A stretch of 64,000 bases of DNA from an uncultured Gemmatimonadales bacterium. Lineage in GTDB: Bacteria; Gemmatimonadota; Gemmatimonadetes; Gemmatimonadales; Gemmatimonadaceae. The notes under the pieces are model-generated. The model did no database searches. It was not told where the DNA came from and was given only the letters and a program-made list of their open reading frames with translations. Below are positions 1 to 64,000 of this stretch, one piece after another. The DNA lies in NCBI GenBank assembly GCA_963793305.1, contig CAWBZV010000003.1, forward strand, positions 608,001 to 672,000, in the 5' to 3' direction. The position numbers and the translations under genes were made by a program. Positions within the stretch are counted from its first letter, which is position 1; each line of letters starts with the position of its first letter.

Positions 1-594
1 GCGGACCGCGCGCTCTGCCGCCGCCGGCTTGCCGTTCGCGATGGCTTCGATCACCGCCTCATGCTCCCGCACCGACGATGAGACGTCACTCGACAAAAGC
101 CCGATGTACATCCTGATGTAGCGCTCCGCCTGCGGCTTGATCGAATCGTGCATGGCGACGAGCCGCAGCCCGCCCGCGGCGACCACGTACCGCCGGTGGA
201 ACTCCTCGTCGTGCCGATACAGCGCGTCCAAATCCATGTGCGCGGTCCCAAACGCCGCGTTCAGCCTGACGAGATCCTTAGCGATCGCCCCCCGCGTGCG
301 TTTCGGCAGGCGCGCCGACAACGCGGCGGCCAGCCCTTCGAGCGCGCCGACGATCACCAGGAGCTCCTCGGCGTCCGCCCGGGTAAGCGGCGCCACCGAC
401 AGCCGAGCCTGGTGAGCGCCGGGCTCGGCACGGACGTACCCCTCCTGCTGCAGCCGACGGAGCGCCTCCCGGACCGGCGTCCGGCTGATCCCGAGCCGCC
501 GGGCGACATCGGTCTCGATCAGCCGACCACCAGGCGCTAATCGGCCGCGGACAATGAGTTCGCGCAGCCGCTCATACGGCTCTTGGGAGAGCAT
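1..594 (-). CDS. GntR-family (FadR/FCD-type) transcriptional regulator, 3' end truncated by window edge
   Basis: Not in ORF track (no stop inside window). Manual translation from ATG at 594: MLSQEPYERLRELIVRGRLAPGGRLIETDVARRLGISRTPVREALRRLQQEGYV (GntR wHTH); C-terminal ...SVREHEAVIEAIANGKPAAAERAVR (FCD-like). Confidence 0.9.
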   Translation of the reverse strand, partial: MLSQEPYERLRELIVRGRLAPGGRLIETDVARRLGISRTPVREALRRLQQEGYVRAEPGAHQARLSVAPLTRADAEELLVIVGALEGLAAALSARLPKRTRGAIAKDLVRLNAAFGTAHMDLDALYRHDEEFHRRYVVAAGGLRLVAMHDSIKPQAERYIRMYIGLLSSDVSSSVREHEAVIEAIANGKPAAAERAVR

Positions 595-653
595 GTGTCC
601 CGTAAGCCTAACATGGGACACGGAAGTTCCCTCTGGCGAGATTGGCCACAGAA

Positions 654-663
654 TTGTATACAA
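654..663. promoter_or_regulatory. Perfect palindrome TTGTATACAA, candidate GntR operator
   Basis: AT-rich palindrome between the divergent GntR gene and the permease, 6 bp upstream of the permease ATG (670); matches the GT-N-AC symmetry of GntR-family sites. Confidence 0.6.
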
Positions 664-669
664 ATATGT

Positions 670-2091
670 ATGCAGAGTCTCTTCTACCGGAAGCCGCTGA
701 GCGCCCTCCGCGCCGAGTCCGAGCACAATCCCCTGCGCCGCTCGCTGGGACCGATCCAGCTCACGGCGCTCGGGATCGGCTCGATCATCGGCACCGGCAT
801 TTTCGTGTTCACCGGCACCGCCGCGCAAGACGCCGGCCCCGCGCTCGTGCTCTCGATGATGTTCGCCGCCTTGGGTTGCGCCGCCGCGGGACTCTGCTAC
901 GCGGAGCTGGCGTCGATGGTGCCGGTCGCCGGCAGCGCCTACACGTACGCCTACGCGACCGCCGGACAGCTGGTCGCCTGGATCATCGGCTGGGACTTGA
1001 TCCTCGAGTACTCGCTCGCCGTCTCGTCGATCGCCGTCGGCTGGTCCGGCTACTTCGTGAGCTTCCTCAAGGGGTTCGGCATCACCTTGCCGGCGAACCT
1101 CACGTCAGTCCCACACGGCGTGAACGTGCCGGCGTTCGTCATCGTGCTCGTCGTCGCGGCACTGTTGTCGAGCGGCATCCGCGAGTCGGCGCGGGCCAAC
1201 ACCGTGCTGGTGGCGATCAAGTCCGTCGTGCTGGTCGTGTTCGTCGTGGCCGGCATCAGCTTCGTCCGCAAGTCCAACCTGACGCCGTTCATTCCGCCGA
1301 ACACCGGCGAGTTCGGCCACTTCGGTGTGAGCGGCATATTGCGCGGCGCCGGGGTGATTTTCTTCGCGTTCATCGGGTTCGATGCCGTGTCCACCGCCGC
1401 GCAGGAAGCGAAGAATCCGCAAAAGGACATGCCCACGGGCATCCTGGCATCGCTCGCCATCTGCACGGTGCTCTACATCGCCGTCGCGCTCGTGCTCTGC
1501 GGGCTCGTGCCGTTTACCAAGCTCAATGTGCCCGATCCCCTCGCGGTCGGCATCGACGCCACGGGCCTCACGTGGCTCTCGCCGGTCATCAAGATCAGCG
1601 CGATCTTTGGGTTGTTCAGTACGATGCTGGTTCAGCTCTTGGGACAGACGCGCATCTTTTTCTTCATGAGCCGCGATGGGCTCTTGCCCGAGCTCTTCGG
1701 CCGTATCCATCCGAAAACACGCACGCCAGTGATCAGTACGATGCTGGTGGGCGTGCTATGCGCTCTCGCCGCGGCGCTCTTCCCCATCAGTACGCTCGGC
1801 GAGATGGTGAACATCGGGACGCTGCTCGCGTTCACGCTCGTCTCGATCGGAGTGTTACTCCTGCGGCGCTCCGACCCCGACGCCCCCCGGCCATTCCGCG
1901 TGCCGGGCGCGCCATGGGTGCCCATCATCGGCGCGGTGATCTGCGTCGCACAGATGGTGGGGCTCCCATGGCAAACTTGGGTTCGGCTGGTCGTCTGGCT
2001 CGTGATCGGCCTGACGGTCTACTTCTTACGGCGTCGGGGCCGCGTGCTTGCGCCGGCTCAGGAATTGGAAAAACTCGACTCCCTCGCGTAG
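670..2091 (+). CDS. Amino acid permease (APC superfamily, cationic amino acid transporter-like)
   Basis: GSIIGTGIF, CYAELASMVPVAGSAYTY and FAFIGFDAVSTAAQEAKNP motifs; many TM helices; start moved from 583 to ATG 670 (MQSLFYRKP). Confidence 0.92.
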   Translation: MQSLFYRKPLSALRAESEHNPLRRSLGPIQLTALGIGSIIGTGIFVFTGTAAQDAGPALVLSMMFAALGCAAAGLCYAELASMVPVAGSAYTYAYATAGQLVAWIIGWDLILEYSLAVSSIAVGWSGYFVSFLKGFGITLPANLTSVPHGVNVPAFVIVLVVAALLSSGIRESARANTVLVAIKSVVLVVFVVAGISFVRKSNLTPFIPPNTGEFGHFGVSGILRGAGVIFFAFIGFDAVSTAAQEAKNPQKDMPTGILASLAICTVLYIAVALVLCGLVPFTKLNVPDPLAVGIDATGLTWLSPVIKISAIFGLFSTMLVQLLGQTRIFFFMSRDGLLPELFGRIHPKTRTPVISTMLVGVLCALAAALFPISTLGEMVNIGTLLAFTLVSIGVLLLRRSDPDAPRPFRVPGAPWVPIIGAVICVAQMVGLPWQTWVRLVVWLVIGLTVYFLRRRGRVLAPAQELEKLDSLA

Positions 2092-3468
2092 CCGCCGCTT
2101 CGCCATCGTCGGGCTCATCAGCATCTCCAACGTCATCTCGGCGATCTTCCCGGCGCGGAAGTAGAACTTCTTGTACATCGTCTCGACCGAATCGAAGATC
2201 TCGGTCTGGCCGAGGTGGTCGTACGAGAGCGACGCGGTCTGGCGGCCGTGTTCGTCGACCAGGTGCGTGTTCTCGTCGTCCGGCGGGAGCCAGCCGTTCT
2301 CTTTCGCCTGGTTGTACAGGTACGTCCCCGGATACGGCGCGGCGATCGACACCTGGATCGTGTGCGGGTTGATCTCGCGCGCGTAGTTGATCGTTTCCTG
2401 GATGGTCTCTCGCGTCTCGCCCGGAAGCCCGAGAATAAACGTCCCGTGAATGGTTATTCCCAAATCCCGACAATCTTTGGTAAACCGTTTCGCGACGTCG
2501 ATCCGGAGACCCTTCTTGATGTTATTCAGGATCTCCTGATTCCCTGACTCGTATCCCACAAGCAGTAGCCGCAGGCCATTATCGCGCATGACCTTGAGCG
2601 TCTCGTACGGGACATTCGCCTTGGCATTGCACGACCAGGTCATCCCGAGCTTGCCGAGTCCCCGCGCGATTTCTTCCGTGCGCGGCCGGTCATCGGTGAA
2701 CGTGTCATCGTCGAAAAACACTTCCTCGGCTTGCGGGAAGTATTTCGGGATGAGCGCCATTTCTTCGAGGACATGCCCGACGCTGCGCGTGCGATAGCGA
2801 TGGCCACCGACCGTCTGCGGCCAGAGACAGAACGTGCACTTCGAGCGGCACCCACGGCCCGTGTACAGTGACACGTACGGGTGCTTGAGATACCCAATGA
2901 AATAATCTTCGACCTTGAGATCGCGCTTGTAGACATCGACCACGAACGGCAGCTGGTCCATGTTCTCGAGAATCGCGCGATGTGGCGTGCTGACCGCGCG
3001 ACCTTGGTCGTCGCGATACGTCACGCCGTCGACCGTGGAAAGCGGGCGACCTTCGGCGATTTCTTTAATCGTGAAGTCGAACTCCTCACGCGCGACGAAG
3101 TCGATCACCGGTGAGGCGAGTAGTGACTTGTCGGGCTCGACCGCGACCTTGGCGCCCACAAACCCGATCATGAGGCTCGGGTTTTCGCGCTTGAGGGCCT
3201 CGGCGACCTTGACGTCCCCCGGGAACGATGGCGAGCTCGTGTGTAGGACAGCCAGCTCGTAGTCTTTCGCGAGCGTAAGCACTTGCTGCAACGACAGGCC
3301 GGCCGCGGGGGCGTCGACGAGCTTGCTGTCGGGCACCAGCGCCGCGGGCTGTGCGAGCCACGTCGGGTACCAGAACGAGCGCACCTCGCGCTTCGCCTGA
3401 TATCGCGAGCCGGCCCCACCGTCGAATCCCTCATACGAGGGAGGGTGCAAAAAGAGCGTGCGCATCAT
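2026..3468 (-). CDS. hpnJ: Hopanoid biosynthesis radical SAM protein HpnJ
   Basis: N-terminus LHPPSYEGFDGGAGSRYQAKRE typical of HpnJ; GRGCRSKCTFC CxxxCxxC motif; hopanoid gene context. Confidence 0.92.
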   Translation of the reverse strand: MMRTLFLHPPSYEGFDGGAGSRYQAKREVRSFWYPTWLAQPAALVPDSKLVDAPAAGLSLQQVLTLAKDYELAVLHTSSPSFPGDVKVAEALKRENPSLMIGFVGAKVAVEPDKSLLASPVIDFVAREEFDFTIKEIAEGRPLSTVDGVTYRDDQGRAVSTPHRAILENMDQLPFVVDVYKRDLKVEDYFIGYLKHPYVSLYTGRGCRSKCTFCLWPQTVGGHRYRTRSVGHVLEEMALIPKYFPQAEEVFFDDDTFTDDRPRTEEIARGLGKLGMTWSCNAKANVPYETLKVMRDNGLRLLLVGYESGNQEILNNIKKGLRIDVAKRFTKDCRDLGITIHGTFILGLPGETRETIQETINYAREINPHTIQVSIAAPYPGTYLYNQAKENGWLPPDDENTHLVDEHGRQTASLSYDHLGQTEIFDSVETMYKKFYFRAGKIAEMTLEMLMSPTMAKRRLREGVEFFQFLSRRKHAAPTP

Positions 3469-4650
3469 TTAAGCGTAACTCTCCTCTCTCGTGCGGAGAA
3501 CTCCATCAGGTCTCACCCATAGCTCAGTACCGCGCCACGTCACACGGCGGCTCGCGTAACTCATCACCCACATCCCGAACGACAGGATATCGCGAATCGG
3601 CACGAGCCACACGAGATACCACGGCCGCTCTTGGTCGACCGCGACGCGATCGGGATCCCACGCTGGGGGCCCCGAACTGACGTAATGTAGTATGACCCTC
3701 AAACCCACGGCGAGAGCCACCAACCCCAGCGACCAGCGGGCGAAATCGAAGGCCGCGCTCGCCAGCAGGGTGAGCGGCACGACATACGTCAGAAACGACA
3801 TCGCATGACCAACCGGCGTGACCGTGCGGATCGTGCGCAACCACCGCAGCTCGTGTCGGACGAGGTCCGTCAGTGTCGGCTCGTTGACCGTCGCGACGAC
3901 CTCATAGCGCGGGATCACGCACTTGAGGCCCAGCTGGCGCACGCGGAGCCCGAGCTCATAGTCGTCGGCCAGGAGCGGGGCCAAGACCTCGAACCCGCCG
4001 ACCGCGGTCAGCACCTCGCGACGCAGTGCCATCGTCGTGCCCGAGCAGTACGCGTTAGACCCGAGCGTGCTGGCCACGAGCACCGAAGGGATGAACCCCT
4101 CGTCGATGGCCAACGCCCCGAGCTCGGCCCACAAGCCGCCCGCGGGACGACCGCGATAGCTGCACGAGACGATGCCGACTGACGGATCTGTCAGTGGTTC
4201 GACCACACGCTCTAAGTAGTGAGGCCCGACCCGAATGTCGCTATCGTTGATCACGATCATATCGTATTTCGCGAACAGCTTGAGGTGCGCCAGCGTGTTG
4301 CATTTTCGATTCTCACCGATCCGCGTCGCGCCCGGAATAACCCGAATGTCGACGTGCGGATACTCGGCCGCCACACGACGCGCCACCTCGAGCGCCGGAT
4401 CGTTCGCGTCACGCGCGCCGAACAGGATCTCGTAGTTCGTGTGCGACTGCTCGCAGAACGATCGCAGGTTTTCGAGGAGACCCGGCTCGAGGCCACAGAG
4501 CGGCTTCAAGACGCTGACCGGTGGTAGCGGTTGTGGTGCGGCGAGGCGTGGTGTGCGCTTCCGCCAGATCAGTGTCACGAGCACGCTGAGCGCAACATAG
4601 ATGAGCGAAAAAACGGCGAGCACCAGTGCCGCAAAGGCAACGAATCCCAT
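3469..4650 (-). CDS. hpnI: Bacteriohopanetetrol glucosamine biosynthesis glycosyltransferase HpnI
   Basis: PVSVLKPLCG, DSD, LADDYELG and HELRWLRTIR ceramide-glucosyltransferase-like motifs; directly upstream of hpnJ. Confidence 0.88.
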   Translation of the reverse strand: MGFVAFAALVLAVFSLIYVALSVLVTLIWRKRTPRLAAPQPLPPVSVLKPLCGLEPGLLENLRSFCEQSHTNYEILFGARDANDPALEVARRVAAEYPHVDIRVIPGATRIGENRKCNTLAHLKLFAKYDMIVINDSDIRVGPHYLERVVEPLTDPSVGIVSCSYRGRPAGGLWAELGALAIDEGFIPSVLVASTLGSNAYCSGTTMALRREVLTAVGGFEVLAPLLADDYELGLRVRQLGLKCVIPRYEVVATVNEPTLTDLVRHELRWLRTIRTVTPVGHAMSFLTYVVPLTLLASAAFDFARWSLGLVALAVGLRVILHYVSSGPPAWDPDRVAVDQERPWYLVWLVPIRDILSFGMWVMSYASRRVTWRGTELWVRPDGVLRTREESYA

Positions 4651-4684
4651 GGTAAGACCTATTGCTCCTGGCTAACTTCGGAAC

Positions 4685-5848
4685 TTGGACGGGCTGTCCC
4701 AGCTTAGAATCCCCGTCTGCCCCATTCCTGTTCCCGATTTCGTTTTGAGCTTATCTGCCTCGCGCGTCCGCGCCGCGCTTTGGATCGCGGCTGGCGCCGG
4801 TCTCCTCGCCGCCGTTCTGCTCGTACTCCGCGAGGGGCTTCCCGACATCCTACGGTTGCTAGATGTGGCTGGCTGGCGCCTCTTGTGGCTAGTGCCGGCC
4901 CATGTCCTGCCGTTGGCCTGTTTCGCTGCAGCCTGGTTGGTTCTGCTACGGCCTGAAAGCTCGGCGCAGCCGAGCTCTTTCCAACCGACCAGTCGAGCAG
5001 CGCGATCAGCGCTGCATCGACGTGCCGCGGAGCGGCAACCGGGAATCATTTATCTCACTTGGGGGGCAATAGTTCGAGAAGCAGTCGCTGGACTATTGCC
5101 CGTCGCGCGGGTCGGCGGCGAGGTCGTCGGTGTCCGCCTCCTGGTACGTCGTGGTGTCCCAGCGTCCACTGCAAGTGCCAGCGTCATTGTGGAACTGACC
5201 CTTACAATGGTCGCCCAGGTCACCTTCGCGACCATTGGTTTGATATTGCTCGCCGGCTACCCCACGGTGGGACCAGCCGTTCGAGTAGTTGCGATAGGCC
5301 TCGTGATCAGCGTGATTGCCATTCCCCTATTCGTCCTCGTTGTCAAACGATGGGGGCGATCGGCCTTCGCGCTCATGCAACGCGTGATCGGTGCGCTCGG
5401 CGGCGGGGAGCAGGTCGGGGGCGACCCCGCGCGGTTTCACGAAGTACTCCATTCGATGTATGCCGACCGCATCGCGGTCGTGGCGTGCGGCGTATGGCAA
5501 CTGGTAGGATTCCTGGTCGGCGCCTTCGAGACCTGGTTGGCGCTTCGGTTACTCGGTCTGTCTGGTGATGTACGGATGGCGATTGTGCTCGAAAGTCTGG
5601 CGACGGCGGTCCAAAGCGCGACCTTCATGGTACCCGGTGGCCTCGGGACGCAAGAGGGCGGGTTCGTTTTGTTTGGCGCGGCGGTCGGATTGACCCCGCA
5701 GGTCTCCCTGGCGTTGAGTTTGGCACGCCGGATGCGGCAGGTAGTGCTCGGGCTCCCGGCCCTTCTGTCGTGGTACTGGACCGAGCGGAACTCTGACCGG
5801 TCCAGCCGCATTCCCTACTCGGGACCTACAGGAGCCGATGAGTACTGA
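4685..5848 (+). CDS. hpnL: HpnL-like membrane protein (lysylphosphatidylglycerol synthase TM/flippase-like domain); true start may be TTG 4745; carries an in-frame repeat insertion
   Basis: Multi-TM; REAVAGLLPVARVGGEVVG and FMVPGGLGTQEGG motifs; hopanoid cluster context. Confidence 0.75.
   Translation: MDGLSQLRIPVCPIPVPDFVLSLSASRVRAALWIAAGAGLLAAVLLVLREGLPDILRLLDVAGWRLLWLVPAHVLPLACFAAAWLVLLRPESSAQPSSFQPTSRAARSALHRRAAERQPGIIYLTWGAIVREAVAGLLPVARVGGEVVGVRLLVRRGVPASTASASVIVELTLTMVAQVTFATIGLILLAGYPTVGPAVRVVAIGLVISVIAIPLFVLVVKRWGRSAFALMQRVIGALGGGEQVGGDPARFHEVLHSMYADRIAVVACGVWQLVGFLVGAFETWLALRLLGLSGDVRMAIVLESLATAVQSATFMVPGGLGTQEGGFVLFGAAVGLTPQVSLALSLARRMRQVVLGLPALLSWYWTERNSDRSSRIPYSGPTGADEY
4958..5036 (+). 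repeat. Dispersed multi-hairpin repeat, copy 1 (in frame within hpnL)
   Basis: AGCTCGGC-GCA-GCCGAGCT...CCAACCGACCAGTCGAGCAGCGC...GCGCTGCATCGAC...GCCGC-GGA-GCGGC; shares core with copies at 14.5, 19.1, 21.8 and 26.8 kb. Confidence 0.85.
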
Positions 5849-6818
5849 CGCAGGAGCCTTGCAGGACCGCTTGCTGCCGGGCGTCTCGCGAACCTTCGCG
5901 TTGACGATTCCACAGCTGCCGCCCGCGCTACGTTCGGTCGTCGCCAACGCATATCTGCTCTGTCGGATTGCAGATACGATCGAGGACGAGGTCGCGCTGT
6001 CGGCCGAGGAGAAATTGCGGTTCTCGGACTGGTTTATCGATATCGTGGCGGGCCGGAAGCCCGCCGCGCCGTTCGCCCATGAGCTCGAACCGCTGTTGGC
6101 GGCATCGACCTCGGACGATGAGCGGGAGCTCATCCGCGAGACGCCGGGAGTTATTCGGGTCACGGCCTCGTTTGGTCCGCGTCAGCGAGCGGCCTTGGAA
6201 CGGTGCATCCGCATCATGTGCGATGGCATGCCCCGGTTTCAGCGGCACGCCAGTCTCGCGGGACTGTCGGACGTCGCCGAGCTCGATTCGTACTGCTACT
6301 ACGTGGCCGGCGTCGTTGGCGAGATGCTGACAGAGCTCTTCTGTGCCTACTCGCCCGAGATCGAAGCCCGTCGCGAGCAACTCGCGCCGCTCGCCGTCTC
6401 GTTCGGCCTCGGGCTCCAGATGACCAACATCATCAAGGACGTGTGGGACGATCGCCGGCGCGGCGTCTCGTGGATGCCGCGTGATGTGTCGATCGACGAA
6501 GTCATTGGCATCGCCCACCAACACCTCCGGGACGCCCTCTCCTACACCTTGGCGATTCCCAGAAGCGAAACCGGGATCCGGCGTTTTCTATTGTGGGCTT
6601 TGGGATTAGCGGTATTGACGTTGCGGAAGGTCCATGGAAACCCAACTTTCCTCTCGGGGCAGAGCGTGAAGGTCTCACGCCGGACAGTCCGCGCGACGGT
6701 ATTCGTCACGTCAGTTTTGGTGCGGAATGACCGGCTACTGTCACGCTTGTTCGAGCGCGCGGCCGAAGGGCTGCCGCTCACGCCACTGTCCCTGTCACCT
6801 GTTGCTTCGGTCGCATGA
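5838..6818 (+). CDS. Squalene/phytoene synthase family protein, resembling single-enzyme squalene synthase (FPP farnesyltransferase)
   Basis: LLPGVSRTFALTIPQLP, YLLCRIADTIED, YCYYVAGVVG and GLGLQMTNIIKD motifs; directly upstream of shc. Confidence 0.85.
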   Translation: MSTDAGALQDRLLPGVSRTFALTIPQLPPALRSVVANAYLLCRIADTIEDEVALSAEEKLRFSDWFIDIVAGRKPAAPFAHELEPLLAASTSDDERELIRETPGVIRVTASFGPRQRAALERCIRIMCDGMPRFQRHASLAGLSDVAELDSYCYYVAGVVGEMLTELFCAYSPEIEARREQLAPLAVSFGLGLQMTNIIKDVWDDRRRGVSWMPRDVSIDEVIGIAHQHLRDALSYTLAIPRSETGIRRFLLWALGLAVLTLRKVHGNPTFLSGQSVKVSRRTVRATVFVTSVLVRNDRLLSRLFERAAEGLPLTPLSLSPVASVA

Positions 6819-8755
6819 GCTCATCTCTCGTCAGCGTCATTGATATAGAATCACAACCGGATCCAAGCGCACTGGAGGCGGGGATTGCCCGCGCGTCCAA
6901 GGCGCTGATCGCGCAGCAGGATAGTGAGGGGTATTGGCGGTTCGATCTCGAGGCCGATTGCACGATCACGGCCGAGTACATCCTGATGATGCACTTTATG
7001 GACGAGATCGACTCGCCACTGCAAACGCGGCTCGCCAAGCACCTGCGAGCGAAGCAGGAAGCGCACGGTGGCTGGGGCTTGTTCCACGGCGGCGCGTTCG
7101 ACCTCTCATGCTCGGTCAAGTGTTACTACGCGCTCAAGATGGCCGGCGAGAGCCCCGAAGCGCCGTACATGTTGCGCGCGAAGCGGGCCATCTTGGCACA
7201 TGGTGGCGCCGCCAAAGCCAACGTGTTCACGCGCATCACCCTGGCGCTGTTCGAGCAGATCCCCTGGCGCGGGTGTCCGTTCCTCCCCGTCGAGATCGTG
7301 CTCCTGCCGCGGTGGTTCCCGTTTCATCTCACGAAAGTCTCGTACTGGTCGCGCACCGTCATGGTGCCGCTGGCCATTCTGTGCAGCTTGAAGCTCCGCG
7401 CCCGCAACCCGCGCCGCGTCGACATCCGTGAGCTGTTCGTCACGCCGCCGGAAAAAGAGAAAGAATATTTCCCGGCGCGATCGACACTGAGTCGCGCGTT
7501 CGCGGCACTAGACGCCATCGGTCGGAAAAGCGAGGCGCGGATTCCCAACGCTGCTCGTCGTCGCGCGTTGCTCCGCGCCACGCGCTGGTTCACCGCCCGC
7601 CTCAACGGCACCAATGGACTCGGCGGCATCTTCCCCGCGATGGTCAACGCGTACGAAGCACTCGCCGCCTTGGGATACGGCTACGATCACCCATATCGCG
7701 TGCAGGCGAGAGAGGCGCTCAAGAAATTACTCGTGGTCGGCGAAGAGACCGCCTACTGCCAGCCGTGCGTCTCACCAGTGTGGGATACCGCACTGGCCAC
7801 GCTCGCTCTCCAGGAAGTCGGTGATGAGGCGGCGGAAGTCGCGGCCGACCGGGCGCTCGACTGGTGCGTCTCCAAGCAGCTCAAAGAGGCTCAGCCTGGC
7901 GATTGGCGGGACGTACGACCGGGCGTCCGAGGCGGCGGCTGGGCGTTCCAGTTCGCGAATCCCCACTATCCCGATCTCGACGACACGTCAGCGGTCGCCT
8001 GGGCCATGTCGCAGTCCGGCTCCCGCGCGCGCTATAAGGAGTCCATGGCCTCGGCGGCCGAATGGATCGTCGGGATGCAAAGTCGAAACGGTGGGTTCGG
8101 TGCGTTCGATGCCGACAACACCGCGCGGTATCTCAATCAGATTCCGTTCGCGGATCACGGCGCGCTGCTCGATCCGCCCACGAGCGACGTCAGCGCGCGC
8201 TGTGCGCTGGCGCTCGCACGCTACGGCCGGCCTGAGCATCGGTTCGCGTTGACGCGCTGTCTCGCGTTCTTGCGGGACGAACAGGAGCCCGCGGGCTCTT
8301 GGTTCGGGCGCTGGGGAACCAACTACGTCTACGGCACGTGGTCGGTGCTGACGGCGCTGGAACAGGCCGGCGGGCCCGCTGATCGCGCGGTGATCGCGCG
8401 TGGCGCGGCATGGCTCGAGAATCGGCAGAATGCCGACGGTGGCTGGGGCGAGTCGAACGAGAGCTACTGGGACCAGGGCTGCGTTTCCCGGCGCGATCCC
8501 AGCACCGCATGTCAGACTGCCTGGGGTGTCCTTGGGCTTCTTGCTGCCGGGGAGGTCGATTCGGCCGCGGTGCGGCGCGGGGTCGCGTATCTCCTCTCGC
8601 GGCAGGACGCGGACGGGCAGTGGGACGATCCGTGGTTCAACGCGCCCGGGTTCCCGCGAGTGTTCTTCCTCAAGTACCACGGGTACGCCAAGTACTTCCC
8701 GTTGTGGGCGCTGGCGCGATACCGCACGCTGACGCGCTCAGGCGCGGCGGCGTGA
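6815..8755 (+). CDS. shc: Squalene-hopene cyclase
   Basis: YPDLDDT catalytic DxDD motif; QW repeats (QNADGGWGES); GRWGTNYVYG; GFPRVFFLKYHGY. Confidence 0.97.
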   Translation: MSSSLVSVIDIESQPDPSALEAGIARASKALIAQQDSEGYWRFDLEADCTITAEYILMMHFMDEIDSPLQTRLAKHLRAKQEAHGGWGLFHGGAFDLSCSVKCYYALKMAGESPEAPYMLRAKRAILAHGGAAKANVFTRITLALFEQIPWRGCPFLPVEIVLLPRWFPFHLTKVSYWSRTVMVPLAILCSLKLRARNPRRVDIRELFVTPPEKEKEYFPARSTLSRAFAALDAIGRKSEARIPNAARRRALLRATRWFTARLNGTNGLGGIFPAMVNAYEALAALGYGYDHPYRVQAREALKKLLVVGEETAYCQPCVSPVWDTALATLALQEVGDEAAEVAADRALDWCVSKQLKEAQPGDWRDVRPGVRGGGWAFQFANPHYPDLDDTSAVAWAMSQSGSRARYKESMASAAEWIVGMQSRNGGFGAFDADNTARYLNQIPFADHGALLDPPTSDVSARCALALARYGRPEHRFALTRCLAFLRDEQEPAGSWFGRWGTNYVYGTWSVLTALEQAGGPADRAVIARGAAWLENRQNADGGWGESNESYWDQGCVSRRDPSTACQTAWGVLGLLAAGEVDSAAVRRGVAYLLSRQDADGQWDDPWFNAPGFPRVFFLKYHGYAKYFPLWALARYRTLTRSGAAA

Positions 8756-9411
8756 CCGGCGTCGTCGCTGCACTTCCGGCCGAGGCGCGGTGGCTGCGAG
8801 CGTCGGCGCTCGAAGTGCGCGTGGGAGGTATCGGCGCCGAGCACGCGCGGCGGACCGCACGAGCGTTCGTCGCTGACGGAGCGAAAGCGCTCATCTCCTG
8901 GGGCACGGCCGCCGCACTCGCTCCCTCGCTCGCCGTCGGGACTCTGATCCTCGCTGATCGCGTCGTCGGTGACAACGACAGTGTGCCGCTCGTGCCGGAC
9001 CTCGCGTGGACTGCGCGCGTCGCGCTTGCGCTGCGCGGCATCGTCCCCGTCGTGCGCGGCACGCTGGCTTGTCCCGTCGAGGTATTGCGGAGCGCCAAGG
9101 AGAAGCGCGCGCTGGCCGATCAATGTGGCGCGATCGCGGCTGACATGGAGAGTGCGGCGATCGGCGCTGTGGCACGAGAGGCGGGGGCGCCATGGATCGT
9201 CGTGCGCGCGATCTCTGATGCGGCCGACACGGTCGTGCCGGCGAGTGTGGTGACCGCCATCGATCGCTCCGGCGCGCTGAGCCTCGTGCGACTGCTCGGC
9301 GCCCTGATCCAGAATCCCGGCGACATCGCGGCCCTCCCGACGCTGGCGCGGGGGATGCGGCTCGCGGGCCGGACGATGATGAGCGTCGCGCCGGTGCTGG
9401 AGGGCGCGTGA
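8752..9411 (+). CDS. hpnG: Hopanoid-associated nucleoside phosphorylase HpnG
   Basis: GTG at 8752 overlaps shc TGA; ADMESAAI and VVRAISD PNP/MTA-nucleosidase motifs. Confidence 0.8.
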   Translation: MTGVVAALPAEARWLRASALEVRVGGIGAEHARRTARAFVADGAKALISWGTAAALAPSLAVGTLILADRVVGDNDSVPLVPDLAWTARVALALRGIVPVVRGTLACPVEVLRSAKEKRALADQCGAIAADMESAAIGAVAREAGAPWIVVRAISDAADTVVPASVVTAIDRSGALSLVRLLGALIQNPGDIAALPTLARGMRLAGRTMMSVAPVLEGA

Positions 9412-10397
9412 GAGCGCTCGTCACCGGCGCGACGGGATTCGTTGGAGCGGCAGTCGCTCGCCGACTCCTCGCGAGCGGACACACCGTGCGCGTGCTGGCG
9501 CGGCCGCACGCCGATCGCCGCAATCTCCAACACCTCGACGTCGAGGTAGTTGCGGGAGATCTCGCGGACGCCCAGTCGGTCGAGAATGCGGTCAAAGGCT
9601 GTCAGGCGGTATTTCACGTCGCAGCCGATTATCGGCTGTGGGTGCCCGACCCGCGTTCGATGTACGCGACCAACGTCGACGGAACGCGTGCGGTATTGCA
9701 GGCAGCCATGAAGAGTGGAGTCGACCGTATCGTCTATACGAGTAGCGTCGCGACGCTGGGCTACGGCTCCAACGGCCATCCCGCCGACGAAGACACGCCG
9801 TCGACGCTCGACGACATGATCGGCCACTATAAGCGGTCCAAGTTCCTGGCCGAAGAAGTCGCGCGCGAGATGGCCGCCGCGGGCGCGCCAGTCGTCATCG
9901 TCAATCCTTCGACACCTGTCGGTCCCGGTGACGTCAAACCGACACCTACCGGCCGACTCATCCGCGATGCGATCAACGGCCGGGTGCCGGCCTACGTCGA
10001 TACCGGTCTCAATGTCGTGCACGTCGACAACGTCGCGGCCGGCCATCTCCTTGCGTACGAAAAAGGCGTCATCGGCCGCCGGTACGTCTTAGGCGGAACG
10101 GACATGACGCTGCGCGAGATCTTGACCGAGTTGGCGCTCGTGTCCGGTCGCCGGCCGCCACGGTGGCGGTTATCGCACCGGGCGGTTCTGCCGATTGCGT
10201 ATATCGCCGAAGGCTGGGCGCATGTGAGTGGTCGGGAACCGCTGGCCACGGTCGACGGTGTGCGATTATCGGCGAAGTCTATGTATTTTTCGAGTGCGCG
10301 GGCCGTGCGCGACCTGGGCTATGCGCCGGGCGATGCGCGGGCGGCGCTCAAAGCCGCGGCAGAGTGGTTTCGACGAGGGGCAGGCGTATGGACTTGA
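9408..10397 (+). CDS. hpnA: Hopanoid-associated sugar epimerase HpnA (NAD-dependent epimerase/dehydratase)
   Basis: LVTGATGFVG, HVAADYRLWVPDP, YKRSK and NPSTPVGPGDVKPTPTG motifs. Confidence 0.92.
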   Translation: MRALVTGATGFVGAAVARRLLASGHTVRVLARPHADRRNLQHLDVEVVAGDLADAQSVENAVKGCQAVFHVAADYRLWVPDPRSMYATNVDGTRAVLQAAMKSGVDRIVYTSSVATLGYGSNGHPADEDTPSTLDDMIGHYKRSKFLAEEVAREMAAAGAPVVIVNPSTPVGPGDVKPTPTGRLIRDAINGRVPAYVDTGLNVVHVDNVAAGHLLAYEKGVIGRRYVLGGTDMTLREILTELALVSGRRPPRWRLSHRAVLPIAYIAEGWAHVSGREPLATVDGVRLSAKSMYFSSARAVRDLGYAPGDARAALKAAAEWFRRGAGVWT

Positions 10398-11323
10398 TAT
10401 TAGCGCAGCCCCGCGGCTTCTGTGCCGGCGTGGTCCGCGCGATAGAGATCGTGGAGCGGACGCTCGAAGTGCACGGGTCGCCCGTCTACGTGCTCCACGA
10501 GATCGTGCACAATCGGCGCGTGGTCGAGGATCTGGAGCAGCGGGGCGCGATCTTCGTCGAAGACCTGAACGACGTACCGGCGGGCTCCGTGCTGATCTTC
10601 AGCGCGCACGGCGTGGGGCGCAAAGTCGAAGACGACGCCGCCACTCGTGGCCTTCGGGTTCTCGATGCGACCTGCCCTCTCGTTACCAAAGTTCACCTAC
10701 AGGCCCAACGCTACGCCCGCGACGGCCGTGAGCTCATCATCGTCGGCCATGCGGGACACGTCGAGGTCTCCGGGACCCTGGGCCAGGTCGAACGGGCGCA
10801 CGTGCTGTGCACGGTCGAAGAGGTCGATCGGCTGGAAGTTGCCGATCCGGATCAGCTCGCTTACGTCACGCAGACTACGCTCAGCCTTGATGATACGAGG
10901 GAAGTGGTCGACGCCCTCAAGGCCAGGTTTCCGACCATCAAGGGACCTGGGCTGGACGATATCTGCTATGCCACGCAGAACCGGCAAAATGCCGTCAAAG
11001 AGCTGAGCGCTACGGCGAATGTTCTGCTTGTGGTCGGGGCCAGGAACAGTTCCAATTCCAACCGGCTTCGTGAAGTCGGCGCCCACCTCGGGGTGCCGTC
11101 ATATTTGATCGAGGGCGCCAAGGACATCGATCCGGCGTGGCTGCCGTCCAACGGTGGAAAGGTGGCGATCACAGCCGGGGCATCGACGCCCGAGGTGCTC
11201 GTGGACCAGGTGATCGAGCGGTTGCGCTCGATGGGAATCGGGTCGATCTCGACGATCGACGGCGTGAAAGAGACGACGACTTTTCGGTTGCCAGCCGAAT
11301 TGATTGATATGGAGATCGCGTGA
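10388..11323 (+). CDS. ispH: 4-hydroxy-3-methylbut-2-enyl diphosphate reductase
   Basis: PRGFCAGV, EIVHN, SAHG, DATCPLV, ICYATQNRQ, SSNS and TAGASTP motifs; start at ATG 10388. Confidence 0.97.
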   Translation: MDLILAQPRGFCAGVVRAIEIVERTLEVHGSPVYVLHEIVHNRRVVEDLEQRGAIFVEDLNDVPAGSVLIFSAHGVGRKVEDDAATRGLRVLDATCPLVTKVHLQAQRYARDGRELIIVGHAGHVEVSGTLGQVERAHVLCTVEEVDRLEVADPDQLAYVTQTTLSLDDTREVVDALKARFPTIKGPGLDDICYATQNRQNAVKELSATANVLLVVGARNSSNSNRLREVGAHLGVPSYLIEGAKDIDPAWLPSNGGKVAITAGASTPEVLVDQVIERLRSMGIGSISTIDGVKETTTFRLPAELIDMEIA

Positions 11324-11324
11324 T

Positions 11325-12425
11325 ATGGGAATTCCATTTGCGGCGCAAGCGCGCATTGCACGATACGTCGTGGGCAAGAAGCTCAAGGGCGAGAAGCGAT
11401 TCCCCCTCGTGCTCATGCTCGAACCGCTGTTTCAGTGCAATCTCGAGTGCAGTGGGTGCGGCAAGATCGCGTACTCGAACGATATTCTGCGCCAACGACT
11501 GACCGTCCAAGAATGCTTGGACGCCGTCGATGAGTGCGGCGCGCCAGTAGTCGCGATTCCCGGCGGTGAGCCGCTCATTCACAAGGACATGCCGGAGATC
11601 GTGAACAAGATTCTGGCGAAGGGGAAATTGGTCTCCCTGTGCACCAACGCCATCTTGCTCGCCAAGCGCCTTGACGAATTTACGCCGTCGCCGTTCTTGA
11701 TGTTCTCCGTGCACTTGGACGGGTTGCAGGAGCGCCACGACGCGTCCGTCTGCCGCGACGGGGTATTCGACAAGGCCGTGACGGCGATTCGGTTGGCCCG
11801 TCGTCGCGGATTCCGCGTCTCGATCAATTGCACGCTGTTCCAGGGCGAGGATCCGGACAAAGTCGCGCAGTTCCTGGATTTCGTCACGGACGATCTGGGC
11901 GTCGAGGGCATTACGCTGTCGCCCGGATACAGCTACGAGAAAGCGCCTCGCCATGACGTCTTCCTCGGGCGCAACGAGAGCAAGAAGCTGTTCCGCGAGA
12001 TCTTCAAGCGCGGCCAGGGCCGGAAGAAGGGCTGGCCGATGACCGACTCCACACTCTTCCTCGATTTCCTCGCGGGCAATCAGCCGTACGAGTGCACGCC
12101 GTGGAGCACGCCGACGCGCAACGTGTTCGGCTGGCAGAAGCCGTGCTATCTCCTCGTCAACGAGGGCTACGCGCCGTCGTTCAAGGCCCTCATGGACGAC
12201 ACGGACTGGGACAACTACGGCACGGGCAAGAATCCCAAGTGCGACAACTGCATGGCGCACTGCGGGTACGAGGGATCGGCGGTTGACGATGTCTTCGCGC
12301 ATCCAGTCAAAGCGATGCTCGTCTCGCTGCGCGGCCCGCGCACCGAGGGGCCGTTCGCGCCCGATCCCGAGATCAAGTACAAGCAAACCGGTCGTCAGCC
12401 GCTCCCGGTCAGAAAATCGAGCTGA
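11325..12425 (+). CDS. hpnH: Adenosylhopane synthase radical SAM protein HpnH
   Basis: FPLVLMLEPLFQCNLECSGCGKI, IPGGEPL, RNVFGWQKPCYLL and CDNCMAHCGYE motifs; start ATG 11325. Confidence 0.95.
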   Translation: MGIPFAAQARIARYVVGKKLKGEKRFPLVLMLEPLFQCNLECSGCGKIAYSNDILRQRLTVQECLDAVDECGAPVVAIPGGEPLIHKDMPEIVNKILAKGKLVSLCTNAILLAKRLDEFTPSPFLMFSVHLDGLQERHDASVCRDGVFDKAVTAIRLARRRGFRVSINCTLFQGEDPDKVAQFLDFVTDDLGVEGITLSPGYSYEKAPRHDVFLGRNESKKLFREIFKRGQGRKKGWPMTDSTLFLDFLAGNQPYECTPWSTPTRNVFGWQKPCYLLVNEGYAPSFKALMDDTDWDNYGTGKNPKCDNCMAHCGYEGSAVDDVFAHPVKAMLVSLRGPRTEGPFAPDPEIKYKQTGRQPLPVRKSS

Positions 12426-13501
12426 TCGCTGCCGCGGCCTTCGGGCTCTGGCTGATCGTCCTCCTCGCACCATGGCGCGCGTGGAGTACGGTCGAGCGCT
12501 TGGATGCTGATCCGTCCACGGCGTCTTTGCGCCACGATGATGTAACGGCACTCGTCCCCGCACGCGACGAAGCACCGACGGTCGCTCGCACGGTGGGCGC
12601 GCTCATGGCGCAAGGTGTCGGACGAGTTGTCGTCATTGATGACGGGTCGTCCGACGACACCGCGACCCGCGCGCAGCACGCTGGTGCGGAGGTCATCTCC
12701 GGCGAACCGTTACCCGCCGGATGGGTTGGCAAGCTGTGGGCGCTGGAGCAGGGCCGCCGCACGGTATCGACGCCGTTGACGCTCCTCGTCGACGCGGACA
12801 TTGAGCTCGCACCCGGCACCGTGTCGGCACTGCGTCAACGCCAGCGCGAAGGCTTTGCCTTGGTGTCCCTGATGGCCGTGCTGGAGATGGAATCCGCGTG
12901 GGAAAAATTGTTGATTCCCGCGTTCGTCTACTTCTTCAAGCTGTTGTACCCGTTTCGTCTATCGAATAGTCGCGGCACGATCGTGGCGGCCGCGGCCGGT
13001 GGCTGCGTGCTCATCGAGACCGCCAGACTGGAGTTCGCCTCATTCCGTAGCGCGATCATCGATGACTGCGCCCTGGCGAGGTCGGTGAAACGAGGCGGCG
13101 GACGAACGTGGCTCGGCCTCACGCACTCGGCCTTGAGCCAGCGTGCCATGCATGGCCTCAAGCCGATATGGTCAATGGTCGCGCGCTCGGCGTTCGCCCA
13201 GCTCAAGTACTCGACGCTATTGCTCCTCGCCTGTATCGCGATGCTGGTTCTGGCCTTCTGGGTTCCAGTCCTCGGCGTATTCGACCCGCATACGCGGTGG
13301 ACCGCATGCGCGGCGTTGGCCACGATGATGGCCACGTACATCCCGGTCCTGCGTTTCTACGGCCGCTCGCCCGCCTGGGCGCTCGCGCTCCCGCTGGCCG
13401 GAACGCTCTACTTGGCGATGACGATCACCTCAGCCATTCGCGGCTGGGGCGGCGTGCGGTCGAGGTGGAAAGGACGCGACTATCCGTCTTCCGCAATGTA
13501 G
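12422..13501 (+). CDS. hpnB: Hopene-associated GT2 glycosyltransferase HpnB-like; proposed CTG start
   Basis: VPARDEA, DDGSSDDT, LPAGWVGKLWA, DAD, LIPAFVYFFKLLYPF and IIDDCALA motifs; frame extends upstream of 12500 with hydrophobic LIAAAAFGLWLIVLLAPW from CTG 12422. Confidence 0.82.
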   Translation: MIAAAAFGLWLIVLLAPWRAWSTVERLDADPSTASLRHDDVTALVPARDEAPTVARTVGALMAQGVGRVVVIDDGSSDDTATRAQHAGAEVISGEPLPAGWVGKLWALEQGRRTVSTPLTLLVDADIELAPGTVSALRQRQREGFALVSLMAVLEMESAWEKLLIPAFVYFFKLLYPFRLSNSRGTIVAAAAGGCVLIETARLEFASFRSAIIDDCALARSVKRGGGRTWLGLTHSALSQRAMHGLKPIWSMVARSAFAQLKYSTLLLLACIAMLVLAFWVPVLGVFDPHTRWTACAALATMMATYIPVLRFYGRSPAWALALPLAGTLYLAMTITSAIRGWGGVRSRWKGRDYPSSAM

Positions 13502-13546
13502 GGAAACATCGTATCATGTGGCCCCAGCAAGACGAGGTCGCTTGAC

Positions 13547-14503
13547 GTGTCCGTGACATTTACGCCGACTGACCTCAAGAGGATGGAATCGGCAGCCGAG
13601 GCGCTGCTGACTCCGCTCGCGCACGAGCGAGTTGATGATTGGCGGCGGACGGTCACGCGGACCATCAAGCGCGCGCTCGATTGCGACGGCGCAATGTTCA
13701 CGCTCGTCCCGGCGATCGAGGCCGGCGCGGATCCGACGTTCAGCGAAGATGGGTTCGCGGCCGCGTTTCCCTTGATACCACCGCCCGCCGACATCCCCGT
13801 CTTCGACGACGATCAGTTCGCCGGTATGCAGGCCATCTGCCGCTCGAGCGAAGGCCTGGGCGTCGTTGTCGTGACGCGCGATCGCGGCGGCGTGCAGCCG
13901 TTCGGCGAGAAAGCACTGGCCATGCTGCGGTTGCTACAGCCCGCGCTCGCGGTGGGCATCGAGATGCGACAGCGCTTCGCGCGGCGGAGGGCCGAGTTCC
14001 TGCGCGTGCTCGATGCGATGCGCGAGGGGCTCATGCTCGTCGAGGCGAGCGGGCGCGTGCTCCACGAGACGCCGGCGATCATGCGGATGCTGATCGATGA
14101 GTGGGAGCGCGATCGCGTCCGGACCGCGATGCTCGCCTGTGCGCGCAGTCTCTCGCAAGCGCGCCGCGCCATTGTCTCGGAGCTGCGCACGGCGCAACAC
14201 CGGTACCGCATCCGCGGCTGCTACGCCGGCGAAGAGCTCGCGGGGTCATCGACCGTGCTCGTGGCCATCGAGCGCGTCGGCCCCGCGCCCACACCGGACG
14301 ACTCGGCCCTCAAGCTCAGGTTTGGCCTGACGCCACGGGAGATCCAGGTCACGCGGCTCCTGGCCGCCGGTCGCCGAAATGATGACGTCGCAGCGTCTTT
14401 GCAGATCAGCCCGCATACGGCCCGCCGACATACCGAGCGCGTGCTCGCCAAGTTGGGGGCCTCCTCCCGCGCGGCCGTCGGGGCACTGCTCCGGGGCGCC
14501 TAG
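13547..14503 (+). CDS. LuxR-type helix-turn-helix transcriptional regulator with N-terminal sensory region
   Basis: C-terminal GLTPREIQVTRLLAAGRRNDDVAASLQISPHTARRHTERVLAKLG. Confidence 0.85.
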   Translation: MSVTFTPTDLKRMESAAEALLTPLAHERVDDWRRTVTRTIKRALDCDGAMFTLVPAIEAGADPTFSEDGFAAAFPLIPPPADIPVFDDDQFAGMQAICRSSEGLGVVVVTRDRGGVQPFGEKALAMLRLLQPALAVGIEMRQRFARRRAEFLRVLDAMREGLMLVEASGRVLHETPAIMRMLIDEWERDRVRTAMLACARSLSQARRAIVSELRTAQHRYRIRGCYAGEELAGSSTVLVAIERVGPAPTPDDSALKLRFGLTPREIQVTRLLAAGRRNDDVAASLQISPHTARRHTERVLAKLGASSRAAVGALLRGA

Positions 14504-14575
14504 CGAGGCGTAGACGAGCGTAGTCCAACCGACCAGAATTCGAGCAGCGCGAAGCGCATGCGTCGAATTTCCTAG
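14500..14575 (+). repeat. Dispersed multi-hairpin repeat, copy 2 (CTAG-bounded)
   Basis: GTCCAACCGACCAG...TCGAGCAGCGC-GAA-GCGC...TCGA; CTAG at 14500 and 14572. Confidence 0.8.
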
Positions 14576-14629
14576 TTTGAGAGCAAGGTTTTGGTCGTTC
14601 CGGTGCGCCGGAGTGGTGATCTTCGTTCC

Positions 14630-15676
14630 ATGATCAAACCAACCCAGATGACCAATGACGAGCGGTGGACCGCGTTTGCGACCCGGGACCGCTCCTTCGA
14701 CGGTGCGTTTGTCATGGCCGTGCGGACGACGGGCGTCTATTGCCGCCCGAGCTGTCCGGCGCGGCGACCGCACCGGCACAATACCCAGTTCTTCGACACG
14801 CCGACCGAGGCCGAGCAGGCGGGCTTCCGGCCGTGTCGGCGCTGCCGGCCGCACGCGGCCGATGGCGCGCCCATCGAGCGCAGCGTCCAGGCCGCGCGCG
14901 AGTATCTCGATGCGAGAGTCGGCCAGCGCGTCCCGCTGGCCCGGCTCGGAAAGGCCGTGGGCTTGAGCCCGTGGCACGTCCAGCGCGCGTTCACGCGGCT
15001 GGTCGGCGTTTCGCCAAAGGCGTACCAGGAAGCGCGGCAGCGAGAGCGCTTCAAGAGCGATCTGCGCAAGGGCGCGAGTGTGGGCCGCGCGACGTATGGC
15101 CGCGAGGCGACGGAGATCGGCATGCGGCCGGGGTCGTATCGGCGTGGCGGGCGTGGCGTGACGATTCGCTATGCGGTCGTGCCGTCGGCGCTCGGGTTCT
15201 TGCTCGTCGGCATGACTGATCGCGGGGTCGCGACGGTGATGCTCGACGACACAGTGCAGGCACTGGAGGCCACGCTTCGCTACGAGTATCCCGAGGCGAC
15301 GCTCGTGCGCGACGAATCGGGTGTCGCGGCGACCGCCATGGCGATCGTCGAGTCTATCGAGCGCGGCAACGGTCTCTCGGCGCTCCCATTGGACCTGCGC
15401 GGAACCGCGTTCCAAATGCGCGTGTGGGCTGCGCTCAGGGAAATTCCGCCGGGCGCGACTCGCACGTACAGCGAAATCGCCCAAGCGATCGGGAGTCCCA
15501 AAGCTGTGCGTGCGGTTGCCGGTGCGTGTGCGGCGAACCCTGCCGCGATCGTCGTGCCGTGTCACCGCGTCGTGCGCACGGACGGCGGGAAAGGTGGTTA
15601 CAAGTGGGGCGTCGAGCGAAAGAACCGGTTGCTCGACCTCGAAGCTACATCGTCATCTCGCCGGGTAAAGGCGTAG
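14630..15676 (+). CDS. ada: Bifunctional Ada regulator / O6-methylguanine-DNA methyltransferase
   Basis: TTGVYCRPSC...GFRPCRRC Zn domain; GTAFQMRVW and VPCHRVV methyltransferase motifs; start ATG 14630. Confidence 0.93.
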   Translation: MIKPTQMTNDERWTAFATRDRSFDGAFVMAVRTTGVYCRPSCPARRPHRHNTQFFDTPTEAEQAGFRPCRRCRPHAADGAPIERSVQAAREYLDARVGQRVPLARLGKAVGLSPWHVQRAFTRLVGVSPKAYQEARQRERFKSDLRKGASVGRATYGREATEIGMRPGSYRRGGRGVTIRYAVVPSALGFLLVGMTDRGVATVMLDDTVQALEATLRYEYPEATLVRDESGVAATAMAIVESIERGNGLSALPLDLRGTAFQMRVWAALREIPPGATRTYSEIAQAIGSPKAVRAVAGACAANPAAIVVPCHRVVRTDGGKGGYKWGVERKNRLLDLEATSSSRRVKA

Positions 15677-16541
15677 CGACGAGAATCGCCGTCGCCAACA
15701 ACACGAGCGCGCCGAGGATTAACTCGGCGCGCGCCGAGTTTCGGAGCGCATGTTGCTCTCCGCCGGCGAGTTTCGGGGTAGCCCAGCGCCAGTTGTAGGC
15801 TCCCACCGCTGCTACTCCCGCGACTAGCGCGAGTTTGATACAGAGCGTGCGACCGTAGGTCGAGCCGAGCACGGCGGACCAGGTGCCGATGTGAACGTAG
15901 GCCGCCCAGAGGCCGGTGATGGCGAGCGTGCTCGCCGAGATCAGTGCGACTGGGGAGAAGGCTCGCACACATGCCAGTGCACCTTCATGGCGAGGAAGAA
16001 TCACGACGAGCGCGAATACGAAGAGGGTGCCGAGCCACGTGCTGGCGGCCGCCACATGGAGCGCATCCGCCGCGATGGTCACGACCCGGTGCGACTGATC
16101 GCCCATGGCGTGTCCCGCGAGCGACGGCGTCAACGCCAGTCCCGCCGCGAGTACGAGCGTCACCGGCCAGGCACGCCTGGCGAGCGACCACCACGCGGCC
16201 ACCGCGAGCGCGACCTGCGCGATCCAGATGCGGCCCCATTCTGTGTGCAGCAACATGGCGCCGACGAATGCGCGCTTGTCGTCCATCGTCCCCGTCGGAT
16301 CCACGAGGCTCGCGTACTGATCCCACCCGCGAACCATTGCACCGAGGATCAATAGGACCGCCGCCCATGTCCCAAGGCGCGCCGCGCTTCGCGCGAGCGC
16401 GTCTTTGTCAGCGACTCCCGCGCGGCTCAGCGTTCCGTAATAGAAGGCGACGGCGCCGATAACGGTCGTCAGGCCAATGAAGGTCAGCCAACGGCCAATG
16501 TCGCCAACCAGCGTTCCACTGCTCAGCGTGCCACCGCTCAG
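15645..16541 (-). CDS. copD: Copper resistance CopD-family membrane protein; proposed CTG start
   Basis: TEWGRIW, LAGHA, DALHVAAASTWLGTL, FSPVA and STYGRTLCIKL motifs; frame continues 63 codons upstream of 16352 to CTG overlapping the copC stop. Confidence 0.82.
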   Translation of the reverse strand: MSGGTLSSGTLVGDIGRWLTFIGLTTVIGAVAFYYGTLSRAGVADKDALARSAARLGTWAAVLLILGAMVRGWDQYASLVDPTGTMDDKRAFVGAMLLHTEWGRIWIAQVALAVAAWWSLARRAWPVTLVLAAGLALTPSLAGHAMGDQSHRVVTIAADALHVAAASTWLGTLFVFALVVILPRHEGALACVRAFSPVALISASTLAITGLWAAYVHIGTWSAVLGSTYGRTLCIKLALVAGVAAVGAYNWRWATPKLAGGEQHALRNSARAELILGALVLLATAILVATPLPGEMTM

Positions 16542-16891
16542 TGCGAGACGACGAAGTTGAAACTTCCCGACGACGGATGCCCGTCCATGGCCGTCGAGCG
16601 CCAGGTGACCGTGTAGGCACCCTTCGCGATCTGCCCACGAACGGCGGCGACCAGCGGAGCGTGCGCGCCAGTGTCGACCGCGAGCGGCGCCAACTGCACG
16701 GCGGTGCCCGAGGCAGTCGCGAGTTTGACGGTTGTCACGGCGACCTCAGGCCGCTCGGAGAACCAGAACTTGATCGCCGCGGGCGCCGTCGCGACGGTAT
16801 CGTTCGCGGATGGCTCCGAGCGCAGCAGGTGCAGGTGCGCGGATGTATGCAGCGTCAAAGCAGCCAGCAAATATTGAATAAGAAGCGTCAT
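16538..16891 (-). CDS. copC: Copper resistance CopC-family periplasmic protein
   Basis: Signal peptide then AHLHLLRSEPSAND, FSERPE and YTVTWRSTAMDGHPSSGSFNF; ATG at 16891. Confidence 0.9.
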   Translation of the reverse strand: MTLLIQYLLAALTLHTSAHLHLLRSEPSANDTVATAPAAIKFWFSERPEVAVTTVKLATASGTAVQLAPLAVDTGAHAPLVAAVRGQIAKGAYTVTWRSTAMDGHPSSGSFNFVVSH

Positions 16892-16909
16892 GAGTGAACA
16901 GTAATAGAA

Positions 16910-18067
16910 ATGACGAGCGGATCGTATGACGCCGAGGTCGGCGTTGTTGGCGGCGGACCGGCGGGCGCGCGAGTGGCCGAACGTTTGGCGGCGCGGGGTG
17001 TCGACGTCCTGCTCTGGGATCCGCGAGCGCCGTGGGAGAAACCATGCGGCGGTGGGCTCACGGCTGCGCTCACGGATGCCGTGCCGGAGATCGCCGAAGT
17101 GCTCCCGCGGGCGCGGGCGATTGACCACGTGCGCATCACGACGGATCAAGATGTTCCGCCGCTCGAACTCGAGCTGCGCCGGCCGATTCACATCATCGCC
17201 CGCCACACGCTTGGCGCCTGGCAACTCGACCGCGCTCGCACGGCCGGCGCGCACGTGACCGTTGCGGCCGTGCGCGCGCCGGTTCGCGAAGCACAAGGCG
17301 GTTGGTCCGTCTCCGACGCGCGCGTGCGTTTCCTGATCGGAGCCGATGGCGCCGCGAGTACGGTGAGAGCGGCCGCGGCGCCCAGATTGCGCGTTGCGCT
17401 GGAGCCGACCCGATTGGCCTACGTGCCAACCAGCGGCGGCGGCGATCGTGAAATGGTGCTGCGATTCGAGCGCGGGATCGACGGCTACGCCTGGGACTTT
17501 CCGCGCCCGGACCATCGCTCGGTCGGCGCCGTCGCCGCGCCCGGCAGCACCGGTGGCACGCGGGCGCGGCTCGACTCGGCCGTCGCAGCCATCGCCCCAC
17601 CTGGGGGACAGCATGGCGCCGTCGTCGGGTCCGCGCTCTATCCGATGCGCCGCGGATATCCCGAGATCGGCGGCGACGACTTCGCGCTCCTGGGCGACGC
17701 GGCCGGCTTGGCTGATCCGGCCACCGGCGAGGGCATCGCCAACGCCCTCCGCTCGGCTGACTGGGCCGCTGAGATTTTTCTGCGCGACCGATCGTTTCGT
17801 CGGTATGGCGCGCTCGTCGCGGCACGGCTCGGCGCCGAGCTCCGGGACGCGCGATGGTTGAGGTACCTGTTGTATACACGTGGGTACGCCGTGCGACTCG
17901 TGGTTGGCGCACGCGGGCGACCCAGTTTCTTACGGATCAGCGAGGCGCTGATCAACGGCGCGAACGAGCATCGGTCGTTCGCCTGGCAAGTCGTGCACGC
18001 GCTGCTGGCCGCGGCGCTGGGACGGCGTAAATTCGGATTAACTCCAAACGGAGGCAGCGCGAGATGA
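16910..18067 (+). CDS. Geranylgeranyl reductase-family FAD-dependent oxidoreductase
   Basis: VVGGGPAG, WEKPCGGG, IGADGAAS, GYAWDFP and GDAAGLADPATGEGI motifs. Confidence 0.85.
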   Translation: MTSGSYDAEVGVVGGGPAGARVAERLAARGVDVLLWDPRAPWEKPCGGGLTAALTDAVPEIAEVLPRARAIDHVRITTDQDVPPLELELRRPIHIIARHTLGAWQLDRARTAGAHVTVAAVRAPVREAQGGWSVSDARVRFLIGADGAASTVRAAAAPRLRVALEPTRLAYVPTSGGGDREMVLRFERGIDGYAWDFPRPDHRSVGAVAAPGSTGGTRARLDSAVAAIAPPGGQHGAVVGSALYPMRRGYPEIGGDDFALLGDAAGLADPATGEGIANALRSADWAAEIFLRDRSFRRYGALVAARLGAELRDARWLRYLLYTRGYAVRLVVGARGRPSFLRISEALINGANEHRSFAWQVVHALLAAALGRRKFGLTPNGGSAR

Positions 18068-18708
18068 GACCTGTGGCGGTGCTCTTGAGCCTCGTCGTGG
18101 CATCCACGGCCGGCGCCCAGGGAAGCTTCGAAGGCGTCGTGACCTATCAGATGGGAAATTCTGGTGACACGTGGCAGTACTCGGCCAAGGGCGGCAAAGT
18201 GCGCATCGACATGAGCAGCGCCCGCATGCCGGGCGGCGTCAGTGCCGTCATGGACATGGGCGCCATGACGACGACAGTCCTCATGACCCAGCAGCACATG
18301 TATATGACGATGCCGATTCCGCAGTCCGCGACCCTCCCCGACTCGGTACACGGCAGCGTCACCAAGACCGGTTCCGAGGTGATCGCCGGCGTGCCGTGCG
18401 ATGACTACGTCGGCACCGACGCCAAGGGCGCGAAGCAAGCGACGGTATGCCTGGCGCACGGCATGGGAAACTTCGTGCAGTTCGGGGCGAACAATCCCAT
18501 GATGCGGCAATACGCATCGCGCGTCTCGGGGTTTTCCGGCGCCATGAAGGGCGGCGGCTTCCCCCTCAAGATCACGAAGGAGGATGGCCAGACCACGATG
18601 ATCGCGACAAAGATCGAGAAGAAGTCGCTCGACGAGTCGCTGTTCTCGGTGCCCGCCGGATACACGCAGATGCAAATGCCCGCCGGAATGCCGGCCCCCC
18701 AGCACTAA
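18064..18708 (+). CDS. Secreted DUF4412-like protein
   Basis: Signal peptide ...AGAQGSFEGVVTY; KTGSEVIAGVPC; C-terminal LFSVPAGY. Confidence 0.7.
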   Translation: MRPVAVLLSLVVASTAGAQGSFEGVVTYQMGNSGDTWQYSAKGGKVRIDMSSARMPGGVSAVMDMGAMTTTVLMTQQHMYMTMPIPQSATLPDSVHGSVTKTGSEVIAGVPCDDYVGTDAKGAKQATVCLAHGMGNFVQFGANNPMMRQYASRVSGFSGAMKGGGFPLKITKEDGQTTMIATKIEKKSLDESLFSVPAGYTQMQMPAGMPAPQH

Positions 18709-18721
18709 CCTTGCACCCGTC

Positions 18722-18769
18722 GCTTTGCTGCGAGGGCAAACCCCTTCGGGCTTTCCCCTCGCAGCGAGC
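18722..18769. terminator. Long GC-rich stem-loop downstream of DUF4412 gene (terminator or REP-like hairpin)
   Basis: GCTGCGAGGG...CTTCGG...CCCTCGCAGC inverted repeat; no clear U-tract. Confidence 0.45.
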
Positions 18770-18815
18770 TGGCCCTATGCGTGCATAGGGCCAGGTTGGA
18801 TAAGGGAGGATTCCA

Positions 18816-19142
18816 ATGCGACGGCTGCTTTTTATCGTTGCGCTGCTTGAGTTTACGGTCATAGCGAACTCGGCCGTAGCGCAGGATAGCACCAGACGAG
18901 ACACGACCCGGGATAGCACCCGGCAGGACTCCGCCCGGCAACGGCTACACAAGAGGGTGCAGGTAACGTCCCCGGGCGCGATCGATACGGCCAAAATTCG
19001 CGCTCCGTCTCGCCGCGACTCTTCGCTCGTCCGCCACGAGATGCGACGCGACTCGGCGTCAGCTGGCGCCGACACGGTGGCTAAACCGGCGAAAACTCCG
19101 CCAGACTCACAGCCTCCGAAAAAACCGTCATCCCCGCATTAG
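18816..19142 (+). CDS. Hypothetical secreted low-complexity protein
   Basis: GGAGG RBS upstream; signal peptide; DSTRRDTTRDSTRQDSAR repeats; Pro/Lys-rich tail. Confidence 0.65.
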   Translation: MRRLLFIVALLEFTVIANSAVAQDSTRRDTTRDSTRQDSARQRLHKRVQVTSPGAIDTAKIRAPSRRDSSLVRHEMRRDSASAGADTVAKPAKTPPDSQPPKKPSSPH

Positions 19143-19224
19143 AAGCTCGCTAGAGCGAGCTTGGTCCAACCGACCAGTCGAGCAGCGCGAAGCGCGGCCT
19201 CGACGCGCGGCGGAGCCGCGCTAG
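19143..19224 (+). repeat. Dispersed multi-hairpin repeat, copy 3 (CTAG-bounded)
   Basis: AAGCTCGC-TAGA-GCGAGCTT GGTCCAACCGACC AGTCGAGCAGCGC-GAA-GCGC...TCGAC GCGCGGC-GGA-GCCGCGC; CTAG at 19150 and 19221. Confidence 0.88.
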
Positions 19225-19258
19225 TTGCTCTCTCGGGCTGCGGCCCACAGGTTGAGAT

Positions 19259-20179
19259 GTGCTTATCAAGCACCTCGAATACCTCGTGGCGCTCGCTCGC
19301 GAGAAGCACTTCGCGCGCGCCGCCGCCGTGTGCCATGTGACGCAACCAACGCTCTCAGCGGGTATCAAACAGCTCGAGGACAGCCTCGGCGTGCTAGTCG
19401 TCGAGCGCGGCCAGCGGTTTCGGGGCCTCACGCCCGAAGGCGAGCGGGTGCTCGCCTGGGCGCAGCGCATCCTGTCCGATGTCGACGGCCTGCGCCAAGA
19501 CGTCAGCGAGACGCACGGTGGCCTCGTCGGCCGACTCCGACTCGGCGCGATCCCGGCGGCGCTCCCGATGGTCGCCCTGGTCACCGCGCCATTCGTGGAG
19601 CGCTATCCCACCGCCACCACGACCATCTGGTCGCTCACGTCGATCGAGATCCAGCGCGGCCTCGATGATTTTACGCTCGACGCGGGCATCTCGTACCTCG
19701 ACAACGAGCCGCTGGCCCGCGTCCGCACGGTACCGCTCTATCGCGAGCGCTACGTGCTGATCACGTCGGCACTGGGCCCGATGGGTCACCGCACGAGCGT
19801 CGGCTGGCGCGAAGCGGCCGATCTGCCGCTCTGTCTCATGACCCCCGACATGCAGAACCGGCGTATCCTCGACGGACACTTTCGCTCCGTCGGCGCGACC
19901 GCGCGCCCCCACGTCGAGGCCAACACGATGGTCGCACTCGCCTCGCACTTGCGGTTTGGCAACTATTCGGCCGTACTCCCCAAGACCCTGCTCGCGGTCA
20001 TTGGGAATCTCCCGGACATGATCGCGATCCCGCTCGTCGAGCCCGAAGTCTCGCACGAGGTCGGGCTCATCGTCGCGGACCGCGAGCCCCCGACCCCCGT
20101 AGCCGCCGCGGCCGTCCGCGTGGCTGATTCGCTCACGCTCGGCGCGACCATCGATAAGCTCTCGTGGCCGATCCGCTGA
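19259..20179 (+). CDS. LysR-family transcriptional regulator
   Basis: HFARAAAVCHVTQPTLSAGIKQLEDSLG HTH; ~306 aa with substrate-binding domain. Confidence 0.93.
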   Translation: MLIKHLEYLVALAREKHFARAAAVCHVTQPTLSAGIKQLEDSLGVLVVERGQRFRGLTPEGERVLAWAQRILSDVDGLRQDVSETHGGLVGRLRLGAIPAALPMVALVTAPFVERYPTATTTIWSLTSIEIQRGLDDFTLDAGISYLDNEPLARVRTVPLYRERYVLITSALGPMGHRTSVGWREAADLPLCLMTPDMQNRRILDGHFRSVGATARPHVEANTMVALASHLRFGNYSAVLPKTLLAVIGNLPDMIAIPLVEPEVSHEVGLIVADREPPTPVAAAAVRVADSLTLGATIDKLSWPIR

Positions 20180-21012
20180 ACCCGACCCACCCCCTGTTCG
20201 GGCTCGGCTACGCGAAACCCGCCCGAACCCGAGAGTTCCTTCGGCTCGACGGCGACACCGAGCGCGAGGGCTCGGCCGACGTCGCCGAGGAAGTGCCGGT
20301 CGCCATCGCGTACAACAATCGGCCGCATGTCGTGATGATGGCGACGCCCGCAGATTACGAGGATTTCGCGGTCGGGTTCTCGCTGACGGAAGAAATCGTC
20401 GCCTCCCTCGATCAAATAGAGTCGATCACGGTCGTCCCGTATAACCAGGGCGTCGAAATTCATCTCGTCATCCCTCATGCCGAGGCCGAGGCGCTCGCCG
20501 AACGCGGGCGGCAACTCGTCGGCCGCACGGGATGCGGGCTGTGCGGCGTGCAGACCATCACCGATGCGTTGCGCCCGCCGAGAACCGTGGCGCCGCCGCG
20601 GCAGCCGATCGCGTCCGAGGCCCTCTGGCGCGCGGAGTCAGCGTTGATGGGCCGGCAGACGTTGAACCAAGCGACGGCCGCCGTACATGCCGCGGCCTGG
20701 GCAACGGCGGACGGGACGCTCGAAGTGGTCAGGGAGGATGTCGGGCGACATAATGCGCTCGACAAAGTGATCGGCGCGCTCGCGCGGGCTAAAATAGATG
20801 CGAGTCAGGGCTTTATCGTGATGACGAGCCGGGCATCGTACGAGCTGGTCCAGAAGGTGAGTATTGTGGGAGTGCCGTTGCTGGCGGCAGTATCGCGGCC
20901 GTCGGGGCTGGCGATACGATTGGCCGAGTCGGCTGGCATTGCGATTGTGGGACTCTTGAGGGGGCGCAGCGCCAACGTTTACACACACCGGGAGCACATA
21001 TCTCACGCTTGA
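20164..21012 (+). CDS. fdhD: Formate dehydrogenase accessory sulfurtransferase FdhD
   Basis: MMATPADYEDFAVGFSLTE, GCGLCG, VHAAA, REDVGRHNALDKVIG and TSRASYELVQK motifs. Confidence 0.93.
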   Translation: MADPLNPTHPLFGLGYAKPARTREFLRLDGDTEREGSADVAEEVPVAIAYNNRPHVVMMATPADYEDFAVGFSLTEEIVASLDQIESITVVPYNQGVEIHLVIPHAEAEALAERGRQLVGRTGCGLCGVQTITDALRPPRTVAPPRQPIASEALWRAESALMGRQTLNQATAAVHAAAWATADGTLEVVREDVGRHNALDKVIGALARAKIDASQGFIVMTSRASYELVQKVSIVGVPLLAAVSRPSGLAIRLAESAGIAIVGLLRGRSANVYTHREHISHA

Positions 21013-21815
21013 GCCTCGTGCTTGCGCTGGCCACAGTGGCCGCGCAGGCGAATGCCCAGCAGGACTACGCCGCGATGATGTACCGGATGCACCACGATGA
21101 ACGCCCGGTCGCGAACGCGTCCTGGATCGCGCCGCGCGCCGACGTGGACACGGAGACGGTCGCATACGCGGGTTCAACGACGGGTTACCTCGCGCACCCG
21201 AAAGGGTCGGGGCACAACCCGGCGGTCGTGATGATCCATGAATGGTGGGGGCTGAACGACAACGTGCGGATGGAAGCCCGCCGGCTGGCCGGCGAAGGCT
21301 ACACCGTGCTCGCCGTCGATCTCTACCATGGGAAATCGGCGCAGACGCCCGACGACGCGCGGAATCTGGTGATCGACGTCGTGCACAATCCGGCCGACGC
21401 GCTGGCGAACCTCAACGCCGCCGTCTCGTACGTGAAGTCCCACGGCGCCAAGAAAGTCGGCGTGCTCGGCTGGTGCTTTGGTGGGGCGTGGAGCATACAG
21501 GAAGCGCTCAACGATGCGTCGCAGATCGACGCCAACGTCGCGTATTACGGCACGCCCGTGACTGATCCGGCGAAGCTCGCCAAGATGCCACCGTTCCTGG
21601 GCCTCTACGGCAGCGCCGACGGCGGGATTCCGGTGGACAGCGTCCGCAAGATGGAATCGGCGCTCGAAGGCTTACGCAAGACCGTCGAGGTCAAGGTCTA
21701 CGACGGCGCCCAACACGCTTTCGCCAATCCGTCCGGCCAGCACTACGATAAGGCCGCGGCCGACGACGCATGGCAGCGCACGACAGCGTTTCTGGCCAAG
21801 TATCTCAAGGGCTAG
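21009..21815 (+). CDS. Dienelactone hydrolase family protein (exported)
   Basis: IHEWWGLN, GWCFGG and HAFANPSG motifs; TTG start overlapping fdhD TGA. Confidence 0.9.
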   Translation: MSLVLALATVAAQANAQQDYAAMMYRMHHDERPVANASWIAPRADVDTETVAYAGSTTGYLAHPKGSGHNPAVVMIHEWWGLNDNVRMEARRLAGEGYTVLAVDLYHGKSAQTPDDARNLVIDVVHNPADALANLNAAVSYVKSHGAKKVGVLGWCFGGAWSIQEALNDASQIDANVAYYGTPVTDPAKLAKMPPFLGLYGSADGGIPVDSVRKMESALEGLRKTVEVKVYDGAQHAFANPSGQHYDKAAADDAWQRTTAFLAKYLKG

Positions 21816-21967
21816 GAGTGAGCGAAGCGAGCTCGGTCCAACCGACCGGTCGAGCGCGTAGCGCATCGACCAGCGGCGGAGCCGCGTGAGCGAAGCGAAC
21901 GACAGGTCAACCGACCAGTCGAGCGCGAAGCGCATCGACGAGCCGCGGAGCGGCCCTGAAAAGCTAG
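21812..21967 (+). repeat. Dispersed multi-hairpin repeat, copies 4 and 5 in tandem (68-bp period, CTAG-bounded)
   Basis: GTGAGCGAAGCGA at 21818 and 21886; two AACCGACC(A/G)GTCGAGCGCG(T/A)AGCGCATCGAC cores; CTAG at 21812 and 21964. Confidence 0.88.
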
Positions 21968-22572
21968 CGCCGGAGCCGAGATGGCCAGCGGTGATCGCGC
22001 TGCTGGCCATCGGGATGCTTCAGTTCGCGCTGCCGCGCTCGATGACGGCTGGGCCCCCGTGGCTGCTGCTCGTCATCGTGGGCGTGTTGCTCGTCCCCAT
22101 TATTTACACCAGACGACGTGGGCTCCACCAAGTCAACCACTCGATGAGCGTGGTGCTCGCCGTGATTATTACGGCGGAGCTGATCGCGGCAGTGTTATCG
22201 TTGGTGGCAGCGCTGCCGGCGCATAAGGAGCCGCCGCAAGCGCTGCTCGAGGCCGCGGCCGATTTGTGGGTGACCAACGTGCTCGTGTTCGCCTATTGGT
22301 ACTGGAAGCTCGACGCTGGCGGCCCGAACGTGCGGGAATCGCGCGGGCATCAGGATGGGGCGTTCTACTTTCCGCAGTTCATGAAGAAGACGCCGGGCTG
22401 GCGGCCGGGCTTCGTCGACTATCTCTTTCTCGCGTTCACGACCAGTACGGCCTTCTCTCCGACCGACACTCCGGTGCTGTCCCAATGGGCGAAAGTACTC
22501 ATGATGTTGCAAGCCACGATCGCGTTTACGACGGTCACCGTCTTGATCGCGCGTGCTATAAATATCTTGTAG
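21886..22572 (+). CDS. DUF1345-like membrane protein
   Basis: EPRWPA start motif; WVTNVLVFAYWYWKLDAGGP; WRPGFVDYLFLAFTTSTAFSPTDT; ARAINIL end. Start lies in the repeat and is uncertain. Confidence 0.8.
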   Translation: MSEANDRSTDQSSAKRIDEPRSGPEKLAPEPRWPAVIALLAIGMLQFALPRSMTAGPPWLLLVIVGVLLVPIIYTRRRGLHQVNHSMSVVLAVIITAELIAAVLSLVAALPAHKEPPQALLEAAADLWVTNVLVFAYWYWKLDAGGPNVRESRGHQDGAFYFPQFMKKTPGWRPGFVDYLFLAFTTSTAFSPTDTPVLSQWAKVLMMLQATIAFTTVTVLIARAINIL

Positions 22573-24800
22573 CCCTGCTCGTCGCCGGCGCGACGGCCGG
22601 CGCTCAGCAATCGGACCCATCGCGCGTGACGATGGATCGACTGTTCTCGGGCGACTTCTCGCCCGATCGCACCGGTGGCCTTCAATGGCTCCCGAAATCA
22701 CCGGCATACACGGTATTCGAGCGCGGCACGCGCGGCGGCGATCTGGTGCGCTACGATGCGGCGACCGGGGCTCGCTCGGTGATGGTGTCGGCCGACAAGC
22801 TCGTTCCCTCCGGCGCGAATCAAGAGCTTGCGGTCGAGGAATACACCTTCTCGCAGGACGAAAAGAAATTATTGCTGTTCACGAACTCCCAACGCGTGTG
22901 GCGACAGAACACGCGCGGCGATTACTGGGTGTACGATCTCACCGCCGGCACACTGCGGAAGCTCGGCGGTCCCGCCAAGCCATCGACACTCATGTTCGCG
23001 AAGTTTTCGCCCGACGGTGGTCGCGTGGCGTACGTGCGCGAGCACAACCTCTACGTCGAGAACGTCGCCGACGGCAACATCACGGCGCTCACGACCGACG
23101 GATCGCCGACGATCATCAACGGGACGTTCGACTGGGTCTACGAGGAAGAGCTCAACGATCGCGATGGCTTCCGTTGGAGCCCAGACGGCACCCGCATCGC
23201 CTATTGGCAACTCGATGACTCCGGCGTCCACGACTACGATCTCATCGACGACACGGACTCGCTGTACTCCTATATCAATCCCGTGCAGTACCCAAAGGCG
23301 GGCACGCCGAACTCCGCGGCCCGCGTCGGCATCGTGGACGTCACAGGCGGTGCCACGCGTTGGCTCGCGCTGCCCGGCGATCCGCGCGCGTTCTTGATCG
23401 CGCGGCTCATGTGGGCGGGGACGAGCGATGCCGTCGTCGTCCAGCGCATGAATCGCGTGCAGAACGAGAACCAGATTATCCTCGGCGATGCTCGCACTGG
23501 TGCGCTCACGACCGTGCTCACCGAGCGCGATAGCGCCTGGGTCGACGCGGTCGACGACATGCAATGGTTCGAGCGCGGGCAGCGCTTTCTGTGGGTCAGC
23601 GAGCGCGATGGCTGGCGCCGGCTCTACGTGATCTCGCGCGACGGTCGCACCACGAAGGCGATCTCACCGGCAAACGCCAATGTCGCCACGCCGAACAGTC
23701 CGTTCGGCCAAGCCTACACGGTCGGCGTCGACTCGGCCGCCGGCGCCATCTACTACACCGCCTCGCCCGAGAATGCCACGCAACTCTATCTCTTTCGCGC
23801 GAAACTCGACGGGACGGGGCGCGCCGAGCGCGTGACGCCCGCGTCCGAGCCCGGCGTGCACGACTACGACCTCTCGGCCGATGCCAAGTGGGCTATTCAC
23901 GAGTGGTCATCGTTTGACAAGCCGCCGGTCGTCGAGATCGTTCGGCTCGCCGATCATCACGTCACACGCACGGTGACGGATAACTCACGCCTGGTGCGTA
24001 CGGTCAATGCGCTGGCTCGTGGCCCCGTCGAGTTTTCGCGATTGGACGGGCAAGATGCCTGGATCATGAAGCCGCCCGCGTTTGACTCGACGAAGAAATA
24101 CCCGGTGCTCTTCTTTGTCTACGGCGGCCCAGCTGCCCAAACGGTGCTCGACCAATGGGGCGGTCAGCAATACCTGTGGCATCTCATGCTGACGCAGCTG
24201 GGCTATGTCGTGGCATCGGTCGACAATCACGGCACACCGACGCCCCGCGGCCGTGCATGGCGCAAGGCGATTTTCAAGCACTCTGGCCCACTGGAGTCGC
24301 AAGACCAAGCGGGTGCAGCCAAGGCGCTCGTCAGTCGCGGCTGGGCCAATGCCACGCGTGTCGGTGTATGGGGTTGGAGCAATGGTGGCACGATGACGCT
24401 CAATCTCCTCTTCCGTTCGCCGGAGCTGTATCGCATGGGCATGGCCGTAGCCCCGGTGACCGACTCGCGATTTTACGACACGATCTATACCGAGCGATAC
24501 CTGGGACTGCCTGACGAGAACCCCGAACAGTACAAAGAGGCCTCGCCGCTCTCGTACGTGGGCGGCCTCCGCGGTGACCTGCTGGTCGTGCACGGCTCGG
24601 GCGACGACAACGTGCACTTCCAGAACAGCGAGGCACTGATCAACGCGCTCGTCGCGGCGGACAAGCAGTTCACGATGATGGACTACCCGAACCGCACGCA
24701 CTGCATCTGCGAGGGCGAGAACACCTCCCGGCATCTGTACGGTCTCCTGACGCGATACCTCCAGGAGCATTTACCGGCCAATGCTACTCGCGCTGAGTAA
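22485..24800 (+). CDS. S9B dipeptidyl peptidase IV family protein; start uncertain (22485 to 22632)
   Basis: DPPIV_N beta-propeller motifs (NGTFDWVYEEE, YPKAGTPN); GWSNGG nucleophile, DDNVH and catalytic His in NRTH. Confidence 0.9.
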   Translation: MGESTHDVASHDRVYDGHRLDRACYKYLVALLVAGATAGAQQSDPSRVTMDRLFSGDFSPDRTGGLQWLPKSPAYTVFERGTRGGDLVRYDAATGARSVMVSADKLVPSGANQELAVEEYTFSQDEKKLLLFTNSQRVWRQNTRGDYWVYDLTAGTLRKLGGPAKPSTLMFAKFSPDGGRVAYVREHNLYVENVADGNITALTTDGSPTIINGTFDWVYEEELNDRDGFRWSPDGTRIAYWQLDDSGVHDYDLIDDTDSLYSYINPVQYPKAGTPNSAARVGIVDVTGGATRWLALPGDPRAFLIARLMWAGTSDAVVVQRMNRVQNENQIILGDARTGALTTVLTERDSAWVDAVDDMQWFERGQRFLWVSERDGWRRLYVISRDGRTTKAISPANANVATPNSPFGQAYTVGVDSAAGAIYYTASPENATQLYLFRAKLDGTGRAERVTPASEPGVHDYDLSADAKWAIHEWSSFDKPPVVEIVRLADHHVTRTVTDNSRLVRTVNALARGPVEFSRLDGQDAWIMKPPAFDSTKKYPVLFFVYGGPAAQTVLDQWGGQQYLWHLMLTQLGYVVASVDNHGTPTPRGRAWRKAIFKHSGPLESQDQAGAAKALVSRGWANATRVGVWGWSNGGTMTLNLLFRSPELYRMGMAVAPVTDSRFYDTIYTERYLGLPDENPEQYKEASPLSYVGGLRGDLLVVHGSGDDNVHFQNSEALINALVAADKQFTMMDYPNRTHCICEGENTSRHLYGLLTRYLQEHLPANATRAE

Positions 24801-26010
24801 ACTGGCCGCCCTCGGATTCGCCGCCGCCGTGCACGCGGCGCGGGCGGATCTCGCGCGCGACGGCGGTCGCCTGTGGAGCACGCGGCTCGACACGTTGGAG
24901 TGGATGGGCGTCGACGGCCAGCGCGTGTATCTCACGCGCAAGCCCGACACGACCGGGTACACGATGACCACCGACTCGTTGTGGGTCGGGCCGCTTCCGG
25001 CCGGAGTCGCGCCCGCGAACACGTCGATCGACCGGTGGGGGCGCCGGTGGGCCATGGTCGTGCTCCCGCTCCCGAGCGACCTCACCGCCGCGTCGCGTCT
25101 CTTGATTCACGAAGCGATGCACGTGATGCAGCCGAGCGCATTGCCGGCGCCGGAGCAGCCGGTGAATGGCAGTGGCTTCGATTATCTCGACGGGCCGTCC
25201 GGTCGGCTGTGGCTCCGTATGGAAATCGCCGCGCTTGCCGATGCGCTGTCGGGAGTCAATGGAGCGCTACCGGCAGCCCTGGTCTTTCGCGCGCACAGGG
25301 TCGGCGGCGCCTCGCCAGAAGAGCGCCGTCGCGAGCTCGCTCTCGAGCTATCCGAGGGCCTGCCCGAGTATACCGGATGGCGTCTCACGGACTCATCGGG
25401 TTTCGTTGCCGTGCTGCGCGCGCCGGAGGCGCCACAGCAGTCGTGGGTGAGACGCTTCCCCTATCTGACCGGGACCGCGTACGCATTTCTGCTCGATCGT
25501 GTGCGACCCGGCTGGCGACACGGACTGACCGACACGACCGACCTCGGCGCGCTGGTGCTCGAAGCCACCGTCGGCAAGCGATACAACGAGGCAGACATTG
25601 TTGCGGCCGAGCAAGCGCGCTGGGCGAAGCGCAAGGTGCAACTGGACTCGTTGACTGCGGTGTTCGTGACGGGGCCGACGGTGCGCATCCGGCCGAAAGT
25701 TGTTCGCATCTCGTTCGACTACCGTTCGCAGGTCGCGCTCGGCCCCAACGGCAATGTCATGCCGAACCTCGTCTGGAAAGCCGACGACGGCGGCGAGTTG
25801 CTGGCGGTGAACGGTGGGCTCGTCACCGCGGACTGGACAGAGCTGCGCGTGCCGCTCGAGGGACAGGCCTTCACGCCAGGACGGTTGGCGTCCGCGAAAA
25901 AATGGCAAGCCGGGGACTGGTCGCTGGCGCTTCCCGCGGGATGGGTTGTCAAGAGCGACGGCGCATCGTGGGTCATCACGCCCGGTGAGGACAGTGTGAC
26001 TCCGCACTAG
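24781..26010 (+). CDS. Hypothetical exported protein with HEXXH zincin-like motif
   Basis: Signal-like N-terminus; LLIHEAMH and downstream SEGLPEY. Confidence 0.65.
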   Translation: MLLALSKLAALGFAAAVHAARADLARDGGRLWSTRLDTLEWMGVDGQRVYLTRKPDTTGYTMTTDSLWVGPLPAGVAPANTSIDRWGRRWAMVVLPLPSDLTAASRLLIHEAMHVMQPSALPAPEQPVNGSGFDYLDGPSGRLWLRMEIAALADALSGVNGALPAALVFRAHRVGGASPEERRRELALELSEGLPEYTGWRLTDSSGFVAVLRAPEAPQQSWVRRFPYLTGTAYAFLLDRVRPGWRHGLTDTTDLGALVLEATVGKRYNEADIVAAEQARWAKRKVQLDSLTAVFVTGPTVRIRPKVVRISFDYRSQVALGPNGNVMPNLVWKADDGGELLAVNGGLVTADWTELRVPLEGQAFTPGRLASAKKWQAGDWSLALPAGWVVKSDGASWVITPGEDSVTPH

Positions 26011-26045
26011 CGCAACGTCACCGGGGCGAGGATCTTCGTCCCCCC

Positions 26046-26726
26046 ATGCACACAGTCTTTCCCGCGACACGCCTGTCGGTCATCGAAGCGCTCGGCAGCG
26101 CTGATACGGAAATCCGCTCGCGGGCCTTGGGCGTCGTGGCCGAGGGATACTGGCGGCCCGTGTGTGCGTATATCGCGGCGCGATGGCAGCTGGACCAACC
26201 TGACGCGGAAGACCTGACGCAGGGATTCTTCACGCGTGCGCTCCTCATGCCCGTGTTGGAGCGCTACGACCCGGCGCGATCCCGCTTTCGCACGTATTTG
26301 CGTCTCTGCGTCGACGGCCATGTCCGCAATGCTCACGCGTCTCGACGCCGGGCGAAGCGGGGTGGCGGTGTCGCCATAGTACCGCTGACAGGGCAAGAAC
26401 AAGCGCCAGATCAGATTTTTGAGCGCGAGTGGGTCCGTGCCGTGCTCGCTGACGCGTTAGCGATCCTGCGTCTGCAGTTCGCCGCCAAAGGGCGCGAAAT
26501 TGTGTACCGTGTGTTCCTGCGCTACGACGTCGAGGGCGCTGAGCTAGCGGCGCGGCCCACATACGCCGAGCTGGCGGCCGAGTTCGACCTACCTGTCTCC
26601 CAGATTACAAATTATCTCGCGGCGGCACGCCGCGCGTTACGATTGGCCGTGCTGGATCGCCTTCGCACGCTCACAGTTACGGATGAGGAGTTGCGCCGCG
26701 AAACGCGGGCGCTGCTCGGTGTATGA
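26046..26726 (+). CDS. ECF-type RNA polymerase sigma factor (kinase-associated type)
   Basis: FPATRLS, YWRPVCAYI, DAEDLTQGFF, RFRTYL, FEREW and YAELAAEF motifs. Confidence 0.85.
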   Translation: MHTVFPATRLSVIEALGSADTEIRSRALGVVAEGYWRPVCAYIAARWQLDQPDAEDLTQGFFTRALLMPVLERYDPARSRFRTYLRLCVDGHVRNAHASRRRAKRGGGVAIVPLTGQEQAPDQIFEREWVRAVLADALAILRLQFAAKGREIVYRVFLRYDVEGAELAARPTYAELAAEFDLPVSQITNYLAAARRALRLAVLDRLRTLTVTDEELRRETRALLGV

Positions 26727-26878
26727 TGCGACTGCCATGTGAACCAGGGGGGTCCGGGGGGCGTAGTTGGGGTTTGCCCCCCGGAGGCGAACCGACCAGT
26801 CGAGCAGCGCGCAGCGCTGCATCGACGCGCCGCGGAGCGGCGTTGCGCCGCGAAACGCGCGCGCTGCTCGGCGCATGA
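26690..26878 (+). repeat. 37-bp imperfect direct repeat (26690-26726 and 26842-26878) enclosing a G/C hairpin and repeat copy 6 (~26788-26841)
   Basis: GTTGCGCCGCGAAACGCG(G/C)GCGCTGCTCGG(T/C)G(T/C)ATGA, 34/37 identical by eye; internal TCCGGGGGGC...GCCCCCCGGA stem and AACCGACCAGTCGAGCAGCGC-GCA-GCGCTGCATCGAC. Confidence 0.88.
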
Positions 26879-27765
26879 GACTTTCCGATGCGATGGTCGA
26901 GCACCTCCGGGGACTCACGGACTGGCCCGACCTGACCGGGACACGATACGAGATTCGAAACATCATCGGGCGCGGTGGTATGGGCACCGTGTACGTAGCG
27001 CTCGATCACGCGCTGGAGCGCGAGGTCGCCATCAAGGTCCTGAGCGTCGAGGATCACGCGCGGGCCGAGCGGCTGGCGCGCGAAGCGCGCATCCTGGCGC
27101 GCCTCGAGCATCCCGGCCTCGTGCCCGTGCACGATTACGGTGTGCTCGGCGATGGGCGGCCGTACTATGTCATGAAATACGTGCGCGGCGCGCGGCTCGA
27201 CGAGTACGCCGCGACCGCGGCCGAGTCGCACGAGAAACTGCGCATCTTTCTCCGCATCTGCGAGACGATCGCGTTCGCGCACGCGGCCGGTGTCATCCAT
27301 CGCGATCTCAAGCCCGAGAACGTGATGATCGGGGCGTTCGGCGAAGTGCTCGTGCTCGACTGGGGAACCGCACGAGTGCTGGGCGATCTGGAGACGACGG
27401 CCGCTACCGTTGTGGGCACGCCTGGGTACATGGCGCCCGAGCAGCTCGACGGACACGCGGACCTGTGCGATGCGCGCACCGACATCTATGCGCTCGGCGC
27501 CGTTCTCGAGTGTCTGTGCTCCGGTGAGCATGCGGCGGTCGATGCGATCGCCTTGACGGCCACGGCCGAGCATCCGGACGATCGCTACCAGAGCGTGCAG
27601 GCGCTCGCGGCGGACGTTGCCCGCCATCTCGCCGGCGAGCCCGTCTCGGTCTACCGCGAGCCTCTCACCGAGCGCTTGGCGCGGCTGGCCGGCAAACACG
27701 CGGTCGCACTCGCGCTCGTCGGCGCCTACATGGTCATGCGCGTCCTGTTGATCGCCTGGCGCTAA
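26875..27765 (+). CDS. Serine/threonine protein kinase with C-terminal TM helix
   Basis: IGRGGMGTVY, VAIKV, HRDLKPEN, DWG and GTPGYMAPEQ motifs; start ATG 26875. Confidence 0.93.
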   Translation: MRLSDAMVEHLRGLTDWPDLTGTRYEIRNIIGRGGMGTVYVALDHALEREVAIKVLSVEDHARAERLAREARILARLEHPGLVPVHDYGVLGDGRPYYVMKYVRGARLDEYAATAAESHEKLRIFLRICETIAFAHAAGVIHRDLKPENVMIGAFGEVLVLDWGTARVLGDLETTAATVVGTPGYMAPEQLDGHADLCDARTDIYALGAVLECLCSGEHAAVDAIALTATAEHPDDRYQSVQALAADVARHLAGEPVSVYREPLTERLARLAGKHAVALALVGAYMVMRVLLIAWR

Positions 27766-27796
27766 AGGATTCGGCTCTATTCGTGGAATAGAGCGC

Positions 27797-28153
27797 ATGA
27801 AAACTCCACTGTACGGCCTCATCCTCGGCGGCGCGCTCGGCATCTTCGACGGCCTCTCCGCCCTCGTCTCAGCTCCCGAAGTCGCCCCCCAAATCGTTGG
27901 TATCGTCGTCGGCTCGACCATCAAGGGACTCATCACGGGCGTGCTGATCGGCGTCTTCGCCCGCAAGGTCCACTCATTTCCACTCGGTCTGGCATTCGGC
28001 CTCGCCGTCGGGATCTTGTTCGCGTACGGCGTCTGTGTGATGAACGTATCGACTGGCCAGAAACCTTATTACTGGCAGATCATGCTGCCCGGCGCGATCC
28101 TCGGGCTCATCGTTGGATACGCTACACAGCGTCATGAAACGATGACGGGCTAG
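27797..28153 (+). CDS. Hypothetical small 4-TM membrane protein
   Basis: 118 aa, glycine-rich hydrophobic helices, typical codon usage. Confidence 0.75.
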   Translation: MKTPLYGLILGGALGIFDGLSALVSAPEVAPQIVGIVVGSTIKGLITGVLIGVFARKVHSFPLGLAFGLAVGILFAYGVCVMNVSTGQKPYYWQIMLPGAILGLIVGYATQRHETMTG

Positions 28154-28185
28154 CGGCTCGAGTCTATCAGATTCGGGTCGCTAGC
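28149..28185 (+). terminator. Stem-loop at 3' end of the 4-TM gene
   Basis: GCTAGCGGCTCGAGTCT-ATC-AGATTCGGGTCGCTAGC pairs throughout allowing G-U. Confidence 0.45.
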
Positions 28186-28247
28186 TAGTGGCGAACGATT
28201 TGTCGGGCGTGTGTCGCAGCATCCAATTCTCATCCAGAGCGTAGAGT

Positions 28248-28333
28248 GCCCGGGTGGTGGAATTGGTAGACACACCGACCTCGCAAATCGGTGACCCGAA
28301 AGGGTCGTGCGGGTTCGAGTCCCGCTCCGGGCA
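28248..28333 (+). tRNA. Type-II tRNA with Leu-like body and CGC (Ala) anticodon; CCA not encoded
   Basis: Acceptor GCCCGGG/TCCGGGC + A73; D-arm GTGGAATTGGTAGACAC; anticodon arm CCGAC-CTCGCAA-ATCGG; variable arm GACCC-GAAA-GGGTC; T-arm GCGGG-TTCGAGT-CCCGC. Confidence 0.88.
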
Positions 28334-28401
28334 CGCTAGCTAGCGCCATTGCCTGTACGAGCGTGATTGCATAAATTGTGGTTACTTGCGAGGTCGGTGT
28401 G

Positions 28402-28431
28402 GGGCTCCGGGGAGAAATCCTCGGGGCTTTT
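28402..28431 (+). terminator. Probable intrinsic terminator downstream of the tRNA
   Basis: GCTCCGGGGA-GAAA-TCCTCGGGGC stem with GNRA loop followed by TTTT. Confidence 0.6.
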
Positions 28432-28452
28432 CACATCGGGGGAGTTCACCTG

Positions 28453-28481
28453 TTGACTTTCGGGATATCTTCGGGTACAAT
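28453..28481 (+). promoter_or_regulatory. Sigma70-type promoter TTGACT-N17-TACAAT, probably leaderless
   Basis: -35 at 28453-28458, -10 at 28476-28481, GTG start 7 nt downstream at 28488. Confidence 0.75.
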
Positions 28482-28487
28482 GTTCGG

Positions 28488-29747
28488 GTGGAGAAGGATC
28501 TTCCGCTCGAGCAAAAACTCGCGATTCTGACAGATCTGGCGACCGACGATCGCGAAGGACCGCCGCCGCCGCGGCTGCGCAATACGAAGTCAGTCGGCGC
28601 GCTCCGACCGCTGAATATCAGACAGATACGAGTCGGACGGTGGAAGACGTCGCTGCTGCGCATTCTCATGACGAATGCATGCAGCTACAACTGCCACTAC
28701 TGCCCAATGCGCCGCGACCGGAACATGCCGCGGACGCTGCTCAAGCCCGAGGAGCTCGTCAAGATCTTCCTCGCGGCGAGGGCCAAGGGATGGTGCGAGG
28801 GGCTGTTCATTACCACTGGCATCCCTGGTCGGCCGCAAAAGGTGATCGATGACCTGATCACCGTGCTCGAACTGCTGCGAGTCAAGCACAAGTTCACGGG
28901 CTACGTGCACGTGAAGATGCCACCGGGCGGACAACCGGCGCAGATCGAGCGACTAACGGCGCTGGCGAGTCGCGTGTCGATCAACCTCGAGACCCCGTGC
29001 GGTCAGACGTTGGAGCAGATCGCGCCGGAGAAGAGTCTCAGCGAGACGCTGGTCAGCCTGGAGCGCTCGCGCACGCTCGTCAATCTCGCGCGCGAAGCCG
29101 AGCGGGATGGGAAGCAGCGCGACCTGTTGGCGCCCGGTGGTGTCGCCGGGATGACGATGCAGTTCGTCGTGGGTGCTACGCCCGATGATGATCGGTCGAT
29201 CGTCGGCCGCGTGACGGCACTCTATGCCGGAGGCGGCATCCATCACGCACATTTCTCCGCCTTCCGCCCGATCCGCGACACGCCCATGGAGAACACCCGA
29301 GCGACTCCCGCTCTGAGAGAGCAGCGGCTGTATCAGGTGGATTATCTCCTGCGCCAGTACGGATTCGGACCGGGCGAGATCGTCTATGACGACACCGGTC
29401 ATCTCCCGCTCGTCACCGACCCCAAGTACGCTTGGGCCCTCGCGCATCCGGCGTCGTTTCCGGTCGAGGTGACGACGGCCGACTATGAGACGCTCATGCG
29501 GGTACCCGGCATCGGCCCGCTCTCGGCCCGCCGACTCGTGGCCGAGCGCCACGCAACCGCGATCCGCGGCCTCGCGGATCTCAGAAAGCTCGGCGTGATC
29601 ACCAAGCGCGCGGCCGGATTTGTCACGCTCCGCGGCCGCCGGCTCAATCCGGTCCGGTGGGAACAACAGCTCGGGATCTGGCGACCCGAAGACGAGATTG
29701 GTAGCTATCATCGGGTATACGAAGTCAGTCCCGGAACATTTCGATAG
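28488..29747 (+). CDS. Putative DNA modification/repair radical SAM protein with C-terminal helix-hairpin-helix
   Basis: LLRILMTNACSYNCHYC, SRVSINLE, FSAFRPI, LREQRLYQVDYLLRQYGF, DPKYAWAL and LMRVPGIGP motifs, as recalled for the UDG-linked rSAM family (TIGR03916). Confidence 0.85.
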   Translation: MEKDLPLEQKLAILTDLATDDREGPPPPRLRNTKSVGALRPLNIRQIRVGRWKTSLLRILMTNACSYNCHYCPMRRDRNMPRTLLKPEELVKIFLAARAKGWCEGLFITTGIPGRPQKVIDDLITVLELLRVKHKFTGYVHVKMPPGGQPAQIERLTALASRVSINLETPCGQTLEQIAPEKSLSETLVSLERSRTLVNLAREAERDGKQRDLLAPGGVAGMTMQFVVGATPDDDRSIVGRVTALYAGGGIHHAHFSAFRPIRDTPMENTRATPALREQRLYQVDYLLRQYGFGPGEIVYDDTGHLPLVTDPKYAWALAHPASFPVEVTTADYETLMRVPGIGPLSARRLVAERHATAIRGLADLRKLGVITKRAAGFVTLRGRRLNPVRWEQQLGIWRPEDEIGSYHRVYEVSPGTFR

Positions 29748-29765
29748 CCTCGATAGGAGCGGCGT

Positions 29766-30065
29766 GTGATCGCGCGGACCTGGCGTGGGGCAACGAAGGC
29801 GAGCGACGGCAATGCGTATGTGGAATACCTCCGGAAGACCGGTATTCGCGAGTACAAGGCAACGCCGGGTAACAAGGGCGTGATCGCGCTGCGTAGGGAG
29901 CGCGACGGCAAAACCGAGTTCTTTCTCGTGTCCCTCTGGGACGGCTGGGACGCCGTCCGTGCGTTCGCCGGTCCCACCCCTGAACGCGCCGTCTTTTATC
30001 CCGAGGATGATCGCTTCCTCGTCGAGCGGGACAACCACGTCGACCACTATGAAGTGATCGAATAG
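29766..30065 (+). CDS. Antibiotic biosynthesis monooxygenase (ABM)-like protein
   Basis: MIARTWRG...PGNKG...SLWDGWDAVRAFAG...AVFYPED; GGAG RBS upstream. Confidence 0.8.
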   Translation: MIARTWRGATKASDGNAYVEYLRKTGIREYKATPGNKGVIALRRERDGKTEFFLVSLWDGWDAVRAFAGPTPERAVFYPEDDRFLVERDNHVDHYEVIE

Positions 30066-30074
30066 TTTGCTGCG

Positions 30075-32681
30075 GTGAGCAGCGAGCTCTTAGATCAACT
30101 ACAAGCGGGCCTGGGGTCGGGATATACGGTCGAACGCGAGATCGGTCGCGGCGGCATGGCGACCGTATTTCTGGCCCACGATCACAAGCACGATCGCTCC
30201 GTCGCGCTCAAAGTCCTGCACGAGCCACTGGCCGCGAGCCTCGGGCCCGCGCGCTTTCGGCGCGAGATCACGCTCGCCGCGCGCCTGCAGCACCCACACA
30301 TCCTCGCCGTGCACGACTCCGGCGAGGCCCAAGGGCTCTTGTGGTTCACGATGCCGTATGTCGACGGCGAGACGCTCCGCTCGCTGCTGAATCGTCAAAA
30401 GCAGCTGCCGGTCGAGAACGCCGTGCAGATCGCTCGCGAGGTCGCCGATGCGCTCGAGTACGCGCACCAGCACGGCGTGATCCATCGCGACATCAAGCCC
30501 GAAAATATTCTCCTGTCGAGCGGCCATGCGCTGGTCGCGGATTTCGGCATCGCGCGAGCCGTGCACCCCGGTGACGGGGATCATGCGCTGACCGAAATCG
30601 GCATGGCGATCGGGACTCCGCGGTACATGAGTCCCGAGCAGGCGCACGCCGAGCGGTCGATCGATGGACGCACGGACGTGTACAGCCTGGCGGCGGTGCT
30701 CTACGAGATGCTCGCCGGTGTGCCGCCGACTGGCCTCTGGACCGGCACGGTCTCGGTGCGCAAAGATCGCCCGTCAGTCCCTGAAGCGATCGACCTCGCG
30801 CTCCAGAAAGCGCTGCAACCGATGCCCGCCGATCGGTTCGCCTCGGCCGGTCAGTTCGCGGAAGCGCTGTCGACGGGGATGAAGCCGCCGCGCGGTCGAC
30901 CCTATGTCGCGTGGGTCGCGGTGGGTATCGCCGTCGCCGCGCTGACATTGCTGGTCGCCCGGTGGCCGGCCCGCGGCGGCACGTCGAAAGTCCTCGCCGT
31001 GCTCCCCTTCGAAAACCTCGGCGCCAGCACGCAGGAGTATTTCGCCGAGGGGCTGACCGATGAGCTCCGCGGGAAGCTCTCGTCGATCGCCGGGCTCAGC
31101 GTGATCGCCACCGGCAGCTCGGAGCAGTATCGCCACACGGAGAAGACCCTGCAGCAGATCGCGCACGAGCTCGGGGTCCGCTATCTGCTGGTTGGCACCG
31201 TGAGCTGGGACGGCAAATCCCGCGTGCGCGTGAGCCCCGAGCTGGTCGAGGTGACGTCGGCGCCGGCGCCGACGACGACGTGGAAGCAAGCGTTCGAGGC
31301 CAATCCCTCCGACGTGTTCTCCGTACAGGCCGACATCGCCGGCCAGGTTGCCTCGGAGCTCGGGCTCGCGCTCGGCACCAGCGCCAAGCGCAAAATGACT
31401 GCCCGCCTGACCGAGAACATTGCGGCGCACGATGCCTACCTCCAGGGTCTCGCGTTGCTGCCGCGCACGATCACGGCCGGGACGGCGACGCCGTCGGCCG
31501 AAGTGGCGCGACAGGCGGCCGCGGCGTTCCGACAGGCCGTGGCGCTCGACTCATCGTTCGCCGCTGCCTGGGCGCGGCTGTCGCTCGTCGACTCGCGCCT
31601 GTACCTGGCGGACGCATCGCCATCCGTGCTCGCCGAATCGCGGACGGCGGCCGAGCGGTCCTTGAGGCTCAACCCGGCGCTCCCCGAGGGCCACCAAGCG
31701 CTCGGCGCCTACTTCGCGAACGGCCCGAGCGATTTCGCGCGGGCGCTGTCGGAGGATTCGATCGGGCTCGCCGCCGCGCCCGAGAACGTCGAGCTGCTCA
31801 CGGCGGCCGGCGTGAATGAGATCAACATGGGGAGGCTCGATGCGGCGATCGAGCGGCTGCGCCATGCGCTGGCGCTCGATCCGCGATCCGTGTTGACGGC
31901 TACGCGACTCGCCGATGCGCTCAATCGCAAAGGCGACTTCGCCGGGGCGCGCGAGGCCGCCGAGCATGGGCTCGGTGTCGATCCGACGAGTCTCGCGCTC
32001 CTGGAGTCGAAAGCCTATGCGCAGCGTGGGCAAGGTGACCTGGGCGGCGCGCGCGCCACGCTCGAGCGAGCGCTCGATGTCGCGCCCACCAACTTCGAGA
32101 TCATCGAGCTCGACGCCATGACGTATCTCATGGGCGGCGATCTCCAGGGCGCGCGGCATGTCCTCCACCAGGCGAGCGCACGGGTCGACTCGGCCGCGCT
32201 CTTCGCGTATGTGGCGACGACGTACGACCTGTACTGGGTGCTCGACGACGCCGAGCAGCGGGCGCTTCTGGCGATGGGGCCCGGGGAGAGCTCGCGGCGC
32301 GATTGGGCGCTGGCGCTCGCGCACACCTACTGGTTGCGTGGGCGCTCGGATGCGGCGAAGGCGTACGCCGACTCGGCGCTGGCTGCGCCGCAAGGGACCG
32401 GCGCTCAGGATATTGCGCTGCTCGGCGTGGCCGAGGCGTATGACGGGCGCCGCGAGGATGCGGTACGCCATGGACATCAGGCCGTGACTGCCGATCCCAT
32501 CGCGACGGATCGGCAGAATGGGCCCTATACCGAGATGTTACTGGCGCGCATCTGGATGCTGGCCGGCCAGCCCGACAGTGCGGCGGCGGCGCTCGCGGTT
32601 GCCGAGAAGGTCCCTGGGTTCTATCTCACGCCGGCGTGGTTGACAATAGATCCGACGTGGGCGCACGTTTTCAGAAAATAG
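30075..32681 (+). CDS. Ser/Thr kinase - TM - TolB-like - TPR protein
   Basis: Kinase motifs GRGGMATV, HRDIKPEN, DFG and GTPRYMSPEQ; LAVLPFENLG TolB-like motif; TPR-like C-terminus. Confidence 0.92.
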   Translation: MSSELLDQLQAGLGSGYTVEREIGRGGMATVFLAHDHKHDRSVALKVLHEPLAASLGPARFRREITLAARLQHPHILAVHDSGEAQGLLWFTMPYVDGETLRSLLNRQKQLPVENAVQIAREVADALEYAHQHGVIHRDIKPENILLSSGHALVADFGIARAVHPGDGDHALTEIGMAIGTPRYMSPEQAHAERSIDGRTDVYSLAAVLYEMLAGVPPTGLWTGTVSVRKDRPSVPEAIDLALQKALQPMPADRFASAGQFAEALSTGMKPPRGRPYVAWVAVGIAVAALTLLVARWPARGGTSKVLAVLPFENLGASTQEYFAEGLTDELRGKLSSIAGLSVIATGSSEQYRHTEKTLQQIAHELGVRYLLVGTVSWDGKSRVRVSPELVEVTSAPAPTTTWKQAFEANPSDVFSVQADIAGQVASELGLALGTSAKRKMTARLTENIAAHDAYLQGLALLPRTITAGTATPSAEVARQAAAAFRQAVALDSSFAAAWARLSLVDSRLYLADASPSVLAESRTAAERSLRLNPALPEGHQALGAYFANGPSDFARALSEDSIGLAAAPENVELLTAAGVNEINMGRLDAAIERLRHALALDPRSVLTATRLADALNRKGDFAGAREAAEHGLGVDPTSLALLESKAYAQRGQGDLGGARATLERALDVAPTNFEIIELDAMTYLMGGDLQGARHVLHQASARVDSAALFAYVATTYDLYWVLDDAEQRALLAMGPGESSRRDWALALAHTYWLRGRSDAAKAYADSALAAPQGTGAQDIALLGVAEAYDGRREDAVRHGHQAVTADPIATDRQNGPYTEMLLARIWMLAGQPDSAAAALAVAEKVPGFYLTPAWLTIDPTWAHVFRK

Positions 32682-32689
32682 GAGAGGCT

Positions 32690-33091
32690 ATGCGGAAACT
32701 CGTGATGGCGGTGGCATGCGTCGTAGGCGCGATCGTGCTCGCGCCCGCGGTGGGGGGAGCGCAGTCGACGGCGACGGCGGCGATGGTCACGTGTAAGGAC
32801 GGGACGACCTCGAAGGGCGGGCAGGGGGCATGCTCGCACCACGGTGGCATCGCTACGGCTTCGCCTACCGGTGCCATGACGACCAGCACGCCTGGAGGCG
32901 GCAAGATCCCCAATCAGACCCCGGCTCCGGCTACGGCTCCTAAGCCGACCAAGACCGGGGCGACGGCGGACTCCGTCGGATCCATCGCGCAGTGCACCGA
33001 CGGCATGTTTTGGGACGGCACCGTGCGGCCAGGGGCATGCTCTGGGCACAAGGGTGTGAAGCGCTGGATGGCGGGCGCGCCGGCGAAGTAA
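32690..33091 (+). CDS. Secreted DUF3761-like protein
   Basis: GGAGAGG RBS; signal peptide; two C-x-DG...GACS-x-H-x-G repeats. Confidence 0.75.
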   Translation: MRKLVMAVACVVGAIVLAPAVGGAQSTATAAMVTCKDGTTSKGGQGACSHHGGIATASPTGAMTTSTPGGGKIPNQTPAPATAPKPTKTGATADSVGSIAQCTDGMFWDGTVRPGACSGHKGVKRWMAGAPAK

Positions 33092-33107
33092 CCGCAGTCT
33101 GTAGCTC

Positions 33108-33143
33108 GGGGCCGCGTGTCGACATGGCACGCGGCCCCTTTTT
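33108..33143 (+). terminator. Intrinsic terminator
   Basis: GGGGCCGCGTG...CACGCGGCCCC followed by TTTTT. Confidence 0.85.
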
Positions 33144-33144
33144 G

Positions 33145-33329
33145 TGCGCGTCGCCTTCGGCGAACGCGCAATCGCCCTCGCGAATGTCCCCACCACGTGC
33201 CGCCGCTAACGCGAACGACGCGCCTTGCGTCTCACTCATCGACATCGCGTAGCATGCGACATGCGCGCGTGCCCGTGTGCACGCGTCTCGTGTGATGCGC
33301 GTCACGCCGAAGGCGTGCGCGCGCACGAG
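33145..33329. repeat. Inverted pair of GAA-triloop hairpins (REP-doublet-like)
   Basis: TGCGCGTCGCC-TTC-GGCGAACGCGCA at 33145-33170 and CACGCC-GAA-GGCGTG within 33287-33329. Confidence 0.5.
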
Positions 33330-33418
33330 TGAGCAAGTCAGGTGATCAAGCACGTGTAGTATGCAGACACCTCGAAGTTCTGCGTTCGGTCCTGCACCAA
33401 GTTCTCGGAGTCGCTCGT

Positions 33419-33826
33419 ATGCGCCGCGCAATCGCTCTTCTACTCAGTGTGATCTCGATCACGTCCGCCCAAGCTCAAGACTCGACGTCAATGTCGGCGA
33501 GAGTCACCGCCGCAAAGCAGTGGGCGACGACGTTCGTATATGGCGTGGTACCGGCCGCCGTGGCCCAGGCGGCAGCGCAATGCCAGGATGGCCTCGCGAA
33601 AGTACGAAGGGGCCAGACGCCGGCGAACACGCTGGTGAGCATCGTGACGATCGGCATGTTCAACCCGATCACGATCCTCGTGACGTGCGCTCTGCCGAGC
33701 GAGAAGCCGGCGATCGATGTGCCGGCCGACGCCACGCTGGATGAGCGGAGAAATGCGCTGGCGGACGCCGTCGATGAGTCGCTCAAGACCCATCGCCCGG
33801 TCGTGGTTCGCTACACGACGGGCTGA
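33419..33826 (+). CDS. Bor/Iss-like exported protein
   Basis: FVYG...QCQDGLAKVRRGQTPANTLVSIVTIGMFNPITILVTC resembles Bor family; start ATG 33419 after GGAG. Confidence 0.6.
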   Translation: MRRAIALLLSVISITSAQAQDSTSMSARVTAAKQWATTFVYGVVPAAVAQAAAQCQDGLAKVRRGQTPANTLVSIVTIGMFNPITILVTCALPSEKPAIDVPADATLDERRNALADAVDESLKTHRPVVVRYTTG

Positions 33827-36511
33827 GGTACAGCGGCCGAGAGCGGAGATTCGAGCAGCGTATCCATCGCGTCGGCCGTGATCGGACGCGAGAAGTAGTT
33901 CCCTTGCCCGAGGTGGCAGCCCAGCACGCGTAACTGCGCCAGCTGCCCCTCGGACTCGATGCCCTCGGCGCTCGTCTGCAACTTGAGCGTCTGCCCGAGC
34001 CCGATGATGGCTCGCCCCACGTCGTCGAACGGCTTCGCGATCTTGAGGATGTCGATCGGAAACTGCCGAAGCGAACCGAGCGACGAGTACCCGGTGCCGA
34101 AGTCATCGATCGCCACGCGCACGGACAGCGTCTTGAGCGCCCTCAAGTGTGTCAGCATGAGTTCGGTCTGCTGCATGAGCGCGCTCTCCGTGACCTCGAG
34201 CACCAACGTCGACGGCGGCAGCTCGAACTCGACGAGGGCCGAGCGCAGCGCCTCCATGAGCGTCGGATGCTGGATCTGCTGCGCGGAAAAGTTGACACTG
34301 ATGGTGAGCGGCATGACGCGCGGATGCGCGAGCTGCCAGCGTCGCGCCCGGCGACAGGCCTCTCTCAACACCCATCGCCCAATCGGCACGATGAGCCCGG
34401 TCTCCTCGGCCACCGGCATGAACTCCGCCGGGGTCAGCGTCCCGCGCCGTGGATGCTCCCAGCGCATCAGTGCCTCGACGCCCACGATCGCCCCGCTCGC
34501 GATCTCGAAGATGGGCTGATAGCGCAGCGACAGCTCGTTCCGCTCAACGGCCTGGCGGAGCTCGGCCGCCATCTCGAGCCGCGCGATCGTCTCGGCGTAC
34601 ATGCTCGCCTCGAAGAGCTCATACCGCGCCTTCCCGCGCGCTTTCGCTTGGTACATCGCGGTATCGGCGTTGCGCAGCAGCTCGGATGGGCTCAAGTCAG
34701 GCGTCGCGACCGCGATCCCGATGCTCGCTGACGCGTAGACCTCTTTCCCGTCGACAATGAACGGCTCCCGCAGCGCCGCGGTAATGCGCTCGGCCGCCGC
34801 GGTCGGCGCCATGGGCCCCGACGCGTCCTCAAGCAGAATCGCGAACTCGTCGCCGCCGAGTCGCGCGACGGTGTCGCTCGTGCGCACCGCGTCGCAGAGG
34901 CGCCGCGCGATCGTGGACAGGAGCTGATCGGCCGGCAGATGGCCGAAGCTATCGTTCAGCGTCTTGAAGTTGTCGATGTCGAGGAACAACACCGCGACCG
35001 GGTGACGGCCGTGACGGCCCGTGATCGCCAACGCGTGCGTCACGCGGTCCAGGAATAACGCGCGGTTGGCCAGCCCCGTCAGCGGATCGTGGAATGCCTG
35101 ATGGACGAGCTGCGCCTCGAGCGATTTGCGCTCGGTGATGTCACGAGTATTGATGACGATCCCGTGCACGGTCGGCTCGTGCGTGAGGTTCGTGCCGACC
35201 GCCTCGACGTAGAGCCACCGCCCGTCCCGATGCTGGACGCGCCACTCGCTCGGCGCCGTGACCCCGGGGCGCAGCGCCGCCTCGGTGAACATCGCCTCAC
35301 CGCGCGACGCATCCTCGGCGTGCAGGAGCGCTGTGATCGCGCGACCCTCGATCTCCTCGGGTGTGAACCCGAACACGCGCGTGGCCGACGGGCTCACGTA
35401 GGTGATGATGCCGGCCTCGTCGACGACCGCGATGACGTCCGATGAGTGCTGCACGAGCGCGCGGAAGCGCGCTTCGTTCTGTCGCTTGGCGCGCTCGGAC
35501 ACGAGGCGTGCGTTCTCGCGCACGGCCGCGATCTGGCGCGTGACGACCAGCACCGTCACGACGACCATGGTCATCGCCAGCAGCGACCACGAGGACGGGT
35601 GCGCGCGCAGCGCATCGCGCATCAAGAGCGCCGCGCACAGCGCCAGCGCCGTGTACGGCAGTGGGCTGAACGACTGGACTTCTGTCTCAACGTTCCGGCT
35701 CGGGCGTGTCGCCCGATGTATGCTCCGGATCCGCGGCCGATCGATACAGGCCCCACGTGATCAGCGCGTAGGACAACATCATGGGGATGTCGGTCCACGC
35801 CATGCCGAACGGGCCGACGCGCACGAGCACGAGATCGTTCGCCAGATCGCTGAGCGCGAAGATCGCGACGCCCGAGAAGAAGAGCGCGGACGCCGTCGAG
35901 CCGCGCACCGGTAAGCGGCGCAGCAACACCGTCGTGAGACCCGCGAGTACCAGGATGCTGCCGAGCGGGTAGAGAAAGGTGATGAGCGTGGCGATCGGGC
36001 TGGTCGTCTCGCTCACGGTGGGCACGATGACGAGCTGCCAGATCACGATGCCGCCGCTCAACAGCACCGTGAGGGCGTCGAACATGAACTTGCGGCGTTC
36101 GATCCGCTGGCGACTCGCGAGGGGAAGCGAGACGAGACCCGTGACGAACAGCGGGTACCAGAGGAGATATGGGAGGTTGACCCACCACGAGCCCGTGTAG
36201 TCGCCGAGCTGCAGCACGTTCGTATAGAGGAACGAACATGCGTTTCCGACGGACACGAATAGCCAGGCAGCTCCGAACCACCGGAACGCGCGGCGAATGC
36301 GCTCGTCGACGACGCGTGAAGCAGCGAACCAGGCCATGAAACATGTGACCAGGTTCATCGGCGGGAACGCGAGAATCGTTAGCGGTCTCGTTCCAGCCTG
36401 CGTCTTCAGTGTCGCAAAAACTATAGGATAACTGGCGGCCCAGACCGTCGCGGCGATCGCTAAACCGCGCGCAATGGTTAGAGGGCGCCAATTTTTGGCG
36501 GCCACGGTCAT
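33811..36511 (-). pseudogene. Membrane-anchored PAS-GGDEF-EAL c-di-GMP protein split by a frameshift near 35690-35730 (pseudogene or assembly indel)
   Basis: TM sensor ORF from ATG 36511 stops at 35687; another frame continues VETEVQSFSPLPYTALALCAALLMRDA into PAS, RLGGDEFAILL and VEALMRW domains (33811-35625). Confidence 0.8.
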
Positions 36512-36643
36512 TACAAGAAAGGACGCACAACTGCCCTCGTTCGTTTCGTCCCCAGAGTGGGGGCTGTAACTTATGTAACTTACGCCATTGACGCCACTTA
36601 TCATGTGGCGTGACCCCAGGGGCGATGTCCTCGTTTGGTGGGT

Positions 36644-37123
36644 ATGCGGCTCGCGCTCGAAGCTCCCGAACGGCTCGCTATTCACGATCACGCGACTGGT
36701 ATCCGCATCCTCGGCGGGATCCTGGTCGTGCTCGGCGCCGTGTACTCGAACGTCCCCGGCGTCGCGTGTGCGGTCGCGGGGCTTCTGACTATTCTCCTCC
36801 CGGAGGAGAGACGTATAGTCATCGACCGCGAGGCCGGCATCGTCACCATCGATCGGCGTGGCGGCGGTGGCTGGAGTCGCGCTCTCTACCCCCTCTCGGC
36901 CGTCGCCGACGTCGTGCTCGAGGAGAGCGACGAAGAGGCTTCCACCGGCCGCTTCCGCGTCGCCTTCGTGCTCCGCGACGGGGGCCGCGTTCCGTGGACC
37001 TGGTCCTACTCCCGCGCCGCCGCCGGCGCCCGCGCGCACATCGACGCCGTGCGCCGATTCCTCGGAACCGCCGCGCTTCCGCCCGCCGTCCAACAACCTC
37101 GGCCCCGGCGTTCGGCGACCTAG
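36644..37123 (+). CDS. Hypothetical membrane protein (two TM helices plus soluble domain)
   Basis: ORF 36635-37123, ATG 36644; hydrophobic hairpin then beta-rich segment. Confidence 0.6.
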   Translation: MRLALEAPERLAIHDHATGIRILGGILVVLGAVYSNVPGVACAVAGLLTILLPEERRIVIDREAGIVTIDRRGGGGWSRALYPLSAVADVVLEESDEEASTGRFRVAFVLRDGGRVPWTWSYSRAAAGARAHIDAVRRFLGTAALPPAVQQPRPRRSAT

Positions 37124-37140
37124 CCACTAGCTTTCGCGGC

Positions 37141-38244
37141 ATGACGGCGTCAGTCCCGGTCGAGATTGTCGACGAAGTAAATGCCAGAATCCTGGCGGTG
37201 TCCGAAGATCGCGTCGCGGGATTCTCGCGGGACCCATTTGGCGAGATCGCTTTAGCGTCCGGCGTAGAGCTGCCGGTGGTGCTCGAAAGGCTCAAAGCCA
37301 TGCTCGCCACGGGCACGATCCGCCGGATCCGCCAGACGCTGATGGCGACGAACCTGGCGCCGGGCGCACTCGTCGCGTGGAAGATCGCGCCCGAGAAGCT
37401 CGATACCGGCTTCGACTACATGGTCGAGCGCGACCCGTTCTCGGGCCACGTCGTGATCCGCTCAACGGACGCCGAGACGCCGGGGTCAGCGTATCGACTC
37501 TGGACGACGCTGAAAGTCCCGCAGGGCTACTCGATGGAAGCTCACTGCGAGTATCTCCGCCGTCAGATCGGGGCCGAGTCGTTCCGGATGATGCCGGCGA
37601 AGCGCTTGTTCGTGCTCGGCGTCGGCCACGTACGCCGGCGCACGATCGAGCCAGGCGACAAGAGCGATGAGCCAGGCGCCGTGCTCGACACCGCGATCGT
37701 CGAGCTCTCGCCACTCGAATGGCGCGTGCTCGAGCCGCTCAAGCGCGAGTTTGCCCCTGATGAGGTTCGTGAGGACTCGTGGGTATCGCGCGCGGCCGAG
37801 GCCGGAGTGTCGATCGACGAGTTTTGCGCGGTGGCGGGCCGGCTCAACGAGCGCGGCGTAATCGGTCGGTTCTCGACGTTCTTGGAGCACGTCAAGCCGT
37901 CGAGCACCGGAGTCCGCGTGACGCGATACAACGCGCTATTCCACTGGCGCGTCCCGCCAGGCCGCGAGATCGAGGCCGGCCGCGAGATCGGACGGCACCA
38001 TATCCTGACGCACGCCTACTGGCGCGAAGGCGGCCCGGAGTTCGCCAACGTGAACGTGATGGCCGTCGCCCACGGCACGGACAAGGCCCTCGTGCTCGCG
38101 CACAAAGCCGCGATCGACCAGCACCTCGCGGACATAGGGATGCCGGTCGACTACACGAACGTGTTCTGGGGCGGGCGGAGCGAGATCAAGCCATCAGAAA
38201 TCAGCCCCGCGGCGTACGCTGCGTGGTTACTCCAGCGTGCGTAG
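37141..38244 (+). CDS. Tandem Lrp/AsnC-fold protein, siroheme decarboxylase (AhbA/AhbB, NirDL)-like fusion
   Basis: Two repeats of HTH + GxIRR/GVIGRF + (N/G)ALxxW + HxxxR (GHVVIR, THAYWR) and MAVAHG; start ATG 37141. Confidence 0.65.
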   Translation: MTASVPVEIVDEVNARILAVSEDRVAGFSRDPFGEIALASGVELPVVLERLKAMLATGTIRRIRQTLMATNLAPGALVAWKIAPEKLDTGFDYMVERDPFSGHVVIRSTDAETPGSAYRLWTTLKVPQGYSMEAHCEYLRRQIGAESFRMMPAKRLFVLGVGHVRRRTIEPGDKSDEPGAVLDTAIVELSPLEWRVLEPLKREFAPDEVREDSWVSRAAEAGVSIDEFCAVAGRLNERGVIGRFSTFLEHVKPSSTGVRVTRYNALFHWRVPPGREIEAGREIGRHHILTHAYWREGGPEFANVNVMAVAHGTDKALVLAHKAAIDQHLADIGMPVDYTNVFWGGRSEIKPSEISPAAYAAWLLQRA

Positions 38245-38502
38245 GATGCGCGGCCACACTAACGTCGCATAACGAAAGAAGTTTTCTCGCGCCTCCGGGT
38301 GCTCAGACAGAAACCGGGCCAAGGACATGTGTCCTTTGGCCCGGTTGCATGTCTGACATGCCGTCACGAGATTGCCGCCCGATCGGTCACCACCCTTCAC
38401 CCGCGGCTGCAAATGATCAGTTGTCAGGTCCTCGACGGGGCACACCAACCCACAATACACGCAGCGATAGCCGTCCCTCTCAAAGATCTCCTCACGCGTC
38501 AG
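38227..38502 (-). CDS. Small HNH endonuclease; proposed CTG start
   Basis: (M)TREEIFERDGYRCVYCG...TTDHLQPRVKGG...NLVTACQTCNRAKG. Confidence 0.85.
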   Translation of the reverse strand: MTREEIFERDGYRCVYCGLVCPVEDLTTDHLQPRVKGGDRSGGNLVTACQTCNRAKGHMSLARFLSEHPEARENFFRYATLVWPRILRTLE

Positions 38503-39893
38503 GGCAAGCTCCCGCTCGAAGCAGCCGTCTGCAGTCCACGGACATTCACCTTCGCCCCCTGCGTCAAGCGAGACTGACCGTCGGTCACGACGCGCTCGCC
38601 TTCGGCGAGCCCCCTGGAGATCACGACCAGCGTGTCCGCCACACGACTCACCACGATCGGCCGCTGCTGGGCCGTGTTCGCTTTATCAATCACAAAAACA
38701 TAGCTGCCCTGCTGACCCGTCATGACCGCCTGCTGCGGCACGACGAGTGCGTCCTGCTGCACGTAGAGCCGCAATGTCGTGGCCACGTACTCGCCGGGCC
38801 ACAGCTCGCCGCGCTGGTTGCCGAACGTCCCCTTGAGGAGCACGGTCCCCGTCACCGTATCGACGGCGTTGTTCACGAACGAGAGCGTGCCCGTGGTCTG
38901 CGGCACGTTCACCGTCACCGGACCCGAGGCCGGCGCACCGCTCGCGCCGCCCGACGAGCGCGGCTGGCTCGTCACCGCCGGATGGCTCGGTGGGCCACTC
39001 GCCTGCTGCTGCGGTTGCGGCGATTGCGCTGAGGGCTGCGATGCCGTCGGCGCGGGATCTCCCGACGAGATCAACGTCCCTGGCGGCGCGTCGGTCTGCT
39101 GATCGTTGGCCGAGGGCGGCAGCGCGCTCGTCGTCGGCGACACGGTCACCGGCAGCGATCCGGTCGAGATGTACTTCTGAATGTCCGGCAGGTTCGTCGC
39201 CGGCACCGCGAACTGCACGTAGATCGGCTTGATCTGGTTGATCACCACGAGCGGCGTCGCGGCGGCACCGTGCACGAGATTGCCCTCGCGCACGAGCAGC
39301 TGTCCCGTGCGACCCGAGATCGGCGCCCGCACGGCCGAGTTGTCGAGGTTGAACTTCGCGTTGGCGACGGCCGCCGAATCCAATGCGACGGTCGCCTGGG
39401 CGACGCCCGCGTTGGCGCGGATCTGATCGGCCTGCTCTTTCGTCACGTAATCTTTCTGAACGAGATCGTCGTAGCGCACGACCTCGGCGGCGGCATTCAC
39501 GAGCGTTGCTTTATCCCGAGCCAGCGCCGCGACGGCCTGGTTGTACGCCGCCCGATACGGAATCGGGTCGATCTCGAACAAGAGTTGACCTGCCTGGACC
39601 TCATCTCCTTCGCGGAATGCCACTTTCCTGACGATGCCGTCGACCTGCGACGCGACGGCGGCCGTCTGAATTGGATAGACGGTGCCGTTCGCGCCAATGT
39701 TGTACGGCACGGCCGCGCGGCGAACCGACGCCACGGCCACCGGGACGGGCATGTTGGCGCCAGCCCCGCCACGGCCGCCGCGCTTACCGCCGCCGCCGGT
39801 GCTGGTACTAGCGCCGCCGCTAGCCGTGCCTTGCTGTTTTGAACCGCACGCAAGCAACACGGCGGTGAGCGTGAAAATCGCGAGTGTCTTCAT
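38499..39893 (-). CDS. Efflux RND periplasmic adaptor (MFP) lipoprotein
   Basis: LLAC lipobox; SQVDGIV, FREGDEVQAGQLLFEID, RAPISGRTG, VDTVTGT and VVTDGQ motifs; long P/Q/S/A-rich insert. Confidence 0.92.
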   Translation of the reverse strand: MKTLAIFTLTAVLLACGSKQQGTASGGASTSTGGGGKRGGRGGAGANMPVPVAVASVRRAAVPYNIGANGTVYPIQTAAVASQVDGIVRKVAFREGDEVQAGQLLFEIDPIPYRAAYNQAVAALARDKATLVNAAAEVVRYDDLVQKDYVTKEQADQIRANAGVAQATVALDSAAVANAKFNLDNSAVRAPISGRTGQLLVREGNLVHGAAATPLVVINQIKPIYVQFAVPATNLPDIQKYISTGSLPVTVSPTTSALPPSANDQQTDAPPGTLISSGDPAPTASQPSAQSPQPQQQASGPPSHPAVTSQPRSSGGASGAPASGPVTVNVPQTTGTLSFVNNAVDTVTGTVLLKGTFGNQRGELWPGEYVATTLRLYVQQDALVVPQQAVMTGQQGSYVFVIDKANTAQQRPIVVSRVADTLVVISRGLAEGERVVTDGQSRLTQGAKVNVRGLQTAASSGSLP

Positions 39894-41410
39894 CGAGAAC
39901 CACGACTTGTTGAGTCCGACGTGAGTTGGATCGGCATCTCGCCATGAATCCCGATCACACCGGCATCATGCGAAAGTTGAGCGAGGTCGGCGTACCACGT
40001 CCACCGCGCCTGGGCTTCGGTCGCCCGTGCGCTAGACAGCGCCGCCTCGGCCGTCAGAAGATCGAGGATCGCGCCGACGCCCTGCTTGTATTTGCCGAGC
40101 GCGACATCATAGTTGCTCTGCGCGCTGGTGAGGAGATCCGTCGACGACTTCACCTGTGCCGTTGCCGTGCGCAGGTTGTAAAACGACGTGAAAACCTGAT
40201 ACACGACCAGGTCACGTTGATACTCTGCGTTGGCGTCGGCCGCCCTCGCCAACTCTTTGGCTTGCAGGATGTCGTAGTAGTTCTGCAGGCCGGAGAAGAT
40301 CGGGATCGACACACCGGCTTGGAGCGTCCACGTGTGTCCGTTGAGCTGCGACTGCTGCGCGCTATAGAACGTCTGACTGCCCGTCGCGCCGAGAGTGACC
40401 TGCGGCAGCCAGGCGCCGCGAGCCACCGCGATATTCGCGTGCTGCTCGCGCGCGAGGGCGCGGAAGGACGCGAGATCGGGGCGGTGGTTCACCGCCTCGT
40501 CCACCAACGAATCGACCGACTGCGCGATCGACTGCACCGGCACGTTCGGCGGCTCGGGCGCGATGTCGTACGGCAGATTCGCGGGGAACCCGAGCGCCAC
40601 GGCGAGCGACCCGCGCGTCGTCTGCACCGAGCCCTCGTCCGTCTCGAGCGTGAACACGGACTGCGAGTACGTCACCTGCGCCTGCAGCACGTCCGAGATC
40701 GTCGCGACGCCCGCGTCGTGGCGGTCCTTCGCCGACGCGAGACCGACGCTATCCTCTTGCACGGTCTTGAGCGCACCGTCGCGAATGGCCTTCGCCGCGT
40801 TGTAATTGCAGTACGACTGGATGATCGCCAGCGTGACCGCTTGCACGGTCGCGTTGTGCGTATACGAGGCGGAGAACGCCGCTTCTTTCGCCGCATCCAT
40901 CGCGCCGAACCGCCCGAAATCCCACAGCAGCCACGTCGCTGACGCGGTGGGTTGGAATATGCCTTTATCGCGACCATGCTCCGTCTGGCCGCCGTTCCCG
41001 GTGCCGACCGTCGTACCGCCCAGGGTCGACCCGGTGCCTCCGCTCGAACCCGTACGCTCAGCGGTCGCACCGGCGGTCACTTGTGGCAAGTACTTGCCGA
41101 AGGTCGAGCCAATGACAGCGCCGGCCGCGCGCGCCTGTGCATACGAGGCGCGCGTTTGCGGATTGTTGAGCAACCCGAGGTCCACGACATCTTGGAGCGT
41201 CAGTTGATTGATACGCTGCTCGATATCCGTTGGGACCACGTTCTTCGGGACGGAATCCCGCACCTTGGCCTGCGCCGGCGGCGTCCAAAACTGATTCGGA
41301 GCTTCGGGCGCGCTGGGTTTCCCACCCACATTAGGTGGATTATGGATACAGGCGGCCAAGCCGCCGAGCAGGACCAAAACCGCGGTCTCTGCGGCTCGTG
41401 CCTTTCTCAT
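39890..41410 (-). CDS. TolC-family outer membrane efflux lipoprotein
   Basis: LAAC lipobox; LTLQDVVDLGLLNNP, WLLWDFG, RPDL and YKQGVGAILDLLTAE motifs. Confidence 0.9.
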   Translation of the reverse strand: MRKARAAETAVLVLLGGLAACIHNPPNVGGKPSAPEAPNQFWTPPAQAKVRDSVPKNVVPTDIEQRINQLTLQDVVDLGLLNNPQTRASYAQARAAGAVIGSTFGKYLPQVTAGATAERTGSSGGTGSTLGGTTVGTGNGGQTEHGRDKGIFQPTASATWLLWDFGRFGAMDAAKEAAFSASYTHNATVQAVTLAIIQSYCNYNAAKAIRDGALKTVQEDSVGLASAKDRHDAGVATISDVLQAQVTYSQSVFTLETDEGSVQTTRGSLAVALGFPANLPYDIAPEPPNVPVQSIAQSVDSLVDEAVNHRPDLASFRALAREQHANIAVARGAWLPQVTLGATGSQTFYSAQQSQLNGHTWTLQAGVSIPIFSGLQNYYDILQAKELARAADANAEYQRDLVVYQVFTSFYNLRTATAQVKSSTDLLTSAQSNYDVALGKYKQGVGAILDLLTAEAALSSARATEAQARWTWYADLAQLSHDAGVIGIHGEMPIQLTSDSTSRGSR

Positions 41411-41434
41411 ACTGATCAGTACGGGTAACAGGGT

Positions 41435-43141
41435 CTATTTGTTGGAGCGTAACTCCTCGGCGGCCGCTAGCGCATAACCGATATTGTCTGACAACGCGCG
41501 CCCTTGCTCGGTTGCACTAGTGACGGTGTCCACGCCTAACGACCGCAAGCGGAGCAAGTCGAGGGCCAGGTTCTGCAAAACGAGCGAGGCCCGCTCGAGC
41601 TGGGCGGTCAGTTCTACCCGGCGCGCCGAGAGCTGCGGGCGGAGCGACTCGGGCGTCTCGACATCGATGCGGTGCAGCGCCGTGGCGTAGTCCGCGATCT
41701 GGTCGACCAACTCGTTGGCCGCCGGAGTCGGGTCCTGCGTTACGGGCGCTCCCGACTTTTTCGCGGCTGCCTTGAGCTTGGCATAGTGGTCGATCACCGC
41801 GGCATGGTCACCGGTCGCCCTGCGGACGACGGCGCCATACGGGCCGTTCAATACGTCGGGTGCAACGAGCCGGGACGCCGAGCGTTCGCCCGAGGCGAGC
41901 GCTCCGCGACCAACCGTCACCGGGTTCCCCATGAGCGCCGCCCAGGGGTTCACCCCGTCGGCCCACAGTTTTCCGGCGCTCCGCACGATCGGGAAGCCCG
42001 GCCAGATCGTGACCCAGAAGAACCAGATGTCGTGCAGGCCCGACATGGCGTTGATCCCGAACCAGAGCGCGTTCCAACCGAGGAACGATACGGTCGCGCG
42101 CCGGAAGTTCCTGATCCTGAGCGCCAGCCCCTCAGCGTCCGTCCGGTCTGACAGCTTCTCGGCCTTGGCCCTGCCAGTGCTCACGAGTGCGGGAGACGGA
42201 GCAGGCGAATACGCCGGTGCATATGCCGGCGCCGGTGCATATGCGGGCGTGGGTGGCGGTGTGGGTGCCGGAGTGAACTTCGGCATGCTGTCCGGGAAAT
42301 CCAACGCCTTGACCACTGATGCGGCGTCCTGAAAGCGATCGGCGGGATTTTTTTGCAGGAGCCGATTGATAATCGCGACGAGATCGTCGGGCACGTCGGC
42401 CCGCACTTCTTTAATTGGCCGCGGCATCTCGGTGAGATGCTTGACGAGCAACGCGGCGGTGTTCGACCCCGCGAAGGGCGGTGTCCCGACGAGCGCCGCG
42501 TAGATGACGACACCGAGCGAGTAGAGATCGCTGCGCCCGTCGACCGCGCGCTCGCCCGTGCACTGCTCGGGAGACATGTACGCCGGTGTGCCGATGGCGA
42601 CGCCGGTGGCCGTGAGCCGTGTACCGGTGGTGTCGTCCGCGGCGCGCGCGATGCCGAAGTCGGTGACCATGGCGCGACCATCGTCGCGCTGCAACATGAT
42701 GTTGTCCGGCTTGATGTCGCGATGGATGACGCCGCGCGCATGGGCGTAGGCGAGGGCATCGGCGACCTGCCGGAGCAACAGTCGGGCTTCGACGATGCCT
42801 ACGCGTCCGTGTGTCGTGAGCCGCTGGGCCAGCGTCTCGCCGTCGACGAACTGCATGATGAAGTAGACGAAGCCGTCTTTCTCGTCGACCGAGTAGATCG
42901 GCACAATGTTCGGGTGCGACAACTGTGCGGCCATTTCGGCTTCGCGCAGAAATCGTGACCGAATCTCGTCCCGGTAGGCGAGCTCCGGCGGGAGGAGCTT
43001 GACGGCGACCGAGCGCTTGAGCCGTGTGTCCTTTGCGCGGTACACGATGCCCATGCCACCACGCCCGATCTCTGCCTCCAAGGCATATCCGGGCGCGAGC
43101 ACTTGCGCGAAACGCGCTTGTAGGGCGGGATCTTGAGCCAT
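41435..43141 (-). CDS. Ser/Thr protein kinase with 2-TM segment and helical C-terminus
   Basis: GRGGMGIVY, HRDIKPDN, DFG and GTPAYMSPEQ motifs; Pro/Ala linker. Confidence 0.92.
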   Translation of the reverse strand: MAQDPALQARFAQVLAPGYALEAEIGRGGMGIVYRAKDTRLKRSVAVKLLPPELAYRDEIRSRFLREAEMAAQLSHPNIVPIYSVDEKDGFVYFIMQFVDGETLAQRLTTHGRVGIVEARLLLRQVADALAYAHARGVIHRDIKPDNIMLQRDDGRAMVTDFGIARAADDTTGTRLTATGVAIGTPAYMSPEQCTGERAVDGRSDLYSLGVVIYAALVGTPPFAGSNTAALLVKHLTEMPRPIKEVRADVPDDLVAIINRLLQKNPADRFQDAASVVKALDFPDSMPKFTPAPTPPPTPAYAPAPAYAPAYSPAPSPALVSTGRAKAEKLSDRTDAEGLALRIRNFRRATVSFLGWNALWFGINAMSGLHDIWFFWVTIWPGFPIVRSAGKLWADGVNPWAALMGNPVTVGRGALASGERSASRLVAPDVLNGPYGAVVRRATGDHAAVIDHYAKLKAAAKKSGAPVTQDPTPAANELVDQIADYATALHRIDVETPESLRPQLSARRVELTAQLERASLVLQNLALDLLRLRSLGVDTVTSATEQGRALSDNIGYALAAAEELRSNK

Positions 43142-43196
43142 AGCGTGACCAGTGCCAGAGGACCGGCGTCTCGTTCTCGGAACATAACGGTCTCCG

Positions 43197-44288
43197 GTGC
43201 CGGTGTCTCTCTCAGTGAAGCAAGTGGTAATGGGTGTCGCAGGAGGCGGGCTCGTTCTCGGGCTCGCCGGATTCGCGGTGTATCACCAGGCCTCCATCAA
43301 TTCGTCCGAACGGGCTCTCCGTGAGATCGAAAGGTCCTTTCGGGATCATGATGGGACACGGCTCGCGTATTACCTCAATACGGATGCAGTGACCCAACAA
43401 GTTTCCGACGAGGGCGTCGACTGGCTTTCGTCGCAGCACGACCAGGGCACGCTGAGGGCCCTGATCGCCGAAGTGCCTGGGGCAGAACAAGGTGCGACGG
43501 ACAGCGCGGCTCGCATCCTGGCGCTCAAGTCCGCGTTGGCCGAAAAGGGAGGCAAGGGCATTGCGATGGCGCTGTCCTCGGGGACGGCCGACAGCGCTGA
43601 TGTCGCGGTACGCCTCTTGGCGGCGTTCGCGGGGCTCCCACCGCTCGATGTCATTCTGGCCGGTGACCACCTCGAGTTGTCGGAGATCGGCGCGGCCAAG
43701 GGCACCGGGACGGACCGCGTCATACCCGTTGTGCTGCACGATCGCGAGCTCAATATCCAGGTCGTCGTTGGCGTCGGCGTGCACCATCAAGGGGCGCGTT
43801 GGCAAGTGAGCGGCATCGATGGGCTGGATCATACGCTCGAGACGCTGGACAACGCGCAGCAAGAGCGCTTGATCGTCGCCAATCGGCCGATCGAGAGCCA
43901 GTTGCAGGACCTCGTCGGGATCGGCGCGCCGAACATCTCGAAAACAGCGCACGGACGGTACCGGACCTCCGTGCGACTCCAGCTTCGCATCGACAACAAA
44001 GGGTCGGATATCGTGCGCGGGATCGATCTCGCGCTCTCGACGCGCTCATCCGACGACGAGCACGCCGAGATGCTCCATGTCGACGGGCCGATTCCCGCGG
44101 GTGGGGCCGTAATGGCCGAGTGGTCGTTCGATGAGACGCGGCGCGGGACGAGCCGCACGGCGTCGTTGCTCTCGCACCCGGATGACCTGACGCTCCGCGC
44201 CCGCCGAGTCGTGGTCGACTCCGCGGGCGTGGCCGATACGGTGCAGCTCTTCAAGAGCTATCGCGCGCTACGCCGGCGGAATCGTTAG
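43197..44288 (+). CDS. Hypothetical protein with N-terminal membrane anchor
   Basis: 363-aa ORF with coding-like codon usage; no recognised family. Confidence 0.65.
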   Translation: MPVSLSVKQVVMGVAGGGLVLGLAGFAVYHQASINSSERALREIERSFRDHDGTRLAYYLNTDAVTQQVSDEGVDWLSSQHDQGTLRALIAEVPGAEQGATDSAARILALKSALAEKGGKGIAMALSSGTADSADVAVRLLAAFAGLPPLDVILAGDHLELSEIGAAKGTGTDRVIPVVLHDRELNIQVVVGVGVHHQGARWQVSGIDGLDHTLETLDNAQQERLIVANRPIESQLQDLVGIGAPNISKTAHGRYRTSVRLQLRIDNKGSDIVRGIDLALSTRSSDDEHAEMLHVDGPIPAGGAVMAEWSFDETRRGTSRTASLLSHPDDLTLRARRVVVDSAGVADTVQLFKSYRALRRRNR

Positions 44289-44606
44289 CTCGACCTCGTC
44301 GCCGGGGCTGACTTGGATGATCTGTGAGCGCGGCGCGTAGTTCCCGCCGATCGGGATCATCAAGAAGCTCATCGTGATTGGCGTGCGCACCAGGTAGTCC
44401 GGAATGGTCATGTGCGCGGTGCTGTTGCCAGTCGCGCTTCCAAGCCGGATCCGCGCGCCATCTTGCGGAAGCGCGTAGATATCCATATCCAGGAAACCCT
44501 GGTTGATGACGGTGAGGTGCGTTTTCGGTATGGGTTCTTCCTGATCGGCTGGCTTGCCGCTCGAGCCCGAATGGCAGGCGAGGGCGAGCGAGAGCATCAG
44601 CAGCAT
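44268..44606 (-). CDS. Hypothetical lipoprotein
   Basis: MLLMLSLALAC lipobox; small beta-rich domain; start could be 44633. Confidence 0.65.
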   Translation of the reverse strand: MLLMLSLALACHSGSSGKPADQEEPIPKTHLTVINQGFLDMDIYALPQDGARIRLGSATGNSTAHMTIPDYLVRTPITMSFLMIPIGGNYAPRSQIIQVSPGDEVELTIPPA

Positions 44607-44619
44607 GGGGGCTACGCGA

Positions 44620-45234
44620 ATGCGAACTGACACGGGGATCCTCGGGTGGCGGGCGATAGGGTTGGGTGCCGCCTTCCTCCTCGTGATAATACTCGCTCAA
44701 CGGGCTTTGGTGCCTGGCCCGCCTCCTTCGCGGGCTCAACCGCGCATCTCCGACCAGGTGGTCATCGAGCGCGTGCAGGCCGTCGCGAAGCTCGTGTCGA
44801 GCGAGACGTTCATACGCGACATCGTGACGTATCAGAACACGTGGATGGGATCCACCAAGAAATCGCTCGTGGTCGCCACGGGCAAAGTCCTGGCGGGTGT
44901 CGTCATCGATTCGACCATGAAAGTTCAGGTCAACGAGCAGACGAAGACGATCTCATTGGAGATCCCTCACGCTCGCGTGATGGACGTTGTCGTGATGCAT
45001 CTCCAGACGTACGACGAGCGCAGCGGCCTGTGGAACCCATTCAGGCCCAGTGACCGTGACACGATCTTCCAGCACGTTCGCGCTCAGCTGGAGCACACCG
45101 CGGACGACATGGGAGTCGTCGGACACGCGGATTCCAGTGCGCTTGCACTGTTTCAGACTCTGCTGGCTGTTCCAGGCTACTCGGTAAACGTGCGCTTCCA
45201 GTTGCCGGCGCCAGTAGCTCAGCCCGCCGAGTAA
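44620..45234 (+). CDS. DUF4230-like protein
   Basis: TM anchor; ERVQAVAKLVSSE, ATGKVLAGV and YDERSGLWNPF motifs. Confidence 0.7.
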   Translation: MRTDTGILGWRAIGLGAAFLLVIILAQRALVPGPPPSRAQPRISDQVVIERVQAVAKLVSSETFIRDIVTYQNTWMGSTKKSLVVATGKVLAGVVIDSTMKVQVNEQTKTISLEIPHARVMDVVVMHLQTYDERSGLWNPFRPSDRDTIFQHVRAQLEHTADDMGVVGHADSSALALFQTLLAVPGYSVNVRFQLPAPVAQPAE

Positions 45235-45247
45235 TCGTCTGTAGTCG

Positions 45248-47497
45248 ATGGATCGGGTCGACCGCATCGTGCGGCTCGCCGCGCGCTCGCTTCGCGCGCC
45301 GCGCGCCGCGTTCTCGCACACGCGCGAAGCCACGCGCGATGGTGTCGCCCGGTTGTGCGCCACGGTGCGCGGCAGCGACGGCGAGGTTCTCGGGACGCTC
45401 TCGGTCGTCGACGACCACCCGCGATCGTGGACCGACGACGAGGTCGCGATCCTCAATGATCTCGCGAAAAGCCTGGCCACCGAAGTCGAAGCAGATCGCG
45501 CCCAGGCGCTGCTCGACGACTATCTCGACCAGACGGCGGTGCTGGTGTCGTTGGCGGCGCCCGACGGCCGCCTCATGTTCGTCAATCGCGCCTGGCGTAC
45601 CGCGCTGGGCTACGATCAAACCTCGATCTGCGCCAGCGACATCGTCGCGCCCGATCACCGGGGCATTTATCTCGAAGCCGTCCAGCGTGTCCTGGCGGGG
45701 CACGAGGTCCCGCCATTCGAGACGGTCTTCGAGACGAGACGAGGCGAGCGACTCGTGATGCGGGCCGTCCTCCGCGCGCGGTTCGAGGGCGGCATGCCGG
45801 TATCGGTCCGCGGCACGTTCGACAATGTCACCGCGAAGCTCGAGACCGATGAGGCGCAGACCCGACTCGTCGAGGTCCTGGAAGCCACGAGCGACTTCGT
45901 CGGGATCGCCGACATGTCCGGCCGGGCCGTCTATATCAACCGCGCCGGTCGCGCGCTGATTGGTCTTGGCTTCGACGAAGATCTCTCGTCCGTCACTATG
46001 AAGACCATCTACACGCGCGAAGGCCGCCACCAGCTGATGCGGACGGCGGTCCCCGCGGCGTTGCGTGAACGCACCTGGCAGGGCGAATCCACGATCCGTA
46101 CGCGCACCGGCCGCGTGGTCCACGTGTCCCAGGTCATCGTGGCCCACGTGTCCGCGAGCGGTGGCTGGTACTTCACGACGATCATGCGCGACATCACCGC
46201 GCAGAAGCTCCTGCAGTCCATCACCAATGGGATGAGCGAGGCCGAGGACCTCGATGCCGCCTACGCGGTCGCGCACGATCGCTTGGCCCAGGCGACGGGC
46301 TGGCCCATCGTCCTCGGGCCCGAGGCCTCGCCCATCGTACCGGCGACAGTCGACGGAGATCCCGAGTACGAGTCCAAGCTGCAACTCGTCTCATTCGTAG
46401 CCGGGCAGCTCGGCGGGCTCGTGCGGCGGAAGCAGGCCGAGGATGCGCTCAAGGCCAGCGAGGAACGGTTCAAGCGGTTGGCGATGGCGTCCAACGACGG
46501 CGTGGTCATCACCCGCAACGGCCGCTTCGTCGAGGTCAACGCCGCGTTCTTGCGCATGTCGGGGTTTCCCGATGCCGAAGTGCCCGAATCGCTGATCAGC
46601 GACCACATCGTGCCGGAGGACCGCGAGGATGTCCTGCGGCGCATGCGCGACAACGTCGAGGGCATCTACTACGCGACCTTTATCCGCCCGGATGGGACGA
46701 CATTCGAGGCGGAGGTGAGTGCCAAGCCGTGCATCTGGAATGGCAGCCCCGCGCGTATCGCCGTGGTCCGCGACGTCACCGAGTGGCGGCGGCTCAATCG
46801 CATGAAGAACGAATTCGTCTCCACCGTCTCGCACGAGCTGAGGACACCGCTCACGTCTATCCGTGGCGCCCTTGGTCTGCTGGAGGGTGGGGTCGGCGGG
46901 GCCATGGCGCCGAAAGCGCTCGATCTCTTGCGCATGGCGCGCGAGAACTCGGACCGGTTGATCCGGTTGATCAACGAGCTCCTCGATCTCGACAAGATCG
47001 AAGCGGGGAAGCTCGAGCTCCGCTACGAGGTGTTGACGCCGAGCGCGGTGGTGCGCTCGACGCTCGACGGAATCGCGGCGATGGCGGACGAGCACCGGAT
47101 CAAGCTCGTCGAGCACGTCGACGCGCACCGATCGTTCAGCGCCGACCGCGATCGCATTGTCCAGGTGCTCACCAACCTCGTGTCCAACGCGATCAAGTTC
47201 TCGCCGACCGGATCGGCGGTCGAGGTCGAGGCGACCGCGATCGGCAGCATGGTTCTGTTCGCGGTGCACAACGCCGGGCCGGGGATCGCGGTGGCCGATC
47301 GGGCCCGGTTATTCGCGCGGTTTCAGCAGCTCGACGCTGGCGACAATCGGCGCCGCGGCGGCACCGGGCTCGGGCTCGCCATCTCGAAGGCGATCGTCGA
47401 GCAGCACGGCGGGCGGATCGGCGTGCGATCAGAGCCCGACGTGCGCACAACGTTCTGGTTCGAGATCCCTACCAGCCGCGGGAATAAAGCGGGATGA
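45248..47497 (+). CDS. GAF/multi-PAS sensor histidine kinase
   Basis: FVSTVSHELRTPLTSI H-box; NLVSNAIKFS; GGTGLGLAI; three PAS-like domains. Confidence 0.93.
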   Translation: MDRVDRIVRLAARSLRAPRAAFSHTREATRDGVARLCATVRGSDGEVLGTLSVVDDHPRSWTDDEVAILNDLAKSLATEVEADRAQALLDDYLDQTAVLVSLAAPDGRLMFVNRAWRTALGYDQTSICASDIVAPDHRGIYLEAVQRVLAGHEVPPFETVFETRRGERLVMRAVLRARFEGGMPVSVRGTFDNVTAKLETDEAQTRLVEVLEATSDFVGIADMSGRAVYINRAGRALIGLGFDEDLSSVTMKTIYTREGRHQLMRTAVPAALRERTWQGESTIRTRTGRVVHVSQVIVAHVSASGGWYFTTIMRDITAQKLLQSITNGMSEAEDLDAAYAVAHDRLAQATGWPIVLGPEASPIVPATVDGDPEYESKLQLVSFVAGQLGGLVRRKQAEDALKASEERFKRLAMASNDGVVITRNGRFVEVNAAFLRMSGFPDAEVPESLISDHIVPEDREDVLRRMRDNVEGIYYATFIRPDGTTFEAEVSAKPCIWNGSPARIAVVRDVTEWRRLNRMKNEFVSTVSHELRTPLTSIRGALGLLEGGVGGAMAPKALDLLRMARENSDRLIRLINELLDLDKIEAGKLELRYEVLTPSAVVRSTLDGIAAMADEHRIKLVEHVDAHRSFSADRDRIVQVLTNLVSNAIKFSPTGSAVEVEATAIGSMVLFAVHNAGPGIAVADRARLFARFQQLDAGDNRRRGGTGLGLAISKAIVEQHGGRIGVRSEPDVRTTFWFEIPTSRGNKAG

Positions 47498-47515
47498 CGT
47501 GCGGCTGCGCGAGCT

Positions 47516-48400
47516 CTATGAGCCGTGGGACGCCGGTGTGATCGAGACCTGCACGCGTTGGCTCAGCTTGAACGGCGTCGGCTCGTTCAGCGCGATCTTC
47601 ACCATCAGCACACGCGTGTCGGTCGGCTTCCCCGGGTCTTCCGGCTTGAGGCGCCGCGCGACCACGCCATCCGGGATCTCTTCAACCGTCCCGCGCCAGG
47701 TCTTCGAGCCGTAGCCTTCCGCGCTCACGGTGACCGGGGCGCCGAGCGCGATCTTGCCCGCGTCGTACTCGTCGACTTCGGCCTCGATCCGCGTCCGCTG
47801 CAGGTCTGCCACCGTCACGAGCCGCGTGTTGGCCTCGACGATCTCGCCGGGTTGCACGAGGCGCGCGGTCACCACGCCAGAGATCGGCGCCAGGATCCGC
47901 GTTTTCGCCAGATGCGCCTCGAGTTGCGACGCGGTCGCGACCGCGGCATCGCGCCGCGCGATCGCGGCATCGCTGTCGCGCCGGGCATGGTCGAGCTCTT
48001 GCCGCGAGATCGCGTGCGACTCGGCCAGGTTCTCCATGCGCTCGACATCGGCCGCCGTTGCCGTCACCTCGGCGTTCGCTTCGACGATCCGTGCGCGGGC
48101 CTCGGCCAGCGACGCTCTCGTCTCGGCGTCATCCAGCGCGACCAGCAGCTGGCCCTTTCTCACGATGGTCTTCTCATCGACCGGCAGGGACAGAATGCGA
48201 CCCGTGATCTCGCTGCCCACCGTCACTTCGGCGCCCGGGTAGGCGACGAACTGTCCTTCGGCTCGTATGGCAGGCGTACTCACTGACATGGGCGCCGGGT
48301 TGCTGCGCGGAGAGGCATTGGCGTGCTGCGCTGCGCGAGTGACGAAGAGCGCGAGCGAAGCGAGCGCCAAGATGGGCACTGCGATTCGTGTGACAGTCAT
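47516..48400 (-). CDS. HlyD/RND-type periplasmic adaptor subunit of ABC exporter
   Basis: GSEITGRI, KGQLLVALD, ILAPISGVV and EAEVDEYD motifs. Confidence 0.88.
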   Translation of the reverse strand: MTVTRIAVPILALASLALFVTRAAQHANASPRSNPAPMSVSTPAIRAEGQFVAYPGAEVTVGSEITGRILSLPVDEKTIVRKGQLLVALDDAETRASLAEARARIVEANAEVTATAADVERMENLAESHAISRQELDHARRDSDAAIARRDAAVATASQLEAHLAKTRILAPISGVVTARLVQPGEIVEANTRLVTVADLQRTRIEAEVDEYDAGKIALGAPVTVSAEGYGSKTWRGTVEEIPDGVVARRLKPEDPGKPTDTRVLMVKIALNEPTPFKLSQRVQVSITPASHGS

Positions 48401-49065
48401 GAGAGGCGTCCGTCTCGAATGCGCACGACGCGATCCGCGAATCGGCGCACGTTGGGGTCGTGAGTAACAATGACCAGCCCTTGTTCGGCCTGCTTGGCCG
48501 TATTGCGAAACAATTCCATGATCTGCAGCCCGACCTGCGAATCGAGATTCGCCGTCGGCTCGTCGGCGAGTAGAATCGGCGGCCGACTCGCCACCGCGCG
48601 CGCGATAGCCACGCGCTGTTTCTGCCCACCCGACAGATCGCGCGGCAGAAAGTCGAGGCGATCGCCGAGCTCCACGATCTCCAGGGCCTCGATCGCCGCG
48701 TTGCGCGCCGCCGTCCCGCGCATCCCTTTGATATTGAGCGCGTACTCGACGTTCTCGCGCGCGGTCAGCGATGGGAACAAGTTGTATTGCTGAAATACGA
48801 ACCCGATCGAGCGCTTTCTCACTTCGGCGAGTCGTCCTGAGGAGAGCTGATCGACCCGCTGACCGTCGACGACCACGCTCCCCAACGTCGGCGTCAGAAT
48901 GCAGCCGAGGATCGACAAGAACGTCGTCTTGCCCGAGCCAGATGGACCTTCGAGCGCAACGATCTCGCCGCGTTCGACACTGAGGGACACGCCATGCAAG
49001 ACCGGGATCTCTTGCCGTCCCTCGGAGAACGACTTCACCACGTCGGTCGCCGCCAGCGTCGTCAT
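48397..49065 (-). CDS. ABC transporter ATP-binding protein (LolD/MacB-like)
   Basis: GPSGSGKT, LSGGQKQRVAIARA, ADEPTANLD and VTHD motifs; ATG 49065. Confidence 0.93.
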   Translation of the reverse strand: MTTLAATDVVKSFSEGRQEIPVLHGVSLSVERGEIVALEGPSGSGKTTFLSILGCILTPTLGSVVVDGQRVDQLSSGRLAEVRKRSIGFVFQQYNLFPSLTARENVEYALNIKGMRGTAARNAAIEALEIVELGDRLDFLPRDLSGGQKQRVAIARAVASRPPILLADEPTANLDSQVGLQIMELFRNTAKQAEQGLVIVTHDPNVRRFADRVVRIRDGRLS

Positions 49066-50189
49066 GTGCGGAATACCAACGCGGGATCGATCGACGCGAC
49101 TTTTCTGAAGGCCACTAACGCAGCAGTCAAGCAGAGCACGACGGTGCCGACGAATACCCAACCGAGCATGATGTTCGGGATGATCAGCTTGAGCCCGATG
49201 TTGGCCATGACCGGGCGCAGTGGCAGCGACTGCAAGAGTCCGAGGACGAAGCCGACGACAGCGGCGATCGCGGCTTGCTTGCCGAGGATCATGTAGATGT
49301 CGCCATTGTTGCCACCAATCGCCTTGACGGTGCCGAACTCGCGAATGTGCTCCATCGCCGACGTATAGAGCGTCTGCGCGACGACGACGACGCCGACCAG
49401 GCATCCGAGAAAGACGGTGATGTACATGTTGAGCCCGATGCCGGTCGACGCGACCCAATAGTGCCGCGACCGCTCGGCCCACTCGGCCTTCGTGAACACG
49501 TCGTTGTACGGCAACCGCCGGGCGATCTCGGCGCGGACCCCAGCCGTGTCTGCATTGGGGGCCAGCTTGACGAGTATATACGTCGTGGACCCGCGCAAAA
49601 GATCAGGCGAGATCTGCTGCAGCAGTCGATAGTCGATGAACGCGATCGGCGTGGTGGTGAACGACAGGGCTTCTTTGGAGCGCCCGATGATCTGCAGTCG
49701 CCGCCCGAGAACCTCGCGATAGTCGCCGACCTGATACGGCCCCCAGCGCTTCACGGCCGACTGGTCGACGATCATGTAATCACCGCGCCGCAGATCATCC
49801 ATGCTGCCATCGGTGAGATGCCACGGGATGTTCCACGCCGAGAAGTCCTCCAGCCCGTACGCCTCGACGCCTTCCTGCGCCCCGGTTGGCAGGTTCACCT
49901 GCATGAACCAGATGATGAGATTATCGGCGCGCGCGACGCCGGGGATGGATCGCACCCGATCGACCCGTGTCTCGGTGAACGTGTGCGAGAAGTCGACATT
50001 CGGCGTGTTGCGCGACGTCACCCAGAGGTCGGCAGCCGCGTGGTCGATGGTGACGGACGCATTGTCGAGCAGACCGAGAAAGAGCCCGACTTGCACGAAG
50101 ACCAGGGTGACGGCGAACGCGACACCGGCGACCGTGATGAAGAATCGGAGCCGGTCGTGGACCAGGCTCTTGAGCGCGAGATCAACCAC
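49062..50189 (-). CDS. ABC transporter permease (DevC/FtsX-like)
   Basis: RFFITVAGVAFAVTLVFVQVG, HIREFGTVKAIG and IDPALVF motifs; GTG 50189. Confidence 0.9.
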   Translation of the reverse strand: MVDLALKSLVHDRLRFFITVAGVAFAVTLVFVQVGLFLGLLDNASVTIDHAAADLWVTSRNTPNVDFSHTFTETRVDRVRSIPGVARADNLIIWFMQVNLPTGAQEGVEAYGLEDFSAWNIPWHLTDGSMDDLRRGDYMIVDQSAVKRWGPYQVGDYREVLGRRLQIIGRSKEALSFTTTPIAFIDYRLLQQISPDLLRGSTTYILVKLAPNADTAGVRAEIARRLPYNDVFTKAEWAERSRHYWVASTGIGLNMYITVFLGCLVGVVVVAQTLYTSAMEHIREFGTVKAIGGNNGDIYMILGKQAAIAAVVGFVLGLLQSLPLRPVMANIGLKLIIPNIMLGWVFVGTVVLCLTAALVAFRKVASIDPALVFRT

Positions 50190-50817
50190 TGGTAATTCCT
50201 CGAATACAGAGATCGAGCATGGTCTCGACGCGCAGCTCCATCGGCCGCCATTCGACCCACGAGTCGGAGCCCTTCGCGATCTCCAGTGCGACGATGCCGT
50301 GGACGGCCGCCCAGACGATCTGCGCCGTGAGCTCAATGTCGGCGGCAAACGTCGGCCCCAACTGCCCGGCGGCCGCCGCCTGGCCTACTGTCCAGAGCAG
50401 AAACGCGTAAGCATCCTGGTCCGGCTTGCCCTTGCGTTCGATCGGGGCGAACTCCTCGGACGGATGCGGCGTCATGAACATCAGCCGGTAGTGGTTCGGA
50501 TGCTCGAACGCGAACCGCGCATACGCCCGGCCCATCGCCCCCAGTCGCTCCTTGGGATTCGCGATAGTGGCGATCTTCTGAAATTCCTCGGCGAGCGCGC
50601 CCCAATCCGTGTCGCACAGCTCGCGGATCAGCGCGTCCTTGTCCTTGAAGTGGTAGTAGATCGCCGTCGGCGTGTACTCGATCTTCTCGGCGATCGTCCG
50701 CATGGTCACCGCGTCGTACCCATGCTCGGCGAACAACTCGCGCGCGGCGTCCAGGATCTTGGTCCTGATCGCGATCTTTTCGCGCTCACGCCTATCGTTC
50801 GCCGCAGACGGTATCAT
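50182..50817 (-). CDS. TetR/AcrR-family regulator (WHG-type C-terminus)
   Basis: ILDAARELFAEHGYDAVTMRTIAEKIEYTPTAIYYHF; WAAVHG. Confidence 0.93.
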   Translation of the reverse strand: MIPSAANDRREREKIAIRTKILDAARELFAEHGYDAVTMRTIAEKIEYTPTAIYYHFKDKDALIRELCDTDWGALAEEFQKIATIANPKERLGAMGRAYARFAFEHPNHYRLMFMTPHPSEEFAPIERKGKPDQDAYAFLLWTVGQAAAAGQLGPTFAADIELTAQIVWAAVHGIVALEIAKGSDSWVEWRPMELRVETMLDLCIRGITSG

Positions 50818-50833
50818 AACAATGTCCTCTTTG

Positions 50834-50846
50834 TTAACATTGTTAA
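50834..50846. promoter_or_regulatory. Palindrome TTAACA-T-TGTTAA, candidate TetR operator
   Basis: Just upstream of the TetR RBS; a related site TAACAATGT overlaps the start codon. Confidence 0.65.
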
Positions 50847-50882
50847 ATAACAGACCGACGTCAAGAGGCTTACCATCGTTCG

Positions 50883-52916
50883 TTACTTATGCCGCTTGGC
50901 TCCGGACTGTAAGCACCCGTAGGGAATAGGCTTACCACTCGCCTGCCAGCGAGCGACCCCGGAACCAGAAGGTACGCCAGGCGCCCCAGACTCGAACGCC
51001 AGCCGCACCGTGGAGTCGCGAGACCGCTTGGCGTCAGCGCTGAGCGTATCCGGCTCTGCCTCTCCAGACGCCCGCTCCGCGTCCACCTCGCGCTGAATCG
51101 CCGCGACGTCATAGTGCGCCAGGTCGCTATCCCCCGGCGCTTGGCGCTTGAGCTCCGCCAGCAACGAGTCGCTGAAGAGCGCACCGCGATGATGCGCCTC
51201 GAGGATCTGCGGGGCGGTAATCCCGATCGCGCCCCGGAAATCGGCGCCATCGAGATCGGCGCCGTAGAACGTCGCCCGCTGCAGCCTCGCGCGCGAGAAC
51301 GTCGCGCCCTGCAACAGCGCGTTGTCGAACGACGCCCCACGCAGATCGGCACCCTGCATCCGCGCGTAGCGGAGATTGGCGGCCGCGAACATCGTCCGCT
51401 GGCAGAACAACGTGTCCGATGACACTGCGTCAGTTCGCTCGGCCGTCGGCGTGATATTTCCGCGCGCTTTTCTAAAATCCGTGCTGAACAGGAGCGCCCC
51501 GACAAAGCTGGTGCCAGCGATGTTCGCGCCACGAAGATCCGCGGACCAGAGATCGGCGCCCAGGAGATCCGTGTTGCGCAGATCAGCCAGCGCCAGGAAC
51601 GCCCGCTCGGCCGATGCGAACCGCAAGTTCGTGCCGATGAGCCGCGCCCCCGAGGCCTTGGGGTTCTCGTTCGTCTCGCCCGTGTCCGGCACCGCGGTCG
51701 TCGTGAGCCGTGTCGAGATCTCGCTCTCGGCCAACTGCGCCGTCGGATCGACTCCAGCACGCGACAAGAGCGTCGGCACGAGCGCCTGCCACGCCGGGAC
51801 CGCGCGCCTCAAGCTCGCCGTCGCGGGCCGCGCTTCGGCTACCTGCTCCGACAGCTCCGACTCGCGGCCGCGATACACGCCGTTGATGGCGTAATACGAC
51901 GCCAGGCCGAACACGAGCGGCACGACGAGCGCGACAACCATCGCGGGGACATAGCCGCGCCACGTGGAGCGCTCCGGGCGCCACGCCGTCGGCAGCGTGC
52001 GACCGGCAAGCGTGAGAAATGCCGCCGCGAGGCCGCAGCCCAAGGACAGCGCGATCACCTGGACCGTCGTGATCCCGCCATCGTGCCGATGCAGATAGCG
52101 CATCCAGAACCACGCGATGGTCGCGGGCGCGATCCACCATCCGACGATGATCCAGAGCCACGACTGTGCGCGTCCCAAGAAGCCAATCTTGGACTGATCG
52201 CAGACCCTCGCGGCGGCCCACGCGCCAAAGATCCACGTGCTGGCGCGATCGGCCATCGCCGTGGCATCCGGCAGGACCGCCGGCGACGCCGCCACCGATG
52301 CCCACACGCGCTGCGCCTGCAGCATCGCGACGATCGCGACGCCGACGAGCGCGATCGGCACGAGCACGTAGAAGTTCACGATCGGGATGTCGACGTTCAA
52401 AATCGGCAGCTTCAACGTCGACGAATCCGTGAGCAGCTTCGAGTCGACGGTCGAGTTGATCGTGAGCCACGAATAGACGCAGACCAAGAGCATCGTCAAG
52501 AAGATCTTGCCCGTGCTCTGGGCGATCTCGTTGGCGGCGTCGAACGTGCCGAACTTGACGGAGGGCGGCAGCGTGGCGCCCATGAGATCGGCGCGCGCGA
52601 ATTGCGTTCCGACGACGCCGGTCGCACCCGAGAAATCGGCGTGCTCGAGCTTCGCCCACGCGAATTGCGCGCCGATGAGATTGGCGTTCGTGAGCTTTGC
52701 GCCGGTCATCACGGCATTCGTGAAGTCGACTCCGCGGAGGTCGGCGCCGGAGAGGTCGACATTACGGAGGTCGAGCGCCGACCCCGCGCTCGTCTTCCGC
52801 CAGTCCCCCGCGGTTTTGAGCTCGTCGGCGAGCGTCCGCGCGACCGGTCGATCTCCGACATCGGCAAGCTGTGGAGTGGCGGTGGGCGTGACGACCCGCT
52901 CGATCTCGGTGCTCAT
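50883..52916 (-). CDS. Pentapeptide-repeat membrane protein
   Basis: A(D/N)LxG pentapeptide blocks at both N- and C-termini flanking ~5 TM helices. Confidence 0.85.
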   Translation of the reverse strand: MSTEIERVVTPTATPQLADVGDRPVARTLADELKTAGDWRKTSAGSALDLRNVDLSGADLRGVDFTNAVMTGAKLTNANLIGAQFAWAKLEHADFSGATGVVGTQFARADLMGATLPPSVKFGTFDAANEIAQSTGKIFLTMLLVCVYSWLTINSTVDSKLLTDSSTLKLPILNVDIPIVNFYVLVPIALVGVAIVAMLQAQRVWASVAASPAVLPDATAMADRASTWIFGAWAAARVCDQSKIGFLGRAQSWLWIIVGWWIAPATIAWFWMRYLHRHDGGITTVQVIALSLGCGLAAAFLTLAGRTLPTAWRPERSTWRGYVPAMVVALVVPLVFGLASYYAINGVYRGRESELSEQVAEARPATASLRRAVPAWQALVPTLLSRAGVDPTAQLAESEISTRLTTTAVPDTGETNENPKASGARLIGTNLRFASAERAFLALADLRNTDLLGADLWSADLRGANIAGTSFVGALLFSTDFRKARGNITPTAERTDAVSSDTLFCQRTMFAAANLRYARMQGADLRGASFDNALLQGATFSRARLQRATFYGADLDGADFRGAIGITAPQILEAHHRGALFSDSLLAELKRQAPGDSDLAHYDVAAIQREVDAERASGEAEPDTLSADAKRSRDSTVRLAFESGAPGVPSGSGVARWQASGKPIPYGCLQSGAKRHK

Positions 52917-53578
52917 GACAGCAATTTATCGAGATCGTCATAGAGCGCGCTCACATCGGACCAAATGCGCTCTGCGCCGGCTGCGCGCAGTGCCTCTGCC
53001 GTGTGGCTTCCGGTCAACACGCCGAATGCTCTCACACCAGCGGCAGTCGCGGCCATTGCGTCGTATGGCGTGTCACCGACATAGGCACTCCTCTCAACGC
53101 TGACGCCAAGTCGCTCGACGGCCTTGAGAATAATGTCTGGTGCCGGTTTCGTGGCCTCAACGTCCTCGCCGGTGACGATAACATCTGGTAACTCGAGGGT
53201 GAGGCGTTGGCGCAGTAGTCCCAGCAATTCGCGTGAGTTCGATGTGGCCAGGGCTGTGCGTATGTCGCGAGCGCGAAGCGCCGCGAACAATTCCTGGGCT
53301 TTGGGGAATGTTCGTATGGGCGTTTCGCGCAGATGCGCTCTATACGTCTCAATCCATTGCCGGCCCAATGAGGGACCGAGGCGCCGAGCCTCGTCGGGGC
53401 CAAGGATCGAGTGCAGGAGCCGGTCGCCCCCTTGGCCCACCTCGCGGGCGATGCGATCTGAGGGGACCTGCAAGCCAATGGTGCCTAAGACAATGCGCCA
53501 GACCTCCACGTGAGCCGCGTTGGTGTCGACGAGCGTCCCGTCGACATCGAAGATCAGCGCCTCGATATTAGGTCCCAT
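52913..53578 (-). CDS. HAD-family hydrolase
   Basis: IFDVDGTLVDT, LATSN, KPAPD and VGDTPYD motifs; ATG 53578. Confidence 0.9.
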   Translation of the reverse strand: MGPNIEALIFDVDGTLVDTNAAHVEVWRIVLGTIGLQVPSDRIAREVGQGGDRLLHSILGPDEARRLGPSLGRQWIETYRAHLRETPIRTFPKAQELFAALRARDIRTALATSNSRELLGLLRQRLTLELPDVIVTGEDVEATKPAPDIILKAVERLGVSVERSAYVGDTPYDAMAATAAGVRAFGVLTGSHTAEALRAAGAERIWSDVSALYDDLDKLLS

Positions 53579-54377
53579 GCGACTCGTCCCCGTCACGCCG
53601 GGATCCCGCGCACGGCTCCGTACCTCGGACGCCATGCCGCCCCGCAACATCCCGAACGATCTCGATGAGGCCACCAAGCCATTGATGCACGGGCTCCGAG
53701 ACCAGCAGGAGATGTTGTACGCGGAGGGAAAGCGGTCGCTGCTCGTCGTGCTGCAGGGGCGAGATGCCGCAGGGAAAGACGGCACCGTCAAGCACATCTG
53801 CGGCGCGTTCAACCCGCAGGGCACGCAGGTGACGAGCTTTAAAGTCCCCGTGGGAGAGGAAGCGACGCACGATTATCTGTGGCGCATACACAGAGCGGTG
53901 CCGCGAAAAGGGCTCGTGGGTGTGTTCAACCGGTCGCAGTACGAGGACGTGCTCGTGGCGCGCGTGCACAACCTCGTGCCCCGCGCGGTCTGGTCCAAAC
54001 GATACGCTCAGATCAATGATTTCGAGCGGATGTTGACCGAGAATGGCGTCACCATCGTGAAATTCTTTCTCCACGTCTCGCGCGCCGAGCAAGCCCGGCG
54101 GATTCGCGAGCGGGCGGCCGATCCCACCAAGCAGTGGAAGGTCAGCACATCCAACGTCAACGAGCGCCGGTACTGGCAGGAGTACACCCTCGCGTACCAG
54201 GACGTTCTGTCACGGTGTAGTACCCCGTGGGCACCCTGGTACGTCGTACCGGCAGACGACAAGAAGGCCCGCGATTACCTGGTGGCCGGGGTTCTCCTCG
54301 CTGTTCTGCAGCGAATGAAGCCAGCCTACCCGCCGGCGGACCGAAAACTCGTCGCCCGTGTCAAAAGGTTACGGTAA
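53577..54377 (+). CDS. ppk2: Polyphosphate kinase 2 family (class III-like) phosphotransferase
   Basis: QGRDAAGKDG Walker A, HDYLWR, FNRSQYEDVL and APWYVVPAD motifs; ATG 53577. Confidence 0.9.
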   Translation: MRLVPVTPGSRARLRTSDAMPPRNIPNDLDEATKPLMHGLRDQQEMLYAEGKRSLLVVLQGRDAAGKDGTVKHICGAFNPQGTQVTSFKVPVGEEATHDYLWRIHRAVPRKGLVGVFNRSQYEDVLVARVHNLVPRAVWSKRYAQINDFERMLTENGVTIVKFFLHVSRAEQARRIRERAADPTKQWKVSTSNVNERRYWQEYTLAYQDVLSRCSTPWAPWYVVPADDKKARDYLVAGVLLAVLQRMKPAYPPADRKLVARVKRLR

Positions 54378-54490
54378 GGCGCAACTAGACAAGTCGTTGG
54401 TCTGTCAGAAGAAAACGGTGACTGGAAGCAAACAACGACTAGTTAACTTCAGGTCAGGCGCTAGATTTCTAGCACAATGAAGTCCTCACG

Positions 54491-54949
54491 ATGAGGCCCT
54501 GGATACTGCTCGCCGCCGCGCTTCAGCTTCGGCCGGTGACCTGGACGGTGACGGCGCCCAAGCCTGTCACCCCCGGATCCACGGTCTCGATTACGCTCGT
54601 GGCGACCATCGATGACGGCTGGCATCTGTACTCGACCACGCAGCCGTCGGGCGGCCCAGTACCTACGCGCATCACCATAGGGACTTCGCCGATATTCGCG
54701 GTGGACGGCGCACTGGCATTCCCAAAGCCAGTCGTCGCCCCGGATCCGAATTTCGGGATCAACGTCGAGACCTACGATCGTACGGTCACGTTCACCGTCC
54801 CCGTGAAAATCGCGGCCGGCGCCCGAGCCGGTGTCGACACGCTGGCGATCCAGGCGCGGTTCCAAGCGTGTAATGCGCAGCTCTGCTTGCCACCACACAC
54901 GCAGACCGTCTCCGTCCCCGTGACGGTGCGCGCGGGAGCGGGCCGGTGA
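54491..54949 (+). CDS. DsbD N-terminal (alpha) domain protein
   Basis: IDDGWHLYS, GPVPT and FQACNAQLCLPP motifs. Confidence 0.85.
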   Translation: MRPWILLAAALQLRPVTWTVTAPKPVTPGSTVSITLVATIDDGWHLYSTTQPSGGPVPTRITIGTSPIFAVDGALAFPKPVVAPDPNFGINVETYDRTVTFTVPVKIAAGARAGVDTLAIQARFQACNAQLCLPPHTQTVSVPVTVRAGAGR

Positions 54950-56202
54950 TCGGACACTATCTCTGGCTCGCGGTAACCGCCGGCGCGGTCTCGCTGCTGA
55001 CGCCGTGCGTGTTCCCAATGATTCCGATCACGGTCAGTTATTTCACCAATCGCCCTTCCGGTATCCGATCGGCATTGATCTTTGCTGGCGCCATAGTCGG
55101 GTCATTCACCGCCCTCGGTCTCGTCCTCGCGCTGCTCTTTGGCGCGACGGGAGTCCAGCGATTCGCGGCGAATCCTTATCTCAATATTTTCCTCGCCGGG
55201 CTTTTCGTCGCATTCGCGCTGAATCTGTTCGGCGTCTACCAGATCGCCTTGCCGAGCCGCGCCCTGACAGCCCTCGACGCTGCCGCTCGCGGCCGCGAAT
55301 CCTCGGCGGCCGGTGCCATGCTCGTGGGGCTGACGTTCGCGATCACGTCGTTTACGTGCACAGCGCCGTTCGTGGGCACCGTGCTCGTGACGGCCGCGAC
55401 GGGTGCCTGGCGCGAGCCCGCGATCGGCATGCTGGCCTACTCGACGGTCTTCGCGCTGCCGTTCTTTGTCTTGGCGCTGATCCCTCAGTGGGCGGCCCGT
55501 TTGCCGAGAGCGGGTCGATGGCTGGTGTCGGTGAAAGTCGTCATGGGGTTCTTGGAGCTGGCGGCGGCGCTCAAGTTCGTCTCCAACGCGGACCTCGTCT
55601 GGCACTGGGGCATCTTCAACCGCGACGTCGTCCTGGCGTTATGGGTGGCGCTGGCCGGACTCATGGCCGCATACCTGGTCGCCAGCGGCCCCGGCAGTAT
55701 CGCGCGCTTGGCGACGGCCGCGGCTGCGCTGGGCGTCGGGATCTGGCTGTCAACTGGCCTCGTGGGCCGGTCGCTCGGAGAGCTGGAGTCGTTCCTGCCA
55801 CCTCGCGCGAATCAGCGCGACTCGTACGTCCTGAACCTGAACTGGCACGTGAACGACCTGGCGGGGGCGATCGCGCTCGCAAAGCAGAGCTCGAAACCCG
55901 TCTTTATTGATTTTACCGGTTACACCTGCACGAACTGCCGGTGGATGGAGGCGAACGTCTTTGCTCGCACCGAGGTGAAGGCCGAGCTGAATCGGTTCGC
56001 TCTTGCCCGGTTGTTCACCGATGGGGAAGGGCCTGTATACGAGAACCAGCAGGCTTATCAGGAAAAGACCTTCAACACCGTTGCTCTACCGTTGTACGCG
56101 ATAGTCGCCCCTGACGGCCACACTATTGCTACTTTGCCGGGACTCACCAGGGACCCGGCCGTTTTCCTCGCGTTTCTAGAGAAGAGCGCCAGGGTCCAGT
56201 AA
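54946..56202 (+). CDS. DsbD/CcdA transmembrane + thioredoxin domain protein
   Basis: LLTPCVFPMIP, SFTCTAPFVG and DFTGYTCTNCRWME motifs. Confidence 0.9.
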   Translation: MIGHYLWLAVTAGAVSLLTPCVFPMIPITVSYFTNRPSGIRSALIFAGAIVGSFTALGLVLALLFGATGVQRFAANPYLNIFLAGLFVAFALNLFGVYQIALPSRALTALDAAARGRESSAAGAMLVGLTFAITSFTCTAPFVGTVLVTAATGAWREPAIGMLAYSTVFALPFFVLALIPQWAARLPRAGRWLVSVKVVMGFLELAAALKFVSNADLVWHWGIFNRDVVLALWVALAGLMAAYLVASGPGSIARLATAAAALGVGIWLSTGLVGRSLGELESFLPPRANQRDSYVLNLNWHVNDLAGAIALAKQSSKPVFIDFTGYTCTNCRWMEANVFARTEVKAELNRFALARLFTDGEGPVYENQQAYQEKTFNTVALPLYAIVAPDGHTIATLPGLTRDPAVFLAFLEKSARVQ

Positions 56203-56212
56203 AATCTAGAGA

Positions 56213-59200
56213 GTGGCCACCGGACTAACCGGACTTCTGTCACGCCTCGTACCGCGGGCTGACGGGCGAGCGCGCTCGCCCGATGGCGTCTCACCCGACC
56301 GGTTCGCGGGCCCTATACGCGGAGAGCTCCTCGGCACCGAGGGGCTAGCCGAGTACGCGCGCGCGCTGGCCAGGCAGCAGCGCGTGCTGCCGCCATCGGT
56401 CCGTGGCTGGGCGCAGAAGCAGCGCGGCCAGGGCCCGCTGCTGCAGCGGCTCGATGAGACCCGCAAGCTGCTCGACGCCGCGCGCATCACCATCACCGAT
56501 GCCGCCGATCGTGGCGTCGACATCAGCCCGGCCGGCGAGTGGCTGCTCGACAACTTCTACGTCGTGCAGGAGCACGTGCGCGAAGTGCGCGCGAGCATGC
56601 CCAAGACGTACTACCAGGAGCTGCCCAAGCTCGCGGCCGGCGCGCTCGCGGGCTACCCGCGGATCTACGAGGTGGCGATCGAGCTGATCGCGCACACCGA
56701 GGGCTATCTCAAGCCCGAGAACATCGACCTCTTCGTCCGCGAGTTCCAGCGCGGCGCGACGCTCACGACCGGCGAGCTGTGGGCCACGCCGACCATGCTG
56801 CGGCTCGGGCTCATCGAGAACATCCGCCGGATGACGCTGCGCGTCACCCAACGCCTCGATGAGTTGGACTCGGCCGACAAGTGGGCCAAGCGCCTGCGCG
56901 AAGCGTCCGAAGGCGGCGCGCAGAGCCTCTCGGGCGTGCTCGCCGAGTTCGTGAACGACCATCCGCCCCTGACACCGGCGTTCGTCTCCCGGTTCCTGCA
57001 GCAGATCCGGTCGTATCAGTCGAACTTCACGCCGCTCCGCTGGCTCGAGCAGTGGATCGCCGAGGATGGGCTCAACGCCGAGGACGCCGTCACCAAGGCG
57101 AATCAGCGGTTGGCGCTGACGCAGGTCATGATGGCGAACAGCATCACCAGCTTGCGCACGATCGCGCGCCTGGACTGGTCGACGTGGGTCGAGTCGATGA
57201 ACGCCATCGAGGTCATCCTGCGCCAAGATCCGGCGCGGGCGTACGCCTCGATGACGTTCAACTCGCGCGATCTCTATCGGCACGTGATCGAGGACATCGC
57301 CAAGCGCACGGGCTCCACCGAGGTCGACATCGCCGAGCGCGCGCTCGATCTGGCGCGGAAGGCCGTGGGGATCCCGGGTGTCGATCAGCGGCTCACGCAC
57401 ATCGGCTATTATCTCGTCGACGACGGCGTGCGCGAGTTGGAGCGCGCGGTCGCGTACACGCCGCCCTGGCGGGAAGCGCTCCACCAGTGGGTGCTCGCGC
57501 ACCCTGAGCTCGTCTACTTCGGTGGCATCACGCTCTTTACCGCCATCTTGGTCGCCATCCCCTTCATGGCGATCGGGCGCGTCTCGATCGGCGCGTTTCT
57601 GGCGGTGCTCGCCCTGGCCATCATTCCCGCGAACGATATCGCGATCAACATCGTGCACCAGTTGGTCACGATGCTGTTGCCGCCGCGCCTGTTGCCCAAG
57701 CTCGACTTCGAAGATGGCATTCCGTCGGATTACCGCACGGCCGTCGTCGTCCCTACGCTGCTCGGCAGCACGGAGGGCGTCAAAGAAGCGCTGGAGCACC
57801 TGGAAGTTCAGTTCCTCGCCAATCGCGACCCCAATATCTATTTCGCGCTGCTCAGCGATTTCACGGACTCGCCAACCGAGGCGCGCGCCGGCGACGATGA
57901 GATTCTCGCGGCCGCGGTCGCCGGCATTCGGGTGCTGAACGAGAAGTACGCTGCCGACACGTTCTTCTTGTTTCATCGCTCGCGCAAATGGAACGAAGGC
58001 GAGAATGCCTGGCTGGCCTGGGAGCGGAAACGGGGGAAGCTCGCCCAGTTCAACCAATTCTTGCGGGGCGGCGCTTCGGACGCGTTCTCCACCATCGTCG
58101 GCGACACCGCGCCGCTCAGCCACGTCGTCTACGTCATCACGCTCGACTCGGACACCGTCCTGCCCCGCGGCGCGGCTGCGCTCCTCGTCGGCGCCATGGC
58201 GCATCCGGTCAACCGGGCGGTGTACGATCCTGTGAGCGGGCGCGTCGTGCGGGGATACGGGATCCTGCAGCCCCGCGTCGGGATCTCGCTGGAAAGCGCG
58301 AATCGCTCATTGTTCGCGGCAATCGCCTCCGGGCGGCCCGGCGTCGATCCCTATACCACCGCCGTCTCCGACGTCTATCAGGATCTCTTCGCCGAGGGGA
58401 GCTTCACGGGGAAGGGCATATATGATGTCGACGCGTTCGAGAGAGCGACCGAGGACAAGTTTCCCGAGAACGCGCTGCTCTCACACGATCTCATCGAAGG
58501 GACCTACGCGCGGGCCGCGTTGGTCACTGATGTCGAGTTCTACGATGACTACCCGACGCGCTATCTCACGTATACCCGGCGCAAGCATCGCTGGATACGG
58601 GGCGACTGGCAGTTATTGCCGTGGTTATTTGGGCGGCGCCACAAGCTCTCGGCGATTTCCCGCTGGAAAATCTTTGATAACCTGCGACGCAGCGTCGTAG
58701 AGATCGCCGAGCTCGGGTTGCTCGTCGCCGGTTGGACGGTGCTCCCAGGCGGACCGTTCTTGTGGACCGCACTCGTGCTCGCGGGGATCGCGACGCCGTT
58801 CGTGTTCGGGATCGGGCTGTCTGTCGTCTCCCCACCGCAGGGAGACTCCTGGCGCGCCTACTACAAGGCGGTCTGGCGCGACGCCCAATCGTCGATCCAG
58901 CAGTACCTGCTGCTGCTCACGTTCTTGCCGCACCAGGCCTTCGTCTCGGCCGACGCGATCAGTCGCACGCTGTGGCGCATGTTCGTCAGCCACCGGAAGA
59001 TGCTCGAGTGGCAAACCGCCTCGCAGGTCGAGCGGATCATGGCCGGGGGTCGTCAGCCGCGCGAGGTGTGGCGGAAGATGGCGCCGGCCGAGGTGGTCAC
59101 GGCCGTGATTCTCGTGATCGTGCTGACCACGGGCATCGGCCACGCGCACATGGTGCGCTTGCCGAACGGCCTGTACCACATGGGCTCGGCCGTTCGCTGG

Positions 59201-62200
59201 TGGTACCTCGCCGTCACCATGCCATTGGTGATGCTGTGGGCCGTGAGCCCGAGCATCGCGGACTCGTTGAGCGCGCCCGCGGTGCGCCGGGAGCGGCGCC
59301 TCACGGGGGCCGAGAGCTGGACGGCCCTGCGGTATGCACTGCTGCATTGGCACTTCTTCGACCGATTCGTGACGGTCGACACCCAATGGCTGGCGCCGGA
59401 CAACTTCCAGGAGGACCCGTCGCCAGTCGTCGCGATGCGGACCTCGCCGACGAATATCGGGCTCCAGTTGCTGGGCATCGTCAGCGCCTACGACCTCGGA
59501 TTCTTGTCGTCGGGTGCGATGATCGAGCGCCTGGAGCTCGTGTTCCGGACGCTCGAACGCATGGCGCGCTTCCGCGGCCACTTCTACAACTGGTACGATC
59601 TCCGCGATCTCCAGATTCTGGAGCCCGCCTACATCTCGACCGTCGACAGCGGCAACCTGGCCGGCGATCTCATCGCGATCAAGCAAGCGTGTCTCCACAT
59701 CATCGACGAGCCGGTCGTCGACTCGCGCATCTGGGACGCGCTCCAAACGGCGCTAGAGCTCGCGGTCGAAAACCTCCGGTCGCTGGCATCGTCCGGCGAC
59801 GTCTCCAGCCCGAAACAGTGGCAGGCCGTGCTCGAAGCCGGCGAGCGCGTACGCGCCGTGCTGCAGTCGCTGCCCACCCTCACGGGTGCGAACAACACCG
59901 ACGCGCTCTCGGCCAAGACCCTGCAAACCCTCGCCGATCGCCTTCGGGCGGCCGAGCGGGTCGTTGTCGAGCGCACGGAAGAGTTGGCGAACGTCGATCT
60001 CGTACCCGGCCGCGATTGGATCGTGTGGAGCCGGCAGCATCTGGAACGCTGGGCCGCTGACGTAGCGGCCATTGGTGACGGCGCACAGTCACTGCGCCAA
60101 GCCGCCGCGACGTCGTCCCATGCGGCCGAGCAAGTCAAACGCCTGGAAGCGCTGGCGGCGCGAGCGCACGAGTATGCGTTGGAGATGGATTTCCGGTTCC
60201 TGTACGACTCGCGCCGGAAGCTCTTTTCCATTGGCTACCAGGTCAGCGCGGGCGCGCTCGATCCGTCGCTCTACGATCTGCTTGCGTCCGAGGCGCGCCT
60301 GGCGAGTTACTTCGCGATCGCCAAGGGTGATGTGCAGGCCGAGCACTGGTTCAAGCTCGGACGCGGGCTCACGACGGCAGCCGGCGATACGGCGCTGATT
60401 TCGTGGAGCGGGAGCATGTTCGAGTACTTGATGCCCGCGCTCATCATGGAGTCGTTCCCGTTCACGCTGCTCGACCAAACGTACACGGGCGCGGTTCGGC
60501 GGCAGATCGCCTATGGCGCCGAGCGGGGCGTTCCGTGGGGCGTATCAGAATCCGCCTATAACGCCCGCGACCGCCACCAGACATACCAGTATCGCGCGTT
60601 CGGCGTCCCGGATCTCGCGCTCAAGCGGGGTCTCAGCAAGGACCTCGTCGTCGCTCCCTACGCGACCCTGCTGGCGCTCATGATCGAGCCGCACGCCGCG
60701 ATGAAAAACCTGGGCACGCTCGAAAAAGAGGGTGCGCTCGGCCTGTTCGGGTTCAAGGATGCGGTGGATTACACGAGACCGGCGCTGGGATCGAACCACG
60801 CGCTCGTGGGCACCTACATGGCGCACCATATCGGCATGAGCCTGGTGTCGCTCAACAACGCGATTCACTCCGACATCTGGCCCCAGCGCTTCCACGCCGA
60901 CCCGTTAGTCAAGTCGGCCGAGCTGGTGCTGTTCGAGCGGATTCCAAGGCGATTTGTGCTGAGCGAAGCACAGACCGATGAGGGCGATGAGCAGCCGAGG
61001 CGTCGTGGATCGGAGAAACCCTCGGCGCGCACGCTCGACACGCCGAACACGCCCGAACCGCGCGTCACGCTCCTGGGACACGCGCCGTACACCTTGATGA
61101 TCTCGAACGCCGGCAGCGGCTACTCCCGGTTCGAGAACTTCCAGGTCACGCGTTGGCGCAACGACGGCACGCTCGATCGCTACGGCCAGTGGTGCTACCT
61201 GCACGACACGTCAACGGGCCGCGTGTGGCCCGCCGCATACCAGCCGATGGGCGACGATTCCACACCGGACTGGTACCGGTCGACGTTCGCGTCTGACCGC
61301 GCCACATTCTCGCGTCGCGACGGCGATATCGACACGCGGCTCGAAGTGACCGTCGTGCCCGACGATGCGGCCGAGGTGCGCCGGGTCACGGTGACAAACA
61401 ATGGGACGACGGCCAAGGACATCGAGCTCACGACGTACGGCGAGATCTCGCTCTGTCCGCCAGACGCCGATCGCACGCACCCCGCGTTCCAGAACCTGTT
61501 CGTCGAGACCGAGTTCGTCGCACCCCACGGCGCGATCCTCGCCACGCGGCGCCCCCGGTCGGCCGACGAGCGCACACTCTGGTGCGGACACGTCGTCGCG
61601 ACTGGCCCCGAGATCGTCGGCCGCATCTCGTGCGAGACGGACCGCGCGCAGTTTACAGGCCGCAATCGTACGGTACGGAACCCGCAAGCAATGGCGGAGG
61701 CGGGCGCCCTCTCGGGCACGACCGGCGCCGTGCTCGACCCCATTTTCGCGATGCGCGTGTTGATCCGCGTTGGCGCCGGTCAGTCCGCGCGCGTGGCGTT
61801 CACGACGCTGGTCGCGCCGACCCGCGACCGTGCGCTGGAGTTGGCCGACCGGTATCACGACCCGTACAGCGCCCAGCGCGCGCTCGATCTGTCGTGGATG
61901 CACGCGCAAGTCGAGCTCCGCGAGCTGTCGATCACGCCAGCCGACGCGGCGCTCTATCAAGAGCTGGCCGGATATCTCTTCTTCTCCGACCGCGCGGTCC
62001 GGGCGCCCGCGAAAGAGGTCGTGCAGCTCAAGCGCGGCATCGACGCCCTGTGGGCGCATGGCATTTCGGGAGACTGGCCGATTCTGCTGGCCACGGTCGA
62101 CCAGGCGGCCGGCGTCGCCACCGTCAAGGAGCTCTTGCAGGCGCACCAGTACTGGCGCGGCAAGGGCATGATGGTCGACCTCGTTATTCTGAACACCAAC

Positions 62201-64000
62201 CCGCCGTCGTATCAGCAGGATTTGCAGGACGAGCTCCAGGCGACGGTGCTCGCGTCGACCGAAGCGGCGTTGATCGACAAGCCCGGCGGGGTGATGCTCC
62301 GCCGCCGCGATCTGATTCCGCCGGACGATCTGGCCGTGTTGCGCGCGACCGCGCGCGTAAACGTACCGTGCGATGGCTTGCGGCTGGCCGAGATCCTGGA
62401 GCTTCCGGAGACCGAGCCAGAGTATCCGCCGGCGTTCGAGCCGACGACGCAGTCGGGCGGCGGCATCGTGAGTGCCGGCGTGCTCGCGGCCGCCGCGGCG
62501 CGGTCGGGCGATGGGGCGCGCGGCGACGCGCTGCTCAGAGCCGCGCCACCCGTCGCGTTCGACAACGGACTCGGTGGCCTGGCGGCCGATGGCTCGTATC
62601 AGATCCGGCTGACCGACGGCGCGACGACACCCGCGCCGTGGACGAACGTGATCGCCAACGAGAACGGCGGGTTCTTGATCTCCGAGAACGGCGGCGGGTA
62701 CGTGTGGGCCGAGAATAGCTTCTTCTTCCGGCTGACGCCGTGGCTCAATGATCCGGTCAGCGACGAGCCCACGGATATCCTGTACATCCGCGACGACGAG
62801 ACTGGAGAAGTCTGGACGCCGACGCCCGATCCCATCCGGCACCAGACCCCGTATCTCATCCACCACGCGCCCGCCCGCACGGAGTTCCGGCACAGCCATG
62901 CCGGATTAACCACGCATCTCGTGCTCGGAATCCCTGAGCACGACGTCGTCAAGATCGCCAAGCTGTCGATCACCAACGACACGGCCATCCCCCGCCGCGT
63001 GACGATCACGCACTACGCCGACTGGTGCCTCGGCGTCATGCGTGAGCATACGCAGCATCAGGTGCGGACGCAGTTCGATCGCGAGACCGAAGCGATGTTC
63101 GCGCAGAACGGATACGACCAGGACTTCGCCAAGAAAGTCGCGTTCACGGCGTTGAGCTTGCCGGTCATGAGCTATACCGGCGATCGGCGCGAGTTCATTG
63201 GGCGCAACGGAACGCTCGCGGCTCCCGCCGGTCTCGAGCGCGCATCGTTGGCCGAGTCCTGCGGGCCGCTGCTCGACCCCTGCGCGGCTCTCCAGGGCTC
63301 GGTGTCCATCCTCCCTGGCGAGACCCGCGAGGTTGTCGCGCTGCTGGGTTGCGGCAATGGGGAGGCCGAGTGTCGCTCCTTGATCGAGAAGTATCGTGAG
63401 GGCGATGAGGGGATTGAGGAGCACGTCGAGGCGTGGCGCCGGCGGCTCACCACCATTCAGGTGAAGACGCCGGACCCGGCCTGCGATGCCATTCTCAATG
63501 GCTGGCTCCTCTACCAGGCGCTCGCCTGCCGGTTCTTCGCGCGAACGGCGCTCTATCAGTCGAGCGGCGCCTATGGGTTCCGCGATCAGCTGCAGGACTC
63601 AATGGCGTTCGTCTACAGCGACCCGCAACTGGCCCGCGAGCATATTCTGCGCAGCACCGGCCGTCAGTTCGTCGAGGGCGACGTTCCAGCACTGGTGGCA
63701 CGCGCACAACGGCCGTGGCGTGCGCACGCGATTCTCGGACGATCTCGCCTGGCTGCCGTTCGTCGTCGATCACTATCTCGTCGTCACGGGTGACACGAGT
63801 GTGCTCGACGAGGTTGTGCCGTTTCTCACGATGCGGCAGCTGGAGCCGAACGAGCAGGAGCTGTACGACCGTCCCGACGTGTCGTCGGAGAAAGCGACGG
63901 TCTATGAGCACTGCCTTCGGGCCCTCAAGAAAGCCGCGACCGTCGGCCAGCACGGGCTGCCCCTCATGGGCGTCGGCGACTGGAACGACGGGATGAATCG
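56213..64000 (+). CDS. Cyclic beta-1,2-glucan synthase (Cgs/ChvB/NdvB-type, GT84 plus GH94-like domains); frameshift at ~63685; truncated by window end
   Basis: [80 protein letters not shown] and [14 protein letters not shown] motifs; continues in another frame QHWWH...GDWNDGMN. Confidence 0.92.

Follow-up and report, generated by a model that had tools for sequence, protein, structure and literature searches.

The window analysed here, a 64,000-nucleotide stretch of a contig from an uncultured Gemmatimonadales bacterium, carries a type-II tRNA with a leucine body and an alanine anticodon (28248..28333, forward strand, as are all features described below). The tRNA is genuine and no pseudogene; it is conserved and occurs in several copies. 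About 50 nt downstream of it lie, on the same strand, the sequence features of a small RNA (sRNA) unit with a putative promoter of its own, a segment antisense to the tRNA and a predicted terminator, which the initial annotation of this DNA had missed. We consider it an even call whether the two genes form an RNA-only module in which the antisense sRNA neutralises a leucine-charged, mistranslating tRNA.

The tRNA gene, designated copy B and one of three such genes in this genome (copies A, B and C), is called as tRNA-Ala(cgc) by ARAGORN at 28248-28334, and its match to RF00005 at 28248-28333 (49.7 bits, E = 1.2e-07) is the sole gathering-level Rfam hit of the 64 kb window. Read from the sequence, it has a 7-bp acceptor stem, a D-arm with the stem GUG/CAC and the loop GAAUUGGUAGA, an anticodon stem CCGAC/AUCGG with one mismatch (C31.A39), the anticodon loop CUCGCAA (28280-28286) with the anticodon CGC at 28282-28284, a variable arm ACCC-GAAA-GGGU, a C-G pair at position 3:70 and A73 at 28333; the structural features listed in the initial annotation are all present. 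An alignment of 36 family members has 98.1% of its cloverleaf cells paired, 18 of the 24 cloverleaf pairs change on both sides (231 cells with a double-sided change), and the cloverleaf covariation score is 0.767 compared with 0.224 for shuffles, none of 500 of which reached 0.767, and with 0.08-0.13 for slid controls. The CGC anticodon is kept in the two paralogues of the same genome, in the orthologues of three congeners (G001, G003 and G004), where the anticodon stem varies by compensation, and in contigs of relatives from one soil RNA library. A sequencing error is therefore ruled out, and the homologues retaining CGC that had been asked for as a check do exist among paralogues and congener orthologues. 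A tRNA pseudogene, with uncompensated decay of stems or anticodon, is excluded by the pairing of the alignment cells and by the anticodon kept in the orthologues. Judging by the covariation of the cloverleaf and by the invariant identity elements, the tRNA body is under tRNA-type selection.

The proposal of a leucine-type body held up well. A73, A15, U48, G18, G19 and A20a are each found in 36/36 aligned members including copy B; A73, A15-U48, G18G19 and A20a are named as leucine identity elements of E. coli in the available text of PMC9976931. Copy B has the D/T-loop tertiary residues U54, U55, C56 and A58 (G18:U55, G19-C56, U54:A58), and the tertiary pairs are incomplete in five members with C55 (4/36) or C54 (1/36), positions that according to the same part of that report matter for leucylation in E. 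coli (PMC9976931). With its long variable arm and 3-bp D-stem, copy B is of type II, and it is closest to the five Leu tRNAs of its own genome (70-78% identity, compared with 60-72% for Ser, 63% for Tyr and 62-63% for Ala(CGC)). A tRNA-Ala, the substrate of AlaRS, is defined by the G3:U70 wobble pair. As had been noted for copy B, this pair is absent, and it is absent from the entire alignment: position 3:70 is C-G in 22, G-C in 11, U-A in 3 and G:U in 0 of 36 members. The type-I body of tRNA-Ala with its short variable loop is not found either, the variable arm of the family being 12-14 nt long; the four genuine tRNA-Ala genes of the genome measure 73-76 nt. Normal sets of Ala and Leu tRNAs both exist in the genome, as the initial annotation had wanted to see verified.

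Instead of a leucine anticodon (NAG or YAA) copy B carries CGC. Since bacterial LeuRS ignores the anticodon, as stated in the accessible portions of PMC9976931 and PMC11028032, charging with leucine is to be expected. The alternative of a dedicated synthetase, raised at the outset, found no support: one full-length LeuRS was found in the genome, located elsewhere, and a Pfam scan revealed no synthetase gene among the neighbours of five loci. Among congeners with a 98% identical flanking protein, the acceptor, D and T arms are unchanged, whereas covariation is seen between the anticodon stem and the sRNA.

The sRNA unit of copy B presumably starts from a sigma-70-like promoter (TTGCCT, 17 nt, TAAATT; 28349..28377) that was located by a script-based search; with 8 of 12 matches it was not called by the strict promoter scan. 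Equivalent promoters were called by the strict scan in the loci L024 and L169 and twice in L001, at a shuffle expectation of 0.0-0.1, and according to our own script such a promoter ends 0-7 nt 5' of the complement in 33/36 loci. The antisense segment CTTGCGAGGTCGGTGTG (17 nt, 28385..28401) includes an exact complement of 16 nt (28386-28401) to tRNA positions 23-38, which spans the 3' strand of the D-stem, position 26, the 5' strand of the anticodon stem and the entire anticodon loop. In G001, G004 and G003 this segment shifts in concert with the tRNA stem. The predicted 3' end of the sRNA, which would be roughly 48 nt long at copy B, is a 12-bp terminator hairpin, GGGGCUCCGGGG/CCUCGGGGCU followed by four U (28402..28431, centroid fold), which the terminator scan did not call because its tail has only 4 T. 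The terminator that had been described as following the tRNA is thus confirmed as a hairpin with T-run at 28402-28431, but it ends a separate sRNA unit and not the tRNA alone. No Rfam family matched any of the sRNAs. In one soil RNA library, two contigs of close relatives extend across leader and tRNA, and none covers the sRNA; DNA carry-over is possible. Of two RNA runs with small shares (0.07 and 0.06), X1 covers part of the radical-SAM gene only, and X2 covers leader and tRNA (28101-28347) as well as 28412-28593, so that 28348-28411 is left uncovered by both. These data are assembled contigs, from which neither presence nor absence of a transcript follows.

The next gene codes for a radical-SAM protein, and the initial annotation had suggested a functional link to it. 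Such a link is not borne out: the gene has its own promoter outside the module (TTGACT, 17 nt, TACAAT; 28453..28481; 10 of 12 matches in the scan), which is conserved in congeners including G005, a genome that lacks the module. Adjacency to the radical-SAM gene is restricted to copy B and its orthologues, that is to the four of six genomes of the genus that have the module at this locus. Copies A and C and a second locus of G003 are flanked by genes for MutS and TonB_C, Peptidase_S9 and PP2C, and HD_4 and ADH, and next to copies A and C the following genes are on the opposite strand. The module is autonomous from its neighbouring genes, patchily distributed and multi-copy.

Complementarity between sRNA and tRNA is specific for the cognate partner. 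Among the loci of a first scan, 13/17 had an exact complement of at least 10 nt to an arm of their own tRNA, 40-72 nt downstream. A complement of at least 10 nt was found in 30/41 cognate versus 29/1640 non-cognate pairs, the cognate complement ranked first in 30/41 loci, and none of the 59 other ARAGORN calls of the genome had a complement of more than 10 nt. In 33 anchored loci, tRNA positions 24-40 are paired with the sRNA at rates of 79-100%; with partners exchanged inside one anticodon type, pairing at the variable stem positions falls to 37-55%. Members with the anticodons GCG, GCC, GGC, CUC, GUC, GGU, GAC and CAC each have a matching complement, and in a 538-nt tandem duplicate on one contig a tRNA with CGC is accompanied by an sRNA with GTGCGAG and a tRNA with CAC by one with GTGTGAG. 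When a duplex energy of at most -27 kcal/mol is applied uniformly as the criterion, 65/69 class-1 tRNAs have an antisense partner, with 2.9% of the non-cognate controls passing as well, and two further tRNAs have one by other measures. Predicted net ddG values were -3.9 to -30 kcal/mol for cognate pairs versus means of -0.3 to -6.1 kcal/mol for non-cognate pairs (ViennaRNA, which does not take into account tertiary structure or base modifications; RNAcofold does not model loop-loop kissing). The sRNA of G001 also covers the conserved D-loop and pairs with every tRNA, by which the whole-duplex matrix is confounded, and the later tests were restricted to arms. A second sRNA of G001 complements the D-arm together with the 5' strand of the acceptor stem, and the sRNA of copy A complements the variable arm and the D-arm; the sRNAs are directed against the entire tRNA molecule. 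There is, in summary, a three-way covariation of tRNA stem, anticodon and sRNA, and the locus shares with toxin/antitoxin (TA) systems the adjacent two-gene organisation, an RNA complementary to the partner RNA and cognate specificity.

The collection comprised 69 tRNAs that have a Leu body and an anticodon for Ala, Arg, Gly, Glu, Asp, Thr or Val. Besides CGC, the anticodons GGC, AGC, GCG, GCC, CUC, GUC, GGU, GAC and CAC occur. The pairing of tRNA and antisense sRNA is a trait of this family in one bacterial order, with the labelled relatives belonging to the Gemmatimonadota; validated members were present in 35/401 sampled genomes of the order, with one to at least five copies per genome. The census patterns require GGTAGACRC and RGTTCRA, and Y32, U33 and R37 were additionally fixed in the two early scans. 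With G37, or without TG at positions 44-45, the B-locus orthologues of G001, G003 and G004 escaped the early patterns, and all prevalence figures are lower bounds, since real copies were missed. The pattern scan of the genome contigs was noisy, 12 of its 120 rows being real long-arm tRNA(CGC) genes, and in another pattern scan most rows were chance matches, with similar rates in the reversed-pattern control. Six candidates (L135, L164, L179, L222, L224 and L227) turned out not to be tRNAs upon examination, and an Ile or Met anticodon on a Leu body was not present among the 19 rows of a scan. Leu-bodied tRNAs with Pro or His anticodons had an antisense sequence nearby in 0/9 cases; for these unguarded tRNAs, either the mismatch is tolerated or the genes are inactive. 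U33 is nearly universal in tRNAs. It is replaced by C33 in 8/45 class-1 rows and in 5/16 Val-type rows of the family (13/61 loop-unbiased rows).

The anticodons match abundant codons of this genome. GCG, described beforehand as very common, is in fact the most-used codon of the genome (58.9 per 1000), and the anticodons of the family read GCG, GGC, GCC, CGC, GUC, GAC and GAG, i.e. all seven non-Leu codons among the top eight, as ranked in the source genome only. Both position 34 and position 36 were unconstrained in the scans, and yet U34 and A36 are absent from all members; this would fit decoders that do not need isoacceptor-specific modification. The Val anticodons would cause conservative Val-to-Leu exchanges, a property that would fit the notion of 'abundant codon' and not of 'maximal damage'.

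The module may work as follows. The first gene would provide a leucine-type tRNA that is charged with leucine and whose C34-G35-C36 would decode GCG as leucine. The second would provide an sRNA of about 50-80 nt, transcribed from its own promoter, ended by its own terminator and antisense to that tRNA at its 5' end. We assume that the sRNA touches the exposed anticodon loop first and from there invades the stems of the anticodon and D arms. This would mask the anticodon and unfold the tRNA core, leaving a tRNA that is unusable and probably unchargeable; in addition, the nascent or precursor tRNA may be a target that the sRNA marks for decay. A shortfall of the sRNA would free the tRNA and result in proteome-wide substitution of alanine by leucine. 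The conditional mistranslation postulated in the initial annotation would in this way gain a candidate switch, the cognate antisense sRNA. Expression, leucylation, ribosomal use, toxicity and physiological role are the inferred parts of this model. That the pair serves as an addiction- or abortive-infection-like toxin and antitoxin is a tentative suggestion. In such a case, loss of sRNA synthesis, for instance by phage transcription shut-off or by loss of the locus, would leave a stable tRNA that corrupts all new protein, and the fast co-evolution of anticodon stem and sRNA might keep paralogous pairs orthogonal or evade mimic antitoxins. It is conceivable, with the balance on the other side, that the pairs constitute an unrecognised RNA-only class of TA or abortive-infection systems, with a Leu-charged tRNA as toxin against the most abundant non-Leu codons of the host and a short-lived antisense sRNA as antitoxin. 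A role in stress-regulated mistranslation appears doubtful to us.

Other functions of the pair have to be considered. The two RNAs could form a regulatory or structural pair without any decoding, in which the tRNA fold serves for processing and stability, the tRNA perhaps stays uncharged, and the pair acts as sponge and sRNA or as a sense/antisense switch. The members with C33 (13/61) and with C55 or C54 (5/36) do suggest that decoding or charging is less constrained in a portion of the family; some of them may decode weakly or be charged inefficiently, or selection may act on a function other than decoding. However, acceptor stem, A73, D-loop and T-arm are invariant in close relatives and the Leu identity set is complete in 36/36 members, the anticodons are non-random, matching the seven most-used non-Leu codons with neither U34 nor A36, and the 5' segments of the sRNAs differ between paralogues, so that no common third target is apparent. 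Taken together, we regard a pair without decoding as unlikely. An improbable alternative is a module of reverse polarity. Here, the sRNA would be the effector that binds the anticodon loops of genuine tRNAs such as Ala-CGC or Gly-GCC and starves translation, and the Leu-bodied tRNA would be a stable decoy or antidote that captures the sRNA by its longer complementarity. The conserved part of the sRNA is a 7-nt complement of the anticodon loop, common to a genuine abundant tRNA, and the bias to abundant codons is explained equally well; tRNA-sequestering RNA toxins are known, with CreT as an example (PMC8501985, as far as its available text goes). On the other hand, the sRNA of copy A and the second sRNA of G001 hit the variable arm or the D-arm and acceptor strand, sequences that are unique to the Leu-bodied partner, and some sRNAs have no anti-anticodon part. 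A decoy needs no complete tRNA with invariant Leu identity elements and A73, and the stronger, near-consensus promoter is that of the sRNA, which is usual for the neutralising partner. The predicted energies of the sRNAs of B and C with the genome's tRNA-Ala(CGC) are 0 to -3.2 kcal/mol compared with -12.5 and -25.4 kcal/mol for their cognates, in a model that does not cover kissing loops.

Dedicated tRNAs for non-proteinogenic purposes exist in other bacteria, and a non-translational aminoacyl donor had been among the options of the initial annotation. Here this would be a leucine donor for a transferase, for example of the L/F-transferase, Fem, cyclodipeptide-synthase or PEARL type, barred from the ribosome by the sRNA. 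We deem it highly improbable: no transferase or biosynthetic gene is common to the loci, an anticodon for an abundant sense codon is the opposite of exclusion from translation, and the sRNA footprint takes in the D-stem, whose disruption is expected to prevent leucylation in view of the E. coli data in PMC9976931. A decaying tRNA-Leu duplicate beside a chance inverted repeat, which the mismatch of anticodon and body and the C31.A39 mismatch might suggest if one gene is viewed singly, has a negligible probability given the compensatory covariation in all five helices, the CGC kept in orthologues and paralogues, and the statistics and controls for the cognate complements, which argue against chance.

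The proposed module of mistranslating tRNA and antisense sRNA resembles several known systems in part. The tRNA-ProX/ProRSx system of Streptomyces and Kitasatospora, with a Pro body and Ala, Asn or Thr anticodons, is a case of genetically encoded mistranslation (PMC10365949). As far as the available text of that report describes it, tRNA-ProX is likewise a natural bacterial tRNA family with mismatched body and anticodon, several anticodons and a patchy distribution; it is, however, paired with a dedicated synthetase gene, whereas the present family has an antisense sRNA and no protein as partner, and a Leu body whose normal synthetase already ignores the anticodon in place of a Pro body. In TA systems with RNA antitoxins (hok/sok and CreTA; PMC8501985 and PMC1635323, in the parts accessible), compact two-gene loci likewise comprise a small RNA with a strong promoter that complements the partner RNA, in cognate-specific, multi-copy, patchy and neighbour-independent pairs, but the antisense target here is a tRNA and not an mRNA. 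No precedent for mis-decoding as the activity of a TA toxin was found in the literature searched. By their class names, hok/sok is type I and CreTA an RNA-RNA 'type VIII' system.

Swapped anticodons are also the principle of engineered mistranslating tRNAs, namely libraries of tRNA-Ser with altered anticodons (PMC6125640) and anticodon variants of tRNA-Leu (PMC11028032). Because the synthetases for Ser, Leu and Ala ignore the anticodon, a tRNA of these types with an exchanged anticodon inserts the wrong amino acid and is often toxic; in yeast, lethality is frequent among tRNA-Ser variants of this kind (PMC6125640). According to the accessible text of these two papers, such tRNAs are laboratory constructs or rare human variants; the family described here, in contrast, is natural, conserved and equipped with a built-in antagonist. 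As RNA elements that pair with a tRNA anticodon, the sRNAs recall T-box riboswitches, of which no hit was found in Rfam at E values up to 1 for 15 loci. A T-box is an mRNA leader that pairs with the 3 nt of the anticodon and the NCCA end and controls the downstream gene. The pairing described here comprises 16-20 nt including stems, the RNA ends in a terminator and the genes next to copies A and C are on the opposite strand, so that a T-box was rejected. Kissing-loop antisense control is known from CopA/CopT and RNAI/RNAII. Similar to these, the 5' segment of the sRNA is the reverse complement of a hairpin and is predicted to be able to present an anti-loop, and the target loop has a U-turn, the classic geometry for fast pairing; the target is, however, the anticodon loop of a tRNA and neither a replication primer nor an mRNA.

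Reports of an sRNA dedicated to the silencing of one tRNA were not found in the literature searched. To our knowledge, very few bacterial systems of deliberate, genetically encoded mistranslation have been described so far. Bacterial tRNAs that combine a Leu body with a foreign anticodon were likewise not encountered in the literature searched, which included passages of PMC8450103. If the proposal is correct, cells keep a proteome-wide mis-decoder in their genome under RNA control, and codon reassignment on demand would be a new toxin mechanism for TA and possibly phage-defence biology. The pairs would represent natural orthogonal tRNA/anti-tRNA pairs, from which synthetic biology could derive switches, either to silence a tRNA or to control mis-incorporation. 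For annotation it is of relevance that these genes receive their names (tRNA-Ala, Arg, Gly, Glu, Asp, Thr or Val) solely on the basis of the anticodon, and that the partner sRNAs are unannotated.

Note that the tRNA is preceded by two further elements. The palindromic box CGCTAGCTAG (28179..28188) complements the tRNA trailer CGCTAGCTAGCG (28334..28345), which is kept in the orthologues, and could form a leader-trailer helix or represent an operator; similar upstream and trailer complements are present in copy A (AACCAGCGT / ACGCTGGTT) and in a Gemmatimonadales-labelled group (GUGCCAG / CUGGCAU). A second box, GTGTCGCAGCA with the core GTCGCAGC (28211..28221), about 30-37 nt 5' of the tRNA, is a candidate for a promoter element of a non-sigma-70 type or for a leader motif. 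It is conserved in CGC-type and GCG-type members of several genera and invariant in four B-locus orthologues.

The tRNA gene at 28248-28333 (copy B) was called as a tRNA by both ARAGORN and Rfam (49.7 bits in the latter). Direct reading of the sequence gave a 7-bp acceptor stem, a 3-bp D-stem with the D-loop GAAUUGGUAGA, an anticodon stem CCGAC/AUCGG with the mismatch C31.A39, the loop CUCGCAA with the anticodon CGC, a variable arm that forms a stem-loop, a normal T-arm and A73. All tRNA features by which the initial annotation had described a leucine-identity tRNA with an alanine anticodon were found in this way. The ordinary tRNA-Leu (gag, tag, cag, taa, caa) and tRNA-Ala sets (cgc twice, tgc, ggc), whose presence had been left to be checked, are both complete among the 62 ARAGORN calls in the source genome, G000, which has one full-length LeuRS. 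Three 'Ala(cgc)' genes of 87 nt, copies A, B and C, are located on contig C3 of this genome, in which the window spans 608001-672000; all of them keep the loop YUCGCAA, and their anticodon stems vary by compensating changes.

Each of the three copies is followed on the same strand by a stretch that is complementary to its own anticodon arm. In copy B, a candidate sRNA promoter (28349-28377; TTGCCT, 17 nt, TAAATT), an antisense segment CTTGCGAGGTCGGTGTG (28385-28401) complementing tRNA positions 23-38 and a terminator hairpin (28402-28431; 12 bp and UUUU) are arranged in series. The terminator that had been noted after the tRNA is therefore part of a separate unit encoding a predicted sRNA of about 48 nt. 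Self-complements within 200 nt amount to 16 nt for copy B and 18 nt for copy C, and none of the 59 other ARAGORN calls in G000, taken as a control, has one of more than 10 nt within this distance. In 33 of 36 loci, the complement begins 0-7 nt after a promoter of the pattern TTGnnn, 17 nt, TAnnnT. A strict promoter scan calls the sRNA promoter in the loci L024, L169 and L001 (twice), and does not call that of copy B (score 8/12). No Rfam family matched the module sRNAs. Directly 3' of the sRNA unit of one CUC-type module, a skipping-rope RNA (RF02924, L177:921-1004) scores 45.1 bits, above the gathering score.

The same leucine body recurs with other anticodons. A first search, a pattern scan of species-representative genomes followed by ARAGORN, gave at least 17 long-arm tRNA(CGC) genes; among the matches listed, 13 of the 17 are followed at +40 to +72 by a self-complement of 10 nt or more. 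Carriers outside the genus come from records with the label Gemmatimonadales, Gemmatimonadaceae or Gemmatimonadota and, in one case, Planctomycetales. The antisense complement is absent from the Leu-like long-arm tRNA(CGC) genes of Chloroflexi-, Paracoccaceae- and Gammaproteobacteria-labelled records (L038, L088, L099); the Paracoccaceae-labelled tRNA is 95 nt long with an encoded CCA. Further scans took in 401 genomes from the phylum and 401 from the order, the latter with an unconstrained anticodon loop, and 60 places were then fetched for inspection; the phylum sample included the unpublished genomes G204, G012 and G125, on none of which our claims rest. The additional anticodons are GGC and AGC (Ala), GCG (Arg), GCC (Gly), CUC (Glu), GUC (Asp), GGU (Thr) and GAC and CAC (Val), and in every one of these types the antisense segment includes a complement to the anticodon of the tRNA beside it. 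The census comprises 79 unique Leu-bodied sequences, 69 of them with Ala, Arg, Gly, Glu, Asp, Thr or Val anticodons (class 1). A uniform duplex criterion was passed by 65 of the 69 as compared to 2.9% of non-cognate controls; in copy A and L157 the antisense is present by other measures. Of the 401 sampled genomes, 35 carry validated members; these genomes all belong to three families of a single order, and the phylum scan gave no validated member in the nine other families that it sampled. Unlike the downstream arrangement elsewhere, the sRNA unit of locus L228 on a contig of G436 precedes its tRNA by about 200 nt. A 538-nt tandem duplication of a gene 3' end, the sRNA unit and the tRNA is present there (oriented positions ~0-1030), and the duplicates differ in both partners (tRNA CGC/CAC, sRNA GTGCGAG/GTGTGAG). 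The locus illustrates how modules multiply and then switch their anticodon.

The predicted pairing of tRNA and sRNA is specific for the individual locus. A complement of at least 10 nt was present in 30 of 41 cognate loci versus 29 of 1640 non-cognate pairs, and the cognate complement ranked first in 30 of the 41. Across 33 anchored loci, tRNA positions 24-40 pair with the sRNA in 79-100%; an exchange of partners between loci of one anticodon type left only 37-55% pairing at stem positions 26-31 and 39-40. Net cofold ddG values were -3.9 to -30 kcal/mol for cognates versus non-cognate means of -0.3 to -6.1. In the congener G001, a second sRNA unit has its antisense match in the D-arm and the 5' strand of the acceptor stem; that of the copy A sRNA lies in the variable arm and D-arm, and the second unit of copy C matches the stems, not the anticodon. 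These extra footprints argue for the whole tRNA molecule, and not only a codon-like triplet, as the predicted sRNA target.

In the alignment of 36 members, 98.1% of the cloverleaf cells are paired with both-sided changes in 18 of 24 pairs, and the covariation score of 0.767 (0.224 in shuffles) was reached by none of 500 shuffles. Judged from such comparisons, the module tRNA is under tRNA-like selection. A73, A15, U48, G18G19 and A20a are invariant across the family alignment, and G:U never occurs at 3:70. According to PMC9976931, the invariant residues are leucine determinants in E. coli, and LeuRS needs neither the anticodon nor the variable arm. The radical-SAM gene that lies 3' of copy B was found in all five congeners, with the module upstream of it in G001, G003 and G004 and absent there in G002 and G005. 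Among genomes with 98% identical radical-SAM proteins, the acceptor, D and T arms and the loop CUCGC are unchanged; the anticodon stem, position 26 and the variable arm vary, and the sRNA changes in step. Retention of CGC by homologues, proposed as a check in the initial annotation, is borne out by the constant loop of the module-bearing congeners and by copies A, B and C alike. Contigs of close relatives from a soil RNA library carry G-C to A-U, A-U to G-U and C.A to U-A changes around a constant loop.

Codon ranks were derived from 1,769 long ORFs of G000 (GCG 1, GGC 2, GCC 3, CUC 4, CGC 5, GUC 6, GAC 7, GAG 8), and all seven non-leucine codons of these top eight are read by family anticodons. 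The remaining anticodon types correspond to GUG (rank 13), ACC (rank 19) and, in the case of AGC, further alanine codons; U34 and A36 are absent from all members, although the scans did not constrain positions 34 and 36. The simplest mechanism that uses all these facts, as far as sequences can suggest one, begins with charging of the tRNA by LeuRS, upon which an abundant non-leucine codon would be decoded as leucine. The dedicated antisense sRNA would mask the anticodon and unfold the D and anticodon arms, presumably holding the tRNA inactive. Since the module is independent of neighbour genes, multi-copy and patchily distributed, its logic resembles that of toxin-antitoxin systems; stress-regulated mistranslation is a plausible other role. 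The nearest known systems are tRNA-ProX/ProRSx mistranslators, RNA-antitoxin modules including tRNA-sequestering CreT toxins, and Ser and Leu tRNAs engineered to carry swapped anticodons. The module shares a principle with each but fits none, and no described equivalent was found in the literature searched. Some caution is advisable: C33 stands in place of U33 in 13 of the 61 loop-unbiased rows, 5 of 36 members carry C55 or C54, and Val-to-Leu is a mild substitution. Furthermore, none of nine second-class Leu-bodied tRNAs (Pro UGG/CGG, His GUG) has an antisense unit within ~250 nt. The second-class loci are L161, L178, L158, L190, L198 and L204-L206 (UGG/CGG), L191 and L192 (GUG) and L203 (GCG); these tRNAs resemble single position-35 variants of ordinary leucine loops, often with G37, and recur across several genera.

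In CGC-type and GCG-type modules, a conserved box (G/C)GTCGCAGC(A), found at 28211-28221 and at equivalent positions in many loci, precedes the tRNA by about 35-45 nt and has a CCAGCGGCA-like box ~17 nt further 5'. Possible identities of the conserved box are an alternative-sigma promoter and a leader motif; where the module is of the GCG type, it is complementary to the anticodon loop of its own tRNA. The upstream segment CGCTAGCTAG (28179-28188) and CGCTAGCTAGCG (28334-28345), just 3' of the tRNA, are mutually complementary, and similar leader/trailer complements occur in copy A and a Gemmatimonadales-labelled group. A 90-nt 'tRNA-Arg(acg)' called by ARAGORN at 8291-8380 is probably a false positive, as it has no Rfam tRNA match at the gathering score; several further calls of 79-100 nt in G000 resemble it. 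The radical-SAM gene region (28453-29747) is TIGR03916-like (294.7 bits, below the cut-off of 343.5) with the Pfam domains Radical_SAM and HHH_3. Its promoter (TTGACT, 17 nt, TACAAT), kept in the congeners, ends 6 nt 5' of an in-frame GTG at 28488, so that the mRNA is probably leaderless. Downstream of this gene, 30075-32681 encodes a Ser/Thr protein kinase with TPR repeats (Pkinase, E 7.4e-47).
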